Part shown: positions 1-64,000 of the stretch, piece by piece
Position numbering within the stretch: the stretch's first letter is position 1
Layout of the letters: every line of letters starts with the position of its first letter
Source: Acidobacteriota bacterium
Lineage (GTDB): Bacteria > Acidobacteriota > Aminicenantia > Aminicenantales > Saccharicenantaceae
DNA: 64,000 bases
Reading direction: 5' to 3'
Assembly (NCBI GenBank): GCA_029569255.1
Contig: JAKQUO010000019.1
Span: 23,175 to 87,174, forward strand
Program-made: the position numbers and the translations under genes
The notes under the pieces: model-generated
Databases searched by the model: none
Seen by the model: only the letters and a program-made list of their open reading frames with translations
What the model was told of the DNA's origin: nothing

Positions 1-46
1 GCTGTTCGAAGGACGGTGAGGGCGCCGGGCCCGCGGCGGCGGCGGC

Positions 47-724
47 TCAGGCGCCGCGGAGGTCGATCTCGCGGACGCCGGCCCGGCCGCGCAGGCGGTC
101 CAGGAGAGCGGCGGCCTTCCGGGCCGCGGGCCGGCTGAGGACGATGTGGAGATCGTCGCCGGCGCCGGGCCCGCCCGGAACGATCCTGACCTGCTCGACC
201 TTGATGTCCTGCTCCTCGATCCAGGACCGGACCTCCTCGACGGAGACCGCCCCGGGGTCCATCCTCAGGTCCAGCGAGGCCGATCGGCGGCGCCTCAGCC
301 AGCGGTCCTCCACGATCTTCAAGCCGGCGAGCACGACCAGCGTCAGCGCCGTGGCGCTGACGGCGAGCGCGTACAGGCCGCCGCCGACGGCCATGCCGAT
401 GGCGGCCACCACCCAGATGCTCGCGGCCGTGGTCAGGCCCCGCACCACTTCGCGCTGGAGGATGATCGCGCCGGCCCCCAGGAACCCGATCCCGGTGACG
501 ATCTGGGCGGCGACCCGGGAAGGATCGAGCACCACGGCCGGGGTCCCCAGGACGCCCTTGAAGCCGTACGCGGACGCGAGCATGAAAGCCGCGGCGCCCA
601 GGGCGACCATGGCGTGGGTCCGCAGTCCGGCGGCCCGCTCGGAGCGCTCGCGCTCCATGCCGATGACCGCTCCCAGGGCGGTGGCCAGCCCGATGCGCAG
701 GACCATGTGGAGCGTCGTGATCAT
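47..724 (-). CDS. mgtC: MgtC/SapB family membrane protein
   Basis: 225-aa ORF with N-terminal MgtC-type TM domain (GMERE motif) and a C-terminal cytoplasmic domain. Confidence 0.8.
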   Translation of the reverse strand: MITTLHMVLRIGLATALGAVIGMERERSERAAGLRTHAMVALGAAAFMLASAYGFKGVLGTPAVVLDPSRVAAQIVTGIGFLGAGAIILQREVVRGLTTAASIWVVAAIGMAVGGGLYALAVSATALTLVVLAGLKIVEDRWLRRRRSASLDLRMDPGAVSVEEVRSWIEEQDIKVEQVRIVPGGPGAGDDLHIVLSRPAARKAAALLDRLRGRAGVREIDLRGA

Positions 725-993
725 GGGCCCTCCTTCATCCTCCCGGGCAAGTCGAAGGCCCCCGCTCCGGAGGATACGAGTTCCTCAGGGCGTCGGCGCT
801 CGGGAAGCGATGGCATCTCCAGGGGCCGGATCGGCCTCTCCGCGCCCGGGCGACGGCACCGCGCAGCGCCGCGTCCGGGGACCATATTGACACAGTCCCC
901 GCGTCTTGACCAGGGGGGAGGGCCGACGTCCTCGGCGGCCCGAAGGCCCTCGTTTTCCAGCCTGAATTATTCAGGCCCGGGCGATAAAAAGCC

Positions 994-1060
994 TTGACAA
1001 CCGCGGCGGGGTTTGATATTTCATTTATAGAAATCGTGTTTCTATTATAGAAATATAGAG
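994..1060 (+). promoter_or_regulatory. Candidate promoter (TTGACA ... TG-n-TATTTC) followed by AT-rich operator-like repeats upstream of the TonB-dependent receptor
   Basis: TTGACA at ~994-999 and an extended -10-like TGATATTTC about 17 nt downstream. Then TATAGAAAT occurs twice around a TAGAAA-tcgtg-TTTCTA inverted repeat. This stands out as AT-rich in a ~70% GC context. Confidence 0.35.
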
Positions 1061-1169
1061 AGCGACCGTGAAGAGAGGCTTCTCCGGCCGGTCCCCGGCC
1101 GGTCCAGGATAGACGGCCCGGACTTCCCCGCGGGGGGAAGGCGAGGCCATTCGAGAGGAGGAAACGCTC

Positions 1170-3986
1170 GTGAAAACCCGCTTTTTCGCCGTTCTCATCA
1201 TCATGGCCCTGGCCGCCGCGCTGCCCTCGACGGCCGCGGCCCAGCTCAATCAGACGGGCACGCTGGCCGGCACGGTCACGGACAGCGACAAGCTGCCCTT
1301 GCCGGGGGCCACGGTCACGATCAAGTCCCCGGTCATCATCGTGCCCCAGATGGACGCGATCACGGGCCCTAAGGGGAATTACCGCTTCCTGTCCCTTCCC
1401 CCCGGGCTCTACGAGGTCGCCTTTTCGCTCGACGGCATGGACACGCTCGTCCGGAAGGACATCCGGATCAGCGTCGCGCAGACGACGACGATCGACGCCG
1501 TCCTGGAGCCGTCCACGCTGAGCGAGACGGTCGTCGTCGTCGGGGAGAGCCCGACGATCGACGTCAAGTCCACGACCAAGGCGACCAACCTGGACCGGAC
1601 GTTCATCGCCGCCCTGCCCACGGCGCGGAACCTGGACGCCTACTTCAACATGGCCCCCGGCGTCACCGCCGAACGGAACCCCAACGGGCTGATGTCGTCC
1701 GCCAGCGGGAGCGGCGTCCGCGACAACAGCTACAATCTGGACGGGGTGAACATGACGGCGCCGGACGTCGGCACCCAGCAGTTCCAGTTCGGCACGGACA
1801 TCATCGACGAGATCCTGATCCAGTCGGGGGGGATGCCGGCGGAGTTCGGGGACGCCATGGGGGCCTCGATCAACATCGTGACGCGCTCGGGCGGGAACAG
1901 GCTGAGCGGGTCGGCCAGCGTCTATTACAACACCCTCAAGCTGCAGTCCAACAACACGGCCGGCACGCCGCTGGAGGGGGCCAAGAGCGGCTACCAATAC
2001 GTCCTCGAACCCGGGATCGCCCTGGGAGGGCCGATCGCCAAGGAAAGGCTCTGGTTCTTCACCAACCTGAGCCTGAATTCCCGGTCCAGGCTCATCCCCG
2101 GCTTCCCCTACGACCAGCCCGCGCAGGTCCCGGCCAAGGAGACCCGCTACTACCCCTATGTCAAGCTGACCTTCCAGCCCAGCCAGGCCCACCGGTTCTC
2201 GGCCTCCTACAACTACTCCGATTACCTCCAGGACAACGCCGGCGCCAACCGGTTCGCGACCGAGAGCACCACGGTCAAGTGGACGGCCCCGACCCACATC
2301 CTCAACCTGCAATGGACGGCGACGTTCTCCCCGACCATGTTCGCCGATTTCAAGGTCGGCTACTATGTCAACAACCAGGAGCTCCGGTCGAAAGAGGACC
2401 TGCCCTTGATCGTCGAGCAGACGACCGCGCAACAGTCGGGCAGCTACGTCGGCACGGACCTCTACACGGCCGGCCGCTTCCAGACCAACGCCAACCTGAC
2501 CTATTTCGCCGACAGCTTGGCCGGGTCCCACGAATTCAAGGGCGGCGTCGAGTTCCAGGCCATCGACTCCACGCAGAGCTTCACGCCCAATGTGGACCCC
2601 CGGAACGGCATGTCGCAGATCATCACCCGCAGAGGCACGCCGCGTTACGGAGTCGTCATGGCGCCGTCGGCGAACAAGGTGGCCGGGACGAACATCCACG
2701 CCTACCTCCAGGACAGCTGGAAGCCCGCCAAGCGGCTGACGCTCAACCCGGGCCTGCGCCTGACCTACCAGAGCGGCCGCTTCCCGCCGCAGAACGAGAG
2801 CGAAGGTCCCCAGGACTTCCTGGGGGTCTCCTTCAACCGGAGCGTCACCCGGACGATCAACGCGTTCAACCGGACGGCCCTGGCGCCGCGGCTGGGCGTC
2901 ATCTTCGACCTGACGGGGGACCGCAAGACGCTGTTGAAGGCCAGCTACTCCCGCTACCTCCAGTCCAATATCATCGCCTATTACGCGTCGGCCAACCCCA
3001 ACGGTTCCTTCTCCTACGTCCAGGCCCTGGCCCCGGACTGGACCCCGGTCCCGGGCGCCTACCTCAACGCGAGCTTCCCGATCCCGGCCAAGGCGGGCTA
3101 CGACGGCGCCGGCATCAAGACCCCCTACACGGACGAATTCGCCGTGGCCGTGGAACGCGAGCTCTTTCCCGATTGGGTCCTGTCCGCCCGCTACACCCGC
3201 AAGGCGGACCGGAAGCTCATCGAGGACGTGGACGCCAACCAGCTGGACATCGACCGCCTGGCGGCCGACGGCGCGCTCGTCTGGACGAACTGGACACAGG
3301 TTCCGTTCACCGACCCCTATGACGGACAGGAGCGGTTTTTCTGGAGCATGAACGCCATCCTCCCGCCGGACTCCTACCTCATGAACCCTCCCGGGGCCGA
3401 AAGGGACTTCAAGGGCGTCGAGCTCACCCTGAACAAGCGCTATTCCCGGGGCTGGTCCCTCATGGCCAGCTACGTCTGGCAGGACGCGGTCGGGCTCATC
3501 TCCACCTCTTGGGGCGGCAGCACCGCGAATTCCGGCCTCTTCGACAACCCGAACTCCCACATCAACCAGTACGGCCACGCGTCGCTGTCGCCGCGGTCCC
3601 AGGTCAAGGTGCTGGGCATGGTCGCCGGCCCCTGGGGCATCAACGTCAGCGGGTTCTTCCGCTATTTCACGGGACAGCGCTACACGCGGACTCTGCACAG
3701 CTCGGACATGGGGGTCACGCTGGCTCAGGGGAACGAGACCATCAACGCCGAAAAGAGGGGCTCCCGGGAGCTCCCGAGCCAGGTCATCCTGGACCTGAGG
3801 CTGGAAAAGCTCTTCCGCCTGGGCGGGACCAAGGTGGCCTTCTTCGCCGACTGCTTCAATCTCTTCAACGGGAACAAGGCCACCTCCGTCCACACCCGGA
3901 GCGGCAGCCCGGTCTACGTGTTCGGGCAGATGACCGCGATCCAGGACCCGAGGGCCGTCCGGCTCGGGTTCCGTTTCGAGTTCTAG
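1170..3986 (+). CDS. TonB-dependent receptor with N-terminal carboxypeptidase-regulatory-like domain
   Basis: 938 aa with a signal peptide, a CarboxypepD_reg-like N-terminus (TLAGTVTDSDKLPLPGATVTI), plug and barrel, and an OMP-type C-terminal RLGFRFEF. GTG start follows a GAGGAGGA RBS. Confidence 0.85.
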   Translation: MKTRFFAVLIIMALAAALPSTAAAQLNQTGTLAGTVTDSDKLPLPGATVTIKSPVIIVPQMDAITGPKGNYRFLSLPPGLYEVAFSLDGMDTLVRKDIRISVAQTTTIDAVLEPSTLSETVVVVGESPTIDVKSTTKATNLDRTFIAALPTARNLDAYFNMAPGVTAERNPNGLMSSASGSGVRDNSYNLDGVNMTAPDVGTQQFQFGTDIIDEILIQSGGMPAEFGDAMGASINIVTRSGGNRLSGSASVYYNTLKLQSNNTAGTPLEGAKSGYQYVLEPGIALGGPIAKERLWFFTNLSLNSRSRLIPGFPYDQPAQVPAKETRYYPYVKLTFQPSQAHRFSASYNYSDYLQDNAGANRFATESTTVKWTAPTHILNLQWTATFSPTMFADFKVGYYVNNQELRSKEDLPLIVEQTTAQQSGSYVGTDLYTAGRFQTNANLTYFADSLAGSHEFKGGVEFQAIDSTQSFTPNVDPRNGMSQIITRRGTPRYGVVMAPSANKVAGTNIHAYLQDSWKPAKRLTLNPGLRLTYQSGRFPPQNESEGPQDFLGVSFNRSVTRTINAFNRTALAPRLGVIFDLTGDRKTLLKASYSRYLQSNIIAYYASANPNGSFSYVQALAPDWTPVPGAYLNASFPIPAKAGYDGAGIKTPYTDEFAVAVERELFPDWVLSARYTRKADRKLIEDVDANQLDIDRLAADGALVWTNWTQVPFTDPYDGQERFFWSMNAILPPDSYLMNPPGAERDFKGVELTLNKRYSRGWSLMASYVWQDAVGLISTSWGGSTANSGLFDNPNSHINQYGHASLSPRSQVKVLGMVAGPWGINVSGFFRYFTGQRYTRTLHSSDMGVTLAQGNETINAEKRGSRELPSQVILDLRLEKLFRLGGTKVAFFADCFNLFNGNKATSVHTRSGSPVYVFGQMTAIQDPRAVRLGFRFEF

Positions 3987-3999
3987 AAGGACCGGGCTC

Positions 4000-5454
4000 A
4001 TGGCGAGGCACCCGAACGACTCGCGGGGCCGGGGGCGAAAGCTCCCGGCCCCGTGGATCCTGGCGGCGGCCGTCCTGGCCTTCTGCTCGCTCTGCGCCTG
4101 CGCCCGGACCGCCCGGGACGCCCAGGGCGCCCCGGACGTCGCCGCCGCGATGGACGCCTATCTCACGGCCGCCCACAAGCTCCAGTGGTTCAGCGGGAAC
4201 GTCTTCGTCGCCCGCGGCGGCCGGGTCATCCTGAACAAGGGCTACGGCCTGGCCGATTACGAGCTCGGCGTCCCGTTCACGCCCCGGACCAAGTTCCGCC
4301 TGGGCTCGGTCACCAAGCAGTTCACGGCCATGGCCGTCCTCCAGCTCGAAGAGAAAGGCCTGCTCAAGGTCGCGGACACGGTCCGGTCGGTCTTCCCCGA
4401 TTACCCGGAGGGCGACCGGATCACCATCCACCATCTCCTGACGCACACGGCGGGCATCCCCAACTTCACCTCGTTCCCGGATTACCCGAAGGCGATGCTC
4501 TTCCCGACCTCGGTCCAGGAGGCGGTCGACCGGTTCAAGAACAGGCCGCTGGACTTCCCGCCGGGCGAGAAGTTCCGCTACAGCAATTCGGGCTACGTCC
4601 TGCTGGGGGCCATCATCGAGAAGGTCTCGGGGGAGACCTACGAGGCCTTTCTCCGGGAGAACATCTTCCGGCCGCTGGGCATGGAGGATTCGGGGTACGA
4701 CCACCGCGAGGACATCCTGAAGGACAGGGCGTCCGGCTACGAGTTCGTCAAGGACCAGAAGGTGAATGCCTCTTACGTCGACATGTCCGTCCCCTACGCG
4801 GCGGGGGCCCTCTATTCGACCGTCCTCGACCTCTACAAGTGGGACCGGGCCCTGTACACGGACAAGCTCGTGCCCCAGGCCGCGCTGACGAGGATGTTCA
4901 CGCCGTTCGATCCGCACGCCGGTCCGGCCCCCGCGACCGGGATGTCCAAGGAGACCTACGCCTACGGCTGGGTGGTCAAGTCGTCCGCCGGCCACAAGGA
5001 GATCAGCCACGGCGGCGGGGTCAACGGCTTCGCCACGCATATCGCCCGTTTCCCCGACGACGACGCCTGCGTCATCGTCCTGAACAACTTCCTGACCGCC
5101 CACATCCAGAGGGTCAGCGATTCCCTGGCCGCCCTTCTGTTCGGCCAGGCCGTCGAGATGCCGGAGGACAGAAAGCCCGTCAAGCTCCCGGCCGCGGTCC
5201 TGGATTCCTATCCGGGCCGCTATCAAGTGGAGGGCGAGCCGATGGTCTTCACCGTCGTGAGGGACGGCGACAACCTCCTGCTTCAGGCCCCCGGGCAGCC
5301 GGAGCTGGTCCTGCGGCCCCGGTCGGAGGCGGCGTTCTTCTCGAGACGGGCGAACATGGACGTGATCTTCGAGAAGGACGCCTCGGGCCGGGTCTCGCAT
5401 TTCGTCCTCGTCCGGGGCATCCTCAAGACGAAAGCCGTCCGAGTGGAGGAATGA
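4000..5454 (+). CDS. Serine hydrolase, beta-lactamase/D-aminopeptidase-like, probable lipoprotein
   Basis: SxxK active-site motif (SVTKQF) and a YxN-like region. The N-terminal signal has Cys residues resembling a lipobox. Confidence 0.8.
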   Translation: MARHPNDSRGRGRKLPAPWILAAAVLAFCSLCACARTARDAQGAPDVAAAMDAYLTAAHKLQWFSGNVFVARGGRVILNKGYGLADYELGVPFTPRTKFRLGSVTKQFTAMAVLQLEEKGLLKVADTVRSVFPDYPEGDRITIHHLLTHTAGIPNFTSFPDYPKAMLFPTSVQEAVDRFKNRPLDFPPGEKFRYSNSGYVLLGAIIEKVSGETYEAFLRENIFRPLGMEDSGYDHREDILKDRASGYEFVKDQKVNASYVDMSVPYAAGALYSTVLDLYKWDRALYTDKLVPQAALTRMFTPFDPHAGPAPATGMSKETYAYGWVVKSSAGHKEISHGGGVNGFATHIARFPDDDACVIVLNNFLTAHIQRVSDSLAALLFGQAVEMPEDRKPVKLPAAVLDSYPGRYQVEGEPMVFTVVRDGDNLLLQAPGQPELVLRPRSEAAFFSRRANMDVIFEKDASGRVSHFVLVRGILKTKAVRVEE

Positions 5455-5503
5455 CGGGCCGGGCCGCTCGTCCCGCGGGCCGGAGGAGGGAGAGGGAGTC
5501 ACG

Positions 5504-6721
5504 ATGAGGCCTTTCACGAGAACGGAGTTCCTGAAGATGCTGGGCGCGGGGGCCCTGGCCTCCGCCTTCCCGGCCCGCGCCGGCCTGGCGTCCCCGCGGA
5601 TGGAGAGCGCCAAGGCGGCCGCCAAGGCCCTGAGGATCAGGGACGTCGAGATCTATTACTGGGACATCCCTTTCAAGGAACCGCTCACCATCGCCCTGGG
5701 GACGATCACCGAAACGAACGGCGTGCTCATCCGCGTCCTGACGGACGCGGGCATCGTCGGGCTCGGCGAGTCCTGTCCGTTCGCCCCGGTCACGGGCGAC
5801 ACGCAGCAGACCAATATCGACGTCGCCCGGGACCTGCGGGAATCCCTCAAGGGCAAGGACCCCCTGGCCATCGAAAGCGCCGGGCGGACGATCGGGACGT
5901 TCGGGCGTTCGAACCCGTGCATCGTGGCCGCCTTCGACATGGCCCTCTACGACATCCTGGGCCAAGCGGCCGGGCTGCCGGTGTTCCGGCTCCTCGGCGG
6001 GGACAGGACGACCTTCGAGACGGACGCGACGACCGGCATCGACACCCCCGAGAAGATGGCCCGGAGCGCCCGGGAACATGTCGCCGCCGGGTTCAGGGCG
6101 CTGAAGGTCAAGATCGGCCAGGACCCCGACACGGACGTGGCCCGCCTCCAGGCCATCCGGGACGCCGTCGGCCCCGGCCCGGCGCTCCGGCTGGACGCCA
6201 ATCAGGGCTACACGGTGCCCCAGGCCCTCTACGCCTTGCGGCGGATGGAGAAGCTCGACATCCAGTTCTGCGAGCAGCCCGTCGTCCGCACCGACATCTC
6301 CGGCCTGAGGCAGGTCCGCGAGGCGAGCCCCATCGCCATCATGGCCGACGAATCCCTCTTCTCCCCCGTCGACGCCATCCGGCTCGTCAAGGAAGAGGCC
6401 TGCGATTATTTCAACATCAAGCTGATGAAGTGCGGCGGGATCGCCAACGCCGTCAAGATCTCGACGATCGGCGAGGCCGCCAACATTCGCTGCATGCTCG
6501 GCTGCAACAGCGAGACGCGTCTCGGGCTGACGGCCGCCGGCCACGTCCTCGGCGCGCAGAGCAACATCTTCTACGCCGACCTGGACGCCTTCCTGGCGCT
6601 GGGGATCGATCCGATCGCCGGGGGGATGACGGTCAAGAACGGGACGGCCACGCTCCCCGAAACGCCGGGGCTCGGCGCGGTCGTCGATCCGGCCTTCCTC
6701 AAGAAGCTGAAAAAGGCCTGA
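5504..6721 (+). CDS. Enolase-superfamily dipeptide epimerase-like enzyme (MR/MLE family) with Tat-type signal peptide
   Basis: KxK and DxN...E...D metal-ligand pattern typical of L-Ala-D/L-Glu epimerase-like proteins. The N-terminus MRPFTRTEFLKMLGAGALASAFPARAG resembles a twin-arginine signal. Confidence 0.75.
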   Translation: MRPFTRTEFLKMLGAGALASAFPARAGLASPRMESAKAAAKALRIRDVEIYYWDIPFKEPLTIALGTITETNGVLIRVLTDAGIVGLGESCPFAPVTGDTQQTNIDVARDLRESLKGKDPLAIESAGRTIGTFGRSNPCIVAAFDMALYDILGQAAGLPVFRLLGGDRTTFETDATTGIDTPEKMARSAREHVAAGFRALKVKIGQDPDTDVARLQAIRDAVGPGPALRLDANQGYTVPQALYALRRMEKLDIQFCEQPVVRTDISGLRQVREASPIAIMADESLFSPVDAIRLVKEEACDYFNIKLMKCGGIANAVKISTIGEAANIRCMLGCNSETRLGLTAAGHVLGAQSNIFYADLDAFLALGIDPIAGGMTVKNGTATLPETPGLGAVVDPAFLKKLKKA

Positions 6722-6776
6722 CCGCGAAGGGGACGCGCCGGCCCGGCGGTCAGGGGACACGGAAGGAGGAGGCGAC

Positions 6777-7964
6777 ATGTCCGCTCGAAGACGTTTCCTG
6801 CGACAGGCGGCCGCGGGGCTGATGGCAGTGGGAGCTGGCGTCCGCGGCCTCGCGGCCCAGTTCCTCGCCGGCCCCATGATGGAGGGCCCGCCCGGGACGG
6901 AGACGGTCATCGACGGGAAGAAGTATCTCTACTTCGGCGGCACCAGCTACTACGGGTTCCAGGGCGATCCCGCCGTGGCCGAGGCCGCCTGCCGGGCCAT
7001 CAGGAAATACGGCCTGCACCCGTCCACGTCGCGGGCCGGCTTCGGGAACTCGCCCATCTACGAGGAGGTCGAAAAGAAGGCCTCCGCGTACTTCGGCGCC
7101 GAACGCTCCTGTTACCTCGCGTCCGGCTATCTCTGCAACGCGGCCGGGTTCCAGGCCCTGGCGGCCCTGGGGCGGTTCGACGCCGTCTTCGTCGACGAGG
7201 GGTCCCACTACAGCGTCATGGACTATCTCTGCCTGACCGGCAAGCCCGTCACCCGCTTCGCCCACGCCGACCCCGACGACGCCCGCCGCAAGCTGGCCGC
7301 GGGATTGAAGGCCGGCCAGAGGCCGCTCCTCGTCAGCGACGGGGTCTTCCCGACCTTCGGGGAGATCGCGCCCGTCCCGGACTACGTGAAAGCGGTCGAG
7401 CCGTACGAAGGCTCCGTCTGGCTCGACGACAGCCACGGGGTCGGCGTTCTCGGCCCGAACGGCCGCGGCGCCTACGACCATTTCGGGCTGGCCGGGGACC
7501 GCCTCTTTTTCTGCGGCACGATGAGCAAGGCCTTCGGCTCGCACGGCGGCCTCATCCCCGGGCCGAAGGCTTTCGTCGACGAGATCCTGCGGGGCCATAT
7601 CATGAACGGGGCGACGGGCCCGACCGCGGCCGCGTCCGGCGCGGCGCTCGCCGCCCTGGACGCCTTGATGAAGCGCCCGGAGATGCGGGCGCGGCTGCTG
7701 GCCAACGCCCGGAGGCTCAAGAGCGGCCTCCGCGGGATCGGGCTGCCCGTCGCGGAGACCCCGTTCCCGGTCGCGGCCTGGACGCTCAAGAACGCCCGGG
7801 ACATGGACCGCGTCCATCGGGGCCTCATGGACCGCGGCATCTGCATCCAGCGGGCGCGGTATGTCGGCGCGGAGGCCGAGGGCGTCCTGCGCGCGGTCGT
7901 CTTCTCCACCCACACCGAGGAACAGATCGGCCGCCTGGTCTCGGCGTTGAAGGCCCTGGCATGA
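6777..7964 (+). CDS. PLP-dependent alpha-oxoamine synthase family protein (AONS/KBL-like) with Tat-like signal
   Basis: PLP-Lys motif GTMSKAFGSHGG. The N-terminus ARRRFLRQAAAGLMAVGAG fits the S/T-RRxFLK twin-arginine pattern. Confidence 0.7.
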   Translation: MSARRRFLRQAAAGLMAVGAGVRGLAAQFLAGPMMEGPPGTETVIDGKKYLYFGGTSYYGFQGDPAVAEAACRAIRKYGLHPSTSRAGFGNSPIYEEVEKKASAYFGAERSCYLASGYLCNAAGFQALAALGRFDAVFVDEGSHYSVMDYLCLTGKPVTRFAHADPDDARRKLAAGLKAGQRPLLVSDGVFPTFGEIAPVPDYVKAVEPYEGSVWLDDSHGVGVLGPNGRGAYDHFGLAGDRLFFCGTMSKAFGSHGGLIPGPKAFVDEILRGHIMNGATGPTAAASGAALAALDALMKRPEMRARLLANARRLKSGLRGIGLPVAETPFPVAAWTLKNARDMDRVHRGLMDRGICIQRARYVGAEAEGVLRAVVFSTHTEEQIGRLVSALKALA

Positions 7965-8791
7965 GCGCCGAAAACAGGGGGGCCGGCAAGAAAGCGCGGC
8001 CGCAAGCGAAAAGAGGCCCGGACGGGGCTCACAACATCTATTTCTCCAAGATCATCGACAGGGGCCTGAACATCCTCGACCTGTTCCGCCCCGAGACGAC
8101 GAGCCTGAGCCTCAAGGAGATCGCCGAGGCCACCGGGATCAACCGGACCTCGAGCTTCCGCTTCGTCGACACGCTCGTCCAGCTGGGCTATCTGAGGAAA
8201 GACCCGAGGCTGAAGCTGATCAAGCTCGGGCCAAAGGCCCTGATGCTCGGCCAGAACATCATCAACAGCTTCGATATCCTGCAGGTCGTTCAGCCGCTCA
8301 TCGACGGCGCTTTCCGGAAACACAACGTCACTATCGACTCCGCCATCCTGGACGACGTCCGGTTCGTCCGCCTCTACCGGCGGGAGGCCCGGGACACGCT
8401 GACCTTCAAGCTGCCCCAGGTCCTGCCGGCGGCCCGGGTCCATTGCATCGCCCTGAGCAAGGCCTGTCTCTCGGTCATGGACGAAGAAGACCTGGCCCGG
8501 GCGACCGCCGAGGTCTCCTTCAAGAAACGGATGCCCGGCGCGGTCGCGAATATGGCCGGCCTTCACCGCGAGCTGGAGCTGACGAGGGCGCGGGGCTACT
8601 CCATCAACAACGAGGAATACGTGGCCGGCATCATCTCCGTCGGGGCCCCGTTCTTCGGCGCGGACGGGAAGGTCCTGGGCGCGGTGTCCTTCGACGTCGT
8701 CTCGATCCGGCTCTCGAAAGAGGACGTCGAAAAGCGCTTCGCCGCGGCGGCGGTCGAGCTGGCCCGGGCCATCACCTCTTCGCTCGGCTGA
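7961..8791 (+). CDS. IclR family transcriptional regulator
   Basis: N-terminal wHTH (LSLKEIAEATGINRTSSFRFVDTL) plus a C-terminal IclR effector domain. The 4-nt overlap with the upstream gene suggests co-transcription. Confidence 0.75.
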   Translation: MSAENRGAGKKARPQAKRGPDGAHNIYFSKIIDRGLNILDLFRPETTSLSLKEIAEATGINRTSSFRFVDTLVQLGYLRKDPRLKLIKLGPKALMLGQNIINSFDILQVVQPLIDGAFRKHNVTIDSAILDDVRFVRLYRREARDTLTFKLPQVLPAARVHCIALSKACLSVMDEEDLARATAEVSFKKRMPGAVANMAGLHRELELTRARGYSINNEEYVAGIISVGAPFFGADGKVLGAVSFDVVSIRLSKEDVEKRFAAAAVELARAITSSLG

Positions 8792-9126
8792 GGGCGGCGG
8801 AAGCCACGCGGGGATGGGCTTCCGGGGAAGGGAAAACGCCCCGGCCCGACTCCCTGGCCTCCCCGCGCCATCCGGGGGATGTTCACCGCCCTCCGCGCGC
8901 TTGACTTCCTCCGATGTCCGGCCGTATTCCGGGGCCAAACAAAGGCTCTCTCACCCGCGGGCGCCGTGACCGTTTCGACGGCGCCGGCGGAAACGACCGC
9001 CGTGCGGAAGAACGCCGCCTCCTCCGCGTCCAAAGAGAAAGCCGTCCGCGCCGTTCGCGGACGGCAAGGCCCTGAAAACAGAACGTCACGGCCTGCCCGG
9101 ACCGGCCCGCGAAAGGAGCCTCGCCC

Positions 9127-11403
9127 ATGAATCCCCGGAAGTCGATGCCCGCGGTCCTTCTCCTCGTCCTGACAGCGTCCCTCCCGGCCCGGACGGCGCC
9201 GCCCCAAGCGGGGCCGAGGCCGCCGCAGCGGCCGGCCCCGCCGCGGGAGGCCCCGGCCGACTTGAAGCCGCTGCTCACGCCGGCGCAGAGCGAGATGCGC
9301 CTCGTCGCCGACAGGTACGCGGCCGACCGCGACGAATTGTCACGGTTCTATCGCCTGGCCTCGCCCGTCCGCTTCGGGCGGCTCAAGAGATTCGACCTGG
9401 ATTGGCAAGCGGCGCTGGCCGCGATCAAGCCCGCGTCTCTGAAGGCCTCGGCGAGGAAGGACCTCGAGGCCCTCCAGGAGACCGTCCAGGTCAACCTCCG
9501 ACAGCTCGAGGCCGAGGCGGCGGCCGCCGCCAGGATCGGGCCGCTGGTCCCCTTCGCGCCGGCCGTCACCGGGCTCGAGGAAGCGAGGATGCGCATGGAG
9601 ACCCTGGACGCCCGGAAGGCGGCGGTAATCCTGAGCGGGGCGGTCGACCACGCGGCCGAGACGCGCGCCAAGCTGGAATCCCTCAAGGACGGGCCGGGCC
9701 TCGCGGATATCGCCCCGGGTCGGGACGTCGTCCTCCGGGCCGCCGACGCCGTCAAGGTCCTCAGGGCCGCGCTCAAGTCTTGGCACGGCTTCTACCATGA
9801 GTACGATCCCCTGTTCGATTGGTGGCTGGCCCAGCCGTACGGGCAGGCGGACAAGGCCTTCGACGAATACGAGACCTTTCTCAGGGACACGCTCGCCCCG
9901 GCCGTGGCCGCGGAAAAGGCCCCGGCGCCGACGGCGGCCCCCATCGAGCCGGCCGCCGCGCCGCCTTTCTCCCAGGTGCCCGACCTGGCGCGCCTGATCG
10001 CTTTCCCCCAGGATGAGATGCGCGGCGTGGTGGAACGTTTCAGGGGGGGCCGGGGCTTCGGCGGCCCGGGAGGGCCCGGCGGAGCCGCCGCCCCGGACAA
10101 GGCCTACCTGTCCGCCTGGTTGACCGCTTTGAAGAAGCTCGATTTCAGGAAGCTCGGCCGGCCGGCCCAGATCGACTATCTCTACCTGCGGAACAGCCTC
10201 GAGGTCCAGCTCCGGCGGGCCGAGCTGCCGACCCGGCCGGACGTCCCGCGCAAGCCGGACGACAGCGGCATCGCAGGACAGCCCATCGGCCGCGAGGCCC
10301 TTCTGCTCGGCCTGGCGGAGGAGCTCATCCCCTATACCCCGGAGGAGCTCATCGCCGAAGCCGACCGCCAGTTCGCCTGGTGCGAAGCCGAGATGAAGGC
10401 GACGGCGGCCGAGATGGGGCTGGGCGGCGACTGGAAGGCGGCCGTGGAGAAGGTCAAGACCATGCACGCCGAGCCCGGCGGGCAGCCGGCCGTCGTGCGC
10501 GACCTGATCCTCGGGGCCGTCGATTATCTGCGGGAAAAGGACCTCATCACGGTTCCCGAGATCGAGAAGGAGACGCTCCGCATGGAGATGATGTCGGCCC
10601 GCCGCCAGCTGGTCACTCCGTTCTTCACCGGCGGCGCCCTCATCAGCGTGTCCTTCCCCACGAGCGCGATGACCACGGGACAGAAGCTCGAGAGCCTGCG
10701 CGGCAACAATATCCCCTTCTCCCACGCCACGGCCTTCCACGAGATGATCCCGGGCCACAACATGCAGAACTTCATGTCCCGGCGCTTCAGGGGCCTCGTA
10801 TCCGACCTCGGCACCTCGTTCTGGCTCGAGGGCTGGCCCGTCTATTGGGAGACCCTGCTCTACGACCTGGGCTTCGACGCCACGCCCGAGGAGAGGGTCG
10901 GCGCCCTTTTCTGGCGCATGCACCGCTGCGCCCGGATCGTGTTTTCCCTCCGGTTCCACCTGGGCGACTGGTCGCCGCAGGAATGCATCGACTACCTGGT
11001 CGAGACGGTCGGCCACGAGCGCGAGAACGCCACGGCCGAGGTCCGGCGCTCGTTCGCCGGCGGATACGGGCCGCTCTACCAGGCCGCCTACCTCGTCGGG
11101 GCGCTCCAGATGCGCGCCCTCAAGGCGGAGCTGGTGGACTCGGGGCGGATGAGCCTCAAGGACTTCCACGACGCCGTGGTCGAACGGGGCAGCCTGCCCA
11201 TCGCCCTGCTGCGGCTGTGGCTCGGCGGCGGGAAGCTCCGGGCCGACATGCCGCTCGATTGGAAGTTCCTCGGCCCGGGCACGGCCGCCGGGGACCGGCC
11301 GGCGGGGGCCTGGGGAGCCGGGGGGAGACGGGGCGTTTTACTGACCGGTCTGGACCGGGATGAGGAAAGAGGCGACGAACAGGTCGCCGTCCGTTCTCAA
11401 TGA
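9127..11403 (+). CDS. DUF885 family protein (putative metallopeptidase-like), secreted/lipoprotein
   Basis: 758 aa with a signal peptide and the conserved HEMIPGH motif of DUF885. The C-terminal tail overlaps the convergent cupin gene and may be shorter than the ORF. Confidence 0.75.
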   Translation: MNPRKSMPAVLLLVLTASLPARTAPPQAGPRPPQRPAPPREAPADLKPLLTPAQSEMRLVADRYAADRDELSRFYRLASPVRFGRLKRFDLDWQAALAAIKPASLKASARKDLEALQETVQVNLRQLEAEAAAAARIGPLVPFAPAVTGLEEARMRMETLDARKAAVILSGAVDHAAETRAKLESLKDGPGLADIAPGRDVVLRAADAVKVLRAALKSWHGFYHEYDPLFDWWLAQPYGQADKAFDEYETFLRDTLAPAVAAEKAPAPTAAPIEPAAAPPFSQVPDLARLIAFPQDEMRGVVERFRGGRGFGGPGGPGGAAAPDKAYLSAWLTALKKLDFRKLGRPAQIDYLYLRNSLEVQLRRAELPTRPDVPRKPDDSGIAGQPIGREALLLGLAEELIPYTPEELIAEADRQFAWCEAEMKATAAEMGLGGDWKAAVEKVKTMHAEPGGQPAVVRDLILGAVDYLREKDLITVPEIEKETLRMEMMSARRQLVTPFFTGGALISVSFPTSAMTTGQKLESLRGNNIPFSHATAFHEMIPGHNMQNFMSRRFRGLVSDLGTSFWLEGWPVYWETLLYDLGFDATPEERVGALFWRMHRCARIVFSLRFHLGDWSPQECIDYLVETVGHERENATAEVRRSFAGGYGPLYQAAYLVGALQMRALKAELVDSGRMSLKDFHDAVVERGSLPIALLRLWLGGGKLRADMPLDWKFLGPGTAAGDRPAGAWGAGGRRGVLLTGLDRDEERGDEQVAVRSQ

Positions 11404-11604
11404 ATGCATGACCCCCGCCGGGACGATGAAGGCCTTGCCGGCGGCAAGCGCGGTCTCGCCCGTCTCCAGGACGCCGAAACCGCCGCCGGCGATGCAGTAG
11501 AAGACCTCGTCGTGCTTGGGGTGCTTGTGCAGAGGGACCTTCTTGGCCGCGTCGATGTGGTAGACGTTCTTGACGATGGCGTTCTTGACGGCGTCGATGT
11601 CCAT
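11338..11604 (-). CDS. Cupin domain protein
   Basis: 88 aa with a single cupin barrel (HKHPKHDEVFYCIAG ... GVMHSL). Confidence 0.7.
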   Translation of the reverse strand: MDIDAVKNAIVKNVYHIDAAKKVPLHKHPKHDEVFYCIAGGGFGVLETGETALAAGKAFIVPAGVMHSLRTDGDLFVASFLIPVQTGQ

Positions 11605-11669
11605 GGGCCTGTCCTCCCGGGGTCACGGGCGCGCCGCCCGCCGGCGGCGGGCCGGCGTCGGGCGCCCGG

Positions 11670-12044
11670 TCACAAGGTCTGCGTTATGGCGACGGGCCTG
11701 ATCAGCAGGACGGCGCGCAGCCAGGGGAACCGCCCCTTCAGGCTCTCGAACTCGGCCCCTTCGTGAAGGAGCTTCGCCGTGCCCGCGAGGTGGAAGCCCG
11801 CGCCTTTCGAGTGCAGCCCCTCGACGTCGCGGCTGCCGAGCGTCACCAGCACCTTGTCGTTCCTGGCGATGTTGGCCTCGGTGACCTTCATCCTCCCGGC
11901 GGGGACGAGGAGGTCCCCCGCCGGCGTCACCGTCACATAGCTGTTCCAGGTGTTGACGACGTGGGGCCCGGCCTCGCCTTGGGTGACGATGGCGACGACC
12001 CCTTCGTGGTTCAGGACCTCGAGCATCTTGGCGGGGATATCCAT
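11670..12044 (-). CDS. Pyridoxamine 5-prime-phosphate oxidase-like FMN-binding split-barrel protein
   Basis: 124 aa with PNPOx-like fold signatures. The assignment is by family resemblance only. Confidence 0.55.
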   Translation of the reverse strand: MDIPAKMLEVLNHEGVVAIVTQGEAGPHVVNTWNSYVTVTPAGDLLVPAGRMKVTEANIARNDKVLVTLGSRDVEGLHSKGAGFHLAGTAKLLHEGAEFESLKGRFPWLRAVLLIRPVAITQTL

Positions 12045-12117
12045 GTGTCGGCCTCCTCCGGTCCCGGCTTCCGGCCCTCCGGGACCGCGTCAGGGATATT
12101 CTACCACGGGCCGGCCC

Positions 12118-13539
12118 TCAGTCGCCGTACCATTGCCGGCTGCGGACGTTCTGGAGCTGCCAGGGGTTCTGGATGTCGAGCTTCTCGGGGAAGTACTTGC
12201 CGCGGCCGTCGAGCGGCGTCCACTCCGTGAATTCCCCCGCCATGCGGCCCAGGTAGGGCAGGGCCGTCTCCAGGCAGGCCTCGTGATCGAGGTCCTCGGG
12301 CTCGACCACGCCCCGCCGCGGGTTCCGGATGGCCCAGAGAACGGCGGCGACGGCGCCGGCCACGACCTGCATGGTCGTCGCGTTGGCGTAGTCGACGTGG
12401 CGGCGGGCCTCGGCGATGGTGAGCTGCGAGCCGTACCAGTAGGCGTTCCTCTCGTGGCCGGCCAGCAGGACCCCGAGCTCGTCCATGCCGTCCACGATGT
12501 CCGGCCCGAGGCGCCGGCGGCCGACCTGCGGGGCCCACCCGTTCCCCTCCAGCTCGAGCGCGGACAGCATGGCGTCGTCGCAGGGGTGGTACACGAACAT
12601 GACGCTGGGCCGGTAGACGCGCCGCCCGCCCTCGCGGACCGAGAGGTAGTCGGCGATCGAGAAGACCTCGTCGTGCGTCACGAGCATCCCCTGGAAGCCG
12701 CCGATCGAGGGCGTCCAGCTGCGGGCGAAGGTGCTGCAGCCGGGGCGCTTCAGATAGAGCGTGCCGGAGCCGGACCGGTGCTCGCGCGCCTCCCGGGGGC
12801 GCCGTTTCTCGAAGGAGCCGAAGGAGAGCTCGGCCGGCTGCATCAGCTCGTCCACGAAGCCGTCGATGGACCAGGTGTTGACGAATTCGCCCTGCCGCTT
12901 CGGGCGCTGGCTCACTTGGGTGTCGCGCTCGGAGATCTGGATCGTGCGGATGTCGAGCCGGCGCGCCAGCCGGGCCCACTCCTCGCGCCCGGCGGGCGCG
13001 GCCGGCCCCTGGCCGATGTGCCGGTCCAGGTCGAGGAGGGCGCGCTTGACGAAGTGGCTCACCAGGCCCGGGTTGGCGCCGTGGTCGACCACGGCCGTCG
13101 GCGCCCCGGGCCCCAGCTCCGCCGCGAGGTCGAGCAGCTTGGCCCGGATGGCGAAGTTGGTCCGCTGGCAGAGCTTCAGCATGGGATTGTCGAACACGCC
13201 CGGCCACGGCTCGATCGAGGTGTCCACGTAGAGCGCGTCCCGCTCGGCGCAGAAGCGGATCAGGTCGACGCTCGAGATGTCGATGGACAGGTTCAGCAGC
13301 AGGTCGCCGCCGCGGACGTAGCTCTTCAGGGCGGCGCGGTAGTTGCCGGGGGTCAGGTGGCCGTGGACGAATCGCGCGCCGCAGCGTTCGGCGATCCGGC
13401 GCCCCGATTCGTCGGCGGCCAGGACGGTGAGCCGCCCGCGCAGGTCCCCGAGATGCCGGCCGAGGACCGGCAGCGCGGCCTGGCCGATGCTGCCGCAGCC
13501 GACCATGGTGACGCGCCCTTCGAAGTCCAGGCCGGTCAT
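12118..13539 (-). CDS. hss: Homospermidine synthase
   Basis: The 473-aa C-terminal part of a longer artefactual ORF. It aligns along its length with bacterial Hss (GCGSIGQ Rossmann, GANPGLVSHFVK, ERDTQV, YHPCDDA, YWYGS motifs). The start at the ATG MTGLDFEG was taken from the sequence. Confidence 0.8.
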   Translation of the reverse strand: MTGLDFEGRVTMVGCGSIGQAALPVLGRHLGDLRGRLTVLAADESGRRIAERCGARFVHGHLTPGNYRAALKSYVRGGDLLLNLSIDISSVDLIRFCAERDALYVDTSIEPWPGVFDNPMLKLCQRTNFAIRAKLLDLAAELGPGAPTAVVDHGANPGLVSHFVKRALLDLDRHIGQGPAAPAGREEWARLARRLDIRTIQISERDTQVSQRPKRQGEFVNTWSIDGFVDELMQPAELSFGSFEKRRPREAREHRSGSGTLYLKRPGCSTFARSWTPSIGGFQGMLVTHDEVFSIADYLSVREGGRRVYRPSVMFVYHPCDDAMLSALELEGNGWAPQVGRRRLGPDIVDGMDELGVLLAGHERNAYWYGSQLTIAEARRHVDYANATTMQVVAGAVAAVLWAIRNPRRGVVEPEDLDHEACLETALPYLGRMAGEFTEWTPLDGRGKYFPEKLDIQNPWQLQNVRSRQWYGD

Positions 13540-13628
13540 CGGTTCTCCAGTCGACGCTCGACGCGCGTTCGCGGCTCCGCGCGAGCTCCGCGGCGGCGCC
13601 GGGCCTCTTGCGCGGTCCCCGCCCCGCC

Positions 13629-14915
13629 TTACTTGGCGGAGACCGGGACGACCTGGAACACGAGCTCGCGGTCGAGCTTCTCGACGTAGATCAGGGTTTC
13701 CGCCGGCGGATGGGCCTTCAGCTCCGGGGCCAGGCGGGACAGGGCCTCGTAGAACTCGGCTCGCACCCGGGCCGCGTCGCCCGCGCCCTTCTTCACCATC
13801 AGGCGGACCTTGACCAGGTCTTTGAGCTCCAGGCCGCCGGCCCGCATGAAGTCGCGCAGGTTCCTCACGGTCAAGTCGATCTGGCCCTCCAGGCCGTCCT
13901 TGTAGGCCATGTCGTTGGCGTACTCGACGCCCACCACGTCCACGATGTGCGACAGGCCGGCCACCGTCGCCGTCTTGTTGACGTCCATGGGGACCTCGGT
14001 GTAGGGGGCGCCCTTGATCTCCTCCGGCTTGGCCGTCGTGCCGACGGCGTCCATTTCCAGCAGGAACCCGGGGGCCGCCATGCCGTTGACGCCCATCATG
14101 GCCCCGACGCCGGGATATTTCTTGTGGAACGGCTCGCGCTTGCCGATCTCCGCGTGGAACTTCTCGACGATCGCGGCGGCGTCGGAGCCGACCTTGTAAT
14201 AGATGTTGTGCTGGACCATCTGCGTGAGCGAGAGGCCGGCCCCCTTGAAGGCCTGCTCGAGCTTGTCGACGACGGCCGTCACCTGCTCGTCGAGCGTCTT
14301 CGGCAGCGTGCCGTTCCGGAAGTCCATGGCCTCGAGCCCGGCCGTGAACATGAACCGGCCCCCGGTCACGGTCTCGGCGATCTCCTGGGGGCCGTAGACG
14401 AACGGGACGCGCTTGTAGCCGTCGTCGTCGGCCCCTTGGGCCAGGGGCTTCCCGGCCACGATGTCGAGCATGACCGCCCCCGTCCCCGGCATCTGGGGGA
14501 CGCGGATGATGGTCCCCACGCTGCGCAGCGTCTTGAGGCTGGGGGCCAGCCGGGTGGCGGTCTTGTGGAACCGGTCGAGAACGGCGCCGGGGCTGACCGC
14601 GCCGTCCTTGACGAAGATCGTGTGCTGCAGCATGTTGCCGATGCCCAGCCCCTGCTCGGCCAGCCGGGCGTGCATCGTCTCGATCACTTCCTCCACCTGG
14701 TCGAGCGGGTCCGGCTTGGTGCCGTAGACCCCCGACGGGAAGACGAGGTTGTCGACCGAGACCATCTTGGCGGCCTGGGCCGGGTTTTCGGGCCGGGCGG
14801 CCTCCTCCTTGGTGAAGGGGACGCGCTTGACCTCCGCGCTCCGGGCCTGGACCGCCAAGCCCAGGGCCAGCGCCGCCAGCGCGAGAGCGATCGACCCCGG
14901 TTTCTTCGCGTTCAC
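13629..14915 (-). CDS. Secreted protein with three tandem RidA/YjgF-like domains
   Basis: Signal peptide followed by three repeats, each ending in a RidA-like P-A-x-T/S-x-V-x-V...E pattern (PSLKTLRSVGTIIRV; PGVGAMMGVNG...LLEMD; PAETLIYVEKLDRELVFQV). Confidence 0.55.
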   Translation of the reverse strand: MNAKKPGSIALALAALALGLAVQARSAEVKRVPFTKEEAARPENPAQAAKMVSVDNLVFPSGVYGTKPDPLDQVEEVIETMHARLAEQGLGIGNMLQHTIFVKDGAVSPGAVLDRFHKTATRLAPSLKTLRSVGTIIRVPQMPGTGAVMLDIVAGKPLAQGADDDGYKRVPFVYGPQEIAETVTGGRFMFTAGLEAMDFRNGTLPKTLDEQVTAVVDKLEQAFKGAGLSLTQMVQHNIYYKVGSDAAAIVEKFHAEIGKREPFHKKYPGVGAMMGVNGMAAPGFLLEMDAVGTTAKPEEIKGAPYTEVPMDVNKTATVAGLSHIVDVVGVEYANDMAYKDGLEGQIDLTVRNLRDFMRAGGLELKDLVKVRLMVKKGAGDAARVRAEFYEALSRLAPELKAHPPAETLIYVEKLDRELVFQVVPVSAK

Positions 14916-14930
14916 GCCCTGTTCTCCGTT

Positions 14931-15293
14931 CTAGGCCTTCTTCTTGACCACGTACTCGAAAGACTGCCCCATGACCTCGCCGGTCAGCTTCATCTCGGTC
15001 GGCGAAACCAGGATGCCCTTGTAGTTGATGGACAGCTGCTCCCCCTGCATATCGACCACCAGGACGAAGGTGAGGTCCTTGCCCTCGATCTTCCCGTCTT
15101 TCAGGGGCATCACCGGGGAGCCCTCCTGGCTGACCCCGCCGGTCAGCACGGCGCCTTCCGCCTTGAACGTCCAGACGACGGAGACTTCCATGCCGTTCAT
15201 GTCGATCTTGCCGGTCCAAGTGCCGTCGACGTCGGCCGCGGCGGCGAAGGCCGCGAACAACAGGATGCTCAACAGCGCCATACTGGTCTTCAT
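14931..15293 (-). CDS. Small secreted hypothetical protein
   Basis: 120 aa with a clear signal peptide (MKTSMALLSILLFAAFAAA) and good coding periodicity. Confidence 0.5.
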   Translation of the reverse strand: MKTSMALLSILLFAAFAAAADVDGTWTGKIDMNGMEVSVVWTFKAEGAVLTGGVSQEGSPVMPLKDGKIEGKDLTFVLVVDMQGEQLSINYKGILVSPTEMKLTGEVMGQSFEYVVKKKA

Positions 15294-15526
15294 GGGACCT
15301 CCTTTGTTATGGAAATCGGATTTCTTCCGAGCGCGGGTCGCGAAACGTCGGTCTCGGCCCCCGGATCGGCCCTTTCCCGCGCGGAACGAGGGTATATCGG
15401 GCGGGGCCGGAAGTCAAGAGCCCACCCAGCCCGGGAAGGTGGCGAGCCTCGAGGGCACTTCGACTTCAAGGGCAGGAACGGTCAACGGCACCTAATCAAA
15501 ATGGCCGTTTCCCCCGGAAACACAGA

Positions 15527-15576
15527 GCGCGCCTGGAGGGGCTCGAACCCCCGACCCGCTGCTTAGAGGGCGGTTG
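15527..15576 (-). repeat. Direct repeat A: 3-prime fragment of tRNA-Arg(TCT) (att-like)
   Basis: About 47/50 nt identical to the acceptor/T-arm/anticodon-stem 3-prime half of the intact tRNA-Arg at 28534-28610, in the same orientation. Confidence 0.7.
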
Positions 15577-15931
15577 GACGGCCTCCCCTGTTTTGGGGCT
15601 TTCTCAGCGCGGCAGCGTAGGCGAATCCGTAGAAATAGCTCCGCCAGGCCTTCTCGGACGAACGGAATTCATTGTCCCCGAGAAAGTAATCAAGAAGAGC
15701 TTCCCGCACCCTAGTCAGCTCCTTCAGCCGGGTCAGGTGCTTGGGATCGGCAATGGTCAGGTTCAGGAGTTCCAAGGCCCGGAGGACGGCCAGGCGACTG
15801 TATTCGGGGTTGTGCTTGGCGCGCCAATTCAGGGCCCGTTCGACTTCGCTCCCGACATGGGCCAATTGTTCGGCCAAGGAGAAAACCCGCCACCGGCCGG
15901 CCGAGAGCGTTTCGTGCTGGGCCGGCGTCAT
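15563..15931 (-). CDS. Hypothetical protein (weak MazG-like all-alpha resemblance); C-terminus runs into the att repeat
   Basis: 122 aa. It overlaps the next gene by 4 nt, and its stop codon lies inside the tRNA-fragment repeat. Confidence 0.4.
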   Translation of the reverse strand: MTPAQHETLSAGRWRVFSLAEQLAHVGSEVERALNWRAKHNPEYSRLAVLRALELLNLTIADPKHLTRLKELTRVREALLDYFLGDNEFRSSEKAWRSYFYGFAYAAALRKPQNRGGRPTAL

Positions 15932-16266
15932 TGCAGAAGTCCCGTGACGGCCTGAACGATCCTTTCGCGGATCACGGGATCATCGACGCCGCGAGAGCCA
16001 TTTCCCTGGGAGGGCCGGATATTGATGACGGAAGCGAATTCGATCCGGTCTGGGCTTTCAAGCTCCGGATAGATGTTGATCCCCCAGAGGTTCTCCTGGA
16101 GGGAGCCGTTCTCCAGCAGGAGCGCTTCTTCGTCGGCGTGAAGCTCTCCGTCCACGGCCATGATCTTCCGCTCGACGTCCACGACGGCTTTGACCAGGTT
16201 CCCGAAGCGCCCTTCGGCCATGACCTTGAGCTCGCCTAAGGGCAGGGGGGAGTCGATGATCTTCAC
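15928..16266 (-). CDS. Hypothetical protein (first gene of two-gene islet module)
   Basis: 112 aa with a GTG start and a 4-nt overlap with the downstream ORF. Confidence 0.4.
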   Translation of the reverse strand: MKIIDSPLPLGELKVMAEGRFGNLVKAVVDVERKIMAVDGELHADEEALLLENGSLQENLWGINIYPELESPDRIEFASVINIRPSQGNGSRGVDDPVIRERIVQAVTGLLQ

Positions 16267-16392
16267 CGTCCAAATATATCATAGTCGGGGAGCGTCAAGA
16301 AGCTCATCTGTCTGACGCCGGCGGAATTCGCACCCATCGGAGCCAGGGCCGAGGACGGCACCATAATGGCCCTGCTTTTGGGAAAACAGAGA

Positions 16393-16442
16393 GCGCGCCT
16401 GGAGGGACTCGAACCCCCGACCCGCTGCTGAGAAGGCAGCAG
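16393..16442 (-). repeat. Direct repeat B: 3-prime fragment of tRNA-Arg(TCT) (att-like)
   Basis: 48/50 nt identical to the 3-prime half of the tRNA-Arg at 28534-28610. The 5-prime flank is also similar to repeat A (ggaaa(a)cacagag before the tRNA-like part). Confidence 0.75.
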
Positions 16443-16524
16443 GACTACGTCATTAACTGATGCGGGCAGAATAGGTTGCGAGCGCCCTAATGGACGATGT
16501 GCTCAGAATTGTGCTCACCGGGCG

Positions 16525-17655
16525 TCACTTTCTCGATCGTCTGTCGTATCGCAGAAGCCAGTCGTAGATCTCCCGGCCTGGATAGACCTGCCAGTGGATC
16601 CAGTGGCCGACATCCGGTTCGGCGGAGAATCTCAGGCTCCGGTTCTCCCCTTCGAGCCTCCTGACGATCCGTTCCGTTTCTTCGAAAGGCACGACCGTAT
16701 CCAGCTTCCCGTGGAAGGCCCAGACAGGCATATCGAGCAGCCTGGAGATGTGCTTGCCGATGTACCCGAGATGGCTCGTGAATCCGCAGATCGGCGCGAT
16801 GGCCGCGAAGATCTTGGGATACCGGGCGGCGATGTACCACGTGCCCGAGCCGCCGAGGCTCGGCCCGGTTAGATAAACCCTGTCGAAGTCGATCCTGTAC
16901 TTGGCCGTCACTTCCTTATAGAAGTTCTCGAACCAGTCATCGGTCTCCCACCGGAGATGCTCGGGGCACTGCGGGGCGAGCATGATGAACGGGAACTCCC
17001 GCCCCCGATAGACCTGATCGGGGATCCCGGACGAGTACAGCTTCTTCAGATCGGTCCCCCGATCGGAGCCTCCATGCAGGTAGATGACGAGCGGCCACTT
17101 CCTCGTGGCGTCCGCTTCGTAATCCTTAGGGAGATACGACAGGTATCGATAGCTGACGTTCCGGCGATGCTGGTTCATGCCGTGCGCGGACGTCGAATCG
17201 AACTGCAGGTCCCCTTTCTCTGACCAGTATCGGACCCGGCCGTGCAGCTGCCCGTCGAGCCAATTCTGCTCCGCTTCCTTTTGCCCTCTCTCATACCAGT
17301 CGGTGCTCGCGCCGCTCAGCCGGCCCCGTTTGAAGCGGCCCTCGAATTTCTTGCGGCCGTTCCGGTGCCATTCCGTGTAGGGCCCTTCCTTGGTGTTCGA
17401 GCGGTAATTGCACTGGTAGTCCTCCTTCACCCGCTTGTCGAAGGAGGCGTAGAAGGCGTCCATCTGGATCTGTCCGTTCTCATAGTAGTCCCGGACGTGG
17501 AACAGATGCGTCCGGTCGTCCCGGCTGATGACGCGCGTGTAGATGATCGTCTGGCGGTTCGAGACCGCCTGACGCAAGGTCTGGGTTTCGGCTTCCTGGG
17601 CTTGTCCGCGCCCCAGGCAGAAGAGGATCGAGAGAACGGCGGCGATTCGTTTCAT
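16525..17655 (-). CDS. Secreted fusion protein: N-terminal YwqK/MORN-like repeats + C-terminal alpha/beta-hydrolase esterase
   Basis: Signal peptide. Repeated YxxGxxxG-type units (TEWHRNGRKKFEGRFKRGRLSGASTDWYERGQ...). The C-terminal domain has a GxSxG nucleophile elbow (LTGPSLGGSG) and an HGxxD motif. GC content is lower by eye. Confidence 0.7.
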   Translation of the reverse strand: MKRIAAVLSILFCLGRGQAQEAETQTLRQAVSNRQTIIYTRVISRDDRTHLFHVRDYYENGQIQMDAFYASFDKRVKEDYQCNYRSNTKEGPYTEWHRNGRKKFEGRFKRGRLSGASTDWYERGQKEAEQNWLDGQLHGRVRYWSEKGDLQFDSTSAHGMNQHRRNVSYRYLSYLPKDYEADATRKWPLVIYLHGGSDRGTDLKKLYSSGIPDQVYRGREFPFIMLAPQCPEHLRWETDDWFENFYKEVTAKYRIDFDRVYLTGPSLGGSGTWYIAARYPKIFAAIAPICGFTSHLGYIGKHISRLLDMPVWAFHGKLDTVVPFEETERIVRRLEGENRSLRFSAEPDVGHWIHWQVYPGREIYDWLLRYDRRSRK

Positions 17656-18241
17656 GTCGGACCGCGGAGCCCCAGAAGGCCAGCCCGTCTTTGCCAGAGC
17701 CCGCGCAGGAGCATATCACCCCTCCTGAATTCGGGTCCATCGATCGTGATGACGATCTTCCCCTTGGCGTGCCCTTCCTCGAGGTAGCGCATCGCCGAGG
17801 CGGTCTCGCTCAGCGGGTGGCGGCGGTCGATGACGGGCTTGACCTTTCCGGCTTCCAGGAGCTGGGCGATGAAGCCCAGGTCCTTATGGTTCATTCTCGC
17901 CATCAGGACAACGATCTTCTTACGGCGCCCGCGCGACAGCCACGGCCCCAGGAACAAGGATCGGAAGACCTCGTCGCCGGGCTTGAATCGGCCGGCCTTC
18001 GGCCCGACCGCTTCGACGCGCCCCGCGACATCCTCCCCCAGGATCGTGTTCTTGGGTTTGAACAATCCGCCGGACAGGCTGGCGACGAACGGCTTGCCCT
18101 CATGAGATGCCAGTCGTAGGCGTTGAGGGCGGCCGCCTCGATCTCGATCAGGACCTCATCGTCCTTGGGGACGGGCCTCTCCGCGTCCCGATACTCCAAG
18201 ACGTCCGGCAAACCGTATTTGCGATAGACGATGGCTTTCAT
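17652..18241 (-). pseudogene. Degraded tandem paralog of the adjacent MDR oxidoreductase (N- and C-terminal remnants in different frames, Rossmann core missing)
   Basis: ORF 17903-18241 matches the N-terminus of the gene at 18263-19255 (MKAIVY..G.PDVL). ORF 17652-18065 matches its C-terminus (FKPGD.VF ... GK.K..ID). The middle is absent. Confidence 0.6.
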
Positions 18242-18262
18242 GCGGATCCCCTTTGATGGAAT

Positions 18263-19255
18263 TCACATGATGATGGCGACGCTCCCCCGCCGCTGCCCGG
18301 TCTCGACGTACCGGTGCGCTTCGGCGGCCTGCTCCAGCGGGAAGTGTTTGTCGACGATGGCCCTGATCTTGCCCGCCTCGACCATCTCTTTGACCGCGAG
18401 CAGGTCCTCGAGGCCTCCGGGGGCGATCGCGCAGACCGCCCGCCGGCCTCGGGCGAGCGAAGTCCACAACATTGTCAGGAGATGCCTCCCCTTGAAGCTC
18501 GCGTAGAGCAGGATGCCGCGGGGCTCGAGCGAATGGCGGCCGCGCGAAAAGGGCGTCAGGCCCAGGACGTCGAAGATGACGTCGTAAGTCTCGCCGTTTT
18601 CGGTGAAGTCCTGCGCGGCGTGATCGATGGCCCGGTCCGCGCCCAAGGCCCGGACGTAGTCCAGCCGGGCGCCGCCGCACACTCCGGTCACGTCGGCGCC
18701 GAGATGCTTGGCGATCTGGACTGCGGCCGCGCCGATCCCGCCGCTGGCCCCGTTGATCAGGATCCGCTGCCCCGGGAGGAGTTTCACCCTGCGCAGGAGG
18801 GAGACGGCCATCAGGGCCCCATAGGGAATGACGGCGGCCTCTTCGTAGGACAGATGAGCGGGTTTGTGGGCCACCGGGGCCTTCTCGCTCAGGCACATGT
18901 CCTCGGCGTAGGCGCCGAAACGCTGGCCGGCATGGCCGAACACCCGATCGCCCGGCTTGAAGCGCTTGACATCCCGGCCGACCGCGGTTACTTCACCGGC
19001 GAACTCGTTCCCCAGGACCCGGATCCTGGGCTTCCTCCAACCCATGGACATCTTGGCGATGAGCCAGAAAAGGAAGGGCATGTTGAAGCCGCGGGGCGTG
19101 ACCGACCTGAAGCTCCGGGCCATGAGGTCCCCGAAGTTGACGCTCGACGCCCGGACCTTGATCAGGATCTCTTTGGGCTTCGGCACGGGCCGGGCGACAT
19201 CCTCGAGCCGGAGGACGTCGGGGGAGCCGAACTCGTCGTAGACGATCGCTTTCAT
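18263..19255 (-). CDS. NAD(P)-dependent medium-chain dehydrogenase/reductase (quinone oxidoreductase/ADH-like)
   Basis: 330 aa with a GroES-like N-terminus and a Rossmann GASGGIGAAAVQIAK motif. Confidence 0.8.
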   Translation of the reverse strand: MKAIVYDEFGSPDVLRLEDVARPVPKPKEILIKVRASSVNFGDLMARSFRSVTPRGFNMPFLFWLIAKMSMGWRKPRIRVLGNEFAGEVTAVGRDVKRFKPGDRVFGHAGQRFGAYAEDMCLSEKAPVAHKPAHLSYEEAAVIPYGALMAVSLLRRVKLLPGQRILINGASGGIGAAAVQIAKHLGADVTGVCGGARLDYVRALGADRAIDHAAQDFTENGETYDVIFDVLGLTPFSRGRHSLEPRGILLYASFKGRHLLTMLWTSLARGRRAVCAIAPGGLEDLLAVKEMVEAGKIRAIVDKHFPLEQAAEAHRYVETGQRRGSVAIIM

Positions 19256-19273
19256 GGCCGGCTTATGCGGGTT

Positions 19274-19816
19274 CTAGGTCCGCGCGTGTTTGAGCACCGC
19301 GCCGGGCTGGCCCTTGTAGCGGGCCTGCAGCTTCTTGGCCAGCTCGAAGGCGTTCGGCCACTCTTTCCAGAACGACTTGTCGCATGAACCCAGGTCGAGG
19401 CACTGGACGCACGACTCGAGACCGTTGGCCGCCGGGCAGGCGCGGACGGGGCACTCGGCCATGCCGACCTTCAGGGGCTTGTCGCCCGGCTTGCAGCCGT
19501 AGCAGAAGATCTTGTCGGCATCAAAGTCGACCCCGAACTTCTTCTTCATCTCCCACCGCTCGTAGACGGATTTCTTCAGCGCGGCATCGTTCTCCCGGGT
19601 GGCCTTGAAGAGCTCGCACTGCTGTTCGCAATACGCCCGGGGGATGCCGCAATAGCACAGCGTCTTCGGATCGAGGGGTTTTGCTCCCGGCCCGGGCTTT
19701 GCGGGCGCGCTCTCCTGGGCCGGGGAGATCCGGCCCCAAGCGAGCAGGGCGCAGCCGGCGCCACCGCACTTCGCGCATTGCCCGATGAAACTCCGCCGAT
19801 TCAGTTTTTGGCTCAC
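19274..19816 (-). CDS. Cys-rich Tat-signal protein (DUF3795-like)
   Basis: 180 aa with a GTG start after an AAGGAGA RBS. The N-terminus MSQKLNRRSFIG has a twin-arginine motif, followed by multiple CxxC/CYGC clusters. Confidence 0.5.
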   Translation of the reverse strand: MSQKLNRRSFIGQCAKCGGAGCALLAWGRISPAQESAPAKPGPGAKPLDPKTLCYCGIPRAYCEQQCELFKATRENDAALKKSVYERWEMKKKFGVDFDADKIFCYGCKPGDKPLKVGMAECPVRACPAANGLESCVQCLDLGSCDKSFWKEWPNAFELAKKLQARYKGQPGAVLKHART

Positions 19817-19906
19817 GGTCTTCTCCTTATGATGTTGGAATGGGGCGGCCTATTAAAGCGCGGCCGCGATGAGCACTCGCCGCGGGGGACGGAGGTTGCC
19901 GGGGCC

Positions 19907-20788
19907 TCATTTCTTGTCGCTCTCCTTGGGCCGGGCCGCGGCCCGGCGGTCCTTCCAGCCCTCGAAGGCGAGCCGCAGCCCTTCGACCAAAGAGGCGCCG
20001 GGGACGTGGCCGCCGCCCCCCAGGACGGCCAGGCGGCAGGTCAATCCGGCCGGGGCCGTGAGATCGCATTGCTCCTTCAGCGCCCCGTTCTGGCTCAGTA
20101 CGGTGGGCAGGTCGTTCTCGCCCATGATCAGGACCAAGCGCTTCTCCCCTCCCTTGAAGCCGCGGATCCAAGCGTCCCGATGAGAGCGGAAGACGGGAAC
20201 GGACAGCGTGGCGCTGGCCGCGATATAGACGCTCGCCAGCCGCGGATCGCGGAAGAGCGCATACACGGCCGTGAAGCCCGTATTGGACGTCCCATAGAGG
20301 ACGCGGAGCGGCTCGGTCCGATAGGTCTTCTCGATCCGGGTGAAGAGCTCCTGGCCGATGAAATCCAGGAAAGCGTCGGCCCGGCCGCCGTCCTTGGTCC
20401 CGTCGCCGTAGGTCACGACTTCGGGAAAGATGTCCTTGGAGCGATCGGTGTTGGCCACGCCGACGACGATGAATTCCGGCATCTCTCCCAGGAAGGCCGC
20501 CTGGCGGAGGCCGCCGATGACGCCCGAGTTGAAGTTGATCTCGCCGTCGAGCATGTAGAGGACCGGGTAGCGGTCGCCGGTCTCGTCGTAGCGGTCGGGC
20601 AGCGACACCCAGGCCTCCCGCGTCTCGCCGAGGCGGGCCGAGACGATGCGCTCGACGCGGACCTGGGAGATGGGCGGGCGGACGGCTTGGGCCGCGGCCG
20701 GCGGCGCGAAGACGCCCAGCGCCGCCGTCAGGCCGAGCACGCGGGCGAGATGGACGAGAAAGCTGCGCCGGTCCTGTTCTTGGCTCAC
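19907..20788 (-). CDS. Alpha/beta hydrolase, esterase (enterochelin-esterase-like fold) with Tat signal
   Basis: 293 aa. The N-terminus MSQEQDRRSFL is Tat-like, and there is an esterase-family nucleophile region (YGTSNTGFTAVY). Confidence 0.7.
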   Translation of the reverse strand: MSQEQDRRSFLVHLARVLGLTAALGVFAPPAAAQAVRPPISQVRVERIVSARLGETREAWVSLPDRYDETGDRYPVLYMLDGEINFNSGVIGGLRQAAFLGEMPEFIVVGVANTDRSKDIFPEVVTYGDGTKDGGRADAFLDFIGQELFTRIEKTYRTEPLRVLYGTSNTGFTAVYALFRDPRLASVYIAASATLSVPVFRSHRDAWIRGFKGGEKRLVLIMGENDLPTVLSQNGALKEQCDLTAPAGLTCRLAVLGGGGHVPGASLVEGLRLAFEGWKDRRAAARPKESDKK

Positions 20789-20925
20789 GGTCTTCTCCTT
20801 GTGATGAACGTCCTCGTGATCTCCTCGCGGGCACCATACGCCCCGGAGCCGGCGTCGGCAATCGGGAAACCGCGTGAATCGGGGAATTCATACCGATTCC
20901 CGAGGCGACCTGCGGCCGTTCCGGC

Positions 20926-22656
20926 CTACTTGTCGGCCAGCGTCGTCAGCGTAAGGTAGGCCAAACGGACGATTTTCGCCATCCCCTCGAAATCGACCCG
21001 GCTTGCCGCGTCCCCGGTCTGATGATAGTCCGCGTGCCGGGGACCATCCCAGGCGACATGGGGCACGCCAGCCTGGGCGAAGGGGAGTTAATCGCTCACG
21101 GTCCCGGAGCTCTTGGGCACCGCTTCCTCGATCTGCCAGAGGTCGAGGCCGACGGCCCGGTCGGCCTCGCGGAGGACGCCGCCCAGGTCGCCACCCGCCG
21201 AAAAGGCGACGGCCGCGAAATTCCCGGGCAAGATCGCCGCCCGGTCAGGCACGGGGACCTTCAGCCTGGCCAGCCGGCTGTCCCGACTGCCCCGGTCGCC
21301 ATTCCGCCCGATCATGTCGAGGTTGAGATAGGCGGTGGTCCCGGACATCGGGAATGCGGGGTGCCTTACGTAATGCGTCGAACCCAGCAGGCCGTGCTCC
21401 TCCCCCGTCCAGAGGCAGAAAACCGTTGTCCTCTTCGGTTTGCGGGCTTGTGCCGCGACGGCCCGGGCGATCTCGAGCACGCCAGCGGCGCCGCTGGCGT
21501 TGTCGTCGGCGCCGTTGAAGACGTAGGGACCGCGCTTGCCCAGATGGTCCAAATGCGCGCCGACGACGACGGCTTGCTCCTTGAGGGACGGGTCGCTTCC
21601 CGTGATCGCGCCGATGACGTTGCGGCAGCGGAGCAGCCGCTCGTCCCCGGCCGTCGTCCGGACGGTGAGCGTCCCGCCGCCGATCTCGAACGAGACTGGC
21701 CGCCATCGGGAGGCGATCTTGGCTTTCAGGCTTTCGACGCTTTGGCCGGCCAGCGCCAGGATCGCGTCGGCCATTTCGCGCGTGATGCAGATCGCGCCGC
21801 CGCCGCGCTTCGTGCCGGGCAGGACGACGAGGCGGGTCGGCTCGTCGATGACGGGCCGCTCGTCGTCCTCGACCCGCCCCATCTCGGGATAGATGTCGCG
21901 GCCGTCGAGCGTGTTCCTCACGACCAGGACGGCCTTCGGCCCCAGCTTGGCGACCGCGTTCGCCTTGGCCAGGCGCCCCACCCAAGACGCGTAGGTCCGA
22001 TACTTCTCCTTGAGCTTGTCTTTCGCGAACGGCGAGGCGGGGTCGCCCGCCCCCGGGACCTCGTCCAGGATCATGACGATCTTGTCCTTGACCTCGACGC
22101 CGGATAAATCGTCGTAGCCGACCGCCTCCTCGCGCAGGCCGTAGCCGGCGAAAACAACCGGGCCCGAGACCGTCTCGGGGACGCGGTTCAGATAGTAATT
22201 CTCCAGGTCCGCGTGCTCCTTGAAGGACCGGACGGCCCCCCCGTCGGGAGTCCCGGTCCGCCATTCGATCGCGCACCCGAGGTCCGTGTACTCCTTCATG
22301 ACGACGTCCTGGAAGTACCCGCGTTCCTCCCCGTCCGCCGCGTCGCCGGCCGGTTCGATCCCCCAGAGGGCGAAAAGCGAGGCGGCGAAATCGGACGCGA
22401 GACGGTAGCCGCGGGACCCGGCCTCGCGTCCTTCCAAGAGGTCCGAGGCAAGGCAGGTCACGAGGGTCCGGGAATCCCGCCCAGTGATCGAGGCGAGCCC
22501 GGCGCGTTGGGGCTCCGGCGCGGGATCGATCCTCTCGACCTTGGTCAGGGTCCCCGTGCCGGCGGGAGGAGCGGTTCTCTCTTGAGCCCCCGCGGGAAGG
22601 GCCGCAGCGGAGAAAACGCACAGGATGGCGATGAGGACTGGACGGGTTCGGCGCAT
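20926..22656 (-). pseudogene. M28 family peptidase (PA domain + aminopeptidase) interrupted by an in-frame TAA at 21088-21090
   Basis: The ORF track ends at ...GTVSD-TAA. The same frame continues LPFAQAGVPHVAWDGPRHADYHQTGD...TLAD-TAG, which is the canonical M28 C-terminus. The stop sits where the conserved S-D-H-x-P-F metal-ligand His is expected. Confidence 0.65.
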
Positions 22657-22669
22657 GGACGCTATCTCC

Positions 22670-24184
22670 TTACCTTCCGGAGAGGGCGGAGGTTGTGGGT
22701 TCCTTGAGCGCGCTCACCGCCTTTTCGTATTCCTCGGCAAAGCGCTTGTTTTTTTCATCGCTGCTATAAAGCCTGACGCAGTTCTTGTACAGCGCGAGGG
22801 CCTTTGCGTCGTCGACGCCCCTCAGGGTCTCCGCGCAGTAGTAATTCAGCCTGAAATCGTCGGGGAAGTCGGCCAGGCCCGCTTCCCATATTCTGATCGA
22901 CTCTTGCTTCAGATGGTGCTTGTTGTCCAGCTCGCTGGCGAGAGTGTAATAATCCGGCGCGCCGATGCGATAGTCGTCCTTCTTCTTGAGCAGAGACAAT
23001 TGCGCCATGGCCCGCTCGATCCCGGCCTGTCCGATGGTCAGCCCGACGGCCTTGGCGATCGATCTCTTGGCCTCCGGGACGTCCCGGCCCGCCAGGATGT
23101 CGATGATGTCATCGGTGATGTCGTAGCACCACTTGACCCCCACGTCGGTCCTGAAATAATCGTTCTCCAAAATGATGATATCCGTCTGGTCTTCCACGAT
23201 CCTGGTCGAGTAGGCCTTGTATCCGTCGGTCGAGCCGCCGTGGCTGATCAGCGTCTTTTTTTTGCCGTCCGGCGCGATCGTGTCGATCCACCAACCGTAG
23301 CCGTAATACTGCCAGTCTTTGACGTGGGGGGTGAACATCTTCTGATACAGCGCTTTGCTCGTCAGCGTCTGGGCCGTGAAGCACTCGTGGTTGAACTTGG
23401 CCATATCCTCGACGGTGGACAGGATCCCCCCGCTGCCTTTGCAGTGATCCATGGAGATGTAGGCGGGGAGCTTATACCCTTCCAGCAGGTAATACTCATA
23501 GCCAAAGGCCCGTTTGGGGTCGAGCGCGAGGTTGTTGTTGAGCGTGGTGTCGTCCATGCGGAGGGGCGCGAAGATCCTCTGCTTCAACAACTCGGCAAAA
23601 CCCTTATGGGTCACCTTCTCGCACATGATGGCGAGCAGGTTGTAAGCGATCCCGCTATATTGAAAACCCGTGCCGGGCTCGAACTTCAAGGAGGTTTCCT
23701 TGACCAGCTCCAGATATTGATCCGAATCGTAGATCCAGCGGACCCGCTTTTTGGACAGGTCGGGGATCGCTCCGTGATCCGGGATCCCGGACGTATGCGT
23801 CAGCATCTGGTGGATCGTGACCCGGTCCTTGCCCGGGCCGTCATATTGCGGAATATAGGTGTTGAGGGTGGCATTCAGGTCGATCAGGCCCTCGCCGGCC
23901 AGGATCAGCACCATCAAGGCCGTGTATGATTTGCTGACGGACCCGATCAGGAATTTTGAGTCCAGGGTGTTCTTGACGTTCCATTGCCGGTCGGCCAAGC
24001 CAAAGGCCTTCGCGTAGAGGACGTCGGGGCCTTTCTTGACCAGGATGGCGCCGTTGAATTGCCCGCATCTGTAATAAGAGGTCATGACCCTGTCGATCTT
24101 TTGCGAGGCACTTTCGGCGTGAAGCGGCAACGTCGAAAAGAGCAAGATGAGGACTGCCCGACCTATGAAAGCGTTGCGTCGCAT
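22670..24184 (-). CDS. Serine hydrolase (beta-lactamase family, SxxK) with C-terminal TPR-like helical region
   Basis: 504 aa beginning at the internal Met (MRRNAFIG, signal peptide) of a longer artefactual ORF. It has the SVSKSY active-site motif. GC content is lower by eye. Confidence 0.75.
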   Translation of the reverse strand: MRRNAFIGRAVLILLFSTLPLHAESASQKIDRVMTSYYRCGQFNGAILVKKGPDVLYAKAFGLADRQWNVKNTLDSKFLIGSVSKSYTALMVLILAGEGLIDLNATLNTYIPQYDGPGKDRVTIHQMLTHTSGIPDHGAIPDLSKKRVRWIYDSDQYLELVKETSLKFEPGTGFQYSGIAYNLLAIMCEKVTHKGFAELLKQRIFAPLRMDDTTLNNNLALDPKRAFGYEYYLLEGYKLPAYISMDHCKGSGGILSTVEDMAKFNHECFTAQTLTSKALYQKMFTPHVKDWQYYGYGWWIDTIAPDGKKKTLISHGGSTDGYKAYSTRIVEDQTDIIILENDYFRTDVGVKWCYDITDDIIDILAGRDVPEAKRSIAKAVGLTIGQAGIERAMAQLSLLKKKDDYRIGAPDYYTLASELDNKHHLKQESIRIWEAGLADFPDDFRLNYYCAETLRGVDDAKALALYKNCVRLYSSDEKNKRFAEEYEKAVSALKEPTTSALSGR

Positions 24185-24195
24185 GTCTGTTCGCT

Positions 24196-27100
24196 TCACG
24201 GTTGTCTCCTTATCTTGTCCTGCCCCGGCAGGCGCTTCATCAGCTCCGCGACGGCCCGCTCCAGTTGCCCGTCCACTCCCCGGATCATCTCGTCGGGCCG
24301 GTTCTCGACCTCGATATCGGGCGGGACGCCCTCGTTCTCGATGACCCCCTTGCCTTCCGCCGGATAGACGAGGACGCCGCCGTCGACAAGCCTCATCCCT
24401 CCCGTGGACGCCAGGCGGCCCGCCGTCCGGCGGCCGACGATGGGTCCGACGTCCCACTGGCGGAAGATCGCGGCGAACGTCTCCCCGCTCGACTCGGCCC
24501 CCTCGTTGATCAGGCAGGCCTTGAGCCCGGCGAACACGGGATCGGGCTCGGAGATCGAGGCCTTCCCGTGCGGAAGCGACGAGCGGAAGATCACGCGGCG
24601 GTTCAGCCTCTCGATCATCCAGACGGGAGAGTAGCCGCCGCCGTTCCAGCGGACGTCCAGGATCAGGCCTTCCTTGTGGAGCAGGGCCGGGGCCTGACGG
24701 AAGAACGCGGCGACGCCCGGGACATAGGTATCGGGAAGATGGAGGTAGCCGATCCGGCCGCCGCTCGCCTTGTCCACGGCCTCCCGGTTGCGGGCGACCC
24801 AATCGGCATAGCGGAGGGGATCGGCCCCGTTCTCCGAGCAGGCGGCCGCCCTCACGGTCAGGCGCCGGGCTCCTTCCGGGCTCGGTCGGGAGTTGACCGT
24901 CACGACGACATCCCGGCCGGCCTTGTCCAGGAGGAGGGAATCCGGGTTGACCCCTTCCTTGAGGGGAGCGCCGTCGATGGCCAGGAGATAGTCCCCCGGC
25001 TTGACGTTCATCCCGGGCAGAGTGAGCGGGCTCGTCATTTCCGGCTCCCAGTTCCTGCCCCGAAAGATCCTCGAGATCCGGTAAAGATGCGTCGCCGGGT
25101 CCGCCTCCAGATCGACGCCGAGCAGGCCGTGACCGCGCCGGGGGACGACCTCCAGGTCCCCGCCCGAGATCTCCAAGTGGCTGTGGCCGAGCTCGGCGAA
25201 CATCTCTTCGAGGAGGAGATTGAGGTCCCGCCGCGAGGCCGCGTACGGCAGAAGGCTCTCGTATTTTCTCCGCACGGCCGTCCAATCGAGGCCGCGCATC
25301 TTGTCGTCGTAGAAGAAGTCCCTCACGATGCGCCAGGACTCGGCGAAGATCTGGGCCCATTCCCGGCGGCGGTCGAGGTCCATGCGGAGCCCCGAAAGGT
25401 CGAGCCCGGCGCCGTCCGCGCTCCCCCGCTTCGCCCTGAGGTCGAGGATGCCGATCCCCTCGTCACTCCGATAGGCGGCTTTGTCCGCATGGGCCGCCGG
25501 GACGAGATAAAAGGCGCTCTCCGACAGGGTCGTCTCCTTTTTGGAGGCCAGGTCGAAGAGCTTGAAGCTCGACCCGCCCGAGGCCGGCGAGGACCGATAG
25601 ACCAGGCCGCCCTCGACGGCCCGCAGGGAGTCGTACGTCGAATCCTCCACGGGCAGGGCCATGATCCGCTCGCCCAGTCCTTCGACGTCGATCTCGATCG
25701 GCCCGGGGGCGGCCTCTCCCGGGACGCGGCCGGCGTCCGCCGCGCCGGGGGCGAAGGGAGACGGCTCCTCCCGCCGCAGGGTGGCGGCGACGATAGTCGA
25801 GGGATTGGCGATATGATGATCGCCGTCCCAGAAAGAGTCCTCCACGCTGCCCTTGCCATAGGCCGCCCAATAAAGGCGCCGGCCGGCGAGGTCGAACTGG
25901 GGATCGGAGGCATGAACGGACCCGTCCGTCACGCGGAAGGAGCGGTCCCGGTCGAGGGAATAGAGCCAGATCGAGCTGAGCCAGTTGGGACCGCCGAGCG
26001 CGTAGACGAGCCAGCGGCCGTCGGGCGACCAGGCCGCGGAGACGAACGGCACCGAGCCCTGGTAGGCGTTGACGAAGACTTGCTTGGTCGCGCGGGTCTC
26101 GAGATCGAGGACGCGGTAGACGGCCCGATGGTCGGCGAAGCCGATCCGCCGCCCGTCGGGAGACCAGCTGAGCGGCCCGATCCGCCCGGCCCCGAGGCGG
26201 CTGACCTGCTCCGGCTCCCGCCCGTCCCCCTCGCGGCAGACATAGATCTGGTCCTCCCCCGTGGCGTCGGAGACGTAGGCATAGCTCCCGCCCGCGGGGT
26301 TCCACTGCGGATACCGCTCGTTGGCGCCCGGTGTCCGGGTCAGGTTCACGGTCGTCTTGCGCTCGCAGTCGATGAGGAACAGGTCTCCCCGCGCGCCGAG
26401 GATCGCCTTCCGCCCGTCGGGCGACAGGGCCGGAGCGCCCGAGACGTGCTTTTCGACGCCGACCGATTCCGCCTTCCCGGGATCGCCGGCCCCGGGGACC
26501 CCGATGGTGACGGGCCTCGAAGTCTCCGTGCGGACGTCAAAGACGACGATCCGCCCCTCGTTCTCGAAGACGATCCGGCCGCCGCCCCGGCTTGGCCAGC
26601 GGACCGGCCATTCCTTGAAGAAGGTCAGCTGCCGGACGGCCCCGGTCCTGAGATCGCGGACCCACAGGTTGGCCCGGCCCCCATCGCCTTTGTCGCTCAC
26701 GTAATAGAGGCGGTCCCCGATCCAGAGCGGATGGTTGTTGACGGACCCGTCGGCGACGATCCGCTCCGCGGTCCGCCTCGCGAGGTCGTACGTCCAGATA
26801 TCGGGCGCGGCCCCGCCGCGATAGCCCCTGACCAGGCCGTCGGAGCGCGTCGGGCAAAAGGCCAGCTTGTCCCCGGCCTCGTTGAAGCAGGCGAGGTCGG
26901 CCTCCGGCAGCTCCAAGGCCCGGACGAGTCCGCCCGCGGCGGGAACGAACAGCAGCCGGTTGACCCCTTCGGTGAAGCTCGCCGCGTTGGAGCGAAAGAG
27001 GATGCTTTTGCCGTCAGGGCGCCAATCGACGACCCACTCGTCAGCCGGATGGAAGGTCAGCCGCCGCGGCGCGCCGCCGGAGACGGGCATGACGTAGACG

Positions 27101-27369
27101 TCCTTGTTCCCTTCGCACTCCGCCGAGAAGGCGATCTCGCGGCCGTCGGGCGAGAACTTCGGCAGCAGCTCCTCCCCCGGCAGCGAGGTGAGGCGCCGGG
27201 CGTTCCCCCCGGCGATCGAGGCGATATAGAGATCGCCGCCGTAACAGAAGGCGATCTTGTCCCCGTGGATGTCCGGATAGCGCAGCAGACGGGTTTCCCG
27301 GGACAAGGCGGCCTGCGGCCCGAAGGCAAGAAGGCCGAGGGCCAGGACACATGGGCCAAGTCTGTTCAT
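24196..27369 (-). CDS. Tricorn protease homolog (S41 family; beta-propeller, PDZ, protease domains)
   Basis: 1057 aa with a signal peptide, WD40/Tol-like propeller repeats (FSPDGREIAF, WSPDGRWLVY), a PDZ domain and a C-terminal S41 catalytic domain. Confidence 0.85.
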   Translation of the reverse strand: MNRLGPCVLALGLLAFGPQAALSRETRLLRYPDIHGDKIAFCYGGDLYIASIAGGNARRLTSLPGEELLPKFSPDGREIAFSAECEGNKDVYVMPVSGGAPRRLTFHPADEWVVDWRPDGKSILFRSNAASFTEGVNRLLFVPAAGGLVRALELPEADLACFNEAGDKLAFCPTRSDGLVRGYRGGAAPDIWTYDLARRTAERIVADGSVNNHPLWIGDRLYYVSDKGDGGRANLWVRDLRTGAVRQLTFFKEWPVRWPSRGGGRIVFENEGRIVVFDVRTETSRPVTIGVPGAGDPGKAESVGVEKHVSGAPALSPDGRKAILGARGDLFLIDCERKTTVNLTRTPGANERYPQWNPAGGSYAYVSDATGEDQIYVCREGDGREPEQVSRLGAGRIGPLSWSPDGRRIGFADHRAVYRVLDLETRATKQVFVNAYQGSVPFVSAAWSPDGRWLVYALGGPNWLSSIWLYSLDRDRSFRVTDGSVHASDPQFDLAGRRLYWAAYGKGSVEDSFWDGDHHIANPSTIVAATLRREEPSPFAPGAADAGRVPGEAAPGPIEIDVEGLGERIMALPVEDSTYDSLRAVEGGLVYRSSPASGGSSFKLFDLASKKETTLSESAFYLVPAAHADKAAYRSDEGIGILDLRAKRGSADGAGLDLSGLRMDLDRRREWAQIFAESWRIVRDFFYDDKMRGLDWTAVRRKYESLLPYAASRRDLNLLLEEMFAELGHSHLEISGGDLEVVPRRGHGLLGVDLEADPATHLYRISRIFRGRNWEPEMTSPLTLPGMNVKPGDYLLAIDGAPLKEGVNPDSLLLDKAGRDVVVTVNSRPSPEGARRLTVRAAACSENGADPLRYADWVARNREAVDKASGGRIGYLHLPDTYVPGVAAFFRQAPALLHKEGLILDVRWNGGGYSPVWMIERLNRRVIFRSSLPHGKASISEPDPVFAGLKACLINEGAESSGETFAAIFRQWDVGPIVGRRTAGRLASTGGMRLVDGGVLVYPAEGKGVIENEGVPPDIEVENRPDEMIRGVDGQLERAVAELMKRLPGQDKIRRQP

Positions 27370-27464
27370 GGACGCTCCTTTGTCCTATATACGCACGGGA
27401 GGGCGGCGGCGGCTATCGGGAAACCGGGTGATCCCGAGAAATCATACCGATTCCCGAGGCCTCC

Positions 27465-28493
27465 TTGCCTCCGGGGCTCCCGTTCTCATATAATTCCTCC
27501 CCGTCGAGGGAGAAAGACCGAGCCGTGAAGCATTTCAACGTCCTGACCATGGCCCTCGTCCTCGTCGTCGGGGTCTGGGCCGTCGTCGAGTTCCGCCAGT
27601 GGGCCCGCCGCTACGCCGAGCACCGGCTGGGCGGTCTCTGGCTGTTCCTCGTCTTTTACAACGCCCTGGCCGTGGTCACCTTTCTCGGGGCCTACGGGCA
27701 GAGCAATCTCGCCCCGGACCAGCTGGCGGGATTCTCTTTCTGGTATAAGTTCGTCGAATGGCCGGTCGCCACCGCCCTCGTCCTGGCCGTCCACATCTCG
27801 CTTTATGTGTTCATCTTCCGCCGCCGGGGCAGGGGCTTGCCGCCTTGGCTCGTTCCCGTGGCGGCGGTCTTCGCCGCGGCGGTGCTGGCCTGGTACTTTC
27901 TGGCCTTGAGGATCCCGGTCCTGACGCCTCCGCGGCCTGATAATACCTTCTGGCTCGCCCTCGTCTGGCCCCCCGGCCTCCTCGATATGGGCTGTCTCGG
28001 CTGGCTGCTGGCCCGGAGCCGGAAGGACGCCGATCCGGGACGGCGGAAGGTCGAGGCCGCGTTCGCTTGGCTGTTCCTGGCCCGCTATCCCCTGCACCTG
28101 GCCCTGAGCGTCTGGAGCCCGGCCGCGGCTCCGTTCCTTGCGCTGACGATGACCCGGCTCCTCGGCCTCTACACGAACCTGGCGCCCCTCATCTGGCTCA
28201 AAGCCTGGTTCCTGCCCTGGGCGGGCGGCCTGGGCAAGGTCCTGGCGACGCGCTTCGACCTGCCGGCGATCGGCCGGGCCCGCGGCCTCTCCGCCCGCGA
28301 GATGGAGATCCTCGGGCTCATGATCGACGGCAAGAGCTACAAGGAGATCGAGCGCTCGCTCCACATCTCCATCCACACCGTCAAGAGCCACGTCTACAGC
28401 CTCTACCGCAAGATGGACGTCACGAGCCGCCACCAGCTTATCCACAGGATCGGCGTCTACGGCGGGGGGAGCCCGTCGAGCCCGCAGCCGTAG
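27465..28493 (+). CDS. Membrane-anchored LuxR-family HTH transcriptional regulator
   Basis: Multiple TM helices followed by a C-terminal LuxR HTH (LSAREMEILGLMIDGKSYKEIERSLHISIHTVKSHVYSLYRKM). The true start may be the internal Met at ~27549. Confidence 0.65.
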   Translation: MPPGLPFSYNSSPSREKDRAVKHFNVLTMALVLVVGVWAVVEFRQWARRYAEHRLGGLWLFLVFYNALAVVTFLGAYGQSNLAPDQLAGFSFWYKFVEWPVATALVLAVHISLYVFIFRRRGRGLPPWLVPVAAVFAAAVLAWYFLALRIPVLTPPRPDNTFWLALVWPPGLLDMGCLGWLLARSRKDADPGRRKVEAAFAWLFLARYPLHLALSVWSPAAAPFLALTMTRLLGLYTNLAPLIWLKAWFLPWAGGLGKVLATRFDLPAIGRARGLSAREMEILGLMIDGKSYKEIERSLHISIHTVKSHVYSLYRKMDVTSRHQLIHRIGVYGGGSPSSPQP

Positions 28494-28533
28494 TCCAGGG
28501 CGGCCCTGCTCCCGGAAATCATGAGGAATGGGG

Positions 28534-28610
28534 TGGCGCGCCTGGAGGGACTCGAACCCCCGACCCGCTGCTTAGAAGGCAGCTGCTCTATCCACCTGAG
28601 CTACAGGCGC
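28534..28610 (-). tRNA. tRNA-Arg (anticodon TCT), CCA encoded
   Basis: Reverse complement is GCGCCTGTAGCTCAGGTGGATAGAGCAGCTGCCTTCTAAGCAGCGGGTCGGGGGTTCGAGTCCCTCCAGGCGCGCCA. It forms a cloverleaf with anticodon loop CTTCTAA. Confidence 0.85.
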
Positions 28611-28631
28611 GTCGAGGCCGCGGAGAGGGAA

Positions 28632-28706
28632 TCGGGGAGAGCGGATTTGAACCGCCGACCTCCTGCTCCCAAGGCAGGCGCGCTAGCCGGGCTGCGCCAC
28701 TCCCCG
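28632..28706 (-). tRNA. tRNA-Pro (anticodon TGG)
   Basis: Reverse complement is CGGGGAGTGGCGCAGCCCGGCTAGCGCGCCTGCCTTGGGAGCAGGAGGTCGGCGGTTCAAATCCGCTCTCCCCGA. It has a 7-bp acceptor stem and anticodon loop CTTGGGA. Confidence 0.8.
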
Positions 28707-28738
28707 TTCCGTTCGGCCGTAGAATTCTAGCACAAGAA

Positions 28739-28822
28739 GGGGTCAGACCTGAACTTCTTCACTTTTTCGAGACGGCAACTCATAAGAAGCGCGAAAAACT
28801 GAACAAGTTCACGTCAGACCCC
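28739..28822. repeat. Imperfect 22-bp inverted repeat (GGGGTCAGACCTGAACTTCTTC ... GAACAAGTTCACGTCAGACCCC) with 40-nt spacer in low-GC DNA next to tRNA-Pro
   Basis: Read from the sequence. Its head, GGGGTCAGACC, resembles the GGGGTCAAACC terminal repeats at 41866, 43212, 58060 and 58189. Confidence 0.4.
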
Positions 28823-28877
28823 TTACGTCGGACCCCCTCTCGGCCAGCCGTCCGTTTTACGAAGACCTGGTCCCCTC

Positions 28878-30671
28878 TTATTTCCGGCCGAGGCCTTTGT
28901 CGATCGTCGCCTTCTCGAGGCGGACGACGATGGGACGGCCGTGGGGACAGAGGGCCGGCTGGGAGGTCCTGAAGAGCTCGGCGACGAGGTAGCCCATCTT
29001 GTCCCGGTTCAGCGGCTCCCCGGCCTTGACCGCGGCCTTGCAGGCCATCGTCGCCAGCAGGCGGCCGCGGCGCTCCTCGGCGGGCCTCTCCTCCGCCACC
29101 TCGAGCAGGCTCAGGAAGATGTCCCCGGCCTCCTCCTGTTTGAAGAGCTCCGGGTATTCCTTGAGGGCGAAGGAGCGGCCTCCCATGGGCTCGGCGCGGA
29201 AGCCGAGTTCGTCGAGCAGGGCGGCGCTCTCCTCGAAGGCCGCGGCGGCCGAGGGCGAGAGCTCGAGCACCGGCGGGATGAGGAGCGTCTTCCGGGGCCA
29301 GGCTTTCTCCCGGTCGATCTCCCGGAACTTGTCGTAGAGGACGCGCTCATGGGCGTTGTGCTGGTCGATGACCAAGAGGCCGTCCCCGTCGGCCGCGACG
29401 ATGTACATGTCGGCGAACTGGCCGAGGACGGCGGGGCCGGCCTGGGCGGCCGCCGCCGTCGAAGACGGGGACACGTACCTCGAAGCTCGGTACACGTCCC
29501 CTTTCGCATCCCCTTTCGCGTCCCCCGCCGCGTCGCCGCCAACGTCTCCCGCCCTGTCCGCGCCGATAGCCTCCGCGTCAGCCGGGCCGAAGGCGAGCCC
29601 CGGCGCCCGATAGCCGGCCTCCCCTTCCGCGACCCGGGCCGCCGCCGCGCCGGACCCGCCCGGGACGACCTCCTTGACGACCTGTCCGCGTGAGACGCCC
29701 GCCCCGATCGCCCTCAGGACGAGGCGGAAGACGAGCTGGGTGTCCCGGAAGCGGACCTCGGCCTTGGCCGGATGGACGTTGACGTCGACCTCGCCCGGAG
29801 GGAACTCCAAGAACAGGAACGCCTCCGGCTGCCGGCCTCGTTCGAGGACGCCCGTGTAGGCCTGGCTCAGGGCGGCCATGAGGACGCGGTCCTTGACCGG
29901 ACGGCCGTTGACGAAGAAATGCTGGACGGTCTTGTCCGGCCGTCCGCCCAAAGGCAGCGAGGCCAGCCCCTCGATCCGACCGGGCCCCTCCTCCGCGGCG
30001 ACGTCCATCAGGCGGTCGACCATCTTCCCGCCGAAGAGCTGGAAAACGCGCTCCCGGAGCGTCCCGACGGGCGGACAGGCGATCGTCTCGCGCCCGCCGT
30101 GGACCAGGGTGAAACGGACGCCCGGCGCGCCGAGCGCCGCCTGGGTCACGTACTTGGTGACCGGCCCGAGCTCGGACGAGGCCGAGCGGAGGAACTTCCT
30201 CCGGGCCGGCAGGTTGAAGAAAAGGTCCCGGACCTCGACGCCCGTGCCCCGCGGGAAGGCGATGTCGGTGACGGCGACGAGGCGCTCGCCCTCGCGCTCG
30301 ATCATCGTGCCGCGGTCCGAGGCGCCGTCGAACGTCCGCATGGTCAGCCGCGAGACGGCGGCGATCGAGGCCAGGGCCTCGCCCCGGAAGCCCAGGGTCG
30401 CGATCCGCTCCAGGTCCTCCTCGCGACGGATCTTGCTCGTCGAGTGGCGGCGGAAGCAGAGGGCGGCATCTTCGGCGTCCATGCCGGAGCCGTCGTCCTG
30501 GACCTTGACGAGGGCCTTGCCGCCGTCGGCGAGCTCGATCCGGACCTCCGTCGCCCCGGCGTCGAGCGCGTTCTCGACGAGCTCCTTGACGACCGAGACG
30601 GGCCGCTCGATGACCTCGCCCGCGGCGATCTTTTGCGCGACTTCGTCGGGGAGAACACGGATCTTCCTCAT
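28878..30671 (-). CDS. mutL: DNA mismatch repair protein MutL
   Basis: GHKL ATPase N-terminus (KELVENALDAGA, DDGSGM), a low-complexity linker (GDAAGDAKGDAKGD) and a MutL C-terminal dimerisation domain. Confidence 0.9.
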   Translation of the reverse strand: MRKIRVLPDEVAQKIAAGEVIERPVSVVKELVENALDAGATEVRIELADGGKALVKVQDDGSGMDAEDAALCFRRHSTSKIRREEDLERIATLGFRGEALASIAAVSRLTMRTFDGASDRGTMIEREGERLVAVTDIAFPRGTGVEVRDLFFNLPARRKFLRSASSELGPVTKYVTQAALGAPGVRFTLVHGGRETIACPPVGTLRERVFQLFGGKMVDRLMDVAAEEGPGRIEGLASLPLGGRPDKTVQHFFVNGRPVKDRVLMAALSQAYTGVLERGRQPEAFLFLEFPPGEVDVNVHPAKAEVRFRDTQLVFRLVLRAIGAGVSRGQVVKEVVPGGSGAAAARVAEGEAGYRAPGLAFGPADAEAIGADRAGDVGGDAAGDAKGDAKGDVYRASRYVSPSSTAAAAQAGPAVLGQFADMYIVAADGDGLLVIDQHNAHERVLYDKFREIDREKAWPRKTLLIPPVLELSPSAAAAFEESAALLDELGFRAEPMGGRSFALKEYPELFKQEEAGDIFLSLLEVAEERPAEERRGRLLATMACKAAVKAGEPLNRDKMGYLVAELFRTSQPALCPHGRPIVVRLEKATIDKGLGRK

Positions 30672-31948
30672 GCCGCGACCTCTCCTTCCGTCCTCTCCGG
30701 CAGGACCCGGCCGACCCTCACCCGGACGGACTCGCGGCGCTGGGCGGCCGGCCCCGGGACCGCGACCCTGATGCCGTTGGCCGTGAGGACCTCGACATCC
30801 CCGCCGGCCTCGCCGATGACGACCGCCTCGAGCGTCCGGCCGGCGAACCGGCCCCGGAACCGGAAGTCCTTGGCCGCCGAGAGCGCCCGCAGCGCCTCGG
30901 CCCGGGCCGTGACGACGGCGGCGGCGGCCCTCGGCCGGCCCCAGGCCGGCGTCCCCGGCCGCGGCGAGAACGGGAACACGTGGACGTAGGTCAGTTCCGA
31001 GGCCTCGACGAAGGCCCTCAGCTCCTCGAAGTCGGAGTCCGTCTCGCCGGGGAACCCGACGATGACGTCCGCGCCGAGGGCGGCGTCCGGCGCCAGGCGC
31101 CGCAGCTCACCCAGGACATGCCCGTAGGAGGGGGGGCCGCCGGCGCGGCCCATGGCCCGCAGAACACGCTCCGAGGCGTGCTGGAGCGAGAGGTGGAAGT
31201 GCGGGCAGACGCGGCCGTCCCCCGCGAGCCGGGCGGCGAGGCCGGCGTCGACGAGGTTCGGGTCGAGCGAGCTCAGCCTCAGCCGGGCGGGCGAAGCGGC
31301 CTCCCCGACCTCCCGGAGAAGGCCGGCCAGCGACCGGCGCGGCTCGAGGTCGCGGCCGTAGGAGGCGAGATGGATCCCGGCCAGGACGATCTCCCGGAAG
31401 CCCCGGGCCGCCAGGCCCCGGGCCGAGGCCGCGGCCTCGCCCGGCGGGACGCTCGAGCTCCGGCCGCGCAGCCGCGGGATGACGCAGAAGGCGCAGCGGT
31501 TGTCGCAGCCGTCCTGGACCTTGAGATAGGCCCGGGCCCGGAAGGAAGGCCCGACGGCCTCTTCGCCCCTGACGGGGACACGCACCGGGTGCGCGCCCCC
31601 AGGCCCCGCGGCGATCCCGGCCACGGTCTCGGCCACCCGGCTGCCGGCGCTCCGGGGCAGGACGGCGGCGACGTTCCCGAGCGCGCGGAGCTCGCCCGGG
31701 GCCCGCTCGGCGTAGCAGCCGGAGACGACGACGGCCGCTCCCGGCCGCTCCCGGCCGACCCTCCGGATGAGCTTGCGGACGTCGCGGTCGGCCCGGCTTG
31801 TCAGGGTGCAGGAATGGACGAGGACGACGTCGCTGCGGCCCCAGTCCGTCCCGACCGCCAGGCCCCGGCCGCGGAGCTCATCGACCCAGGCGAAGGCCTC
31901 GGCCTGGTTGGCCCGGCAGCCGAAATTGCGGACGGCAACGGAGGGCAT
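30668..31948 (-). CDS. MiaB-like radical SAM tRNA methylthiotransferase (MtaB/MiaB family)
   Basis: N-terminal MTTase domain (FGCRANQ), a radical SAM CDNRCAFC motif and a C-terminal TRAM-like region. Overlaps mutL by 4 nt. Confidence 0.75.
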   Translation of the reverse strand: MPSVAVRNFGCRANQAEAFAWVDELRGRGLAVGTDWGRSDVVLVHSCTLTSRADRDVRKLIRRVGRERPGAAVVVSGCYAERAPGELRALGNVAAVLPRSAGSRVAETVAGIAAGPGGAHPVRVPVRGEEAVGPSFRARAYLKVQDGCDNRCAFCVIPRLRGRSSSVPPGEAAASARGLAARGFREIVLAGIHLASYGRDLEPRRSLAGLLREVGEAASPARLRLSSLDPNLVDAGLAARLAGDGRVCPHFHLSLQHASERVLRAMGRAGGPPSYGHVLGELRRLAPDAALGADVIVGFPGETDSDFEELRAFVEASELTYVHVFPFSPRPGTPAWGRPRAAAAVVTARAEALRALSAAKDFRFRGRFAGRTLEAVVIGEAGGDVEVLTANGIRVAVPGPAAQRRESVRVRVGRVLPERTEGEVAA

Positions 31949-31957
31949 CGCCGCCCG

Positions 31958-32449
31958 TTAGATTTTTTCCTTGAGCTTGGCCGAGGCGGCCTCGACCTTC
32001 TCGGCCATCCCGGCCCGGTAGGCGGCCAGCTTCGTCCGCAGGGCCTCGTCCTTGAGGGCCAGGATCTCGACGGCCAGGACGGCCGCGTTGGTGCCGCCGT
32101 GCTTCCCGAGCGCGACCGTGGCCACCGGGACGCCCTTGGGCATCTGGACGGTCGAGAGGAGCGCGTCCAGGCCGGCCAGGGCCTCGCTCTCGACCGGGAC
32201 GCCGATGACCGGCTTGATGGTACGCGCGGCGACGACGCCGGCCAGATGGGCGGCCTTCCCGGCCACGGCGATGAAGACCTCGGCGCCCGCCGCCTCGGAC
32301 GACTCGACCAGCCGGAGCGTCCGCTCCGGCGAGCGGTGGGCCGAGCTGACCTCAATCCCGAAGGGGACGCCGAAGTCCCGGAGGACGCCCAGGGCCTCCT
32401 CGATCGCGACGAAGTCCGACTCGCTCCCCAGAAGCACCATGACCCTCAT
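31958..32449 (-). CDS. purE: N5-carboxyaminoimidazole ribonucleotide mutase
   Basis: Begins at the internal Met MRVMVLLGSESD of the ORF. It has the PurE signature AGKAAHLAGVVAA. Confidence 0.85.
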   Translation of the reverse strand: MRVMVLLGSESDFVAIEEALGVLRDFGVPFGIEVSSAHRSPERTLRLVESSEAAGAEVFIAVAGKAAHLAGVVAARTIKPVIGVPVESEALAGLDALLSTVQMPKGVPVATVALGKHGGTNAAVLAVEILALKDEALRTKLAAYRAGMAEKVEAASAKLKEKI

Positions 32450-33726
32450 GTCCGCTCCTCCTTCAGGGCGCCGATGTCGCGGCGGTAGTGCATGGCCTCG
32501 AAATAGATCCTCCCGCACCCCTCGTAGATCTTGCGCATGGCCCCGGCCAGGTCGGGCTCCGAGGCGCAGACGCCCAGGACCCGCCCGCCCGACGTCAGAT
32601 AGGAGCCGCTCTCGAACCGGGTCCCGGCGTGGAAGACGGCGACGCCGGGAATGGATTCGGCCTCGTCGAGGCCGGTGATCGTCTTGCCCTTCTCGTAATG
32701 GACGGGATAGCCGCCCGAGGCCATGACCACGCAGCCCGACGGCCGGGCCGACCAGCGGACCTCCTCCCGCAGGACGTCCTCCTCGACCGCGGCCATGAGC
32801 AGGTCGACGAGATCGCTCTCCAGCCGGAGCATCTGCGCCTGGGTCTCGGGGTCGCCGAAGCGGCCGTTGAACTCGAGGACGCGCGGCCCGGACTCGGTGA
32901 TCATCAGGCCCGCGTAGAGGACGCCCTTGAACTTCCGCCCCTCCTCGAGGAGGCGGGTGACGGCCGGGCCGACGACGGTCGTCAGGACCTCCTTGAAGAG
33001 CTTCTCGGTCATGAGCGGCGAGGGCGAGACGGCGCCCATGCCGCCCGTGTTCGGCCCCTTGTCGCCGTCGTAAGCGGCCTTGTGGTCCATGGCCGTGGCC
33101 AGGGGCTGGACCCTCAGGCCGTCGGAGACGACCATGAAGGAGACCTCGCGGCCGCGGAGGAACTCCTCGATGACGACGCGCCGGCCGGCCGGGCCGAACT
33201 TCTTCTGGACCAGCATCTCCCCGGCCGTGTCCTCCGCCTTCTTCTGGTTCGGGCAGACGACGACGCCCTTGCCGGCCGCCAGGCCGTCGGCCTTGAGGAC
33301 GACCGGGTAGCCGAACTCGCCCGAGGCCAGGACCTTCCTGGCCTGGTCGAAGCTGTCGACGACCCTGAAGCGCCCCGTCGGGATGCGGTGGCGCTCCATG
33401 AACTCCTTGGCGAAGACCTTGCTGGCCTCGATCTCGGCCGCCTTCTTCGTCGGCCCGAAGACGGGGAGGCGGCGCTTCTCGAACTCGTCGGCCAGGCCCA
33501 GGGTCAGCGGCGCCTCGGGCCCGACGACGGTCAGGCCGACGGCCTCCCGCTCGGCGAAATCGGCCAGCCCGGCGATGTCCGTCTCGGCGATGGGGACGTT
33601 CTCGGCCACCAGCCGCGTCCCGCCGTTGCCCGGCGCGCAGAAGACCTTCTCGGCCCGGGGGCTCTGGGCGATCTTCCAGGCCAGGGCGTGCTCCCGGCCG
33701 CCGGACCCGACGACGAGGACCTTCAC
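32446..33726 (-). CDS. purD: Phosphoribosylamine-glycine ligase
   Basis: GTG start VKVLVVGSGGREHALAWK inside a long artefactual ORF. ATP-grasp PurD motifs are present throughout. Overlaps purE by 4 nt. Confidence 0.85.
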   Translation of the reverse strand: MKVLVVGSGGREHALAWKIAQSPRAEKVFCAPGNGGTRLVAENVPIAETDIAGLADFAEREAVGLTVVGPEAPLTLGLADEFEKRRLPVFGPTKKAAEIEASKVFAKEFMERHRIPTGRFRVVDSFDQARKVLASGEFGYPVVLKADGLAAGKGVVVCPNQKKAEDTAGEMLVQKKFGPAGRRVVIEEFLRGREVSFMVVSDGLRVQPLATAMDHKAAYDGDKGPNTGGMGAVSPSPLMTEKLFKEVLTTVVGPAVTRLLEEGRKFKGVLYAGLMITESGPRVLEFNGRFGDPETQAQMLRLESDLVDLLMAAVEEDVLREEVRWSARPSGCVVMASGGYPVHYEKGKTITGLDEAESIPGVAVFHAGTRFESGSYLTSGGRVLGVCASEPDLAGAMRKIYEGCGRIYFEAMHYRRDIGALKEERT

Positions 33727-33728
33727 GG

Positions 33729-35171
33729 TCACTCCCCGGCGGCCCGGCGCAGGTTGTCCGCGAACCGGGCCGCGTAGGCGCGGTCGGGGACGGCGGCGGC
33801 CAGGATCCGGGCCGCGAGGGGCAGGGCCTCGGCCGGCGGCAGGGTGTAGCCCATGGTCAGGAAGCTCTTGCGGTAGGCGGCCACCTCGGGCCCCGCCGGC
33901 CGGTCGCGGACGACGATGTCGCTGACGAGGCCGGCCAGCGTGTCGAAGTCCTTCTCCTTCATCCCGAAGCGGGTCATCTCCTGGACGCCCAGCCGGAGGC
34001 CGCTCGAGTCGAGGAACGAGGCGTCGTCCGGCAGGGCCTGATAGTTGGTCAGGACGTTGTTCTCCTCCAGGCGCCGGGCGATCTCCATCCCGGGGCCGAA
34101 GGCCTTGACCCGGAGGATGACCTGGTGCGTCTCGGTGTAGCCGTCCGACGGGTCGCCCTCGACCGGGATGCCGTGGGCGTGGAGGGCCTTGGCCAGGGCC
34201 TTGGCGTTGGCCCGGACCTGCTCCTGGAAGGGCTTCTTGAAGGCGTTCATCTCGTAGGCGGACATGAGCAGGCCGAGGAGGGTGCCCAGGTGGTGGTTGC
34301 TGGTCGAGCCGGGGAAAGCCCGGCCCTTGATCTCGGACCAGAGGCCCCGCAGCGGCGAGCCCGCGGGCACGTTGCCGGCGACGACGCCGCGCTGGGTGCC
34401 GAAGAAGGTCTTGTGGGTGGAGCCGGTGACGACGTCCGCGCCCTCCTCGAAGGGGGCCTGGAAGGCGCCGTAGAGCCCCAGGACGTGGGCCATGTCGAAC
34501 ATCAGGACGGGCCGCTCCGGCCAGCCCCGGACGATGTCGGCGACGAACTCGACCGGCTCGCGGTAGAGGAACATGCTCTTGCCGAAGACGATGAGCTCGG
34601 GCCGGTGGGCCTCGAGGAGCCCGGCCAGCCGCTCGACGTCGGGCTTGTAGGGGTTGTCCTTGCGGACCGGGAGGCTGACGACCCGCTCCCGGCCGGTGGC
34701 CGGGTCCTCCTCGACGAAGTTGAACAGCGCGCCCATGGGCTGGGCGCTGAGGTGGCCGCCGTAGATGAGGTCGTTGTTGAAGACGAGCCGGATGCGGCGG
34801 GAGGGTTGGCCCTCGGCCCGGCCGCGGTTGAGGAACTTGACCAGGGCCTTGAAGACGACCTCGTTGGCCATCTGGCCGCTGACGGGCCGGAGCTCGATGT
34901 CCGTGCAGCCGAAGTAGGCCGCCATCTCCCTCTGGCACTCGACCTCGACGTCGCGGATGAAGTCGGTCCCCTGGTAGAAATAGACCTCCTCCCCTTTCAT
35001 CGTCCGGTGCTCGGCGTAGCGGCCGGCCGGGTCGGCGATCTCGCACATCTTGACCAGGAACGACGGCGTCGATTCGGAGGGGATGAGGTTGAAGCAGTCC
35101 CGCTGGCGCCAGGCGCTGTTCCGTTCCGCGCGGGCGGCCAGGTCCGTGGCTTTCTCGGCGAAGGTGGGCAT
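33729..35171 (-). CDS. Serine hydroxymethyltransferase family protein (divergent SHMT-like)
   Basis: PLP-lysine motif TGSTHKTFFG. 480 aa. It is divergent from canonical GlyA at the N-terminus. Confidence 0.65.
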   Translation of the reverse strand: MPTFAEKATDLAARAERNSAWRQRDCFNLIPSESTPSFLVKMCEIADPAGRYAEHRTMKGEEVYFYQGTDFIRDVEVECQREMAAYFGCTDIELRPVSGQMANEVVFKALVKFLNRGRAEGQPSRRIRLVFNNDLIYGGHLSAQPMGALFNFVEEDPATGRERVVSLPVRKDNPYKPDVERLAGLLEAHRPELIVFGKSMFLYREPVEFVADIVRGWPERPVLMFDMAHVLGLYGAFQAPFEEGADVVTGSTHKTFFGTQRGVVAGNVPAGSPLRGLWSEIKGRAFPGSTSNHHLGTLLGLLMSAYEMNAFKKPFQEQVRANAKALAKALHAHGIPVEGDPSDGYTETHQVILRVKAFGPGMEIARRLEENNVLTNYQALPDDASFLDSSGLRLGVQEMTRFGMKEKDFDTLAGLVSDIVVRDRPAGPEVAAYRKSFLTMGYTLPPAEALPLAARILAAAVPDRAYAARFADNLRRAAGE

Positions 35172-35181
35172 GGACGAGTCC

Positions 35182-35631
35182 TTATTTGAGATTTTCGGCT
35201 TCGATGTCGCTGATCTTCCCGGTCCGGCGGGCGTGGCGGCCGCCCTCGAAGGGCGTCTCCAGCCAGATCCGGACGATGGCCCGGGCCAGGTCGGGCGAGA
35301 GCGTCCGGCCGCCCAGGGTCAGGCAGTTCGAGTCGTTGTGGCTGCGGCTGACCTCGGCGGTGAATTCGCTCCAGCAGGGCGTCGCCCGGATGCCCCTGAA
35401 CTTGTTGGCCACGACGGCCATGCCGATGCCCGTGCCGCAGACGAGGATGGCCCGGTCGCAGGCGCCGGCGACGACGGCCCGGGCCGCCCGGGCCCCGTAA
35501 TCGACGTAGTCGACCGACTCGCCCGGTCCGCAGCCGAGGTCCTCGAAGAGAACGCCCCGCCCGCGGAGGAAGGCCGCGACGGCGGCCTTGAGCTCGTAGC
35601 CGGCGTGGTCGGAGGCGAGGGCGATCTTCAT
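35182..35631 (-). CDS. rpiB: Ribose-5-phosphate isomerase B (RpiB/LacAB family)
   Basis: 149 aa: MKIALASDHAGYELK ... CGTGIGMAVVANK. The ATGA overlaps the stop of the upstream protease gene. Confidence 0.8.
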   Translation of the reverse strand: MKIALASDHAGYELKAAVAAFLRGRGVLFEDLGCGPGESVDYVDYGARAARAVVAGACDRAILVCGTGIGMAVVANKFRGIRATPCWSEFTAEVSRSHNDSNCLTLGGRTLSPDLARAIVRIWLETPFEGGRHARRTGKISDIEAENLK

Positions 35632-37193
35632 TTTTCCAGGAGCTTGGCCGCCTCGGGCATGACTTCGACGGCCTTGAGGACGGCGGGGTCGTTCCGGCGC
35701 GAGGCCTGGACGCCGGCCTCGACGCCCCAGACGGCCCCGGCGATCTCCCCCTCGAGCTCGCGGCGGATCTCCGGCTCGGCGTCCAGGAACGTCTTCTCGT
35801 CGTATTCGATCTTGCGCGTCGCCAAGTACTTGCGGAAATCGGCCACCACGCCGTCGTCGACGGCGATCGTCCCGCCGGCCTGGATGCCGCCGGGGGGCGG
35901 GGCGGCGGAGCCCTTCGGGTCCGAGGGAAAGACGAGCCTCTTGCCCGGGTCCGTCTGGTGTTGGGCGAACCGCCGGGCGTAGGCGAAGAAGGCCCCGGCC
36001 CTCCGGAGCCGGGCCGTGAACGGCTTGATGAACGAGTTGACGGCGTAGTCGGGGGTGATGCCGCCCTGGCCGAGGACCTTGCGGCCGTGCTCGGTGAAGC
36101 GGACCTCGCGGCTCTCGTCCGGGGCCCGCTTGCTCATGAGGTAATCGTCGATCCTTGTGTAGTCCCGCTGGATGGACCGGCCGCTCGGGGTCAGGTACTT
36201 GGCCACGGTCAGGGCCACGGCCATGTCCGGGGCCAGCTGGAAGACCGTCTGGACCAGGCCCTTGCCCCAGGAGTCCTCGCCGACGACGAGGCCGCGGTCG
36301 TGGTCCATGACCGCGCCGCTGACGATCTCGGAGGCGCTGGCCGTGCCCTGGTCGATGAGGATGACGAGCGGCAGCTTCTCGTACTGATCGTTCAGGAAGG
36401 CCGGGAACTCCCGGTCGTAGGCCCGGTTGCGGCCCTTCATGGAGACGATGAGCGCGCCCTTGGGCAGGAAGAGGTCGGCGATCTCGATCGACGGAGCCAG
36501 GGCGCCGCCCGTGTTCAGGCGCAGATCGAGGACCAGGCTCTTCATGCCTTCGGCCGCGAGCTTGGCCAGGGCGCTCTCGAGCTCGCGGGGGGTCTCCTCG
36601 CCGAAGTTCCGGACGTAGATGTAGCCGATCCCGTCCCGGAGAAGGAAGGCGTAGGGGACGCTCAGGAGGGGGATCTCCTCGCGGGCGATGGTCAGGTCGA
36701 AGGGCTTCTCGCCCTCGCGGGCGAAGGTGACCGTGACGGTCGAGCCCTTCTCGGTCCCCCGGAGCCTCTGCATGGCGTCGTTGCTCGAGAGGGGGACGGT
36801 CGACTCCCCGTCGATGTGGGTGATGATGTCGCCCGGCTGGATGCCCAGGCGGTAGGCCGGCCCGCCCTCGATCGGGGCGATGACGACGATGTTGTCGCCC
36901 TGCTTCTGGATCTGCATGCCCGTGCCGTAGTACTTGCCGGTGTAGTCCTCGCGCATCCGCGAGAAGCTCGAGGGGTCGAGGAAATAGGAGTGGGGGTCGA
37001 GGGTGTCCAGGGTTCCCTTGATCGAGGCCACGGCCAGGTCCTGTTCGTCGAGCGGCTCGTAATAGTTCCGCTCCAGGAGGCCGGCGATGGCCCGGGCCTT
37101 GGCCAGGGAGGCCGACCAGAGGTCCTGATTGCGGGACGGCGCCTGGAGGAGCAGGAGGGCCGCCAGGGCGCCTAGAAGAACCTTTTTTTTCAT
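35628..37193 (-). CDS. Carboxyl-terminal processing protease (S41A) with PDZ domain
   Basis: Signal peptide, PDZ domain (GIQPGDIITHIDGEST) and an S41 catalytic region (GASASEIVSGA...DHDRGLVVGEDSWGKG). Confidence 0.8.
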   Translation of the reverse strand: MKKKVLLGALAALLLLQAPSRNQDLWSASLAKARAIAGLLERNYYEPLDEQDLAVASIKGTLDTLDPHSYFLDPSSFSRMREDYTGKYYGTGMQIQKQGDNIVVIAPIEGGPAYRLGIQPGDIITHIDGESTVPLSSNDAMQRLRGTEKGSTVTVTFAREGEKPFDLTIAREEIPLLSVPYAFLLRDGIGYIYVRNFGEETPRELESALAKLAAEGMKSLVLDLRLNTGGALAPSIEIADLFLPKGALIVSMKGRNRAYDREFPAFLNDQYEKLPLVILIDQGTASASEIVSGAVMDHDRGLVVGEDSWGKGLVQTVFQLAPDMAVALTVAKYLTPSGRSIQRDYTRIDDYLMSKRAPDESREVRFTEHGRKVLGQGGITPDYAVNSFIKPFTARLRRAGAFFAYARRFAQHQTDPGKRLVFPSDPKGSAAPPPGGIQAGGTIAVDDGVVADFRKYLATRKIEYDEKTFLDAEPEIRRELEGEIAGAVWGVEAGVQASRRNDPAVLKAVEVMPEAAKLLEK

Positions 37194-37338
37194 AGACTTC
37201 TCGTTCCTCAATTATAACACGCCCGCCCCCCAAGTAAAGCCGCCGAAGGGGCGGCGACGCGGGGGGAGGGGCGCCCCCGGAGGCGGCGGCCCTTGTAACC
37301 CCGGGGCGGAGTGCTATAATACCGGCTCGAGAGGCCCC

Positions 37339-37677
37339 ATGTTAGGCAGCATCGGCCCCGCGGAGCTCGTCCTCATCTTCGTCGTCGCCCTGCTCGTCTT
37401 CGGCCCCAAGAAGCTGCCCGAGATCGGGCGCTCGGTCGGCAAGGCCCTCCGGGAGCTCAAGAGAACCTCCGACGAGATCAAGGGCCGCATCGAGGAGGAG
37501 ATCGAGGCCTCCGAGCTCAAGGACGTCCGCAGGGACATCCAGTCCGGCGTCGACGACCTGCGCGCGGGCGTGACCGAGATCGCGACGGGCCTCACCCGCG
37601 TTCCCGAAGAGATCAAGGACGAGATCAGGAAGGATACGGAGACCCATGAGACTGGGGAAGGGCAGAAAGTCACCTGA
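37339..37677 (+). CDS. tatA: Twin-arginine translocase TatA/TatB family protein
   Basis: 113 aa with an N-terminal TM helix followed by FGPKKLPEIGRSVGKAL and an amphipathic, acidic tail. Confidence 0.75.
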   Translation: MLGSIGPAELVLIFVVALLVFGPKKLPEIGRSVGKALRELKRTSDEIKGRIEEEIEASELKDVRRDIQSGVDDLRAGVTEIATGLTRVPEEIKDEIRKDTETHETGEGQKVT

Positions 37678-37681
37678 CGAG

Positions 37682-38425
37682 ATGACCTTCCTCGAGCACC
37701 TCGAGGACCTCCGGAAGCGGCTCTTCTACTCGGTCCTCGCCCTCATCGCCGGGTTCGTGCCCGGCTGGATCTTCTCCAAGGACATCTACGCCGTCCTGGC
37801 CCGGCCGGTGACGCGCTATCTCCCCGAGGGCACGAAGCTGGCCTTCACCAGCCTGACCGCGCCCTTCATGCTCTACATCAAGGTCGCTTTCCTCGGCTCG
37901 ATCTTCCTGATGTCCCCCTTCGTCTTCCTCCAGGTCTGGTACTTCGTCGCCCCGGGCCTCTACCAGAAGGAGAGGAAGTACGTCGTCCCCTTCGTCCTGA
38001 TGACGACCTTCTTTTTCTCGCTCGGGGCCGTCTTCGGCTACTTCATCGTCTTCCCCTGGGCCTGCCGCTTTTTCCTGGCCATCGCCTCGGATTTCCAGCC
38101 GGTCATCACCGTCGACCAGTACTTCGGCCTGGCCCTGAAGGTCCTGCTGGGCATCGCCGTCGTCTTCGAGCTGCCGACGCTCGTCTTCTTCCTGGCCAAG
38201 ATGGGCCTGGTCACGGCCGGCTGGATGGTCCGGAATTTCAAGTACGCCGTCCTCGTCGTCTTCATCGTCGCCGCCGTGATCACGCCGACGCCCGACGTCG
38301 TCACCCAGAGCATCGTGGCCGTCCCGATGCTGGTCCTGTACGGGCTGAGCATCCTGATCGCGCTGGCCGTCGGCCGGGGCAAGGAGCGCAAGCGGCGGGC
38401 CGGGGACGCCGGGCCGGCCGGATGA
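37682..38425 (+). CDS. tatC: Twin-arginine translocase subunit TatC
   Basis: Six TM helices, with the TatC signatures LEHLEDLRKRL and FFFSLGAVFGYFIVFP. Confidence 0.85.
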   Translation: MTFLEHLEDLRKRLFYSVLALIAGFVPGWIFSKDIYAVLARPVTRYLPEGTKLAFTSLTAPFMLYIKVAFLGSIFLMSPFVFLQVWYFVAPGLYQKERKYVVPFVLMTTFFFSLGAVFGYFIVFPWACRFFLAIASDFQPVITVDQYFGLALKVLLGIAVVFELPTLVFFLAKMGLVTAGWMVRNFKYAVLVVFIVAAVITPTPDVVTQSIVAVPMLVLYGLSILIALAVGRGKERKRRAGDAGPAG

Positions 38426-38598
38426 CGGGAGAGGCGCGGCGGCGGGAAGGAGCGCGGCGAGGCCATGGACGGACGCCAGAACATCGACGGGGGGCGAGCG
38501 GGGGCCGCGGCCACGCCCGGGCCGGCGGGCGAGGTCCCGGCCGCCTCCCGCGGGGAATGCGCCCGGGCCGTCCCGGCCCTGCCGAGGGTCCTGAGGAC

Positions 38599-39144
38599 AT
38601 GAACGCGGCGCCGCGTCTCATCGGCCTGACCGGCACGAACGGGGCCGGCAAGGGCGAGGCGGCGGCCTATTTCCGGGGCAAGGGCTACGCCGCCCACTCG
38701 CTCTCCGACGTCATCCGGGACGAGCTGCGCGAGCGGGGCGAGCCGGAGAGCCGGAGCGCCCTCATCCGGACCGGCAACGGGCTCCGGGAGCGCTTCGGGC
38801 CGGACGTCCTGGCCCGGCGCACGATGGCCAAGGTCGGGCCGCGCGAGCGGGCCGTCATCGACAGCGTCCGCAATCTCCGGGAGGTCGCCTATCTGCGGGC
38901 CCAGGGGGACTTCGTCCTGCTGGCCATCGACGCGCCGGTCGAGACGAGGTTCGCCCGTGTCGCGGCGAGGGGGCGGGACGAGTCGGCGCCCGACCTCGAG
39001 GCCTTCCGGAAGAAGGAAGAGCAGGAGCGGGCGGGCGGCGCGTCGGCCCAGCAGCTCGAGGCCTGCATCGCCGCGGCCGACCGGGTCATCGTCAACGACG
39101 GGACGCTCGAGGAATTCCACCGCAAGCTGGAGGAGGTCGCATGA
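38599..39144 (+). CDS. P-loop NTPase, putative small nucleotide/dNMP kinase
   Basis: 181 aa starting at the internal Met. Walker A GLTGTNGAGKG. It is followed directly (4-nt overlap) by dCMP deaminase. Confidence 0.5.
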   Translation: MNAAPRLIGLTGTNGAGKGEAAAYFRGKGYAAHSLSDVIRDELRERGEPESRSALIRTGNGLRERFGPDVLARRTMAKVGPRERAVIDSVRNLREVAYLRAQGDFVLLAIDAPVETRFARVAARGRDESAPDLEAFRKKEEQERAGGASAQQLEACIAAADRVIVNDGTLEEFHRKLEEVA

Positions 39145-39656
39145 CGCCGCAGCGGACGTCCAAGGACGAGTACTATCTGGGCATCGCCCGGGAGGTGTCG
39201 ACCCGGAGCACGTGCTTCCGCCGGGCCATCGGGGCCATCATCGTCCGGGACGACCAGATCATCTCGACGGGCTACGTCGGCGCGCCGCGCAAGACCAAGG
39301 ACAGCCTCGAGCACGGCTACTGCCTCCGGGACAGGCTGGGCGTCCCCCACGGGCAGAGATACGAGCTCTGCCGGAGCGTCCACGCCGAGCAGAACGCCAT
39401 CATCAACGCCGCCCGGGCCGGGGTCAGCCTGCTCGGGGGCGACATGTACATCTACGGCGGCGCGCCGGGGGCCGCGGAGCCGATCAGCGCCGTCCCCTGC
39501 TTCATCTGCAAGAAGATGATCGTCAACTGCGGGCTCGGCCGGGTCGTCTGCTCGAAGGCCGGCGGCGGGACGCTGGTCTTCCGGCTCGAGGACTGGATCC
39601 GCGACTGGCAGGAGCGGGACATCCTCGACGACCAGCGCCAGTACGGGAAGGACTGA
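39141..39656 (+). CDS. dCMP deaminase (CMP/dCMP deaminase zinc-binding family)
   Basis: HAEQNAI plus PCxxC zinc motifs. Confidence 0.8.
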   Translation: MTPQRTSKDEYYLGIAREVSTRSTCFRRAIGAIIVRDDQIISTGYVGAPRKTKDSLEHGYCLRDRLGVPHGQRYELCRSVHAEQNAIINAARAGVSLLGGDMYIYGGAPGAAEPISAVPCFICKKMIVNCGLGRVVCSKAGGGTLVFRLEDWIRDWQERDILDDQRQYGKD

Positions 39657-41881
39657 TGGGGAAGCGGGCCGCGGGGCGGGGATGCCCCCCCCGGAGCGAG
39701 GCGAGGGGAGGGCTTCTGCGCCTGGTCATCATCATCGCCGTCCTCGCGGCCGTCGTCGCGCTCGTGACCGGAAAGGGCCAGGAGAGGACGGCCGGGGGAG
39801 CCCCGGCGAAGGGGCTGCTCGACCTGTTGGGGATCGCGCCCTCGGCGGAGTCGGCCGATTACGTCCGGGCGAAGACCCCGTTCCAGCTCCACACCCTGCT
39901 CACGGAACAGCGCCACCCGAAGACGTGGCGGCTCGGCGAGACGGTCCGCGGGGACACGCTGGCCGGGCTGAGGATGCTCTCCTCGGTCGACGACGACATC
40001 CGGGCCAGGATGGACGGGCTCGCGGCGGCGCCGGAAACGCTCGAGCGGGCGGCTCGGGCGGTCGAGGAGGCCATCGTCGGCGGCCGTAAGGTCTACGTCT
40101 ACGGCTGCGGCGCGACCGGGCGGCTGGCCAAGCAGATGGAGAGCGCTTTCTGGCGCCCGTTCTGGCGCAAGGTCAAGGCGGACCCGACGATCTGGAGACG
40201 CCTCCAGGGACGCATCCCGGCCGGGATCGAGGAGGCCCTCGTCGGCGAGATGACCGGCGGCGACCGGGCCCTGATCAGCTCCCTCGAGGGCTTCGAGGAC
40301 CTCCAGCTCATCGGCCGGCTCCAGCTCCGGGACCGGGGCGTCGCGCGGGGCGACGTCGTCATCTGCGTCACCGAGGGCGGCGAGACGTCGTCCGTCATCG
40401 GGACCGTCCTGGCGGCCCTGGACCAGTGGCGGGCGGAGCCCGGGGCGGGAGGCGCGGAGGAGAGCCGGAAGCGGCTGTATTTCGTCTACAACAACCCGGA
40501 CGACCGGCTCCTGCCCTTCGAGCGGAGCCGGAGCGTCCTGGCCGAGCCGGGCATCGCCAAGATCAACTTGACGACGGGGCCGCAGGCGATCGCCGGCTCG
40601 ACGCGCATGCAGGCGACGACGATCGAGACCTACGTCCTGGCCGCGGTCGTCGAGACGGCGGTCGAGCGGGCCCTGGCGAGGACGCTGGGGAGGCGCGAGC
40701 TGGCCCGGCTGGGGTTCGCGGGGGGAGCGGCGGCGGAGGGGGTCGCGGACAGGCTCCGGGAGTTCGGGGCCGTCCTCGACGGCGCCCGGGCGGCCCTGCC
40801 GGCGCTGGCGGCGCTGACCGACATGGAGGCGGCGGCCTACGCGGCCGGCCGGTTCTCCACGTACTACGCGGAGAAGGGGCTGATCACCGTCTTCATCGAC
40901 AGCACCGAGCGCAGCCCGACCTTCCGGCTCTACCCCCTCGACACGGTCGGCGAACCGGCGCGCAAGTGCTGGATCCAGGTCTGGACGAGGGCGGGGACGG
41001 CCGCGGCGGCGTGGCGGGCCTTCCTGGGCCGGCCGTTCCGGGGGCTGTCCGAGGCGTTGTACCGCCGGCCCTTCGAGACCGAGGTCGAGGACCCCTACCT
41101 GAGGCGGGCCGCCCTCGAGAGCCTGAAGAGGGCCGGCGACGACCAGGCCGGGCGCTACGATTTCTCGCTGTCGAAAGCCAACCGGGAGAGGCGGGGGCCG
41201 AAGAAGGGGGACCTGTGCGTCCTCGTGGCCCTGAGCCCGGAGGAGACGGAGTTCGAGCTCCCGTCGTCGTCGTTCACCGAGGTCCTGCGGCTGGCCCGCG
41301 AGGGCGGCGCGGACGCGGCCGTGCTGACGGTCACGAACCGGCCGGCCAAGGACTTCCCCAAGCTCGAAGAGAGCGTCCGCCGGCGCTGGACGGGGAAGGG
41401 CGGCCGGCTCGTCGTCGTCCCGGTCCACGTCCGGACGGCCGGCGACGCGTTCGGCGTCCGCCAGCAGACGGCGGCCAAGATGCTCCTCAACGCCCACTCG
41501 ACGGCGGTCATGGCCAAGCTGGGCAAGGTCGTCGGCAACACCATGACCAACGTCAGCCCGAGCAACCTCAAGCTCATCGGGAGGGCGACCTACCTCATCC
41601 AGTCCCACGTCAACGACGTCCTGGCCCGCCCCGAGTGGGTGTCGGCCCACGGAGCGCGCGAGCCGATCACGTACGGCGAGGCCAACGCGGTCCTGTACGA
41701 CTCGATCGCCTTCCTCGCGGGCCGGCCGGCCGAGGCGGGGCAGACGGCCGAGGTCGCCCTGTCGATCGTCCGCATCCTCGAGTCGCTGGGCCGGAAGCGC
41801 GGCGTCGGCCCGGCCGAGGCACTGGAGATCGTCAGGACGGTCAGCCTGAGCGACTACCTCAAGACGGGGTCAAACCTTTAA
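39656..41881 (+). CDS. Membrane-anchored SIS-domain protein (MurQ/GCKR-family-like)
   Basis: 741 aa with an N-terminal TM helix and a SIS-like VYVYGCGATGRLAKQ ... GSTRMQATTIETYVL. Its last five codons and TAA stop (GSNL*) are supplied by the terminal repeat of the adjacent mobile element. Confidence 0.55.
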   Translation: MGKRAAGRGCPPRSEARGGLLRLVIIIAVLAAVVALVTGKGQERTAGGAPAKGLLDLLGIAPSAESADYVRAKTPFQLHTLLTEQRHPKTWRLGETVRGDTLAGLRMLSSVDDDIRARMDGLAAAPETLERAARAVEEAIVGGRKVYVYGCGATGRLAKQMESAFWRPFWRKVKADPTIWRRLQGRIPAGIEEALVGEMTGGDRALISSLEGFEDLQLIGRLQLRDRGVARGDVVICVTEGGETSSVIGTVLAALDQWRAEPGAGGAEESRKRLYFVYNNPDDRLLPFERSRSVLAEPGIAKINLTTGPQAIAGSTRMQATTIETYVLAAVVETAVERALARTLGRRELARLGFAGGAAAEGVADRLREFGAVLDGARAALPALAALTDMEAAAYAAGRFSTYYAEKGLITVFIDSTERSPTFRLYPLDTVGEPARKCWIQVWTRAGTAAAAWRAFLGRPFRGLSEALYRRPFETEVEDPYLRRAALESLKRAGDDQAGRYDFSLSKANRERRGPKKGDLCVLVALSPEETEFELPSSSFTEVLRLAREGGADAAVLTVTNRPAKDFPKLEESVRRRWTGKGGRLVVVPVHVRTAGDAFGVRQQTAAKMLLNAHSTAVMAKLGKVVGNTMTNVSPSNLKLIGRATYLIQSHVNDVLARPEWVSAHGAREPITYGEANAVLYDSIAFLAGRPAEAGQTAEVALSIVRILESLGRKRGVGPAEALEIVRTVSLSDYLKTGSNL

Positions 41882-43212
41882 TTTTTTAATTTTTCCCCGT
41901 CCGTGAGAATCGGGACCCGTTTCGGCGTCTTTATCAAGGGCGGATATCCGTCCCTTGAAAAGCGAGCCTCCCATGTCAAGGCAACCGAGAATCGCGTATC
42001 CAGGCGCCTTCTACCATGTCTATTCCCGGGGAAACCAGAAACAACGGATCTTTTTCTCTGACGAGGATCGAGGCTTCTTCCTGAAGATCCTCAGGGACGC
42101 CCATGAGCGATTCTCGGCCATGTGGCATCTTCTGTGCCTCATGGAAAACCATTATCACCTGGGCTTGGAAACGCCGAAGGCCAATCTCTCCCAGATCATG
42201 CATTTCGTCAACTCGGCCTATTCCATCTACCTGAACACGAAACATGAAAGGTGCGGCCATATTTTCCAGGGGCGATTCAAGGCCATCCTCGTTCAAACCG
42301 GCCTCTACGCCCGGACCCTGACGAAGTACATCCACGCGAATCCCGTCCGGAAGGGCATCGTCGCGAAGCCGGAGGATTTCGAGTGGTCGAGTTGCCGGGT
42401 CTATTTTGGGCTTCGGCAGGCGCCCGCCTGGCTCAGCACGAAAACGATCATGGCTTGTTTCGAAGGCAACGCATCAGCCCTGCGAAAGGAGCACGAGGAT
42501 TATCTCGCTTCCCCGGAAGATCTGTCGTTCAGAGAGCAGCTCAGGTCGGCCGCCAGCGTCGGCATCCTGGGCGACGACGATTTCGTAGACAAGCTCCGCC
42601 GGTCTTTCTTGAAGGAGGCTCTCGAAGCGAACGACGATGAGCTCGGAGGACTCAGGAGGCTCCGGATCAGGCCGGAGCTCGGAAGGATCGCGGACGAGAT
42701 CCACAGAGAGTTGGGGGACAAGAACAAGCTGGCCAGGAAGTGCGCGATCTACTTCGCCCGCCATTACGCCGGCTACAAGCTCAAGGAGATCGGGGAATTC
42801 TACGGGATCGGCCCGGCCGCGGTTTCTATCGCGTTCCACGCCATAGAAAGCACCGTGGCCGCCAACGAAGTCTTGAAAGGCGCTTTCGAAAGAATCAAAG
42901 AACGGCTAACCTGGATTATTCACGAATCGACACGGCTCCCAGATGCGAGGCCCGAGGGGTGAAGCCGTACTCTGCGGCACCGCGAATCCCGAGAACGAAC
43001 GAGATGGGGCCGGTTCGGTTCGCCCGAAGGGTCAAAGCGCCCGGATAAGAATAAGCCCGGCTAATGACCTGAATCGTCGTCGAATCTAGACGTCCCTCAG
43101 ACGCGAAGTCCCGGGGGCGAGAACGAACGGGGCGTTTTATGAATAAACCTGGAAGAGCGGGAATCCGGCATCAAGGAAAAGGAGAAAATTAAACTTTTAA
43201 AGGTTTGACCCC
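41866..43212. mobile_element. 1.35-kb TIR-bounded element carrying a Y1 transposase::DnaA_C gene
   Basis: Left end GGGGTCAAACCTTTAATTTTTTAATTTTTCC. Right end (reverse complement) GGGGTCAAACCTTTAAAAGTTTAATTTTCTCC. The low-GC interior fills the whole space between two convergent stop codons. Confidence 0.65.
41955..42962 (+). CDS. IS200/RAYT-like Y1 (HUH) transposase fused to a DnaA C-terminal-like HTH domain
   Basis: HUH motif MENHYHL, catalytic Tyr region TKYIHANPVRKG, and a C-terminal helix-turn-helix resembling the DnaA domain IV (ARKCAIYFARHYAGYKLKEIGEFYGIGPAAVS). Confidence 0.75.
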   Translation: MKSEPPMSRQPRIAYPGAFYHVYSRGNQKQRIFFSDEDRGFFLKILRDAHERFSAMWHLLCLMENHYHLGLETPKANLSQIMHFVNSAYSIYLNTKHERCGHIFQGRFKAILVQTGLYARTLTKYIHANPVRKGIVAKPEDFEWSSCRVYFGLRQAPAWLSTKTIMACFEGNASALRKEHEDYLASPEDLSFREQLRSAASVGILGDDDFVDKLRRSFLKEALEANDDELGGLRRLRIRPELGRIADEIHRELGDKNKLARKCAIYFARHYAGYKLKEIGEFYGIGPAAVSIAFHAIESTVAANEVLKGAFERIKERLTWIIHESTRLPDARPEG

Positions 43213-43215
43213 TTC

Positions 43216-44319
43216 TTAGGCTTCGAGGCTGTAACAGGGGGCGGCGGCCGGGCGGGGCTTGCGCTTCGGCTTGGCCTTGACCTGGGGGTAGACGAACAGC
43301 TCGCCGGCGTAGTTCCGCAGCACGACCCGCTCGTCGGTGATCGACTGGATGTACTTCGGCAGGACGGGGATCTTGCCGCCGCCGCCGGGCGCGTCGATGC
43401 AGTAGTACGGGACGGCCAGGCCGGACGTCCAGCCGCGCAGGGCCTCCATGATCTCGAGGCCCTTCTCGACCGTCGTCCGCAGGTGCTCGGTCCCGCTCAC
43501 GTAGTCGGCCTGGTAGATGTAGTACGGCCGGACCCGCGCCGCCAGGAGCCTCTGCATGAGCCGGCGCATGACCAGCGGGTCGTCGTTGACGCCCTTGAGC
43601 AGCACCGTCTGGTTGCCGAGCGGGATGCCGGCGTCGGCCAGCAGGCCCAGGGCCCGCGTCGCCTCGGGCGTCAGCTCGTCGGGGTGGTTGAAGTGGACGT
43701 TGACGTAGAGCGGGTGGTACTTCTTGAGCATGGCCGCGAGCTTTTCCGTGACCCGCTGCGGCAGGACGCAGGGCACCCGCGTGCCGACGCGGATGATCTC
43801 GACGTGCGGGACGGCCCGGACGCCCTTGATGACGGCCTCGAGCCGGCGGTCGCTGAGCATGAGCGGGTCGCCGCCGGAGACGATGACGTCCCGGATCTCG
43901 CCGTGGGCCCGGATGTAGGCCAGCCCGTCCTCGATGTAGCGGGGGTGGATCTTGGAGGGATCGCCGACCTTCCTCTTCCGGGTGCAGAAGCGGCAGTAGG
44001 AGGCGCAGCTGTGCGAGACGAGGAAGAGGCACCGGTCGGGGTAGCGGTGGACGATGCTCGGCACCGGGGAGTCGTGGTCTTCCTCGAGCGGGTCGGCGAC
44101 GCCGCTGCCGGTCCTGAGCTCGGCCGGGTCCGGGACCATCTGGCGCCACATGGCGTCCCCGCGCTCCTTGATCAGCCCGGCGTAGTAAGGCGTGATCTGG
44201 ATCTTGAACGTCTTGGCGATCCGCCGGACCTCCTCGACGTCGAGCCCGAACTTCCGGGCGATCTCCTCGGGTTTCCGGAGAGCGCCTCGGAGCGAGCGTT
44301 GCCAGTCGTCCATCTCCAA
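43216..44319 (-). CDS. kamA: Lysine 2,3-aminomutase family radical SAM enzyme (KamA/EpmB-like)
   Basis: CASYCRFCTRK radical SAM motif and KamA-family conserved blocks (IRDVIVSGGDPL, HPLYVNVHFNHP). 367 aa. Confidence 0.8.
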   Translation of the reverse strand: MEMDDWQRSLRGALRKPEEIARKFGLDVEEVRRIAKTFKIQITPYYAGLIKERGDAMWRQMVPDPAELRTGSGVADPLEEDHDSPVPSIVHRYPDRCLFLVSHSCASYCRFCTRKRKVGDPSKIHPRYIEDGLAYIRAHGEIRDVIVSGGDPLMLSDRRLEAVIKGVRAVPHVEIIRVGTRVPCVLPQRVTEKLAAMLKKYHPLYVNVHFNHPDELTPEATRALGLLADAGIPLGNQTVLLKGVNDDPLVMRRLMQRLLAARVRPYYIYQADYVSGTEHLRTTVEKGLEIMEALRGWTSGLAVPYYCIDAPGGGGKIPVLPKYIQSITDERVVLRNYAGELFVYPQVKAKPKRKPRPAAAPCYSLEA

Positions 44320-44323
44320 GCTC

Positions 44324-44797
44324 CTAACGGTGATACTTCGCGTAGATGACGCGGTCGTCGCCGGCCCGGTAGAAATCGGGGACGCGGGCGACTTCCTTGT
44401 ATCCGAGATCGATGTAGAACCGCCGCGTGGCGTGGTATTTCGGCTGGGACGAGGTCTCGATGAAGACGACCCGGCCGTCGCGCCGCCGGACCTCGGCCTC
44501 GAGCCAGCGGACGAGCTCCTTGCCCCGGCCCTTCCCCTGCTCCGCCGGCGCCACGGCCATCCAGTACAGGTCGTAGGCGTCCTCGGCCAGCGGCGTCGGG
44601 CCCCAGGTCATGTAGCCGGCCACTCCCCTCGCGTCGTTCTCGACGACGACGACGCGGTAGTCCGTCTGCTCCGGCCGGCCGAGGTAGATGTCCACGAGCT
44701 CCTCGGCCACGGCCACCTCGGCCTCGGTGAAGAACCCCGTCGCCCGGACGAGCCCGAGGACGGCGTCCTTATCGCGCGCTTCCATCGGCCGGATCAT
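44324..44797 (-). CDS. GNAT family N-acetyltransferase
   Basis: 157 aa with an acetyl-CoA binding motif (QGKGRGKELVRWLE). A 4-nt gap separates it from kamA. Confidence 0.75.
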   Translation of the reverse strand: MIRPMEARDKDAVLGLVRATGFFTEAEVAVAEELVDIYLGRPEQTDYRVVVVENDARGVAGYMTWGPTPLAEDAYDLYWMAVAPAEQGKGRGKELVRWLEAEVRRRDGRVVFIETSSQPKYHATRRFYIDLGYKEVARVPDFYRAGDDRVIYAKYHR

Positions 44798-45803
44798 TGA
44801 CCGTCCTTCTCTTCAGGGCGTTGTCGATCATGGCGCCCCAGAACGCGGCGTATTCGATCCCCGCGGCCGCGAGGGCCCGGGCGTAGCCGGCGTTGGTGCT
44901 GATGTCGGGGTTCGGGTTGACCTCGAGGATGAACGGCCGGCCCCTGGCGTCCATGCGGAAGTCGATCCGGGCGTAGTCGCGGCAGCCCATGGTCCGGAAG
45001 GCCGCCTCGGCCAGGCCCTGCAGCCCGGCCCGCAGCCCGTCGTCGATCGGGGCCGGGCAGACGGGCGGCGTCTTCTGGTAGAGCGGGTGGTCCTCGAACC
45101 ATTTCGCGTCGTAGCCGAGGATGCGCGGCGTGTCCTCGGGCATGGCCGAGAAGTCGATCTCGGAGACCGGCAGGGCCCGGGCCCGGCCGTTCTCCATGAC
45201 CGAGACGTTGAACTCCCGGCCGTCGATGAAGGCCTCGACCAGGACCGGCTGCCGGTAGCTGTCGAGGCAGCGGCGGACCTGGCGGCGCAGCGACTCCTCG
45301 TCGCGGACGACGGACTCGGGGTAGACCCCCAGGCTGGCGTCCTCGGCGTTGGGCTTGACGATGAGCGGGAAGCGCAGCTCGAGCGGCTCCTCGCCGGTCG
45401 TCATGAGCTGGGCCGGGGCCGTCGGCAGCCCGGCCGCCTTGAGCACCGCCTTGGCCCTGAACTTGTCCTGGCAGAGGGCCAGCGTCTTGGCCCCGTTGCC
45501 CGTGAACGAGAGGCCCAGGAGCTCGAACATGCCGGCCACGTTCGACTCCCACTGGGGCCGCCCGTAGTAGCCCTCGCAGAGGTTGACCAGGGCGTCGGGG
45601 TTGAGCTCCCGGACCCGGCTCATGAAGTTGAGCAGGCTCCGCTGGAGCGGGACGAGGGTCGCCCCGAGCCCCAGGCTGAGGACGGCCTCCTGGGCCTGCC
45701 GGGCCATCTCGGCCACGGACTCCTCGGACAAACGCTCGCCCGCCGCCGTCGGTCTCGGTTCGTAGGCGTTGAAGACGATGGCGATCGCGGGGGCAGGGGT
45801 CAT
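44769..45803 (-). CDS. ATP-grasp ligase, D-alanine-D-alanine ligase family
   Basis: 344 aa. Its C-terminal half aligns with the Ddl catalytic region (YDAKWF...RDYARIDFRMD...ILEVNPNPD). Confidence 0.75.
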   Translation of the reverse strand: MTPAPAIAIVFNAYEPRPTAAGERLSEESVAEMARQAQEAVLSLGLGATLVPLQRSLLNFMSRVRELNPDALVNLCEGYYGRPQWESNVAGMFELLGLSFTGNGAKTLALCQDKFRAKAVLKAAGLPTAPAQLMTTGEEPLELRFPLIVKPNAEDASLGVYPESVVRDEESLRRQVRRCLDSYRQPVLVEAFIDGREFNVSVMENGRARALPVSEIDFSAMPEDTPRILGYDAKWFEDHPLYQKTPPVCPAPIDDGLRAGLQGLAEAAFRTMGCRDYARIDFRMDARGRPFILEVNPNPDISTNAGYARALAAAGIEYAAFWGAMIDNALKRRTVNDPADGSAR

Positions 45804-46909
45804 GCGCGATCCGCGTGGACCGCCGGCCGCTCGCTCGCCGCGGGCCGGACGCGCGTCGGACGGAGGCCGCAGCGCTTGCTCGCCTCCTCCACGACCCTGT
45901 GGATCAGGTCCGAATAGGAATACCCGGCGGTCCGGGCCGCCTTGGGCAGGCAGGAGTTGTCCTCGGGGTTGGGCAGGACGCCCGGCAGCGGGTTGACCTC
46001 GAGGATGTTCGGCTCTCCCTTCTCGTCGAGCCGGACGTCGAGCCGGGCCCAGTCCCGGACGCGCAGGACGCGGCAGGTCCGGAGGACGACGGTCTCGATC
46101 TTGGCCGCGAGGACCGCGGGGATGGGCGCCGGGCACTTGAAGATGTCGAGGGGCTTCTCCGGCGTGTCCCACAGCCACTTGGCCTCGTAGGAGTAGACGG
46201 GCGCCGCGCCGGCCGGCAGCTGGGCGTGGTCGATCTCGACGATGGGCAGGACCTCGTAGGCCGGGTCGTTGCCCAGGACGCCGACCGTGAACTCGCGCCC
46301 GGTGAGGAAGCGCTCGACGATCGCGGGCTGGCGGTAGGCCCCGGTGACCTCCTCGACGCGCTCGTAGAGCTCGCCGAGGCTGTGGACGAGGGAGTTGTTC
46401 CTGATGCCCTTGCTCGAGCCCTCGAAGAGGGGCTTGACGATGGCCGGCAGGCGGACGCCGGCCGGGATGGCCGTCGGCGACTCGACGACCCAGAAGGCCG
46501 GGTTGGGGACCCGGTGGTAGGACAGGATCTCCTTGGCCCGCGACTTGTCGAGGCAGATGCCGAGCGTCAGCGGATCGGACCCCGTGTAGGGGATGTCCAG
46601 CATCTCGCAGATCGAGGGGATGTGCGACTCGCGGTTGGGGCCGACGACGCGCTCGGCCATGTTGAAGACGAGGTGCGGCCGCTGGCGTTTCAGCCGGCCG
46701 AAGGCTTTGTCGTCGGACTCGATGAAGACGACCTGGTGCCTCTCCCGGAGAACCTGCCCGACCGCCGCGATCGTCTCGTCCGAGTCGCACTCGGCGAGCA
46801 TGTCCGGCGGCAATGGAGGCTCGTCCTCCTCGCTCTTCGGCGCTTCGGGGCGGGGCGGGAGGGTCGCCTCCATCCCCGCTTTCGAGCTATAGACCAACGC
46901 CACTTTCAT
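45800..46909 (-). CDS. ATP-grasp ligase, D-alanine-D-alanine ligase family (second, paralogous)
   Basis: 369 aa with the same architecture (YSYEAKWLW ... RDWARLDVRLD ... ILEVNPLPG). Overlaps the downstream ATP-grasp gene by 4 nt. Confidence 0.75.
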   Translation of the reverse strand: MKVALVYSSKAGMEATLPPRPEAPKSEEDEPPLPPDMLAECDSDETIAAVGQVLRERHQVVFIESDDKAFGRLKRQRPHLVFNMAERVVGPNRESHIPSICEMLDIPYTGSDPLTLGICLDKSRAKEILSYHRVPNPAFWVVESPTAIPAGVRLPAIVKPLFEGSSKGIRNNSLVHSLGELYERVEEVTGAYRQPAIVERFLTGREFTVGVLGNDPAYEVLPIVEIDHAQLPAGAAPVYSYEAKWLWDTPEKPLDIFKCPAPIPAVLAAKIETVVLRTCRVLRVRDWARLDVRLDEKGEPNILEVNPLPGVLPNPEDNSCLPKAARTAGYSYSDLIHRVVEEASKRCGLRPTRVRPAASERPAVHADRA

Positions 46910-46976
46910 TTCGCTTGCCCTTCCTTCAACCGACGCTCACGCGCGAGAATTCCGTCACGTTCATTTGAATTCATTT

Positions 46977-47007
46977 TCATATATAGACCATTTGAACCAA
47001 TTGTCAA
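46977..47007 (-). promoter_or_regulatory. Near-consensus sigma70-type promoter (TTGACA-N16/18-TATATA/G) about 60 nt upstream of the ATP-grasp/GNAT/KamA operon
   Basis: Read on the minus strand in an AT-rich intergenic patch at 46960-47040. Confidence 0.5.
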
Positions 47008-47190
47008 GTCTTTTGTCGGACGAGACCACTTTTTTTTGTGGAAGAGGCTGCGGCCGCCACCACCGGTAGTGTCATTCGGCGCGGGGCCGCAAAATCGTCC
47101 ACACGGGACCGCCGGCCGGAGCGGCCGGGCGCGGCGCGCGCGTCCGGGGAAAGGGCGAACTGGGAGTTCATGGAGGGGTCCGGGCGGCGC

Positions 47191-48441
47191 TTACCTGAAG
47201 AACACCAGCGTGACGACCGCGTAGAGCGGAATGAGGAGGGCGAAGGAATAGGCCATGTAGCCGAAGAACGAGGGCATCTTCAGCTTGTATTCCTCGGCGA
47301 TGACCTTGACCATGAAGTTCGGGCCGTTGCCGATGTACGAGTTGGCGCCCATGAAGACGGCGCCGGCGCTGATGGCCATGAGCATCGTCGTCGGGATGCC
47401 CAGCATCGGCCCGTCGAGGCCGAGGCCCTGGGCCATGGAGAAGAAGGCCAGGTAGGTCGGCGTGTTGTCGAGGAACGAGGACAGCGCGCCGGTGGCCCAG
47501 AAGAACTGCCAGGGCCGGGCGACGCCGAGGTCGGCCGCCCGGGCGCTGAGGATGAGCAGGGCCGGGACCATGGTGACGAAGATCCCGGCGAAGAGGACGG
47601 CCACCTCGATGATCGGGTTGTAGGTGAACCTGTTGTCGAGGCGGCACTGGCGCTTCGTCGTCAGGAGCGACAGGACGGCCATGAGGATGAGCGCGCCCTC
47701 GCGGCGCGGGAAGGGCTGGAAGACGCCGGCGATGACGCCGGCCAGCCAGAGGAAGTTGACCGTCCCGGTCAGGCGGAGGGGGACGACCCGGCGCCGGTCG
47801 CGGATGAGGTCCCGGCACTCCTCCTTGCGATACTGGACGCCGTCGTAGAGGTAGAACAAGAGGACGACGCCGCCGACCATGATGGCCCAGAGCGGGAAGA
47901 GGCGCAGGGTCCAGAAGAACGGCACGCCCTTGATGAAGCCCATGAACAGCGGCGGGTCGCCGAGCGGGGTCAGCAGGCCGCCGATGTTGGAGACGACGAA
48001 GATGAAGAAGATGGGGACGTGGAGCGTGCGCTTGCGCTCGGAGTTGGTCTGGAGCAGGGGCCGGATGAGGAGCATCGAGGCCCCGGTCGTGCCGATGAAG
48101 TTGGCCAGGACGGCCCCGACGAGGAGGAACAGGGCGTTGACCTCGGGCGTCGCCTTGAGGTCCCCCTTGAGGACGATGCCGCCCGAGATGATGAACAGGG
48201 CCGTGAGCAGGAGGAGGAACGAGGCGTAGTCCTTCATCGACAGGGCCAGCTCGTGGGGGGCGTTGAAAAGGAAGTAGACGGCGATCGGCAGGGACCAGAG
48301 GAAGGCCACCAGCCCCTTGTTCTTGTGGTCCTCCCAGAAGTGCGGGGCGCGGAGCGGCAGGAGGGCGATGGACAGCAGGAGGCCGACGAACGGGACGACC
48401 GTCCACAGCGACATCGTCCGGCCGAGCTCGTGAGCGCTCAT
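47191..48441 (-). CDS. NhaD/ArsB-superfamily ion transporter (putative Na+/H+ antiporter)
   Basis: 416 aa with about 11-12 TM helices and the ion-transporter-superfamily pattern (YbiR/NhaD-like). Confidence 0.7.
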   Translation of the reverse strand: MSAHELGRTMSLWTVVPFVGLLLSIALLPLRAPHFWEDHKNKGLVAFLWSLPIAVYFLFNAPHELALSMKDYASFLLLLTALFIISGGIVLKGDLKATPEVNALFLLVGAVLANFIGTTGASMLLIRPLLQTNSERKRTLHVPIFFIFVVSNIGGLLTPLGDPPLFMGFIKGVPFFWTLRLFPLWAIMVGGVVLLFYLYDGVQYRKEECRDLIRDRRRVVPLRLTGTVNFLWLAGVIAGVFQPFPRREGALILMAVLSLLTTKRQCRLDNRFTYNPIIEVAVLFAGIFVTMVPALLILSARAADLGVARPWQFFWATGALSSFLDNTPTYLAFFSMAQGLGLDGPMLGIPTTMLMAISAGAVFMGANSYIGNGPNFMVKVIAEEYKLKMPSFFGYMAYSFALLIPLYAVVTLVFFR

Positions 48442-48522
48442 AAGAGGCGTATTGTAGCGGAAGCGGGGCTTATTTCAAGGGCCGGCGCGTTTTCGGCCGA
48501 AGGCGGCGGCCGCCCCGCCGCT

Positions 48523-49383
48523 TCAAGGCAGGAAGACCGTGGAGAGATGGTAGGCCCGGGGCGGCAGCTTGCGCCGCAGGGCCTTCCTCTCGAAGAGGCG
48601 GATCCCGGAGCCGTCGTCGCTCGGCGGGGTCAGGAAGACGAACGCGGCCCCGGCGGCCCAGAGCGCTTCGAGGAGCTCGAGCGGCAGGCCGCGTTCGACG
48701 CGGACCACGGCCCGCGAGCCCGCCCGCGAGGCGGCCGCGGCGATGGCGACGGCCCGCTCGGCCGCCGGTTCCTCGGCCAGGCCCTCGTCCCCGAAATGGA
48801 TCCAGGCCCCCCGGCCCGCCGTCCCGGCCAGGCCGTCGGCCGGCGGCCCGACGTGATAGAGGACGAAGTAGGCCCGGCCCTTCTTCGCGGCGGCGGCCAG
48901 GCTCGCCAGGGCCGCGGCGTCCCGGGGATGGGTCCGGTCGGAGATGTGGAAGTCCAGGCCCGCCCCGAGCAGGTCCTCGAGGTCCTGGAAGGACGGGCCG
49001 GAGGCGGCTTCGGCGCCGGGCAGGGGGCCGGCCCAGAAGACCGAAAGGCGCGCGCCGCCCTTGCGGCAGGCGGCCAGCAGGACCTCCCACTCGTCGGCCC
49101 GAGGCCGGGCCTCGTCCGAGGTCAGGACGCGCGCCCCGGCGCGGGCCAGGGCCTCGACCTCGACGAGCCCGAACCGGCCCGTGTCGAGGACGCTGAGGGG
49201 GATGCGGCGGCGGCGGGCGTAGGCGGCGGCGTCGAGGAGGGCCTCGTGGCCGAACTGGTCGTCGCGGATGACGAGGTCCTGGCGCGTCCGGACGCGGTCC
49301 ATGAGCTCGTAGGTCCGAACGACACCGGCCACGCCCTCGGCGATCGTCTTTTCGCTCATCTGCGGAATTTCAAGATATACCAC
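48523..49383 (-). CDS. Hypothetical protein
   Basis: 286 aa with good GC3 periodicity. No family recognised. Confidence 0.4.
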   Translation of the reverse strand: MVYLEIPQMSEKTIAEGVAGVVRTYELMDRVRTRQDLVIRDDQFGHEALLDAAAYARRRRIPLSVLDTGRFGLVEVEALARAGARVLTSDEARPRADEWEVLLAACRKGGARLSVFWAGPLPGAEAASGPSFQDLEDLLGAGLDFHISDRTHPRDAAALASLAAAAKKGRAYFVLYHVGPPADGLAGTAGRGAWIHFGDEGLAEEPAAERAVAIAAAASRAGSRAVVRVERGLPLELLEALWAAGAAFVFLTPPSDDGSGIRLFERKALRRKLPPRAYHLSTVFLP

Positions 49384-49730
49384 CCCGCCCGGAGGCTGTC
49401 AAACGCTCGAGGGCCGAGTCGCTCCCCGGCTAGGCCGCGGAGCGACTCGGAGCATTACCTCGCCCTCATGGGAAAAGTTCGAAGACGCCGGGACGTGCGC
49501 CGGACTCGGCGCCAAAACAACTCGCTCGCCGTTCGCTACGGCTCGCTCAAACACGTTTTGTCGGTTTCCAGGGAAACTGCCCTCGTCCGCCACGCGTCCC
49601 GGCTGAACTTTTCCAAATCGGGCTCGGCAACGCTCCTCGCCGCTTCATTGCGGCCTCCTCGGGAAATCCCTCGGCGCCGTTTCGCTCGCCGGGCACCGGC
49701 AAACGGCCGCGGATGAGGGGCTGAGGGGTG

Positions 49731-49856
49731 GCATCGGAGTGAACATAAAGCGGTGAAATAGCCGGCATCGGTGTCTGAAAACCCGGGACACGTACAAGTA
49801 CATGTCCCGTTTTCAGGCCCCGGGACGGCGTGAAGTTTCACCGCAGTGAACGGAGA
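49731..49856. repeat. Left copy of ~120-bp palindromic inverted repeat bracketing the que cluster
   Basis: About 117 bp with 3 mismatches to the reverse complement of 53133-53253. It contains the internal palindrome TGAAAACCCGGGACACGTAC-A-AGTACATGTCCCGTTTTCA and outer arms GCGGTGAAA/TTTCACCGC. Confidence 0.8.
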
Positions 49857-49896
49857 TGACCCCCGAGGCCCTGCCGCGGCCGGCTGGGGCAGCGCC

Positions 49897-49925
49897 TTGA
49901 TATTGGCGCGGACGTCCTTTATCAT
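49897..49925 (+). promoter_or_regulatory. Candidate queC promoter TTGATA-N17-TATCAT
   Basis: Lies about 20 nt upstream of the GGAGGAG RBS and the GTG start of queC. Confidence 0.5.
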
Positions 49926-49945
49926 CTTCGCGGAGGAGAAGCGTC

Positions 49946-50644
49946 GTGACCTCGTGCGTGGTCCTGTTCTCGGGCGGGCTCGACTCGACGACGGCCCTGG
50001 CCTGGGCGCTCGACCGCTACGACCGGGTCCAGGCCCTGACTTTCGATTACGGCCAGAGGCACCGCGCCGAGGTCCGTTCGGCCCGCCTGACGGCCCGGCG
50101 CCTCGGCGTCCCGCACGCCGTCCTCAAGGTCGACCTGCGGCCCGTCGGCGGCTCGGCCCTGACCGACCCCCGCGCTCCCCTCCCCCGCCCGAAGCGCGCG
50201 TCGAAGCCGCGGACCGGGCCGCCGGCGACCTACGTCCCGTTCCGCAACGGCGTCTTCCTCGCCCTGGCCGCCGCCTGGGCCGAGGCCCGCGGCCTGCGCG
50301 ACCTCGTCTGCGGCTTCCACGTCGCCGACTCCCCCGGCTACCCCGACACGACGAAGGCCTTCGTCAGGGCCATGGAGAGGGCCATCCGGGCCGGGACCGG
50401 GGCCGCTTTCGGCGCCTCCCCCGCGCCCCGGATCGTCGCGCCGCTCCTCGGCCTGGACAAGCCGGGGATCATCCGGCTCGGCCTCCGGCACGGCGCCGAC
50501 TATTCGCGGACCGTCTCCTGCTACGCCGGCGGGGAGCGCCCCTGCGGGACGTGCGCGTCCTGCCGCTACCGGGCCCGGGCCTGGAGGGCCGTCGGCCGCG
50601 AAGACCCCCTCCTCGCCCGCCTCAGAAAGGAAGGACAGCCATGA
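49946..50644 (+). CDS. queC: 7-cyano-7-deazaguanine synthase
   Basis: LFSGGLDSTT PP-loop plus a C-terminal Cys cluster (CYAGGERPCGTCASC). Confidence 0.85.
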   Translation: MTSCVVLFSGGLDSTTALAWALDRYDRVQALTFDYGQRHRAEVRSARLTARRLGVPHAVLKVDLRPVGGSALTDPRAPLPRPKRASKPRTGPPATYVPFRNGVFLALAAAWAEARGLRDLVCGFHVADSPGYPDTTKAFVRAMERAIRAGTGAAFGASPAPRIVAPLLGLDKPGIIRLGLRHGADYSRTVSCYAGGERPCGTCASCRYRARAWRAVGREDPLLARLRKEGQP

Positions 50645-50988
50645 GTTGGACGCTCAAGGTCCGCGACAGGTTCTCGGCCGCCCACTACCTCGAGGGATAC
50701 AGGGGCAAGTGCGAGAAGGTCCACGGCCACACCTTCCGGGTCGAGGTCGCGGTCCGGGCCCGGGAGCTCGACGGGGCCGGGATCGGCTACGACTTCACCG
50801 AGATCAGGAAGGCCCTGGCCGCCGTCCTCCCCGACCACGCTTTCCTCAACGAGGCCTTCCCCTTCAACCCTTCCGCCGAGAACCTGGCCCGCCACTTCTA
50901 CGGCGAGCTCAAGAGGTCCTACCCGGTCGCGTCCGTGACCGTCTGGGAGTCCGAAGATGCCTCGGCCACCTACGCTGAAGACGACTGA
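50641..50988 (+). CDS. queD: 6-carboxy-5,6,7,8-tetrahydropterin synthase
   Basis: 115 aa with a CEKVHGH zinc motif. ATGA overlap with queC. Confidence 0.85.
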   Translation: MSWTLKVRDRFSAAHYLEGYRGKCEKVHGHTFRVEVAVRARELDGAGIGYDFTEIRKALAAVLPDHAFLNEAFPFNPSAENLARHFYGELKRSYPVASVTVWESEDASATYAEDD

Positions 50989-51586
50989 GGTCTTCGCCTC
51001 GGTCCAGGGCGAGGGCCTCCGCCAGGGCGAGCCGACCGTTTTCATCCGCCTGGCCGGCTGCAACCTCCGCTGCGGCTTCTGCGACACCAAGCGGGCCTGG
51101 CGGGGCGGCCGGGAGAGGACGGTCGCCGGGATCGTCGGGGAGGCGGTCCGCCTCCGCCGCCGCCTTCCCGCGGCCTGGGCCTGCGTGACCGGCGGCGAAC
51201 CCCTGGCCCAGGACGTCGGCCCGCTCCTCCGGGCTCTCGGCGCCGCCGGGTTCAAGGTCCAGGTCGAGACGAACGGGACGTTCCCGCCCGTCGCCGGCGC
51301 CGACTGGCTCACGGCCTCGCCCAAGCCGCCGGACTACGATGCCCACCCCGGTATAATAAAGGAAGCGCGGGAGGTCAAGTTGGTCGCCTGCCGGTCGCTC
51401 ACGCTCGACGCCGTGAGGGCCGTCCGGGCGGCCTTCCCCCGGCGGACGCCGCTCCTCATCCAGCCGCAGTCGAACGCCGCCTGGAGCCGGGAGCGCGCGC
51501 TCGGGCTCCTGCGGGGAGCGGCCCGGTCGGGGCTCGAGGGCGTCCGCCTGGCGGTCCAGCTGCACCGGATCTACAAGGTTCGTTAG
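50957..51586 (+). CDS. queE: 7-carboxy-7-deazaguanine synthase (radical SAM)
   Basis: CNLRCGFC cluster motif and a QueE-like length of 209 aa. Confidence 0.8.
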   Translation: MPRPPTLKTTEVFASVQGEGLRQGEPTVFIRLAGCNLRCGFCDTKRAWRGGRERTVAGIVGEAVRLRRRLPAAWACVTGGEPLAQDVGPLLRALGAAGFKVQVETNGTFPPVAGADWLTASPKPPDYDAHPGIIKEAREVKLVACRSLTLDAVRAVRAAFPRRTPLLIQPQSNAAWSRERALGLLRGAARSGLEGVRLAVQLHRIYKVR

Positions 51587-51597
51587 CCCGGGCCGGC

Positions 51598-52572
51598 CTA
51601 TCCGGCGTCCCCCGCGCGGGCGTCCTCCCGGGCGGTCCGGCGCTCGAAGAACCGGTAGCCCGAGCGCGTCAGGTAGACGCCCGCCAGGGTGACGGCCGCC
51701 CCGAGCGCCTGAAGCGCGGTCAGGCGCTCGCCGAGGACGAGGCCGGCGACCAGAATGGACAGGATGGGGGTCAGGTTGCCGTAGATGCCGGTCTTGGCGC
51801 TGCCGACCCTCTTGACCGACTGGTACCATATGGCGAAGCAGAGGAAGATGGCCACCAGGCCCGAATAGGCGATGGCCCCCCAGCCCTGCCAAGGGACGCG
51901 GGCCCACTCGATCCGGACGAGGTCCGCGGCCGCGAAGGGGAGGTAGACCAGGGTCCCGGCGACCGTCCCCAGGGCCGCCACGGGGAAGGCCGGGTTCCGA
52001 TCGAGAAGGGGTTTGGCGAAGACGGTGTAGCCGGCCCAGAAGGCGTTGGCGGCCAGGATCAGCGCGGCCCCGCGCCACGCCTCCCAGGCGAAGACGTGCC
52101 CCCCGTTCTCCCCGGAGATGACGAGGAGGAAGCCGCCGAGGGAGATGACGATGCCGGCCCAGCCGGCGAGCGAGATCCTCTCCTCGCCGACGGCCGTGGC
52201 CAGCAGGGCGATGAAGAGGGGGCTGGTGCCCATGACGATCGAGGCCGTCGAGGCGTTCATCGCGCTGAGGCCCCGGATGAAGACGACCTGGTAGCCCGTG
52301 ATCCCGAGAAGCCCCAGCCCGGCCGCCTTCCAGACGTCGTTCCTCCGGGCCAGGCGGAACATCCGAGGCCGGGCCAGGAGAACGGCCAGATAGGCGGCCG
52401 CCGCGAGGCCCAGCCGGACGGCGTTGAAGCCGTGCGGCGAGAGCGAGCGCAGGCCGATCTTCAGCACCGAGACATTGACGGCCCAGAGCGCGACGACCAG
52501 GACGATCAGGAGGTCGGTCGGGCCCAGGCGGGCGCCGTTCCCCGTCCCGCCCGGTTCCGTCGTCCGGCTCAT
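51598..52572 (-). CDS. DMT superfamily (EamA-like) transporter
   Basis: 324 aa with 10 predicted TM helices and two EamA-type repeats. Confidence 0.7.
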   Translation of the reverse strand: MSRTTEPGGTGNGARLGPTDLLIVLVVALWAVNVSVLKIGLRSLSPHGFNAVRLGLAAAAYLAVLLARPRMFRLARRNDVWKAAGLGLLGITGYQVVFIRGLSAMNASTASIVMGTSPLFIALLATAVGEERISLAGWAGIVISLGGFLLVISGENGGHVFAWEAWRGAALILAANAFWAGYTVFAKPLLDRNPAFPVAALGTVAGTLVYLPFAAADLVRIEWARVPWQGWGAIAYSGLVAIFLCFAIWYQSVKRVGSAKTGIYGNLTPILSILVAGLVLGERLTALQALGAAVTLAGVYLTRSGYRFFERRTAREDARAGDAG

Positions 52573-52623
52573 GTCTCGTTCCTGGAAGGGAAAATGGGGC
52601 CCGGGATAAGCGGGGTCTCCGTC

Positions 52624-53022
52624 TCAGGCCCGCCGCGGCTTCGGCCGGGGGTATCGGGCCTCGACGACCGAGCTCAGGCCGCCGCGGGGATTGAACTCGC
52701 CCCGGACGAGGGCCGCCTTGGGGCGGCAGGCCCGGACGACGTCCTCGAGGACGCGGTTGACGGCGTTCTCGTAGAAGATGCCCAGGTTGCGGTAGGCCAG
52801 GAAGTATTCCTTGAGGGACTTGAGCTCGAGGACGCGCCCGGCGGGCGCGTAGCGCAGGGTGATCCGCCCGAAATCGGGCCGGCCCGTCTTCGGGCAGACG
52901 GAGGTGAACTCGGGGAACTCGACGGCGATCTCGTAGTCCGGGAACTGGTTGGGGAAGGTCTCGAGCGGCGGCAGCTTGGCGTCCAGGCCGGCCTTGGCCT
53001 CGCGGTCGGTGTATCGGGGCAT
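52624..53022 (-). CDS. queF: NADPH-dependent 7-cyano-7-deazaguanine reductase (unimodular)
   Basis: Begins at the internal Met MPRYTD. It has the QueF motif EFTSVCPKTGRPDFG. Confidence 0.85.
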   Translation of the reverse strand: MPRYTDREAKAGLDAKLPPLETFPNQFPDYEIAVEFPEFTSVCPKTGRPDFGRITLRYAPAGRVLELKSLKEYFLAYRNLGIFYENAVNRVLEDVVRACRPKAALVRGEFNPRGGLSSVVEARYPRPKPRRA

Positions 53023-53052
53023 CCTCGTTCTCCCAACTCCTTGAAAGAACCA

Positions 53053-53081
53053 ATGATACACGAATCGTCCGGGCCACACAA
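53053..53081 (-). promoter_or_regulatory. Candidate queF promoter TTGTGT-N17-TATCAT
   Basis: Read on the minus strand. Its spacer resembles that of the queC promoter. Confidence 0.45.
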
Positions 53082-53132
53082 CTGAGCCCCTCGCTTGTCT
53101 TGCTACGGCCGCGGAGGGGCTTCGGGGATCCG

Positions 53133-53253
53133 CTCCGTTCGCTGCGGTGAAACTTCACGCCGTCCCGGGGCCTGAAAACGGGACATGTACTTGTACGTGT
53201 CCCGGGTTTTCAGACACCGATGACGGCTATTTCACCGCTTTATGCTCACTCCG
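53133..53253. repeat. Right copy of ~120-bp palindromic inverted repeat bracketing the que cluster
   Basis: It is the reverse complement of 49731-49856 with about 97% identity. Weaker similarity continues on both sides. Confidence 0.8.
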
Positions 53254-53404
53254 GGATACCCCTCGGCCCCTCTTTCCGCGACCTCCTTCATGAAGGGGAC
53301 ATTATCGCTCGGCTATCACAGCGGGGGCAACGGGCATTCTCCAAGCGCCGCGGTTTCACTATAATAAGGAAGCGAGTTCCGGCCGGACGAACGAGGGATC
53401 CCTG

Positions 53405-53608
53405 ATGAGCGAATGCAAGAGCGCCAAGACGATGAGCCGGTGCAACTGCACCTACGAGCCCTGCCCCCGCAAGGGCGTCTGCTGCGACTGCCTGGCCTAC
53501 CACTGGCGGAACCGGGAGCTGCCGGCCTGCCTGTTCCCGGACGACGCCGAGAGGACCTGGGACCGGTCCCTCCGCCGCTTCATCGAGATCTACAAGGACG
53601 AGGCCTGA
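53405..53608 (+). CDS. Small Cys-rich protein (8 Cys in 67 aa)
   Basis: MSECKSAKTMSRCNCTYEPCPRKGVCCDCLAYHW... The stop overlaps the ATG of the next gene (TGATG). Confidence 0.55.
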   Translation: MSECKSAKTMSRCNCTYEPCPRKGVCCDCLAYHWRNRELPACLFPDDAERTWDRSLRRFIEIYKDEA

Positions 53609-54543
53609 TGGCCGGCCGCCGCTTCGTCTACGGGCCTGTGGCCTCGCGCCGGCTGGGCTTCTCGCTCGGCGTCGACATCATCCCCTACAAGACCTGCACG
53701 CTCGACTGCGTCTACTGCCAGCTCGGCTCGACGGGGAAGACGACCGCCCGGCGCCGGAGCTTCGTCCCGCCCGCGAAGGTCCTGGCCCAGGTCAGGGCGG
53801 CCGTCGCCTCCGGGACGAAGATCGACGTCATCACCTTCTCGGGCTCCGGCGAGCCGACCCTGAACAAGGACATCGGGCGGCTCATCCGGGCGATCAAGCG
53901 GACGACCCGCATCCCCGTCGCCGTCCTGACCAACGGGACGCTCCTCACGCGCCGGGACGTCCGCCGCGACCTGGCCGCGGCCGACATCGTCGTCCCATCG
54001 CTCGACGCCGTCCCGGCCGCGCTCTTCCGCCGCGTCAACCGTCCCCACGCCGGGATCGCCAGCGCCGGGGTCGTCGACGGCCTGGCCCGCTTCCGCGACG
54101 AGTTCGCCGGCGAGATCCGCCTGGAGGTCATGCTGGTCAAGGGGATCAACGATTCCCCGGCCGCGATCGCCGCGCTCAAGGCCGCCGTGGCCCGCATCCG
54201 GCCGGACCGGATCGAGCTGAACACCGTCGTCCGCCCGCCCGCGGAACGGCGGGCCGGGGCGCTCGGACCGGCCGACCTCGAGAAGGTCCGCGCCGCCCTC
54301 GGGCCGCGGGCGCGGATCGTGGCCCCGTTCTCCAGGCGCAAGCCGGCCCCGGCCGCGGGCGGCCTGGAGCGGGCCGTCCTGGCCACGGTCGCGCGGCGTC
54401 CCCAGACGGCGGAGGACATCGCTGTCGCCCTCGGCCGGCACCGCGACGAGGTCCTCAAGACGCTCGCCGCCCTCCTCACCCGGGGCCGGGCCCGCGTGCT
54501 CGTCCACGGCGGCCGGACCTATTTCGCCGGCCGGGGCGCCTAG
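53608..54543 (+). CDS. Radical SAM protein (single CxxxCxxC cluster) with C-terminal winged-helix-like domain
   Basis: CTLDCVYC at residues ~30-37 and a glycine-rich GSGEPTL motif. No additional Cys clusters. C-terminal RAVLATVARRPQTAEDIAVALGRHRDEVLKTLAALLTRGRARVLV. Confidence 0.7.
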   Translation: MAGRRFVYGPVASRRLGFSLGVDIIPYKTCTLDCVYCQLGSTGKTTARRRSFVPPAKVLAQVRAAVASGTKIDVITFSGSGEPTLNKDIGRLIRAIKRTTRIPVAVLTNGTLLTRRDVRRDLAAADIVVPSLDAVPAALFRRVNRPHAGIASAGVVDGLARFRDEFAGEIRLEVMLVKGINDSPAAIAALKAAVARIRPDRIELNTVVRPPAERRAGALGPADLEKVRAALGPRARIVAPFSRRKPAPAAGGLERAVLATVARRPQTAEDIAVALGRHRDEVLKTLAALLTRGRARVLVHGGRTYFAGRGA

Positions 54544-54725
54544 CCTTTACTCGCCGTCCGGCGCTGTGATAGCATTGCGTTTCTTGGGGGCCCGAGCCTC
54601 GGGCCCGATCCCTCGACGAGGTGACGCCTTCTTCAAGCCCGGAACGGCCCTCGACCGACAGCGCGGGTCCCCGCGTCACCGGACCCTTCGTTCGGCCGCC
54701 GGAAACCACCCCAAAGGAGCGCGAC

Positions 54726-55691
54726 ATGTTCGTTAACACCAACTTCCCCAAGGCCCGGAGATACTGGCACAACGGGGCGTTCCACGACTGGTCCGAGGGC
54801 GGCCTCCATCCCGCGATGCACGCCCTCCACTACGGTTCCTGCATCTTCGAGGGCATCCGGGCCTACGGCACGGCCAAGGGCCCGGCCGTCTTCCGCCTGC
54901 CGGAGCACAACGACCGCTTCCTCCTCTCGGCCGATGCGGCCCGGATGGCATGCCCCCATACGAAAGACCAGATCGCGGACCTCATCAAGCGGACCGTCCG
55001 GGAGAACGGCCTGGACAGCTGCTACATCCGCCCGCTCCTCTTCTATTCCTACGGCAACCTCGGCCTCGTGCCCAAGGCCTGCCCCGTCGAGCTGTTCATC
55101 TGCGCCTGGGAGTGGGGCGCCTACCTCGGCGAGAACGCCGCCCGCGGCGTCAACACCCTCATCGTGCCCGAGCGCCGCATCCACCACACCCAGTTCAACA
55201 TGTCGGCCAAGCTCGGCGGCGTCTATGTCCAGTCGATGATCGCCGGCCTCGACGCGCGCCGGGGGGGCTTCGACGAGGCCGTCTTCCTGAACATGGAGGG
55301 CCGCGTCGCCGAGGGGCCCGGCCAGAACGTCTTCATCGTCAAGGGCCGGAAGCTCGTCACCAACGGCCGGACCGAGTCCGCCCTCGAGGGCATCACCCGG
55401 ACGAGCATCCTCGAGCTCGGACGCGACCTCGGCTACGAGACCGAGGTCGGGCCGATCGCCAAGGAGGACCTCTTCGGCGCCGACGAGGCCTTCTACTGCG
55501 GCACGGCCGTGGAGATCATCCCCATCGTGACCGTGACCGACGGCTCCGACCCGGCCGGTCCCCGGACGAAGCGCGTCATCGGCTCCGGCAAGCCCGGCCC
55601 GGTCGTCCAAGGGCTGATCCAGGCCTTCCAGGACGCCGTCCACGGCCGAGCGCCCCGCTACGAGAAGTGGCTGACCCACGTCGGGAAGTAG
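54726..55691 (+). CDS. ilvE: Branched-chain amino acid aminotransferase (class IV)
   Basis: 322 aa from the Met MFVNTNF. Fold type IV motifs are present (EGIRAY, YIRPL, NVFIVKG). Confidence 0.85.
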   Translation: MFVNTNFPKARRYWHNGAFHDWSEGGLHPAMHALHYGSCIFEGIRAYGTAKGPAVFRLPEHNDRFLLSADAARMACPHTKDQIADLIKRTVRENGLDSCYIRPLLFYSYGNLGLVPKACPVELFICAWEWGAYLGENAARGVNTLIVPERRIHHTQFNMSAKLGGVYVQSMIAGLDARRGGFDEAVFLNMEGRVAEGPGQNVFIVKGRKLVTNGRTESALEGITRTSILELGRDLGYETEVGPIAKEDLFGADEAFYCGTAVEIIPIVTVTDGSDPAGPRTKRVIGSGKPGPVVQGLIQAFQDAVHGRAPRYEKWLTHVGK

Positions 55692-56167
55692 ACCCCGGCC
55701 TCCGCCTCCGGCCGGTCGGCGTCGTCCGGTCGCGATACAAGGAACCGGCCGAACTGCCGCCTCCGGCCTTCGCCCCGCCGCGCTTCTTCGAGGGCTCGAC
55801 GGGGTCGATCGAGGTCTTCCCCGAGTTCGCCCCGGCCCTCGACCGGCTGGAGGAGTATTCGCACATCATCGTCGTCTTCCACTTCCACCGGGCCGGCGCG
55901 GCCAAGCTCAAGGCGACACCCCCGGGCGAGAGCCGGGAGCGGGGCGTCTTCGCCACGCGCTCGCCCCATCGCCCCAACCCCCTGGGCCTGAGCGTCCTCA
56001 AGCTCCTGCGGCGCGACGGGGCCCGGCTCGACGTCTCGGGCCTCGACCTCGTCGACGGGACGCCTGTCCTCGACATCAAGCCCTACACGGCGCGGGACCG
56101 CAAGGGCCGCATCCGGACGCCCCGGCGGCCGGCGAAACGCCTGACCGCGCGCCGCGCCGCGCCCTGA
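55667..56167 (+). CDS. trmO: tRNA (t6A37) methyltransferase TrmO/TsaA family
   Basis: Conserved blocks PVGVVRSRYKE, HIIVVFHFH, ATRSPHRPNPLGLSV and LDGTPVLDIKPY. There is no ATG in frame. The GTG at 55667 is the proposed start, overlapping the last 25 nt of ilvE. Confidence 0.65.
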   Translation: MADPRREVDPGLRLRPVGVVRSRYKEPAELPPPAFAPPRFFEGSTGSIEVFPEFAPALDRLEEYSHIIVVFHFHRAGAAKLKATPPGESRERGVFATRSPHRPNPLGLSVLKLLRRDGARLDVSGLDLVDGTPVLDIKPYTARDRKGRIRTPRRPAKRLTARRAAP

Positions 56168-56188
56168 GGCGGGTAGGGGCCGCCGGGC

Positions 56189-57613
56189 TCAGGCCGCCAG
56201 GACCTCGGCGGCCGCGGCCGTGACGATGTCCCAGGCGCCGCGGACGTGCCGCTCCCCGGTCGTCCGCTGGCCGACGGCCAGCCGGACCGTGAACTTGCCG
56301 CGGAGCGTCGTGTGGGTCAGGTAGACCGGGCCCGCTGCGTTGACGCGGTCGAGGAACCGCTTGTTGAGCTCGTTCAGGGCGTCCTCGTCCCGGCCGTCGT
56401 TGAGCCGGAAACAGACCAGGCCCAGCTCGGCCGGCGCCAGGAGCTCGAAGCGGGCGTCGGCTTCGACCCAGTCGCGGACGAGGGCGGCCAGGCGCAGGTG
56501 CTCGCGGACCATGGCCTGGAGGCCCTCGACGCCGTAGCCGCGGACGACGAACCAGAGCTTGAGGGCCCGGAAGCGGCGGCCGAGCTGGATGCCCCAGTCG
56601 CGAAGGTTCCTGACCTTGGCGTCGACGCCCGTCCTGAGGTACTCGGGATGGACCTCCAAGGCCCGGACGAGCGCGGCCGGGTCCTTGACGAAGTGGGCCG
56701 AACAGTCGAAGTTCGTCAGCATCCACTTGTGGGGATTGAAGACGAGCGAGTCGGCCAGCTCGGCCCCGTCGAGGATCCAGCGCTTTTCGGGGAGCAAGGC
56801 GGCCGTCCCGGCCCAGGCCGCGTCGACGTGGAGCCAGAGGCCGTGCCGGCGGCAGATCTCGCCGACCGGGCGGAGCGGGTCGATGGCCCCCGAGGAGGTC
56901 GTGCCGACCGTGGCCACGACGCAGGCCGGGACGAGGCCGGCTTCCCTGTCCCGCGCCAGGGCCTCCTCGAGCTTCTCCGGGACCAGGGCGAACCGGCCGT
57001 CCGTGGGGATGCGGCGGAGATTTTTCCGGCCGAAGCCGGCGATCTTCACTCCTTTCACGACGCTCGAATGGGCCTCCTCCGAGGCGTAGACCGCCAGGGG
57101 CGCGCTGAAGCCCGACTCGTTCGTCTCGAACCCGGTCGCCCTCTCCCGGGCCGCCAGCAGGGAGCAAAGGGTGGCCGTCGAGGCCGTGTCCTGGATGACG
57201 CCCGAGAAGCCGGCCGGGAGCCCGATCATCTGGCGGAGCCAGTCCATGACCACCTCTTCGAGCTCGGTCGCGGCCGGGGAGGTCTCCCAGACCATGCCCT
57301 GGGCGCCGAGCCCGGCCGCCAGGAGCTCGCCCAGGACAGAGGCGGGACTGTTGTTGGCCGGGAAATAGGCGAACCAGCCGGGGTGCTGCCAGTGCGAGAT
57401 GCCCGGCATGACGATCCGCTCGAAATCGCGGAACAGGACGTCCATGGCCTCGCCCCGGGCCGGCGGGACGGCGGGGACGAGGGCCTTGATCTCGCCCGGC
57501 CCGACGCGCGATCGGACCGGGTATTTCTCGATATTCTCGAAATAATCGGCGATCCAGTCCACGAACTGGTGCCCGGAGCGGCGGAAATCGTCGTTTTTCA
57601 TGGCCAACTCCAC
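56189..57613 (-). CDS. PLP-dependent group II decarboxylase (aromatic-L-amino-acid/tyrosine decarboxylase-like)
   Basis: SLVFNPHKWMLTNFDCSA PLP-Lys motif. About 470 aa. A likely alternative start is MKNDD at 57601. Confidence 0.8.
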   Translation of the reverse strand: MELAMKNDDFRRSGHQFVDWIADYFENIEKYPVRSRVGPGEIKALVPAVPPARGEAMDVLFRDFERIVMPGISHWQHPGWFAYFPANNSPASVLGELLAAGLGAQGMVWETSPAATELEEVVMDWLRQMIGLPAGFSGVIQDTASTATLCSLLAARERATGFETNESGFSAPLAVYASEEAHSSVVKGVKIAGFGRKNLRRIPTDGRFALVPEKLEEALARDREAGLVPACVVATVGTTSSGAIDPLRPVGEICRRHGLWLHVDAAWAGTAALLPEKRWILDGAELADSLVFNPHKWMLTNFDCSAHFVKDPAALVRALEVHPEYLRTGVDAKVRNLRDWGIQLGRRFRALKLWFVVRGYGVEGLQAMVREHLRLAALVRDWVEADARFELLAPAELGLVCFRLNDGRDEDALNELNKRFLDRVNAAGPVYLTHTTLRGKFTVRLAVGQRTTGERHVRGAWDIVTAAAAEVLAA

Positions 57614-57796
57614 GGAAACGGGCCTTTCGCGGCTCCCGCGGGCGGCTTCATTATACTGTTTTTCAGGGGAAGGCTCCAGGGGGAAGGCCGGGTTCGGGGC
57701 TGTTCTCGGGAAGACGCCGTTTCGGGCCGTTTCCGGCCGCCTTCAGGCCCGGGAAAGGGCCCGAAGCTGTTTTTTCCCGGCTATCGCAGAAAAATA

Positions 57797-57826
57797 TTGA
57801 TTTCGCCGCTCGACCTGTGCTATAAT
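57797..57826 (+). promoter_or_regulatory. Strong sigma70-type promoter TTGATT-N18-TATAAT with no adjacent ORF
   Basis: Read from the sequence. About 230 nt downstream is a 14-bp GC hairpin (GGGCCGCCCCGGCC ... GGCCAGGGCGGCCC) that abuts the MITE. Confidence 0.5.
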
Positions 57827-58059
57827 GGATAACGGTCGTCGGAGGGCGGGGGGAAAAACCCAAAAAAATGCAAGGCGTCGATCTCCGCCCTCCGGCCGCC
57901 GCCCTTCCCTCTTCGGCGGACGCAACGTTGCGCCGGGGAAGGCCGTTCTATCAAGCGAGTGGACAGGATGAACGTGAAACCTCCTTTTCGGCTTCTTCGA
58001 TAACCTCCTTCCCCCCCAGGGGCCGCCCCGGCCTGGTGACGCGGCCAGGGCGGCCCTCT

Positions 58060-58189
58060 GGGGTCAAACCTTTATTTTTTCAATTTCCGCTTCACCCCTC
58101 GGGCCTCGTATCTGTGGGGCCGCCTCGAGTCATGAATAACTCAGGCTATTCGTTAGGCCGGGAAATTAAAAAATTAAAGGTTTGACCCC
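58060..58189. mobile_element. 130-bp MITE-like miniature element with the same terminal inverted repeats as the 41866-43212 element
   Basis: Left end GGGGTCAAACCTTTATTTTTTCAATTTCC. Right end (reverse complement) GGGGTCAAACCTTTAATTTTTTAATTTCC. It is AT-rich and non-coding. Confidence 0.65.
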
Positions 58190-58210
58190 TTCTTTTCTTT
58201 AGCTTAGAAT
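58182..58210 (+). promoter_or_regulatory. Hybrid promoter: -35 TTGACC inside the MITE terminal repeat, 17-nt spacer, -10 TAGAAT in flanking DNA, immediately upstream of the riboswitch
   Basis: Read from the sequence. Spacing and hexamers are close to consensus. Confidence 0.45.
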
Positions 58211-58211
58211 G

Positions 58212-58360
58212 GACGCGGCTTTGTGAGAAGGGAAGTCCGTTAGACGCGGACACAGCCCCCGCTACTGTATCCGGGGACGAATCCCGAAGGACGCCACGGC
58301 CGCCAAGCCGGAAGGCTCGGGAGGAGGACGATCCGGGAGTCAGGAGACCTTCCAAAAAGC
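58212..58360 (+). ncRNA. Cobalamin (AdoCbl) riboswitch
   Basis: AAGGGAAGUCCG..., CCCGCUACUGUAUCCGGGG and the B12 box AGUCAGGAGACC at 58338-58349. CAGGAGACC is repeated at the RBS of the downstream receptor gene. Confidence 0.75.
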
Positions 58361-58429
58361 CCGGTCGCGCGGTCTTCGGGAGGAAGACGGGGCCGGAAAA
58401 AGCGGCGGGGGCGGCCAGGAGACCCCGCC

Positions 58430-60382
58430 ATGTTCCGACGGTCAGCGGTTCTCGCGTCGTTCATCGCTCTCTTCCCCCTGATCCCCGCGGGCCTCCTCGC
58501 GGAGGACCGACAGGGCCAGGCCGGCCCGCTTCAGCACGACATCGTCGTCACCGCGACCCGGCTCGAAACGCCGGAGAAAAAGGTCGGAAGCTCGATCACC
58601 GTCGTCAGCGGCGAAGAGCTCGTCCGCACCGGCCGGAGCTTCGTCCTCGACGCCCTGGTCGATGTCCTGGGCCTCTCGGTCGTCCGCGCCGGCGGCCCGG
58701 GCGCGTCCGCCTCGGTCTTCGTGCGCGGCGCCAATAGCGAGCATACGCTCGTCCTCCTCAACGGCGTCGAGCTCAACGACCCGATCAATCCCTCTCGCTC
58801 CTGCGACATCTCCCACCTGCCCCTGAGCCAGGTCGAACGGGTCGAGGTCCTGCGCGGGCCGCAGGGCCTGCTCTACGGCTCGGACGCCCTGGGCGGCGTC
58901 GTCAATATCATCACCCGCTCGGGGCGCGGGCAGCCCCGCCTGTCCCTCGCCTCCTCGTTCGATACGCTGAGCTCGCTCACGGCGGACCTCTCGCTCGCCG
59001 GCGCCGGCCGCAAGGCGGACTATGCCTTCTCGGCCTTCCACGAGCGGACGGCCGGCCTGTCCGCGGCGGCCGAAGCCTACCCCGGCAACACCGAGAAGGA
59101 CGGCTACAGGAACCTGACCCTGGCCGGCCGCTTCGGATACGCCTTCACGCCCGCGTCGAGACTGACCTTGACCGTCCGGGGGACGGCGGACCGCGCCGAG
59201 ATCGACAACTTCGGCGGCCCGGGCGGGGACGATCCGAACAACGTCCAGAGCTACAAGAACCTCCTCGTGCGCGGCCAGCATCGGAGCCTGTCGGCGAACG
59301 GGCGGTGGGAGAAGGCCGTGTCTCTCTCCTGGGTCGGGACGCGGCGGGCGACCGGCAACCCGGTCGACCCCGCCCATCCGGCCGACAGCGACCGCAGCCT
59401 CTACCGCGGCGGCCTCGTCCAGCTCGACTGGCAGAACAACTTCTTCCTCCGTCCGACGCACACGCTGACGGCCGGGCTCGAGGCCGCGAGCGAAAGCGGG
59501 AGCTCGGACTGCGTCTCCGAGAGCGCCTACGGCCTCTGGGAGTCCGCCTTCCCGTCGGTCCGGGCCCGCTCGGCCGGCCTCTACCTGCTCGATCATTGGG
59601 AGAGCGGCGGCCGCTTCTTCGTCACGACAGGCGTCCGGGCGGACGGCCACAGCCGCTCCGGCGCGGCCGTGACGTTCCGGGCGGCCCCGGCCTATCTCAT
59701 CGCGGGCGCCGGGACGCGGTTCAAGGCCAGCTTGGGCAGCGGCTTCAAATCGCCATCGCTCTATCAGCTTTTCGCCCCGGCCACGCCGTTCGGCCCGGTC
59801 GGCAATCCCCTGCTCCGCCCGGAGCGGTCCCTGGGCTGGGACGCGGGGGTCGAGCAGAGCCTGGCCGGCGGGCGGACCGTGCTCGAGGTCACCTGGTTCA
59901 ATAGCTCGTTCCGCGATCTCGTCACCTTCGATTACGGGGCCGGATACGTCAACATCGGCCGGGCCCGGACTCAGGGTCTCGAGGTCTCGGCAAAGGTCCT
60001 GCCCGGCCGGAACTCGCGCCTCCTCGCGTCCTACACGCGCCTTTCGGCCCGCGACCTCGTATCCGGGACCGAGCTTCCGCGCCGGCCCCGGGACAAGTTC
60101 TCGGCCGAAGCGGGGCTCCGTCCTTTCGGGGCGTTCGATCTGGCGGTTCACGTCCTGTGCGTCGGCCGACGCCTGGACCGCGACTTCAGCGCTTATCCCT
60201 ACCCGACGACGACCCTGCCCGGCTATGTCCTCCTCGATCTCGTCATCACCAAGACCCTCCGTTCGGGGCTCGAGGTCTTCGCCCGGGTCGACAACCTGCT
60301 CAATGCCGACTACCAGACCGTCTGGGGCTACGGCTCGCCCGGCCGCGTCCTCCGCACAGGCCTCCGCCTCGCCCTCTATTGA
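58430..60382 (+). CDS. TonB-dependent receptor, BtuB-like (vitamin B12/cobalamin family)
   Basis: 650 aa with a signal peptide, TonB box DIVVTATR, plug and 22-strand barrel, and terminal aromatic RLALY. Confidence 0.8.
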   Translation: MFRRSAVLASFIALFPLIPAGLLAEDRQGQAGPLQHDIVVTATRLETPEKKVGSSITVVSGEELVRTGRSFVLDALVDVLGLSVVRAGGPGASASVFVRGANSEHTLVLLNGVELNDPINPSRSCDISHLPLSQVERVEVLRGPQGLLYGSDALGGVVNIITRSGRGQPRLSLASSFDTLSSLTADLSLAGAGRKADYAFSAFHERTAGLSAAAEAYPGNTEKDGYRNLTLAGRFGYAFTPASRLTLTVRGTADRAEIDNFGGPGGDDPNNVQSYKNLLVRGQHRSLSANGRWEKAVSLSWVGTRRATGNPVDPAHPADSDRSLYRGGLVQLDWQNNFFLRPTHTLTAGLEAASESGSSDCVSESAYGLWESAFPSVRARSAGLYLLDHWESGGRFFVTTGVRADGHSRSGAAVTFRAAPAYLIAGAGTRFKASLGSGFKSPSLYQLFAPATPFGPVGNPLLRPERSLGWDAGVEQSLAGGRTVLEVTWFNSSFRDLVTFDYGAGYVNIGRARTQGLEVSAKVLPGRNSRLLASYTRLSARDLVSGTELPRRPRDKFSAEAGLRPFGAFDLAVHVLCVGRRLDRDFSAYPYPTTTLPGYVLLDLVITKTLRSGLEVFARVDNLLNADYQTVWGYGSPGRVLRTGLRLALY

Positions 60383-60587
60383 AGCGGGCGCCCGTCACGA
60401 GGCGGGAGGCGCGCCGCTCCCCGGGCCACCGCGAGGGACGGGCCCGCCGGAAGCGGGTGAAACCGGACCCGGGGGTTTCCGAGGCGCGAGGGCGGGAGCC
60501 GCCATCCCGGGCGCGGCCGAAGAGACGGATGCCCGCCTCCGGTGGCAGCTTGAAAACGGGACGGGCATGCGGGAGAATGAAGGCCCC

Positions 60588-63272
60588 ATGGACATCAGGA
60601 GCCTCGACAGGATCTTCAAGCCGCAGCGGATCGCCGTCCTCGGCGTGAGCCCGAACCCGAAGAGCGTCAGCGCCAAGATCCTGGCCAACCTCGTCGGCGG
60701 CGGCTTCCGCGGCGTCGTCTATCCGGTCAGCCCGTCGCTCGAGGCCGTCACGGGCATCCCCTGCTTCCCCAACGTCGCCGCCCTGCCCAGGACGCCCGAC
60801 CTGGGGATCGTCGCCGCTCCCGCGGACCAGGTGCCGGGCCTCGTTCGCGATTGCGGCGAGGCCGGCGTCCGCGGCCTCGTCGTCGTCTCCTCGGGCTTTC
60901 GCGAGACCGGCCCGTCCGGCCTAGCCCTGGAACAGGCGGTCCTCGACGAGGCCCGGCGCTTCGAAGGCCTGCGCATCCTCGGCCCCAACTGCCTGGGGAT
61001 CATTTCCCCCTCCAGGTCCCTCAACGCCAGCTTCGCCGGGGCGATGCCCCGGCCCGGCCACGTCGCCTTCGTCTCCCAGTCCGGGGCCCTGTGCACGGCG
61101 GTCCTGGACTGGGCGATCGAGGAGAGGCTCGGCTTCGCGCATTTCGTCTCGACCGGGAACATGCTCGACGTCGACTTCGGCGACCTCATCGACTACCTGG
61201 GCGAGGACGAGGAGACCAAATCCATCATCCTCTATATTGAATCGATCGGCGGCGCCCGGAAGTTCATGACCGCCGCCCGGGCCTTCGCCCGGATGAAGCC
61301 GATCATCGCCTACAAGGCCGGGCGCTTCCCCGAATCGGCCGCCGCGGCCGCCTCGCACACCGGCGCCCTGGCCGGCGAGGACGCCGTCTACGACGCCGCC
61401 TTCCAGCGCATGGGCCTCGTCCGGGTCTTCAACATCGGCGAGATCTTCGACTTCGCCGACCTCGTCGGCCGGCACAAGGCCCCCCAGGGCCCCCGCCTGG
61501 CCGTCCTGACCAACGCCGGCGGCCCGGGCGTCATGGCCACCGACGCCCTGGTCGCCGCGGGCGGGACGCTGGCCCGCCTCTCCGACGCGACCTTGGCCGA
61601 GCTCGACCGGGGGCTGCCGCCGCAATGGTCCCGCCGCAACCCCGTCGACGTCCTGGGCGACGCCAAGTCCAAGCTCGTGGCCAAGGCCGCGACGATCGTC
61701 CTCCGCGATCCCGGCGTCGACGCCCTGCTCGTCATCGTCACGCCCCAGGCCATGACCAACCCGACGGCCATCGCCAAGGAAGTGGCCGCCCTTTCCGCGG
61801 CGACGCCCAAGCCCGTCCTGGCCGCCTGGATCGGCGGGGCGGCCATGCGCGAGGGCGCGTCGCTCCTGAGCGAGGCGGGCATCCCCACCTACGCGACGCC
61901 CGAACAGGCCGTCCGGGCCTTCATGACCTTGGTCGCCTACTCCCGCAATCTCGCGGCCCTCTACGAGACGCCGCGGGACATCCGCGTCGATCCGCCCCTC
62001 GACCGCAAGGGCCTCCGGGCCCGCTTCGCCGGCCCGCTCAGGTCCGCCGTCGGCCCCCTCTCCGAGGCCGGCTCCAAGGAGCTCCTCGCCGCCTACGGCA
62101 TCCCCGTGGCCAGCCCGGTCCTGGCCGACACGGCCGACGAGGCCGTCCGGGCCGCCGAGGCCATGGGCTTCCCCGTCGTCCTCAAGATCCGGTCTCCCGA
62201 CATCACCCACAAGAGCGACGTCGGCGGCGTCGCCCTCGGCCTCGCCGACGCCGCGGCGGTCCGCGCCGCTTTCGCCGCGATCCTCGCTTCCGCGGCCGAG
62301 AAGGCGCCCGGCGCGCGCCTCGAGGGCGTGACCGTCCAGAAGATGGCCCGCGTCCGCGACGGCCTGGAGATGATCCTGGGCGTCAAGAAGGACCCGACCT
62401 TCGGGACGGTGGTCATGGCCGGAACGGGCGGGACCGCGGCCGAGCTCTACCGCGACCGGGCGATCGGCTTCCCCCCGCTCAACGAGCGCCTGGCCCGTCT
62501 CATGCTCGAGGGGCTCAGGATGCGGCCGCTCCTCGAAGGCTACCGGGGCCGTCCGGCGGCGGCCGTGGACAAGCTCGTCGAGGCCCTGGTGCGGCTCTCG
62601 TATCTCGCCGCCGATCTACCCGAGGTCGCCGAGCTCGACATCAATCCCCTCCTCGTCACGCCCGAAGGCGTCCTGGCCCTCGACGCCCGCGTCGTCGGCG
62701 ACCCGGCCGCGGCCGAGGACCCGGACCGGCCCTACGCCCACCTCGCGCTCCGCCCCTATCCCGAGGAGTTCGTCCGGCCCGCGAAGCTCCGCGACGGCGC
62801 GCCGCTCACCCTCCGCCCCATCCGGCCCGAGGACGAGCCGCTCTGGCTGGCGCTCCTTTCGAGCTGTTCGCGCGAGTCCATCTATTCCCGCTTCCGCCAT
62901 CTCTTCTTCTGGCAGTCGCACGAGGTGGCCAGCCGCTACTGCTACATCGACTACGACCGGGAGATGGCCATCGTCGCGGAGACCGGCGAAGGGCCGGAGC
63001 GCCGCCTCGTCGGCGTCGGCCGCCTGGCCGCCGAGCCCGGCCGGCGCACGGCCGAGTACGCCGTCCTCGTCCAGGACGGCTGGCAGGACCGCGGACTCGG
63101 CGGGCTGCTGACCGACACCTGCCTGGAGATCGCCAAGCGGTGGGGCGTCCGGACGGTCACGGCCGTCACCACGACCGACAACCCGCGCATGATCGCCGTC
63201 TTCGAGAAGCGCGGCTTCCGCGTCGTCAACGACCTCGAGAGCTCGCTCGTCGAGGTCTCCAAAGAGTTATAG
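60588..63272 (+). CDS. Pat-like bifunctional protein: NDP-forming acyl-CoA synthetase domains + C-terminal GNAT (protein lysine acetyltransferase family)
   Basis: 894 aa with CoA-binding/succinyl-CoA-synthetase-like and ATP-grasp domains, followed by a GNAT (QDGWQDRGLGGLL). Confidence 0.8.
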   Translation: MDIRSLDRIFKPQRIAVLGVSPNPKSVSAKILANLVGGGFRGVVYPVSPSLEAVTGIPCFPNVAALPRTPDLGIVAAPADQVPGLVRDCGEAGVRGLVVVSSGFRETGPSGLALEQAVLDEARRFEGLRILGPNCLGIISPSRSLNASFAGAMPRPGHVAFVSQSGALCTAVLDWAIEERLGFAHFVSTGNMLDVDFGDLIDYLGEDEETKSIILYIESIGGARKFMTAARAFARMKPIIAYKAGRFPESAAAAASHTGALAGEDAVYDAAFQRMGLVRVFNIGEIFDFADLVGRHKAPQGPRLAVLTNAGGPGVMATDALVAAGGTLARLSDATLAELDRGLPPQWSRRNPVDVLGDAKSKLVAKAATIVLRDPGVDALLVIVTPQAMTNPTAIAKEVAALSAATPKPVLAAWIGGAAMREGASLLSEAGIPTYATPEQAVRAFMTLVAYSRNLAALYETPRDIRVDPPLDRKGLRARFAGPLRSAVGPLSEAGSKELLAAYGIPVASPVLADTADEAVRAAEAMGFPVVLKIRSPDITHKSDVGGVALGLADAAAVRAAFAAILASAAEKAPGARLEGVTVQKMARVRDGLEMILGVKKDPTFGTVVMAGTGGTAAELYRDRAIGFPPLNERLARLMLEGLRMRPLLEGYRGRPAAAVDKLVEALVRLSYLAADLPEVAELDINPLLVTPEGVLALDARVVGDPAAAEDPDRPYAHLALRPYPEEFVRPAKLRDGAPLTLRPIRPEDEPLWLALLSSCSRESIYSRFRHLFFWQSHEVASRYCYIDYDREMAIVAETGEGPERRLVGVGRLAAEPGRRTAEYAVLVQDGWQDRGLGGLLTDTCLEIAKRWGVRTVTAVTTTDNPRMIAVFEKRGFRVVNDLESSLVEVSKEL

Positions 63273-63472
63273 CCCGGCTATTCGTTAAGACGCCGGCTAT
63301 TTTCATAAGACAAGAAGAACCAAGACCGGCGTCTTAGCCCTTCGGGCGGGCCGATCCAGCCGCATCTGCATCGTTGCCAAGGCTCGCAGTACTCCGAGTA
63401 CAGCTTCGCCTTTGACGCCTCGCATCTGCGGCCGCCTCGGCTCGCGAATAAGCCAGGCTAAAACTCCTTGGA
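63273..63472. other. ~200-bp low-GC insert between the Pat stop codon and a duplicated copy of the Pat 3-prime end
   Basis: Contains a tandem ~20-bp repeat (CCCGGCTATTCGTTAAGAC / GCCGGCTATTTTCATAAGAC), a 9-bp stem hairpin (AGACGCCGG...CCGGCGTCT) and GCCC-TTCG-GGGC. Confidence 0.4.
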
Positions 63473-63517
63473 AACCTCGAGAGCTCGCCCGTCGAGGTGT
63501 CGAAGGACCTACTCTAG
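63473..63517 (+). repeat. Duplicated 3-prime end of the Pat gene (about 32/36 identical to 63233-63266), encoding NLESSPVEVSKDLL-stop
   Basis: Read from the sequence. It is in the same orientation as the gene end, 200 bp upstream of it. Confidence 0.6.
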
Positions 63518-64000
63518 GTCGGCGAACCCCGCCACCGGCGCCGGCCGGAGGGCGTGCAGGTCGAAGACGACGATCTCGTTCGCCCCCTCCTTCAGGAACG
63601 GCGCCGGGCAGTAGAGCCGCTTCTGCGGGCCGATGTCCCAGTAGCGGCCGAGGTTGCGTCCGTTGACCCAGACGACCCCCTTCTTCCAGCCGCTCATGTC
63701 GAGGAACGTGTCGCCGGCCCCGCGGACCTCGAAGCGGCCGCGGAAGAAGTTCCCCGGCCGCTCGGCCGGACGGCGTCCGAACCTGATGCGGCCCAGGAAA
63801 TCGGCGTCCATGGGCAGCGGGTGGACGTCCCAGCCCATCAGGGTCATGTTGTCGAGCGTGACCCGGTCGGTGACGCCCTTGCGGTCGAGGAGGCGCGGCC
63901 CGTAGTTGATCCGGCCCATGGCCTCGACGAGGATGTCCAGCGTCTCGTTGGCCGGTTCGCCCCCGGGGATGTCGAGGGAGGTCTCGTTCTTCGTCCGGTC
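63509..64000 (-). CDS. Beta-galactosidase-like glycoside hydrolase, C-terminal jelly-roll domain (partial; gene continues beyond window end)
   Basis: GVVWVNGRNLGRYWDIGPQKRLYCPAPFLKEGANEIVVFDL is typical of the GH35-type C-terminal domain. The ORF is open to position 64000. Confidence 0.55.
   Translation of the reverse strand, partial: DRTKNETSLDIPGGEPANETLDILVEAMGRINYGPRLLDRKGVTDRVTLDNMTLMGWDVHPLPMDADFLGRIRFGRRPAERPGNFFRGRFEVRGAGDTFLDMSGWKKGVVWVNGRNLGRYWDIGPQKRLYCPAPFLKEGANEIVVFDLHALRPAPVAGFADLE

What the first reader, a model, noticed from the sequence alone, without database searches (positions are those of the whole stretch)
49731..53253. Queuosine precursor cluster (queC-queD-queE / DMT-queF) bracketed by ~120-bp, ~97% identical palindromic inverted repeats placed upstream of both promoters
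Two outward-facing que operons converge inside a 3.4-kb segment. Each is preceded by a promoter of matching architecture (TTGATA/TTGTGT-N17-TATCAT). Each promoter has, about 45 nt further upstream, the same ~120-bp element, and the two copies are reverse complements with only 3 mismatches. The element is itself a long imperfect palindrome (outer GCGGTGAAA/TTTCACCGC, inner TGAAAACCCGGGACACGTAC-A-AGTACATGTCCCGTTTTCA). Similarity continues with declining identity into the promoters and outward. Leaders are about 30 nt, so no preQ1 riboswitch is present. Three readings are possible. It could be a duplicated upstream regulatory module, that is a binding site for a dimeric regulator coordinating both operons and kept identical by selection or gene conversion. 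It could be the terminal repeats of a cassette-like unit that mobilised the whole preQ1 pathway. It could be a structured DNA or RNA hairpin element. The much higher identity of the 120-bp core than of the promoter-proximal flanks is the odd feature.
Basis: seen in the sequence. Interest (0 to 1): 0.7.

Follow-up and report, generated by a model that had tools for sequence, protein, structure and literature searches.

The report
Dispersed palindromic repeat flanking que genes
The two near-identical palindromes on either side of the queuosine-precursor genes are real, but they are ordinary copies of a small repeat scattered through this group of uncultured Aminicenantes bacteria, next to unrelated genes, not a switch or a mobile cassette specific to queuosine.

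Summary
Arms 49735-49882 and 53106-53253 are 94% complementary, and the core is 97.5% identical. Each arm folds into a long imperfect hairpin just upstream of the queC or queF promoter. No riboswitch is present.

The que-specific interpretations do not hold.
Only 4 of them are que loci. The other 46 sit beside unrelated genes, such as EF-P, an aminoacyl-tRNA synthetase, a permease, a UvrD-type helicase and glycogen synthase.
- Related Aminicenantes genomes keep the same gene order with the same conserved promoters. Most have short intergenic regions without the element. Some carry it in only one region, or in the opposite orientation.
- The queF-side copy is more similar overall to a copy on another contig than to its queC-side partner.

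The element is a member of a 156-181 bp, non-coding repeat family with terminal inverted repeats. Its hairpin is kept by compensatory changes (17 of 46 pairs). It lies mostly between divergent promoters. Its tip is a nested short REP-like palindrome, and a second dispersed repeat of about 220 bp lies next to it.

Verdict: a new family of a known kind (MITE/REP-like). Low interest.

The parts
49705..49881 (+). Element A, queC-side copy (177 nt). Left terminal inverted repeat is about 49705-49728. The asymmetric conserved core is about 49735-49856. Right terminal inverted repeat is about 49861-49881. Its right end faces the queC promoter.
   Evidence: Boundaries come from the alignment of 56 copies, whose flanks are unrelated. 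Profile HMM hit at 49706-49881, E=6e-34. Hairpin fold.
53107..53283 (-). Element A, queF-side copy (177 nt), reverse complement of the first. Its right end faces the queF promoter and its left end faces the DUF6485 promoter.
   Evidence: Profile HMM hit at 53282-53107, E=6.5e-38.
49773..49818 (.). Tip of the queC-side copy: TGTCTGAAAACC-CGGGACACGTAC-AA-GTACATGTCCCG-TTTTCAGGCC. It is built around a short REP-like palindrome (element C) that also occurs on its own elsewhere. It is about 21 nt longer than the tip of most family members.
   Evidence: The A3 alignment shows this tip only in winC, winF, L117 and L147. The same tip is seen in L142, L150, L105 and L123. Free-standing GGGGACAYGTACC...GGTACRTGTCCCC palindromes are found at other loci.
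53170..53215 (.). The same nested tip palindrome in the queF-side copy.
49437..49660 (+). Element B, a second dispersed palindromic repeat of about 220 nt, lying directly left of the queC-side copy of A. Its left end, GGCCGCGGAGCGACTCGGAG, resembles the terminal repeat of A.
   Evidence: BLAST finds copies at 79-85% identity in L023, L024, L026, L027, L101, L105/L123, L117 and L119. Two of these (L117, L119) are not adjacent to a copy of A. Alignment. Internal inverted repeat 49441-49480/49605-49644.
49897..49925 (+). queC promoter (TTGATA-N17-TATCAT). It is host sequence, not part of the repeat.
   Evidence: Consensus scan, 10 of 12 positions. Conserved as CTTGATATTC...TTTATCATC in relatives with and without the element.
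53053..53081 (-). queF promoter. The -10 box TATCAT is ATGATA on the + strand at 53053-53058. The -35 box TTGTGT is at 53076-53081. It is host sequence.
   Evidence: Read from the sequence. The ATGATACACGAA block is conserved in all relatives. The -35 box is weak and the scan did not call it.
49374..49402 (-). Promoter of the divergent upstream gene (48523-49359, hypothetical): TTGACA-N17-TATATC on the - strand. Elements B and A lie between this promoter and the queC promoter.
   Evidence: Sequence. AAGATATACCA...TGTCAAACG is conserved in all relatives. In relatives without insertions the two -35 boxes are only about 16-22 nt apart.
49946..53022 (.). The que cluster itself: queC, queD and queE (+), then EamA/DMT and queF (-). 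These are resident genes, not cargo of the repeats.
   Evidence: Pfam families on record. Same order and neighbours in more than 15 Aminicenantes genomes.

Best explanation
The two palindromes are copies of a lineage-specific, non-coding, dispersed repeat, here called element A. It is MITE/REP-like, 156 nt in its common form and 177 nt here. It has imperfect terminal inverted repeats (GGCCGCGGAAGAAGGGGCYGAGGGG ... CCCCGAGGCCCCTCCGCGGCC). Between them is an asymmetric, almost invariant core, and the whole folds into one long hairpin.

Shown: the family is scattered over many unrelated loci in a clade of Aminicenantes. It lies in intergenic DNA, mostly in the spacer between two back-to-back divergent promoters. 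It is present, absent or inverted at the same locus in related genomes. Its base pairing is maintained by compensatory substitutions.

At the que locus each of the two divergent-promoter regions that bound the cluster has acquired a copy. The queC side has also acquired a second repeat, element B. The tip of A here contains a third, short REP-like palindrome, element C. The two que copies look alike because all copies in this genome look alike. They are not kept alike by selection or gene conversion on que regulation.

Inferred: the element spreads without encoding its own enzyme, using one made elsewhere in the genome. It is probably handled as a single-stranded DNA hairpin by a trans-acting transposase. 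The reasons are the absence of a target-site duplication, conserved unpaired motifs, and two G-T wobbles that are invariant on one strand only. A Y1/HUH enzyme of the IS200/RAYT type is my leading guess, at a confidence of only about 0.3.

Also inferred: it accumulates between divergent promoters because that spacer is the one place in these compact intergenic regions where an insertion breaks nothing. Negatively supercoiled, easily melted DNA upstream of active promoters may also be a preferred target. Any effect on que expression is most likely incidental.
For: Dispersal. The exact-pattern scan GGACGGCGTGAAGNTTCACCGCAG found 50 metagenome stretches. tblastn with the window's que-locus proteins finds a que locus in only 4 of them, L106, L107, L120 and L141.

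Sharp boundaries. In the alignment of 56 copies the flanks are unrelated beyond the terminal repeats.

Unrelated neighbours. Pfam of 30 flanking genes gives a HAD hydrolase, an ECF sigma factor, a UvrD/PD-(D/E)XK helicase-nuclease, an IMP cyclohydrolase-like protein, a phosphate-binding protein, a class II tRNA synthetase, AIR carboxylase, peptidase M14, an amino-acid permease, glycogen synthase, EF-P, an aminotransferase and others. None is a queuosine gene.

Probably the same genome. Copies with the window-type tip lie on other contigs of an assembly that also holds the window's que locus. These are ERZ795061 NODE-242 and NODE-1078, at coverage 6.7 and 6.1 against 6.5 for the que contig.

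The que pair is not special. Core identity is 97.5% for winC-winF and 95.9% for winF-L117. Over the whole element, winF-L117 is 92.1% and winC-winF is 85.9%.

Presence/absence at the que locus. Gene order is conserved. L021, L028, L029 and L031 have intergenic regions of about 110-120 nt upstream of queC with the same promoters and no element. L024, L025, L026 and L029 have 86-125 nt upstream of queF with no element. L027 has the element on the queF side only and pointing at DUF6485. In L022, L107, L106 and L120 the queC-side copy is inverted relative to the window. L025 keeps only a 54-nt pair of terminal repeats.

Structure. There are 46 pairs, 96.2% of cells are paired, and 17 pairs show changes on both sides. 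Shuffles give 8.3 (0 of 500 reach the observed value) and slid registers give 3-6.

Context. Of 25 classifiable copies, 17 are divergent, 6 tandem and 2 convergent. The background for intergenic regions in the same loci is 41/80/22 (gene calls are crude).

Other checks. No Rfam family matches. No consistent target-site duplication is seen.
Against: No autonomous partner, meaning a transposase gene flanked by the same termini, was found in the roughly 1.2 Mb of sequence held. Transposition is therefore inferred, not shown.

The one Y1-transposase-like gene in the window is flanked by a different repeat.

There is no target-site duplication, so the element is not a textbook MITE.

The left half of the core is nearly invariant across copies from several species, although the search pattern did not select for it. 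The hairpin also shows covariation. Both could equally mean that the family has a host function, as RNA or as a protein-binding structure.

The window holds only 2 copies in 64 kb, and both are at que. Several related species also carry the element in one or both que-flanking regions. Shared ancestry explains this, but a local preference is not excluded.

The 50-hit list may be capped, and it selects for one conserved 23-mer. Copy number per genome is therefore unknown.
Confidence: 0.85

Rival explanations
1. The repeat family has been recruited by the host as a general promoter-upstream module. Its long palindrome could extrude as a cruciform, or bind a nucleoid-associated or global regulator. 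It would then insulate or tune divergent promoter pairs genome-wide, que included. This is compatible with a mobile origin.
For: Copies are enriched in divergent intergenic regions, 17 of 25 against a background of about 29%. The right end usually lies a few tens of nt upstream of a -35/-10 pair. The left core, which the search did not select for, is almost invariant across species, and conserved tandem G-A mismatches sit in two stems. Base pairing is maintained. Precedent: Correia elements and BIMEs carry IHF sites, and Correia elements carry promoters (PMC3184786).
Against: The element is absent from the same promoters in close relatives, which keep the promoter boxes unchanged. It occurs in either orientation in orthologous intergenic regions. 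Its distance to the -35 box varies from 10 to 46 nt. Survival bias explains the location: in insertion-free relatives the spacer between the two -35 boxes is the only dispensable DNA. No binding protein is known.
Confidence: 0.1
2. The element is a structured RNA. It could be a small RNA gene family, or a 3'-UTR or leader hairpin that stabilises or terminates transcripts, made in the left-to-right orientation.
For: The consensus hairpin is strongly supported by covariation. Two U-G pairs are invariant on this strand and would be A-C on the other. G-U cells outnumber A-C cells, about 111 to 23, or 42 to 23 without the two invariant pairs. In 5 of 6 tandem contexts the element follows an upstream gene's stop codon in the sense orientation. 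A weak promoter-like site at 53330-53301 (-) could read through the queF-side copy.
Against: Most copies lie between divergent promoters, upstream of the -35 boxes. There no known transcript covers them. The element has no conserved promoter or U-tract terminator of its own. Both orientations occur at the same locus. No Rfam family matches. A palindromic DNA repeat gives the same covariation signal.
Confidence: 0.04
3. One reading: a duplicated operator or upstream site for a dimeric regulator that coordinates the two que operons.
For: Both que operons in this genome have a copy in the same orientation relative to the promoter. Several relatives also carry copies at the que locus.
Against: 46 of 50 hits lie at loci without que genes. 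The element is missing from one or both que promoters in most relatives, and is inverted in others. The queF-side copy is closer to a copy upstream of a peptidase gene than to the queC-side copy.
Confidence: 0.02
4. One reading: the repeats are the ends of a cassette that mobilised the preQ1 pathway, or of an invertible 3.2-kb segment.
For: The two copies are inverted and bracket the cluster exactly. Short-read contigs of 3352 nt end inside both repeats.
Against: The same genes sit between the same neighbours in more than 15 Aminicenantes genomes, with or without repeats. All 8 longer assemblies of this species show one and the same arrangement and orientation. The contig breaks are what a de Bruijn assembler does at any repeat.
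Confidence: 0.01

Closest known systems
Correia elements (CREE/NEMIS) of Neisseria, the classic bacterial MITE
   Same: Similar size (about 104-157 bp against 156-181 bp). Terminal inverted repeats of about 25 nt around a core. Non-coding, with many dispersed intergenic copies. Often on the 5' side of genes. Folds into a long hairpin. Presence/absence differs between related strains (PMC3184786; here).
   Different: Correia elements duplicate a target site, a feature given for MITEs generally in PMC3184786 (the TA target is from my own knowledge). They also carry an IHF site and promoter boxes. Here no consistent duplication was found. No promoter-like boxes are conserved inside the element. 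No sequence similarity is evident, and the host phylum (Acidobacteriota/Aminicenantes) is unrelated.
REP / BIME / REPIN elements mobilised by RAYT (Y1) transposases
   Same: GC-rich extragenic palindromes that are thought to act as single-stranded hairpins. No target-site duplication. Conserved unpaired bases next to stems. Nesting and clustering with other repeats. A Y1_Tnp gene is present in the same window. The small element C at the tip of A looks like a genuine REP of about 31-35 nt.
   Different: REPs are 20-40 bp, carry a GTAG or CGTC tag, lie mostly downstream of genes and flank their RAYT gene (PMC3733652). Element A is 156 nt and has no conserved GTAG or CGTC tag. It lies mostly upstream of genes in divergent regions. 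It does not flank the Y1 gene of the window, which is flanked by a different repeat, GGGGTCAAACC....
ERIC (enterobacterial repetitive intergenic consensus) and RUP/BOX-type repeats
   Same: Imperfect palindromes of about 107-127 bp, intergenic, with a conserved core. Variants have internal insertions, comparable to the longer tip of the window-type copies (PMC3184786).
   Different: According to PMC3184786, ERIC-type sequences have target duplications and a TA motif at both ends. That ERIC lies mainly in transcribed regions is my own knowledge. Here most copies lie outside known transcription units, between -35 boxes.
preQ1 riboswitches (classes I-III), the usual cis-regulators of queCDEF
   Same: Only the genomic neighbourhood: a structured element upstream of que genes.
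   Different: No Rfam match even at E<=10. The element lies upstream of the promoters, not in the leader. It is found next to unrelated genes.

Membership tests
MITE (as defined in PMC3184786) | Small (usually under 200 bp, up to about 400), with no transposase gene | tested here: met
   156 nt in the common form and 177 nt in the window. No ORF is conserved across copies.
MITE (as defined in PMC3184786) | Terminal inverted repeats around a core | tested here: met
   GGCCGCGGAAGAAGGGGCYGAGGGG ... CCCCGAGGCCCCTCCGCGGCC in nearly all copies. Changes are compensated on the other arm, for example GGCTGCTG/CAGCAGCC, GGCCGCCG/CGGCGGCC and GGCCACGG/CCGTGGCC.
MITE (as defined in PMC3184786) | Flanked by a target-site duplication (direct repeats) | tested here: not met
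   The flanks of about 40 distinct copies show no consistent direct repeat. There is only a frequent GA before the left end and a G after the right end. Matches of 2-3 nt occur in a minority, at a level expected by chance. No clean empty-site comparison was possible because the orthologous regions are too diverged.
MITE (as defined in PMC3184786) | Multiple dispersed copies, with presence/absence between related genomes | tested here: met
   At least 46 loci without que genes. The que-locus regions are filled, empty or hold a 54-nt remnant in different relatives.
MITE (as defined in PMC3184786) | Terminal repeats shared with an autonomous insertion sequence in the same genomes | tested here: inconclusive
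   No pair of termini encloses a transposase gene in the roughly 1.2 Mb held.
MITE (as defined in PMC3184786) | Folds into a long, stable stem-loop | tested here: met
REP / REPIN-RAYT (PMC3733652) | Palindromic unit of 20-40 bp tagged by GTAG or CGTC at one end | tested here: not met
   Element A is 156 nt. No GTAG or CGTC is conserved at a stem foot in the A3 alignment.
REP / REPIN-RAYT (PMC3733652) | Copies flank a RAYT (Y1 transposase) gene | tested here: not met
   The Y1_Tnp gene at 41955-42962 is flanked by inverted GGGGTCAAACCTTTAAT... repeats, not by element A. The only other Y1-like hit, in L147, lies 3 kb from the element. Other Y1 genes of the genome could not be examined.
REP / REPIN-RAYT (PMC3733652) | Predominantly downstream of coding regions | tested here: not met
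   17 of 25 classifiable copies lie in divergent (5'-5') regions and only 2 in convergent ones (gene calls are crude).
preQ1 riboswitch (Rfam preQ1-I, II, III) | Matches the covariance model and lies in the 5' leader of a que or transporter gene | tested here: not met
   No match at gathering score or at E<=10. The element lies upstream of the -35 boxes.
Dedicated operator of a que regulon | Conserved upstream of que operons in related genomes, at a fixed position and orientation, and restricted to the regulon | tested here: not met
   Absent from most relatives, inverted in L022/L106 and L027, and present next to about 30 unrelated gene families.
Composite transposon or gene cassette bounded by inverted repeats | The bracketed genes are present or absent as a block between the same flanks | tested here: not met
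   The block and its neighbours are syntenic in more than 15 genomes, irrespective of the repeats.
Invertible promoter (inverton) | Inverted repeats around a promoter-bearing segment, both orientations present within one population, and a recombinase nearby | tested here: inconclusive
   Both orientations are seen between species in 4 of about 9 orthologous regions. All 8 assemblies of the window species are identical. No conserved promoter boxes lie inside the element. Adjacent recombinases were not looked for, and raw reads were not available.

The most novel reading that the evidence does not exclude
The family is not just selfish DNA. It could be a host-recruited structural module placed between divergent promoters. 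It might act as a cruciform-forming or protein-bound insulator. It might also flip in place between its terminal repeats and so bias which of two back-to-back genes is favoured. That would explain the near-invariant asymmetric core across species, the conserved tandem G-A mismatches, the excess in divergent regions, and the opposite orientations seen in orthologous regions.
Probability: 0.1. Interest if true: 0.55.

Novelty: new member of a known kind. Interest (0 to 1): 0.2.

Why it matters
For queuosine biology it does not matter. There is no new regulator, riboswitch or mobile preQ1 cassette here.

Its modest value lies elsewhere. It documents three previously undescribed, nested repeat families (A, B and C) in Aminicenantes, an uncultured lineage abundant in anaerobic digesters. 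No paper in the searched library describes them. Such repeats break short-read assemblies at exactly these positions. They can also be mistaken for regulatory elements.

The family's strong preference for the spacer between divergent promoters is a small, testable lead. So are the absence of a target duplication and the strand-asymmetric hairpin. Together they bear on how hairpin-type elements choose their targets.

Tried and rejected
- Rfam at gathering score over the whole window, and at E<=10 over 49300-53700, found nothing in the region. Only a cobalamin riboswitch and two tRNAs lie elsewhere.
- Further copies in the window were sought by BLAST with word size 7 and by a profile HMM of 35 copies. 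None was found beyond the two.
- Eight assemblies of the same species were compared for orientation or sequence variants. All are identical, so they gave no information on flipping or inversion.
- Inspection of flanks for a target-site duplication gave no consistent repeat. An earlier fuzzy-regex script for this timed out.
- An autonomous element was sought as termini enclosing a transposase, and by tblastn with the window's Y1 transposase. Neither found anything.
- I asked whether opposite orientations in orthologous regions come from flipping in place or from independent insertion. The junction sequences are too diverged to decide.
- Pfam on 30 flanking genes showed no common theme, so a regulon is not indicated.
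- Gene conversion or selection keeping the two que copies alike was rejected. The queF-side copy is closer overall to L117 than to the queC-side copy.
- A promoter inside the element (TTGAGG-N16-CATAAA) was considered and rejected. The -35-like part is present only in some copies.
- The first attempt at count of structure pairs failed because the structure string had the wrong length. It was rerun.
- A literature search for Aminicenantes and palindromic repeats found nothing relevant.

Full report
1. THE OBSERVATION

The window carries an inverted repeat with arms 49735-49882 and 53106-53253. The arms are 148 nt, 94% complementary and 3223 nt apart. In a pairwise alignment the central part is almost free of mismatches, and the core is 97.5% identical. 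The 40-nt inner palindrome occurs exactly twice in 64 kb, against 0 expected in shuffles. Each copy folds as one long imperfect hairpin.

The repeat brackets five genes:
- queC, 49946-50644 (+)
- queD, 50641-50988 (+)
- queE, 50957-51586 (+)
- an EamA/DMT transporter gene, 51598-52572 (-)
- queF, 52624-53022 (-)

The Pfam families on record for identical proteins are QueC, PTPS, Radical_SAM, EamA and QueF.

The queC promoter TTGATA-N17-TATCAT at 49897-49925 is picked up by the consensus scan. No Rfam family matches the region at gathering score or at E<=10, so no preQ1 riboswitch is present. The description is therefore accurate.

2. WHOSE GENOME, AND WHAT RELATIVES LOOK LIKE

QueC homologues at 75-84% identity come from Candidatus Aminicenantes (Acidobacteriota) metagenome-assembled genomes. 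Identical proteins occur in many anaerobic-digester assemblies. Eighty loci from species-representative genomes were fetched around queC and compared with the window's proteins by tblastn.

The gene order is hypothetical gene (-) | queC-queD-queE (+) | DMT-queF (-) | DUF6485-radical SAM (+). It is conserved in many Aminicenantes genomes. This rules out the cassette reading.

The intergenic regions are the informative part. In relatives such as L021, L028, L029 and L031 the region upstream of queC is only about 110-120 nt. It holds two back-to-back promoters. One belongs to the upstream gene (TGTCAAACG ... AAGATATACCA on the + strand). The other belongs to queC (CTTGATATTC ... TTTATCATC). Only about 16-22 nt separate the two -35 boxes. 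In L024, L025, L026 and L029 the region between queF and DUF6485 is 86-125 nt. It holds the conserved ATGATACACGAA (the queF -10 box) and a TATAAT for DUF6485.

The window has the same promoter boxes, but 587 nt and 383 nt between the start codons. The extra DNA sits exactly between the divergent promoters. The repeats are therefore insertions into resident intergenic regions.

Other relatives differ again:
- L022 has a copy in both regions, but the queC-side copy is inverted relative to the window.
- L027 has a copy only on the queF side, pointing towards DUF6485.
- L025 keeps only a 54-nt pair of the terminal repeats.
- L033, L055 and L031 have unrelated palindromes at these sites.

3. IS IT SPECIFIC TO QUE?

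A 23-base signature shared by the four copies then known (GGACGGCGTGAAGNTTCACCGCAG) was searched in the metagenome collection. It returned 50 stretches, which may be a cap, since the window's own JGI contigs were not among them. Only L106, L107, L120 and L141 contain que genes.

Pfam annotation of 30 flanking genes shows no common theme. The genes include:
- a HAD hydrolase and an ECF sigma factor
- a UvrD/PD-(D/E)XK helicase-nuclease
- an IMP cyclohydrolase-like protein and AIR carboxylase
- a phosphate-binding protein and an amino-acid permease
- a class II aminoacyl-tRNA synthetase and EF-P
- peptidases M14 and M42, and an amidohydrolase
- a LOG-like protein, glycogen synthase and an aminotransferase
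- TonB-domain proteins

Copies with the window-specific tip lie on other contigs of an assembly that also contains the window's que locus. These are ERZ795061 NODE-242 and NODE-1078. Their coverage is 6.7 and 6.1, against 6.5 for the que contig, and their G+C content is similar. They are therefore probably from the same genome.

Among these copies, core identities are:

| Pair | Core identity | Whole-element identity |
|---|---|---|
| winC-winF | 97.5% | 85.9% |
| winF-L117 | 95.9% | 92.1% |
| winC-L117 | 95.0% | 85.3% |
| winC/winF-L147 | about 93% | 83.6% |

Over the whole element, winF is closer to L117 than to winC. The high similarity of the two que copies is therefore the family norm. 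It is not evidence for selection or gene conversion tied to que.

4. ANATOMY OF THE FAMILY (ELEMENT A)

An alignment of 56 copies gives sharp ends, with unrelated flanks beyond them. The common form is 156 nt. The window form is 177 nt, at 49705-49881 and 53107-53283. From the outside in, the element consists of:
- imperfect terminal inverted repeats, GGCCGCGGAAGAAGGGGCYGAGGGG and CCCCGAGGCCCCTCCGCGGCC
- a second stem, (T)ATCC/GGAT or variants of it
- an asymmetric internal loop with invariant CGGAGYGAGCATAAA on the left and AGCGARCGGAG on the right
- the invariant stem GCGGTGAAWT/GWTTCACCGC, in which W covaries (A-T in 13 copies, T-A in 20)
- stems GCCG/CGGC and TCGG/CCGG, with a GTGAAG bulge
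- a variable tip

RNAalifold gives 46 pairs. On 35 distinct copies, 96.2% of cells are paired and 17 pairs show changes on both sides. Shuffles give 8.3, with 0 of 500 reaching the observed value, and slid registers give 3-6.

Two U-G (T-G) pairs are invariant on the strand shown and would be A-C on the other strand. Tandem G-A mismatches are conserved in two stems. This mild strand asymmetry fits a single-stranded form, DNA or RNA, of one particular strand.

No consistent target-site duplication is present. No copy encloses a gene.

5. NESTING AND NEIGHBOURS

It is built on a short palindrome, GGGGACAYGTACC-N4-6-GGTACRTGTCCCC. That palindrome occurs on its own at many other loci, and once more in the window at 29466-29500. 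It is a REP-like family of its own, element C.

Directly left of the queC-side copy lies a second dispersed repeat of about 220 nt, element B, at about 49437-49660. It is found at 79-85% identity in L023, L024 and L026 (same region), in L027 (the other region), in L101, L105/L123 and L117 (beside other A copies), and in L119 (alone). Its left end resembles the terminal repeat of A, so the same machinery may move both. The 587-nt region upstream of queC is thus two promoters plus B plus A with C nested inside it.

6. WHERE THE FAMILY SITS

Gene calls were made with a simple third-position G+C method and are approximate. Of 25 classifiable copies:
- 17 lie in divergent regions
- 6 lie in tandem regions, 5 of them in the sense orientation just after the upstream stop codon
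- 2 lie in convergent regions

Intergenic regions of the same loci split 41/80/22. If the que regions are counted once each, the numbers are 13, 6 and 2.

The right end usually lies a few tens of nt upstream of a -35/-10 pair. In 4 of about 9 orthologous regions occupied in more than one species, the orientation differs between species. The junctions are too diverged to tell flipping in place from independent insertion. All 8 assemblies of the window species that span the regions are identical in sequence and orientation.

7. MECHANISM

Shown: the element is a dispersed, non-coding palindromic repeat with terminal inverted repeats. It is variably present and variably oriented. Its base pairing is maintained. 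It is concentrated between divergent promoters.

Inferred: it spreads without encoding its own enzyme. It is probably handled as a single-stranded hairpin by an enzyme supplied in trans. The absence of a target duplication, the conserved unpaired motifs and the strand-asymmetric wobbles point towards a Y1/HUH-type enzyme, as for IS200/IS605 derivatives and REP-RAYT systems. A Y1_Tnp gene lies in the window at 41955-42962. That gene, however, is flanked by a different repeat, GGGGTCAAACC.... The link is therefore a guess, at a confidence of about 0.3.

The concentration between divergent promoters is most simply survival bias. In these compact regions the spacer between the two -35 boxes is the only place where 150-450 nt can be added without breaking a promoter or a leader. 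A preference for negatively supercoiled, easily melted DNA upstream of active promoters is a plausible addition, but it is untested.

8. RIVALS

A host-recruited promoter-upstream module, acting as a cruciform, insulator or protein platform, is not excluded (about 0.1). The near-invariant left core was not selected by the search, and the enrichment in divergent regions argues for this reading. The variable presence, orientation and spacing at orthologous promoters argue against it.

A structured RNA (about 0.04) fits the covariation and the G-U asymmetry. It does not fit the position upstream of promoters or the lack of its own promoter and terminator.

The que operator (about 0.02) and the cassette (about 0.01) are contradicted, as described above.

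9. COMPARISON WITH KNOWN FAMILIES

The closest analogues in behaviour are bacterial MITEs such as the Correia elements. They match in size, terminal repeats, long hairpin, location on the 5' side of genes, and presence/absence polymorphism (PMC3184786). The defining target-site duplication was tested and not found, and no autonomous partner is known. The element therefore works like a MITE but is not a textbook member.

REP/REPIN-RAYT elements share the lack of a duplication and the hairpin logic. They are 20-40 bp, carry a GTAG or CGTC tag, lie mostly downstream of genes and flank their RAYT gene (PMC3733652). None of these four features holds for A, although element C looks REP-like.

It is not a riboswitch. 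No paper in the searched library describes these Aminicenantes repeats.

10. VERDICT

The feature is real and its hairpin is real, but the link to queuosine is coincidental. It is a new family of a known kind of element. Interest is low, at 0.2. Residual interest lies in the family-wide preference for divergent promoters and in the possibility of flipping in place.

Noticed in passing
window 41866-43212: A 329-335 aa Y1_Tnp (IS200/RAYT-like) gene at 41955-42962 (+). It is flanked by inverted copies of an AT-rich repeat, GGGGTCAAACCTTTAATTTTTT..., at 41866-41896 (+) and 43197-43212 (-). This is the arrangement described for REP-RAYT units. The repeat is unrelated to element A.
   Followed up: partly
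window 58060-58189: An inverted doublet of the same GGGGTCAAACCTTTA... repeat (29-nt arms, 93% complementary, 72 nt apart). It ends 4 nt before the cobalamin riboswitch at 58193-58370.
   Followed up: no
window 49437-49660: Element B, a dispersed palindromic repeat of about 220 nt. Its central core is highly conserved (CGGACTCGGCGCCAAAACAACTCGCTCGG...CTCAAACACGTTTTGTCGG...). It occurs in at least 9 loci, five times directly left of a copy of A. It has no Rfam match. Its high conservation at different loci could also mean an unrecognised non-coding RNA.
   Followed up: partly
window 29466-29500; also L110, L111, L117, L128, L130, L143, L147, L033: Element C, a short REP-like palindrome, GGGGACAYGTACC-N4-6-GGTACRTGTCCCC, dispersed in these genomes. 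The window copy at 29466-29500 appears to lie inside a predicted gene (28878-30671, -), unless that gene call is wrong.
   Followed up: partly
L025 4880-4936: A 54-nt 'empty shell' of element A, with the two terminal repeats joined and no core (GGCTGCGGAGGGGCCTCTGGGGACGATCTCCCCTCGGCCCCTATTTCCGCAGCC). It lies in the region upstream of queC. It suggests internal deletion of an older insertion, and the two arms carry a compensated change (GGCTGCGG/CCGCAGCC).
   Followed up: no
L007-L010, L013-L020 (Logan contigs): Short-read contigs of this species end inside the two repeat copies. Several contigs are exactly the 3352-nt segment between them. This is a practical example of these repeats fragmenting assemblies.
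   Followed up: yes
L033 4880-4960; L055 and L031 intergenic regions: More distant relatives carry different, unrelated palindromic insertions at the same two que-flanking divergent-promoter regions. The spacer between back-to-back promoters seems to be a general landing or survival site for small repeats in this lineage.
   Followed up: no
window 53405-54543: A small cysteine-rich DUF6485 protein (67 aa) is translationally coupled to a radical SAM enzyme (311 aa). The pair is conserved next to queF in many Aminicenantes genomes. A functional link to 7-deazaguanine chemistry is conceivable but was not examined.
   Followed up: no

Follow-up and report, generated by a model that had tools for sequence, protein, structure and literature searches.

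The locus upstream of a cobalamin riboswitch and its BtuB-like receptor gene raises the question of whether a mobile element whose end holds a −35 hexamer supplied the promoter of the gene that follows it or came to lie on a promoter that was already there. The locus is part of a 64,000-nucleotide stretch of contig JAKQUO010000019.1 (here called the window) from an Acidobacteriota bacterium known from metagenomes only. An earlier note on this DNA had proposed that a 130-bp miniature inverted-repeat element (MITE), derived from a larger element elsewhere in the window, donated the −35 box to the riboswitch promoter.

The 130-bp element, its source, and its dispersed relatives

The element and its parts are as follows.

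58060 to 58189, minus strand: 130-bp nonautonomous inverted-repeat dimer (MITE-like), defined by arm search, fold, and loop homology
58060 to 58088, plus strand: left arm, GGGGTCAAACCTTTATTTTTTCAATTTCC, with two mismatches to the 27-mer described below
58089 to 58160, minus strand: loop, about 66 nt of which is homologous to window positions 42901 to 42972
58161 to 58189, minus strand: right arm, which matches the left end of the transposase unit at 27 of 27 positions and holds the outward-facing TTGACC

The 27-mer GGGGTCAAACCTTTAATTTTTTAATTT occurs four times in the window at three or fewer mismatches, at 41866 on the plus strand (no mismatches), 43212 on the minus strand (three), 58060 on the plus strand (two), and 58189 on the minus strand (none), whereas 100 shuffles produced no such match. 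The ends of the 130-bp element are therefore the same repeats that bound the segment from 41866 to 43212, as the earlier note had claimed, and the 27/27 identity that it reported between the first and fourth copies was reproduced. The arms of the element are 29 nt long, 93% complementary, and separated by 72 nt, and the fold computed for the element as single-stranded DNA is a single long hairpin (−31.3 kcal/mol; z = −6.0). Outside the left arm lies the sequence AGAGG, which is atypical of the flanks found in the dispersed family.

The loop aligns over 66 nt with positions 42901 to 42972, at the 3′ end of the transposase gene region, with 81.8% identity (blastn E = 4e-14) and in inverse orientation, the whole element being inverted relative to the transposase unit; a 26-nt core of the loop is 96% identical to the interior of the unit. 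Within the window, the two arms match the left end of the unit at 27 of 27 and 25 of 27 positions, whereas the loop is only 82% identical. We relied on this within-window comparison of arms and loop because loci elsewhere were retrieved by means of an exact arm pattern, which biases any estimate of arm conservation between orthologous copies. Judged by these alignments, the copy upstream of btuB is a genuine internal-deletion derivative of the resident transposase unit whose arms have been kept tighter than its loop, and it is not a recent one, since the loop has diverged by 18% from its source. The element was present in all four contigs (L001 to L004) that encode an identical BtuB and include enough upstream sequence.

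The source unit of the element comprises two features.

41866 to 43212, plus strand: transposase-bearing unit (TIRtron) of 1,347 bp, with 27-nt terminal inverted repeats at 41866 to 41892 and 43186 to 43212
41973 to 42962, plus strand: TIRYT/RAYT-like Y1 HUH transposase of 329 amino acids (Y1_Tnp; NHYH and YIHANP; weak C-terminal HTH)

The transposase translation contains the motifs NHYH and YIHANP and matched Pfam Y1_Tnp at 40.1 bits (cutoff, 23); its best NCBIfam match, REP_Tyr_transpos, scored 65.9 bits, which is under the equivalog cutoff of 80. At the C terminus there were weak matches to Bac_DnaA_C (E = 0.0032; 17.9 bits against a cutoff of 31.5) and HTH_23 (E = 0.081), and a comparison with PDB sequences gave no match at E ≤ 0.01. 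The homologues are proteins of ~310 to 345 amino acids, mostly from Aminicenantes/Acidobacteriota, some of which are named “REP element-mobilizing transposase RayT” by their source.

Every transposase-bearing copy that we recovered (the window, L057, L063, and L117) lies between the same two convergent genes, a SIS-domain gene and kamA, and in all four the transposase gene is flanked by long terminal inverted repeats and no REP hairpins. Across the four lineages the units at this locus have transposase identities of 45 to 100% and KamA identities of 84 to 100%: L057 and L063 are 77% identical to the window in the transposase and 86 to 87% in KamA, and L117, which has a different terminal repeat (GGGGTCAAATCTTCATTCG...), is 45% and 84% identical, respectively. 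L116, a closer relative by KamA (91 to 92%), has three nested short elements and no transposase unit at its kamA locus, and the kamA locus of L118 holds other palindromes. With its position between the SIS-domain gene and kamA kept in four lineages, the unit does not qualify as a classic autonomous insertion sequence; by its synteny it behaves instead in a RAYT/TIRYT-like manner. The earlier description of the long and short copies as a classic autonomous-element/MITE pair holds insofar as the ends and the 66-nt loop match mark the short copy as an internal-deletion derivative. It fails insofar as the long unit is confined to one syntenic locus and most short copies have unrelated loops.

Several details of the kamA locus deserve mention in their own right. 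The SIS-domain gene runs five extra codons into the left terminal repeat (window 41861 to 41881; ...KTGSNL-stop), the native end in L118 being ...DYLK-stop, and the kamA stop codon (window 43213 to 43218) falls within TTCTTA, the sequence flanking the right repeat, making KamA a few residues shorter than in L116 to L118. The three nested elements of L116 (positions 3614 to 3890, downstream of kamA) belong to a sister subfamily, GGGGTCAAACCTAC..., and the inner two are each followed by TTCTGAGACTTCC. The ~213 nt that precede the right repeat of the unit (window 42973 to 43185) are matched in neither L057 nor L063, in which the 3′ region departs from that of the unit from about 42905 onward; this segment contains a degenerate tip, AAGGGTCAAAGC, and short Logan contigs of the unit from >20 samples break exactly at 42972, suggesting a nested remnant or a strain variant.

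A scan of public metagenomes for the end motif returned 95 stretches, which reduced to 68 distinct short dimers (loci L016 to L112), so that the 130-bp element, which might have been a one-off hairpin, is a member of a dispersed family. In a scan of species-representative metagenome-assembled genomes, a set that does not include the window's own genome, the sole hit was Acidobacteria bacterium RA.bin134, with two short copies of 82 and 84 bp. These results, together with the shuffles, rule out a chance hairpin at 58060 to 58189. We also considered attC- and CRISPR-like readings, but the copies form no arrays, their arms are inverted rather than direct repeats, and no integrase or cas genes were seen beside them in the window or the fetched loci.

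The short dimers have a length mode of 82 to 85 bp (35 of 68) and a second mode of 93 to 95 bp despite unrelated loops, which are GC rich (63%) and share a 10-mer in only 16 of 2,145 pairwise comparisons. Among the 60-odd loops tested, just one other than that of the btuB copy, in L022, matched the interior of the transposase unit. On the outside, the flanks hardly vary from N-T-C-T-T, with T at +2 in 147 of 149 ends and C at +3 in 142 of 149, and are T rich out to +9. On both sides they often extend to TTCTTA/TAAGAA and so provide TAA stop codons for genes reading inward. To which party this flank belongs is answered differently by two comparisons, the L113/L122 pair described below pointing to the element and the homology of the btuB promoter spacers pointing to the host. 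A search for target site duplications revealed no general one; a CAAG..CAAG boundary was seen in the L113/L122 pair only.

Short copies were found at orthologous sites in lineages with flank identities of 72 to 95%, and only two empty-like sites were seen; L116 and L017 contain nested clusters. An ORF-based classification of gene context was dropped as uninformative because this GC-rich DNA has long spurious ORFs, and 72 of the 137 ends classified came out as ambiguous. At the btuB loci of L064 (345 to 487) and L094 (2399 to 2562), the flanks are 91 to 93% identical and elements of 143 and 164 bp occupy the same site with loops that cannot be aligned, a pattern implying that an element body can be replaced in place. 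A separate palindrome family, GGGGACAC...GTGTCCCC, occupies two hot spots, one upstream of the btuB promoter (L115, about 2720 to 2750) and one downstream of kamA (L118, about 3860 to 3900).

The riboswitch promoter in orthologous btuB loci

Downstream of the element, three features follow in order on the plus strand.

58182 to 58210, plus strand: sigma-70-type riboswitch promoter found by promoter scan, with −35 TTGACC (58182 to 58187), a 17-nt spacer, and −10 TAGAAT (58205 to 58210)
58217 to 58370, plus strand: cobalamin riboswitch aptamer (RF00174), with stem P1 formed by GGCUUU (58217 to 58222) and AAAGCC (58356 to 58361)
58430 to 60382, plus strand: BtuB-like TonB-dependent receptor (Pfam Plug and TonB_dep_Rec_b-barrel)

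The promoter scan reported two sites, 58182 to 58210 and 57797 to 57826, against 0.1 expected, and Rfam placed RF00174 at 58193 to 58370 (88.7 bits, E = 1.4e-20; threshold, 31.5). Both agree with the earlier observation that a TTGACC in the right repeat stands 17 nt from a TAGAAT directly before the B12 riboswitch. The predicted transcription start of the riboswitch lies near 58217. Taken from Rfam's alignment, such a start would truncate P1, a concern ruled out by the P1 that we redefined from orthologues, GGCUUU/AAAGCC, in which L115 shows a compensatory change (GGCUCA/UGAGCC). The best NCBIfam match of the receptor is TonB-B12, at 308 bits under a cutoff of 599.7, and JGI labels its homologues “vitamin B12 transporter.” The upstream gene, encoding a pyridoxal phosphate (PLP)-dependent decarboxylase (56189 to 57613), is on the minus strand and the receptor gene is on the plus strand, so the element lies in a divergent intergenic region.

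Separately, the riboswitch of L113 (about 2620 to 2800) appears to be interrupted by ~170 nt between GUCCGUUAG and AUGCGGAC; in the window's aptamer the corresponding stretch is a short hairpin (GUCCG...CGGAC).

We compared nine decarboxylase-btuB intergenic loci: the window, six found through relatives of its BtuB (L113, L114, L115, L120, L121, and L122), and two from the repeat scan (L064 and L094). Upstream of the −35 they differ as follows.

Window, L064, L094: element end fused exactly onto the −35
L114: ...CAGGGCAGCC-cc-TTGACC, without a repeat of this inverted-repeat kind
L122: ...tctctcttgccaag-TTGACC, without a repeat of this inverted-repeat kind
L121: no element of the window's family
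L113, L120: a different element (AGGGTCARAYCTAC...) ending 7 to 12 nt upstream of the locus's own −35
L115: a GGGGACA-type palindrome ending 8 nt upstream of the locus's own −35

All nine loci have the same layout, with TTGAC(C/G), a spacer of exactly 17 nt, TA[GAT][AC]AT, a further 6 to 8 nt, and then the GGCU of P1. Because this layout is kept in all nine and transcription beginning ~7 nt after the −10 would start at P1, TTGACC-17-TAGAAT is very probably the working riboswitch promoter. In six of the nine (L114, L122, L121, L113, L120, and L115), the −35 occupies the same position with no element on it. The spacers are homologous as well (ccttcttttctttagct in the window, ccttcctgcctttacct in L114, and ccgtccggcgtttgcct in L122). 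L113 and L122 form a clean filled/empty pair in which a 65-nt insert lies 12 nt upstream of a preexisting −35, and the insert leaves direct TTGACCC repeats 20 nt apart.

Since element-free orthologues have the same −35 in the same place, the riboswitch −35 is probably ancestral and inherited, and not donated by the element. The comparison with btuB upstream regions lacking the MITE, which the earlier note had itself put forward as a check, thus speaks against its claim of donation: the hexamer is at the identical position in 9 of 9 orthologues, among them L114 and L122, which have no such repeat.

The second promoter found by the scan belongs to a different transcription unit.

57797 to 57826, plus strand: promoter TTGATT-18-TATAAT of a separate conserved noncoding RNA (ncRNA), found by promoter scan and kept in orthologues
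57832 to 58059, plus strand: candidate structured ncRNA (RNAalifold), ending in a GC hairpin (58020 to 58056) that adjoins the left side of the element

Alignment of seven orthologues with RNAalifold gave 43 base pairs in the candidate ncRNA, 12 of them with compensatory changes. The RNA would be ~230 nt long in the window, and in relatives its length reaches ~310 nt. It would be closed by a GGGGG/CCCCC stem, contains two conserved sequences, ACCUCCUUUU, which is anti-Shine-Dalgarno-like, and AUUCCCCC, and ends in a GC hairpin that itself shows compensatory changes; a search of Rfam matched it to no family. The candidate ncRNA and its promoter, a strong one, are present in all of the btuB orthologous loci that include the region, and in element-free L114, too, about 260 nt separate the ncRNA promoter from the riboswitch. 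Given this conserved ncRNA of its own and the like distance in L114, the 57797 promoter was not displaced by the element; as far as conservation can tell, it is the promoter of a separate candidate ncRNA and not a displaced riboswitch promoter. The earlier note was correct that TTGATT-18-TATAAT is found there, but its view of an older, stronger riboswitch promoter split off by the MITE does not stand, since that promoter is conserved with its own RNA and lies at a similar distance where the MITE is lacking.

With moderate confidence, we favor an explanation in which the element is a TIRtron inverted-repeat dimer that overlaps the ancestral riboswitch promoter, B12 control stays with the riboswitch, and the 57797 promoter is independent. 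Single strands of the element would fold into the long hairpin, which is presumably the form handled by the transposase, by analogy with REP/RAYT and IS200/IS605. The outward terminal octamer of the element, TTGACCCC, coincides with the −35 of the promoter, and the element would have inserted at, or become fused to, a TTGACCCC that was already present. Fusion could have come about in two steps, an insertion a short way upstream and then slippage between direct TTGACCC repeats, in which case repeats of the type seen in L113 would yield exactly the fused arrangement of the window, or by integration guided by end homology. Either way, the −35 hexamer and the spacer would be unchanged, and only the DNA upstream of the −35 would have been replaced, by an A/T-rich arm that might have an UP-element-like effect. 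Transcripts from TTGACC-17-TAGAAT would begin at stem P1 of the riboswitch controlling the BtuB-like receptor, where B12 control would remain, and the 57797 promoter would serve the upstream ncRNA independently.

Alternative origins and roles of the overlap

Element tips may act as −35 boxes elsewhere in the family. At 10 of 149 ends, the TTGACC of the tip has a −10-like hexamer at a distance of exactly 17 nt, compared with about 1.9 at other offsets, and when orthologues are collapsed such boxes occur in 6 of 93 groups, compared with 1.4 expected (P of about 0.003, uncorrected). A gene start follows each of the 17-nt sites that we inspected, two of them apparently leaderless. At L090 (1455), L068 (2266, minus strand), and L027 (1965, minus strand), genes start 6 to 8 nt after the −10 paired with a tip −35, and with that spacing their transcripts would be leaderless. 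This modest enrichment means either that several loci use a tip as their −35 box or that elements are drawn to TTGACC(CC) boxes, and it is consistent with genuine donation of promoters in some places at least.

This enrichment, with a gene start after each site, lends something to the alternative that fares best, namely, that an element end became the btuB −35 before the Aminicenantes lineages diverged and that L114, L122, and L121 have since lost the body of the element and kept its tip. Were this so, the hybrid-promoter idea would be right in a deep sense. All 8 nt of the tip, TTGACCCC, are present in L114 and L122, and the pentamers that come next, TTCCT or GTCCG, are similar to the flank N-T-C-T-T. 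TTGACCCC plus TTCCT in L114 equals an element end and consensus flank at 12 of 13 positions and could be the remnant of a lost element, and the −35 region of L113, AAGTTGACCCGGTCTG, is also similar to an element end with its flank. Furthermore, the fused state occurs in L064 and L094, whose BtuB proteins branch outside those of all the other loci, so the fusion could be old. On the other hand, TTGACC is near the sigma-70 consensus and is expected at any −35, and the full tip is lacking in L120 (TTGACG followed by CC), L115 (TTGACC followed by GG), and L121 (TTGACC followed by TC). A deletion of the body exactly to the edge of the hexamer in L114 would require a coincidence, and a remnant of the opposite arm was not seen in either L114 or L122. 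We regard such ancient co-option as unlikely, if worth keeping in view.

An overlap with the ancestral promoter could also be combined with a second role, in which the element hairpin and UUCUUUUCUUU stop read-through from the ncRNA promoter, the dimers being bidirectional terminators or stabilizers of mRNA ends, as some REP sequences are. The element does form a strong hairpin directly after the closing hairpin of the ncRNA, the family flanks are N-T-C-T-T on both sides and T rich to +9, and many copies lie between convergent genes with stop codons in or beside the flank (the transposase unit of the window, L016, and L035). However, the terminator scan did not call the element, its 72-nt loop is large, and element-free orthologues manage without it, and we consider a role of this kind improbable.

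That mobile-element ends create hybrid promoters is well established, and the TTGACC-17-TAGAAT geometry is correct for one, but a recent insertion in the window lineage that supplied a new −35 and displaced an older promoter at 57797 is very hard to credit when the −35 has the same position in nine of nine orthologues, six of them with no element on it, the spacers are homologous across loci, the 18% divergence of the loop marks the copy as not recent, and the 57797 promoter drives its own conserved ncRNA from equally far upstream in element-free L114.

A TIRtron system in Aminicenantes

TIRtrons are RAYT-like genes with long terminal inverted repeats (TIRs) and no REPs, and they encode transposases called TIRYTs; in the sections of Di Nocera et al. 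(2013, BMC Genomics 14:522, PMC3733652) used here, many TIRs begin with GGGGWSAS, some form dispersed families arranged in dimers or clusters, and one of the TIRYT groups, sharply delimited, is from Acidobacteria. The window shares with the TIRtrons of these sections a RAYT-like Y1 enzyme of ~320 amino acids with long TIRs, dispersed dimers, and a host of the Acidobacteria lineage. Its TIR tip, GGGGTCAA, fits the GGGGWSAS of the same sections at seven of eight positions, with A for S at position 8, and the tips of the neighboring family, GGGGACAC, in L115 and L118 fit exactly. In the part of Quentin et al. (2018, PMC6006769) drawn on here, most TIRYTs fall in subclass 2.1 and have Bac_DnaA_C or HTH tails. 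In the window transposase, the C-terminal match to a DnaA_C-like HTH is weak and under the cutoff. Aminicenantes are not among the hosts named in these parts of the two papers (PMC3733652 and PMC6006769), nor do these parts describe persistence at orthologous sites, unrelated loops with a mode of ~84 bp, or overlap between tips and −35 boxes. The repeat family of the window is a TIRtron/TIRYT system, an already-known class found here in “Candidatus Aminicenantes,” the label carried by the identical BtuB protein.

As in REPIN-RAYT systems (Bertels and Rainey 2011; Bertels et al. 2017, PMC5581495), the Y1 transposase is inherited vertically as a single copy and has on either side the repeat that it presumably disperses, single copy meaning here one transposase unit per recovered lineage at a fixed locus in four lineages, and hairpin-forming inverted doublets are dispersed and persist at orthologous positions. 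Unlike REPs, the arms in the window lack GTAG, are not self-complementary, and are not themselves hairpins, and whereas REPIN copies share a spacer, the loops of the window family are unrelated. The Y1 HUH chemistry and the origin of the short copy by internal deletion recall IS200/IS605. Those elements, however, lack TIRs, carry their hairpins subterminally, and occur as multiple autonomous copies, whereas the window family has 27-nt TIRs and every recovered transposase unit is at one syntenic locus. Outward promoter elements are familiar from bacterial MITEs and IS ends, as in the Correia elements of Neisseria and the −35 boxes of IS ends. The window has the corresponding arrangement, in that the terminal repeat carries a near-consensus −35 facing outward, 17 nt from a −10 in the flank. 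In element-free relatives, however, that −35 is found in the btuB flank already, and creation of the promoter by the element is not demonstrable.

More speculatively, TIR dimers could be functional modules in which the TTGACCCC tips and the A/T-rich tract act as portable −35/UP-like parts and the hairpins as transcript-end modules, kept at orthologous promoters and gene ends across Aminicenantes while the TIRYT homogenizes the arms and the loops drift. The btuB promoter would then be one co-opted site. We think this doubtful as a general account.

Aminicenantes are an uncultured lineage common in anaerobic digesters and sediments, to which the little-studied TIRtron/TIRYT class is hereby extended. 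With about 70 short copies, pairs of filled and empty sites, and transposase units in synteny, there is now a concrete set of loci for asking what TIRtrons do. The btuB locus also offers a caution, in that an element end with a consensus −35 can mimic a donated promoter when it merely overlaps one. The overlap of the −35 by the element is real and, to judge from the aligned loci, probably functional. Rewiring of B12-transporter expression by the element is unlikely: the promoter is an old one that has been conserved, and it is the riboswitch that regulates the gene.
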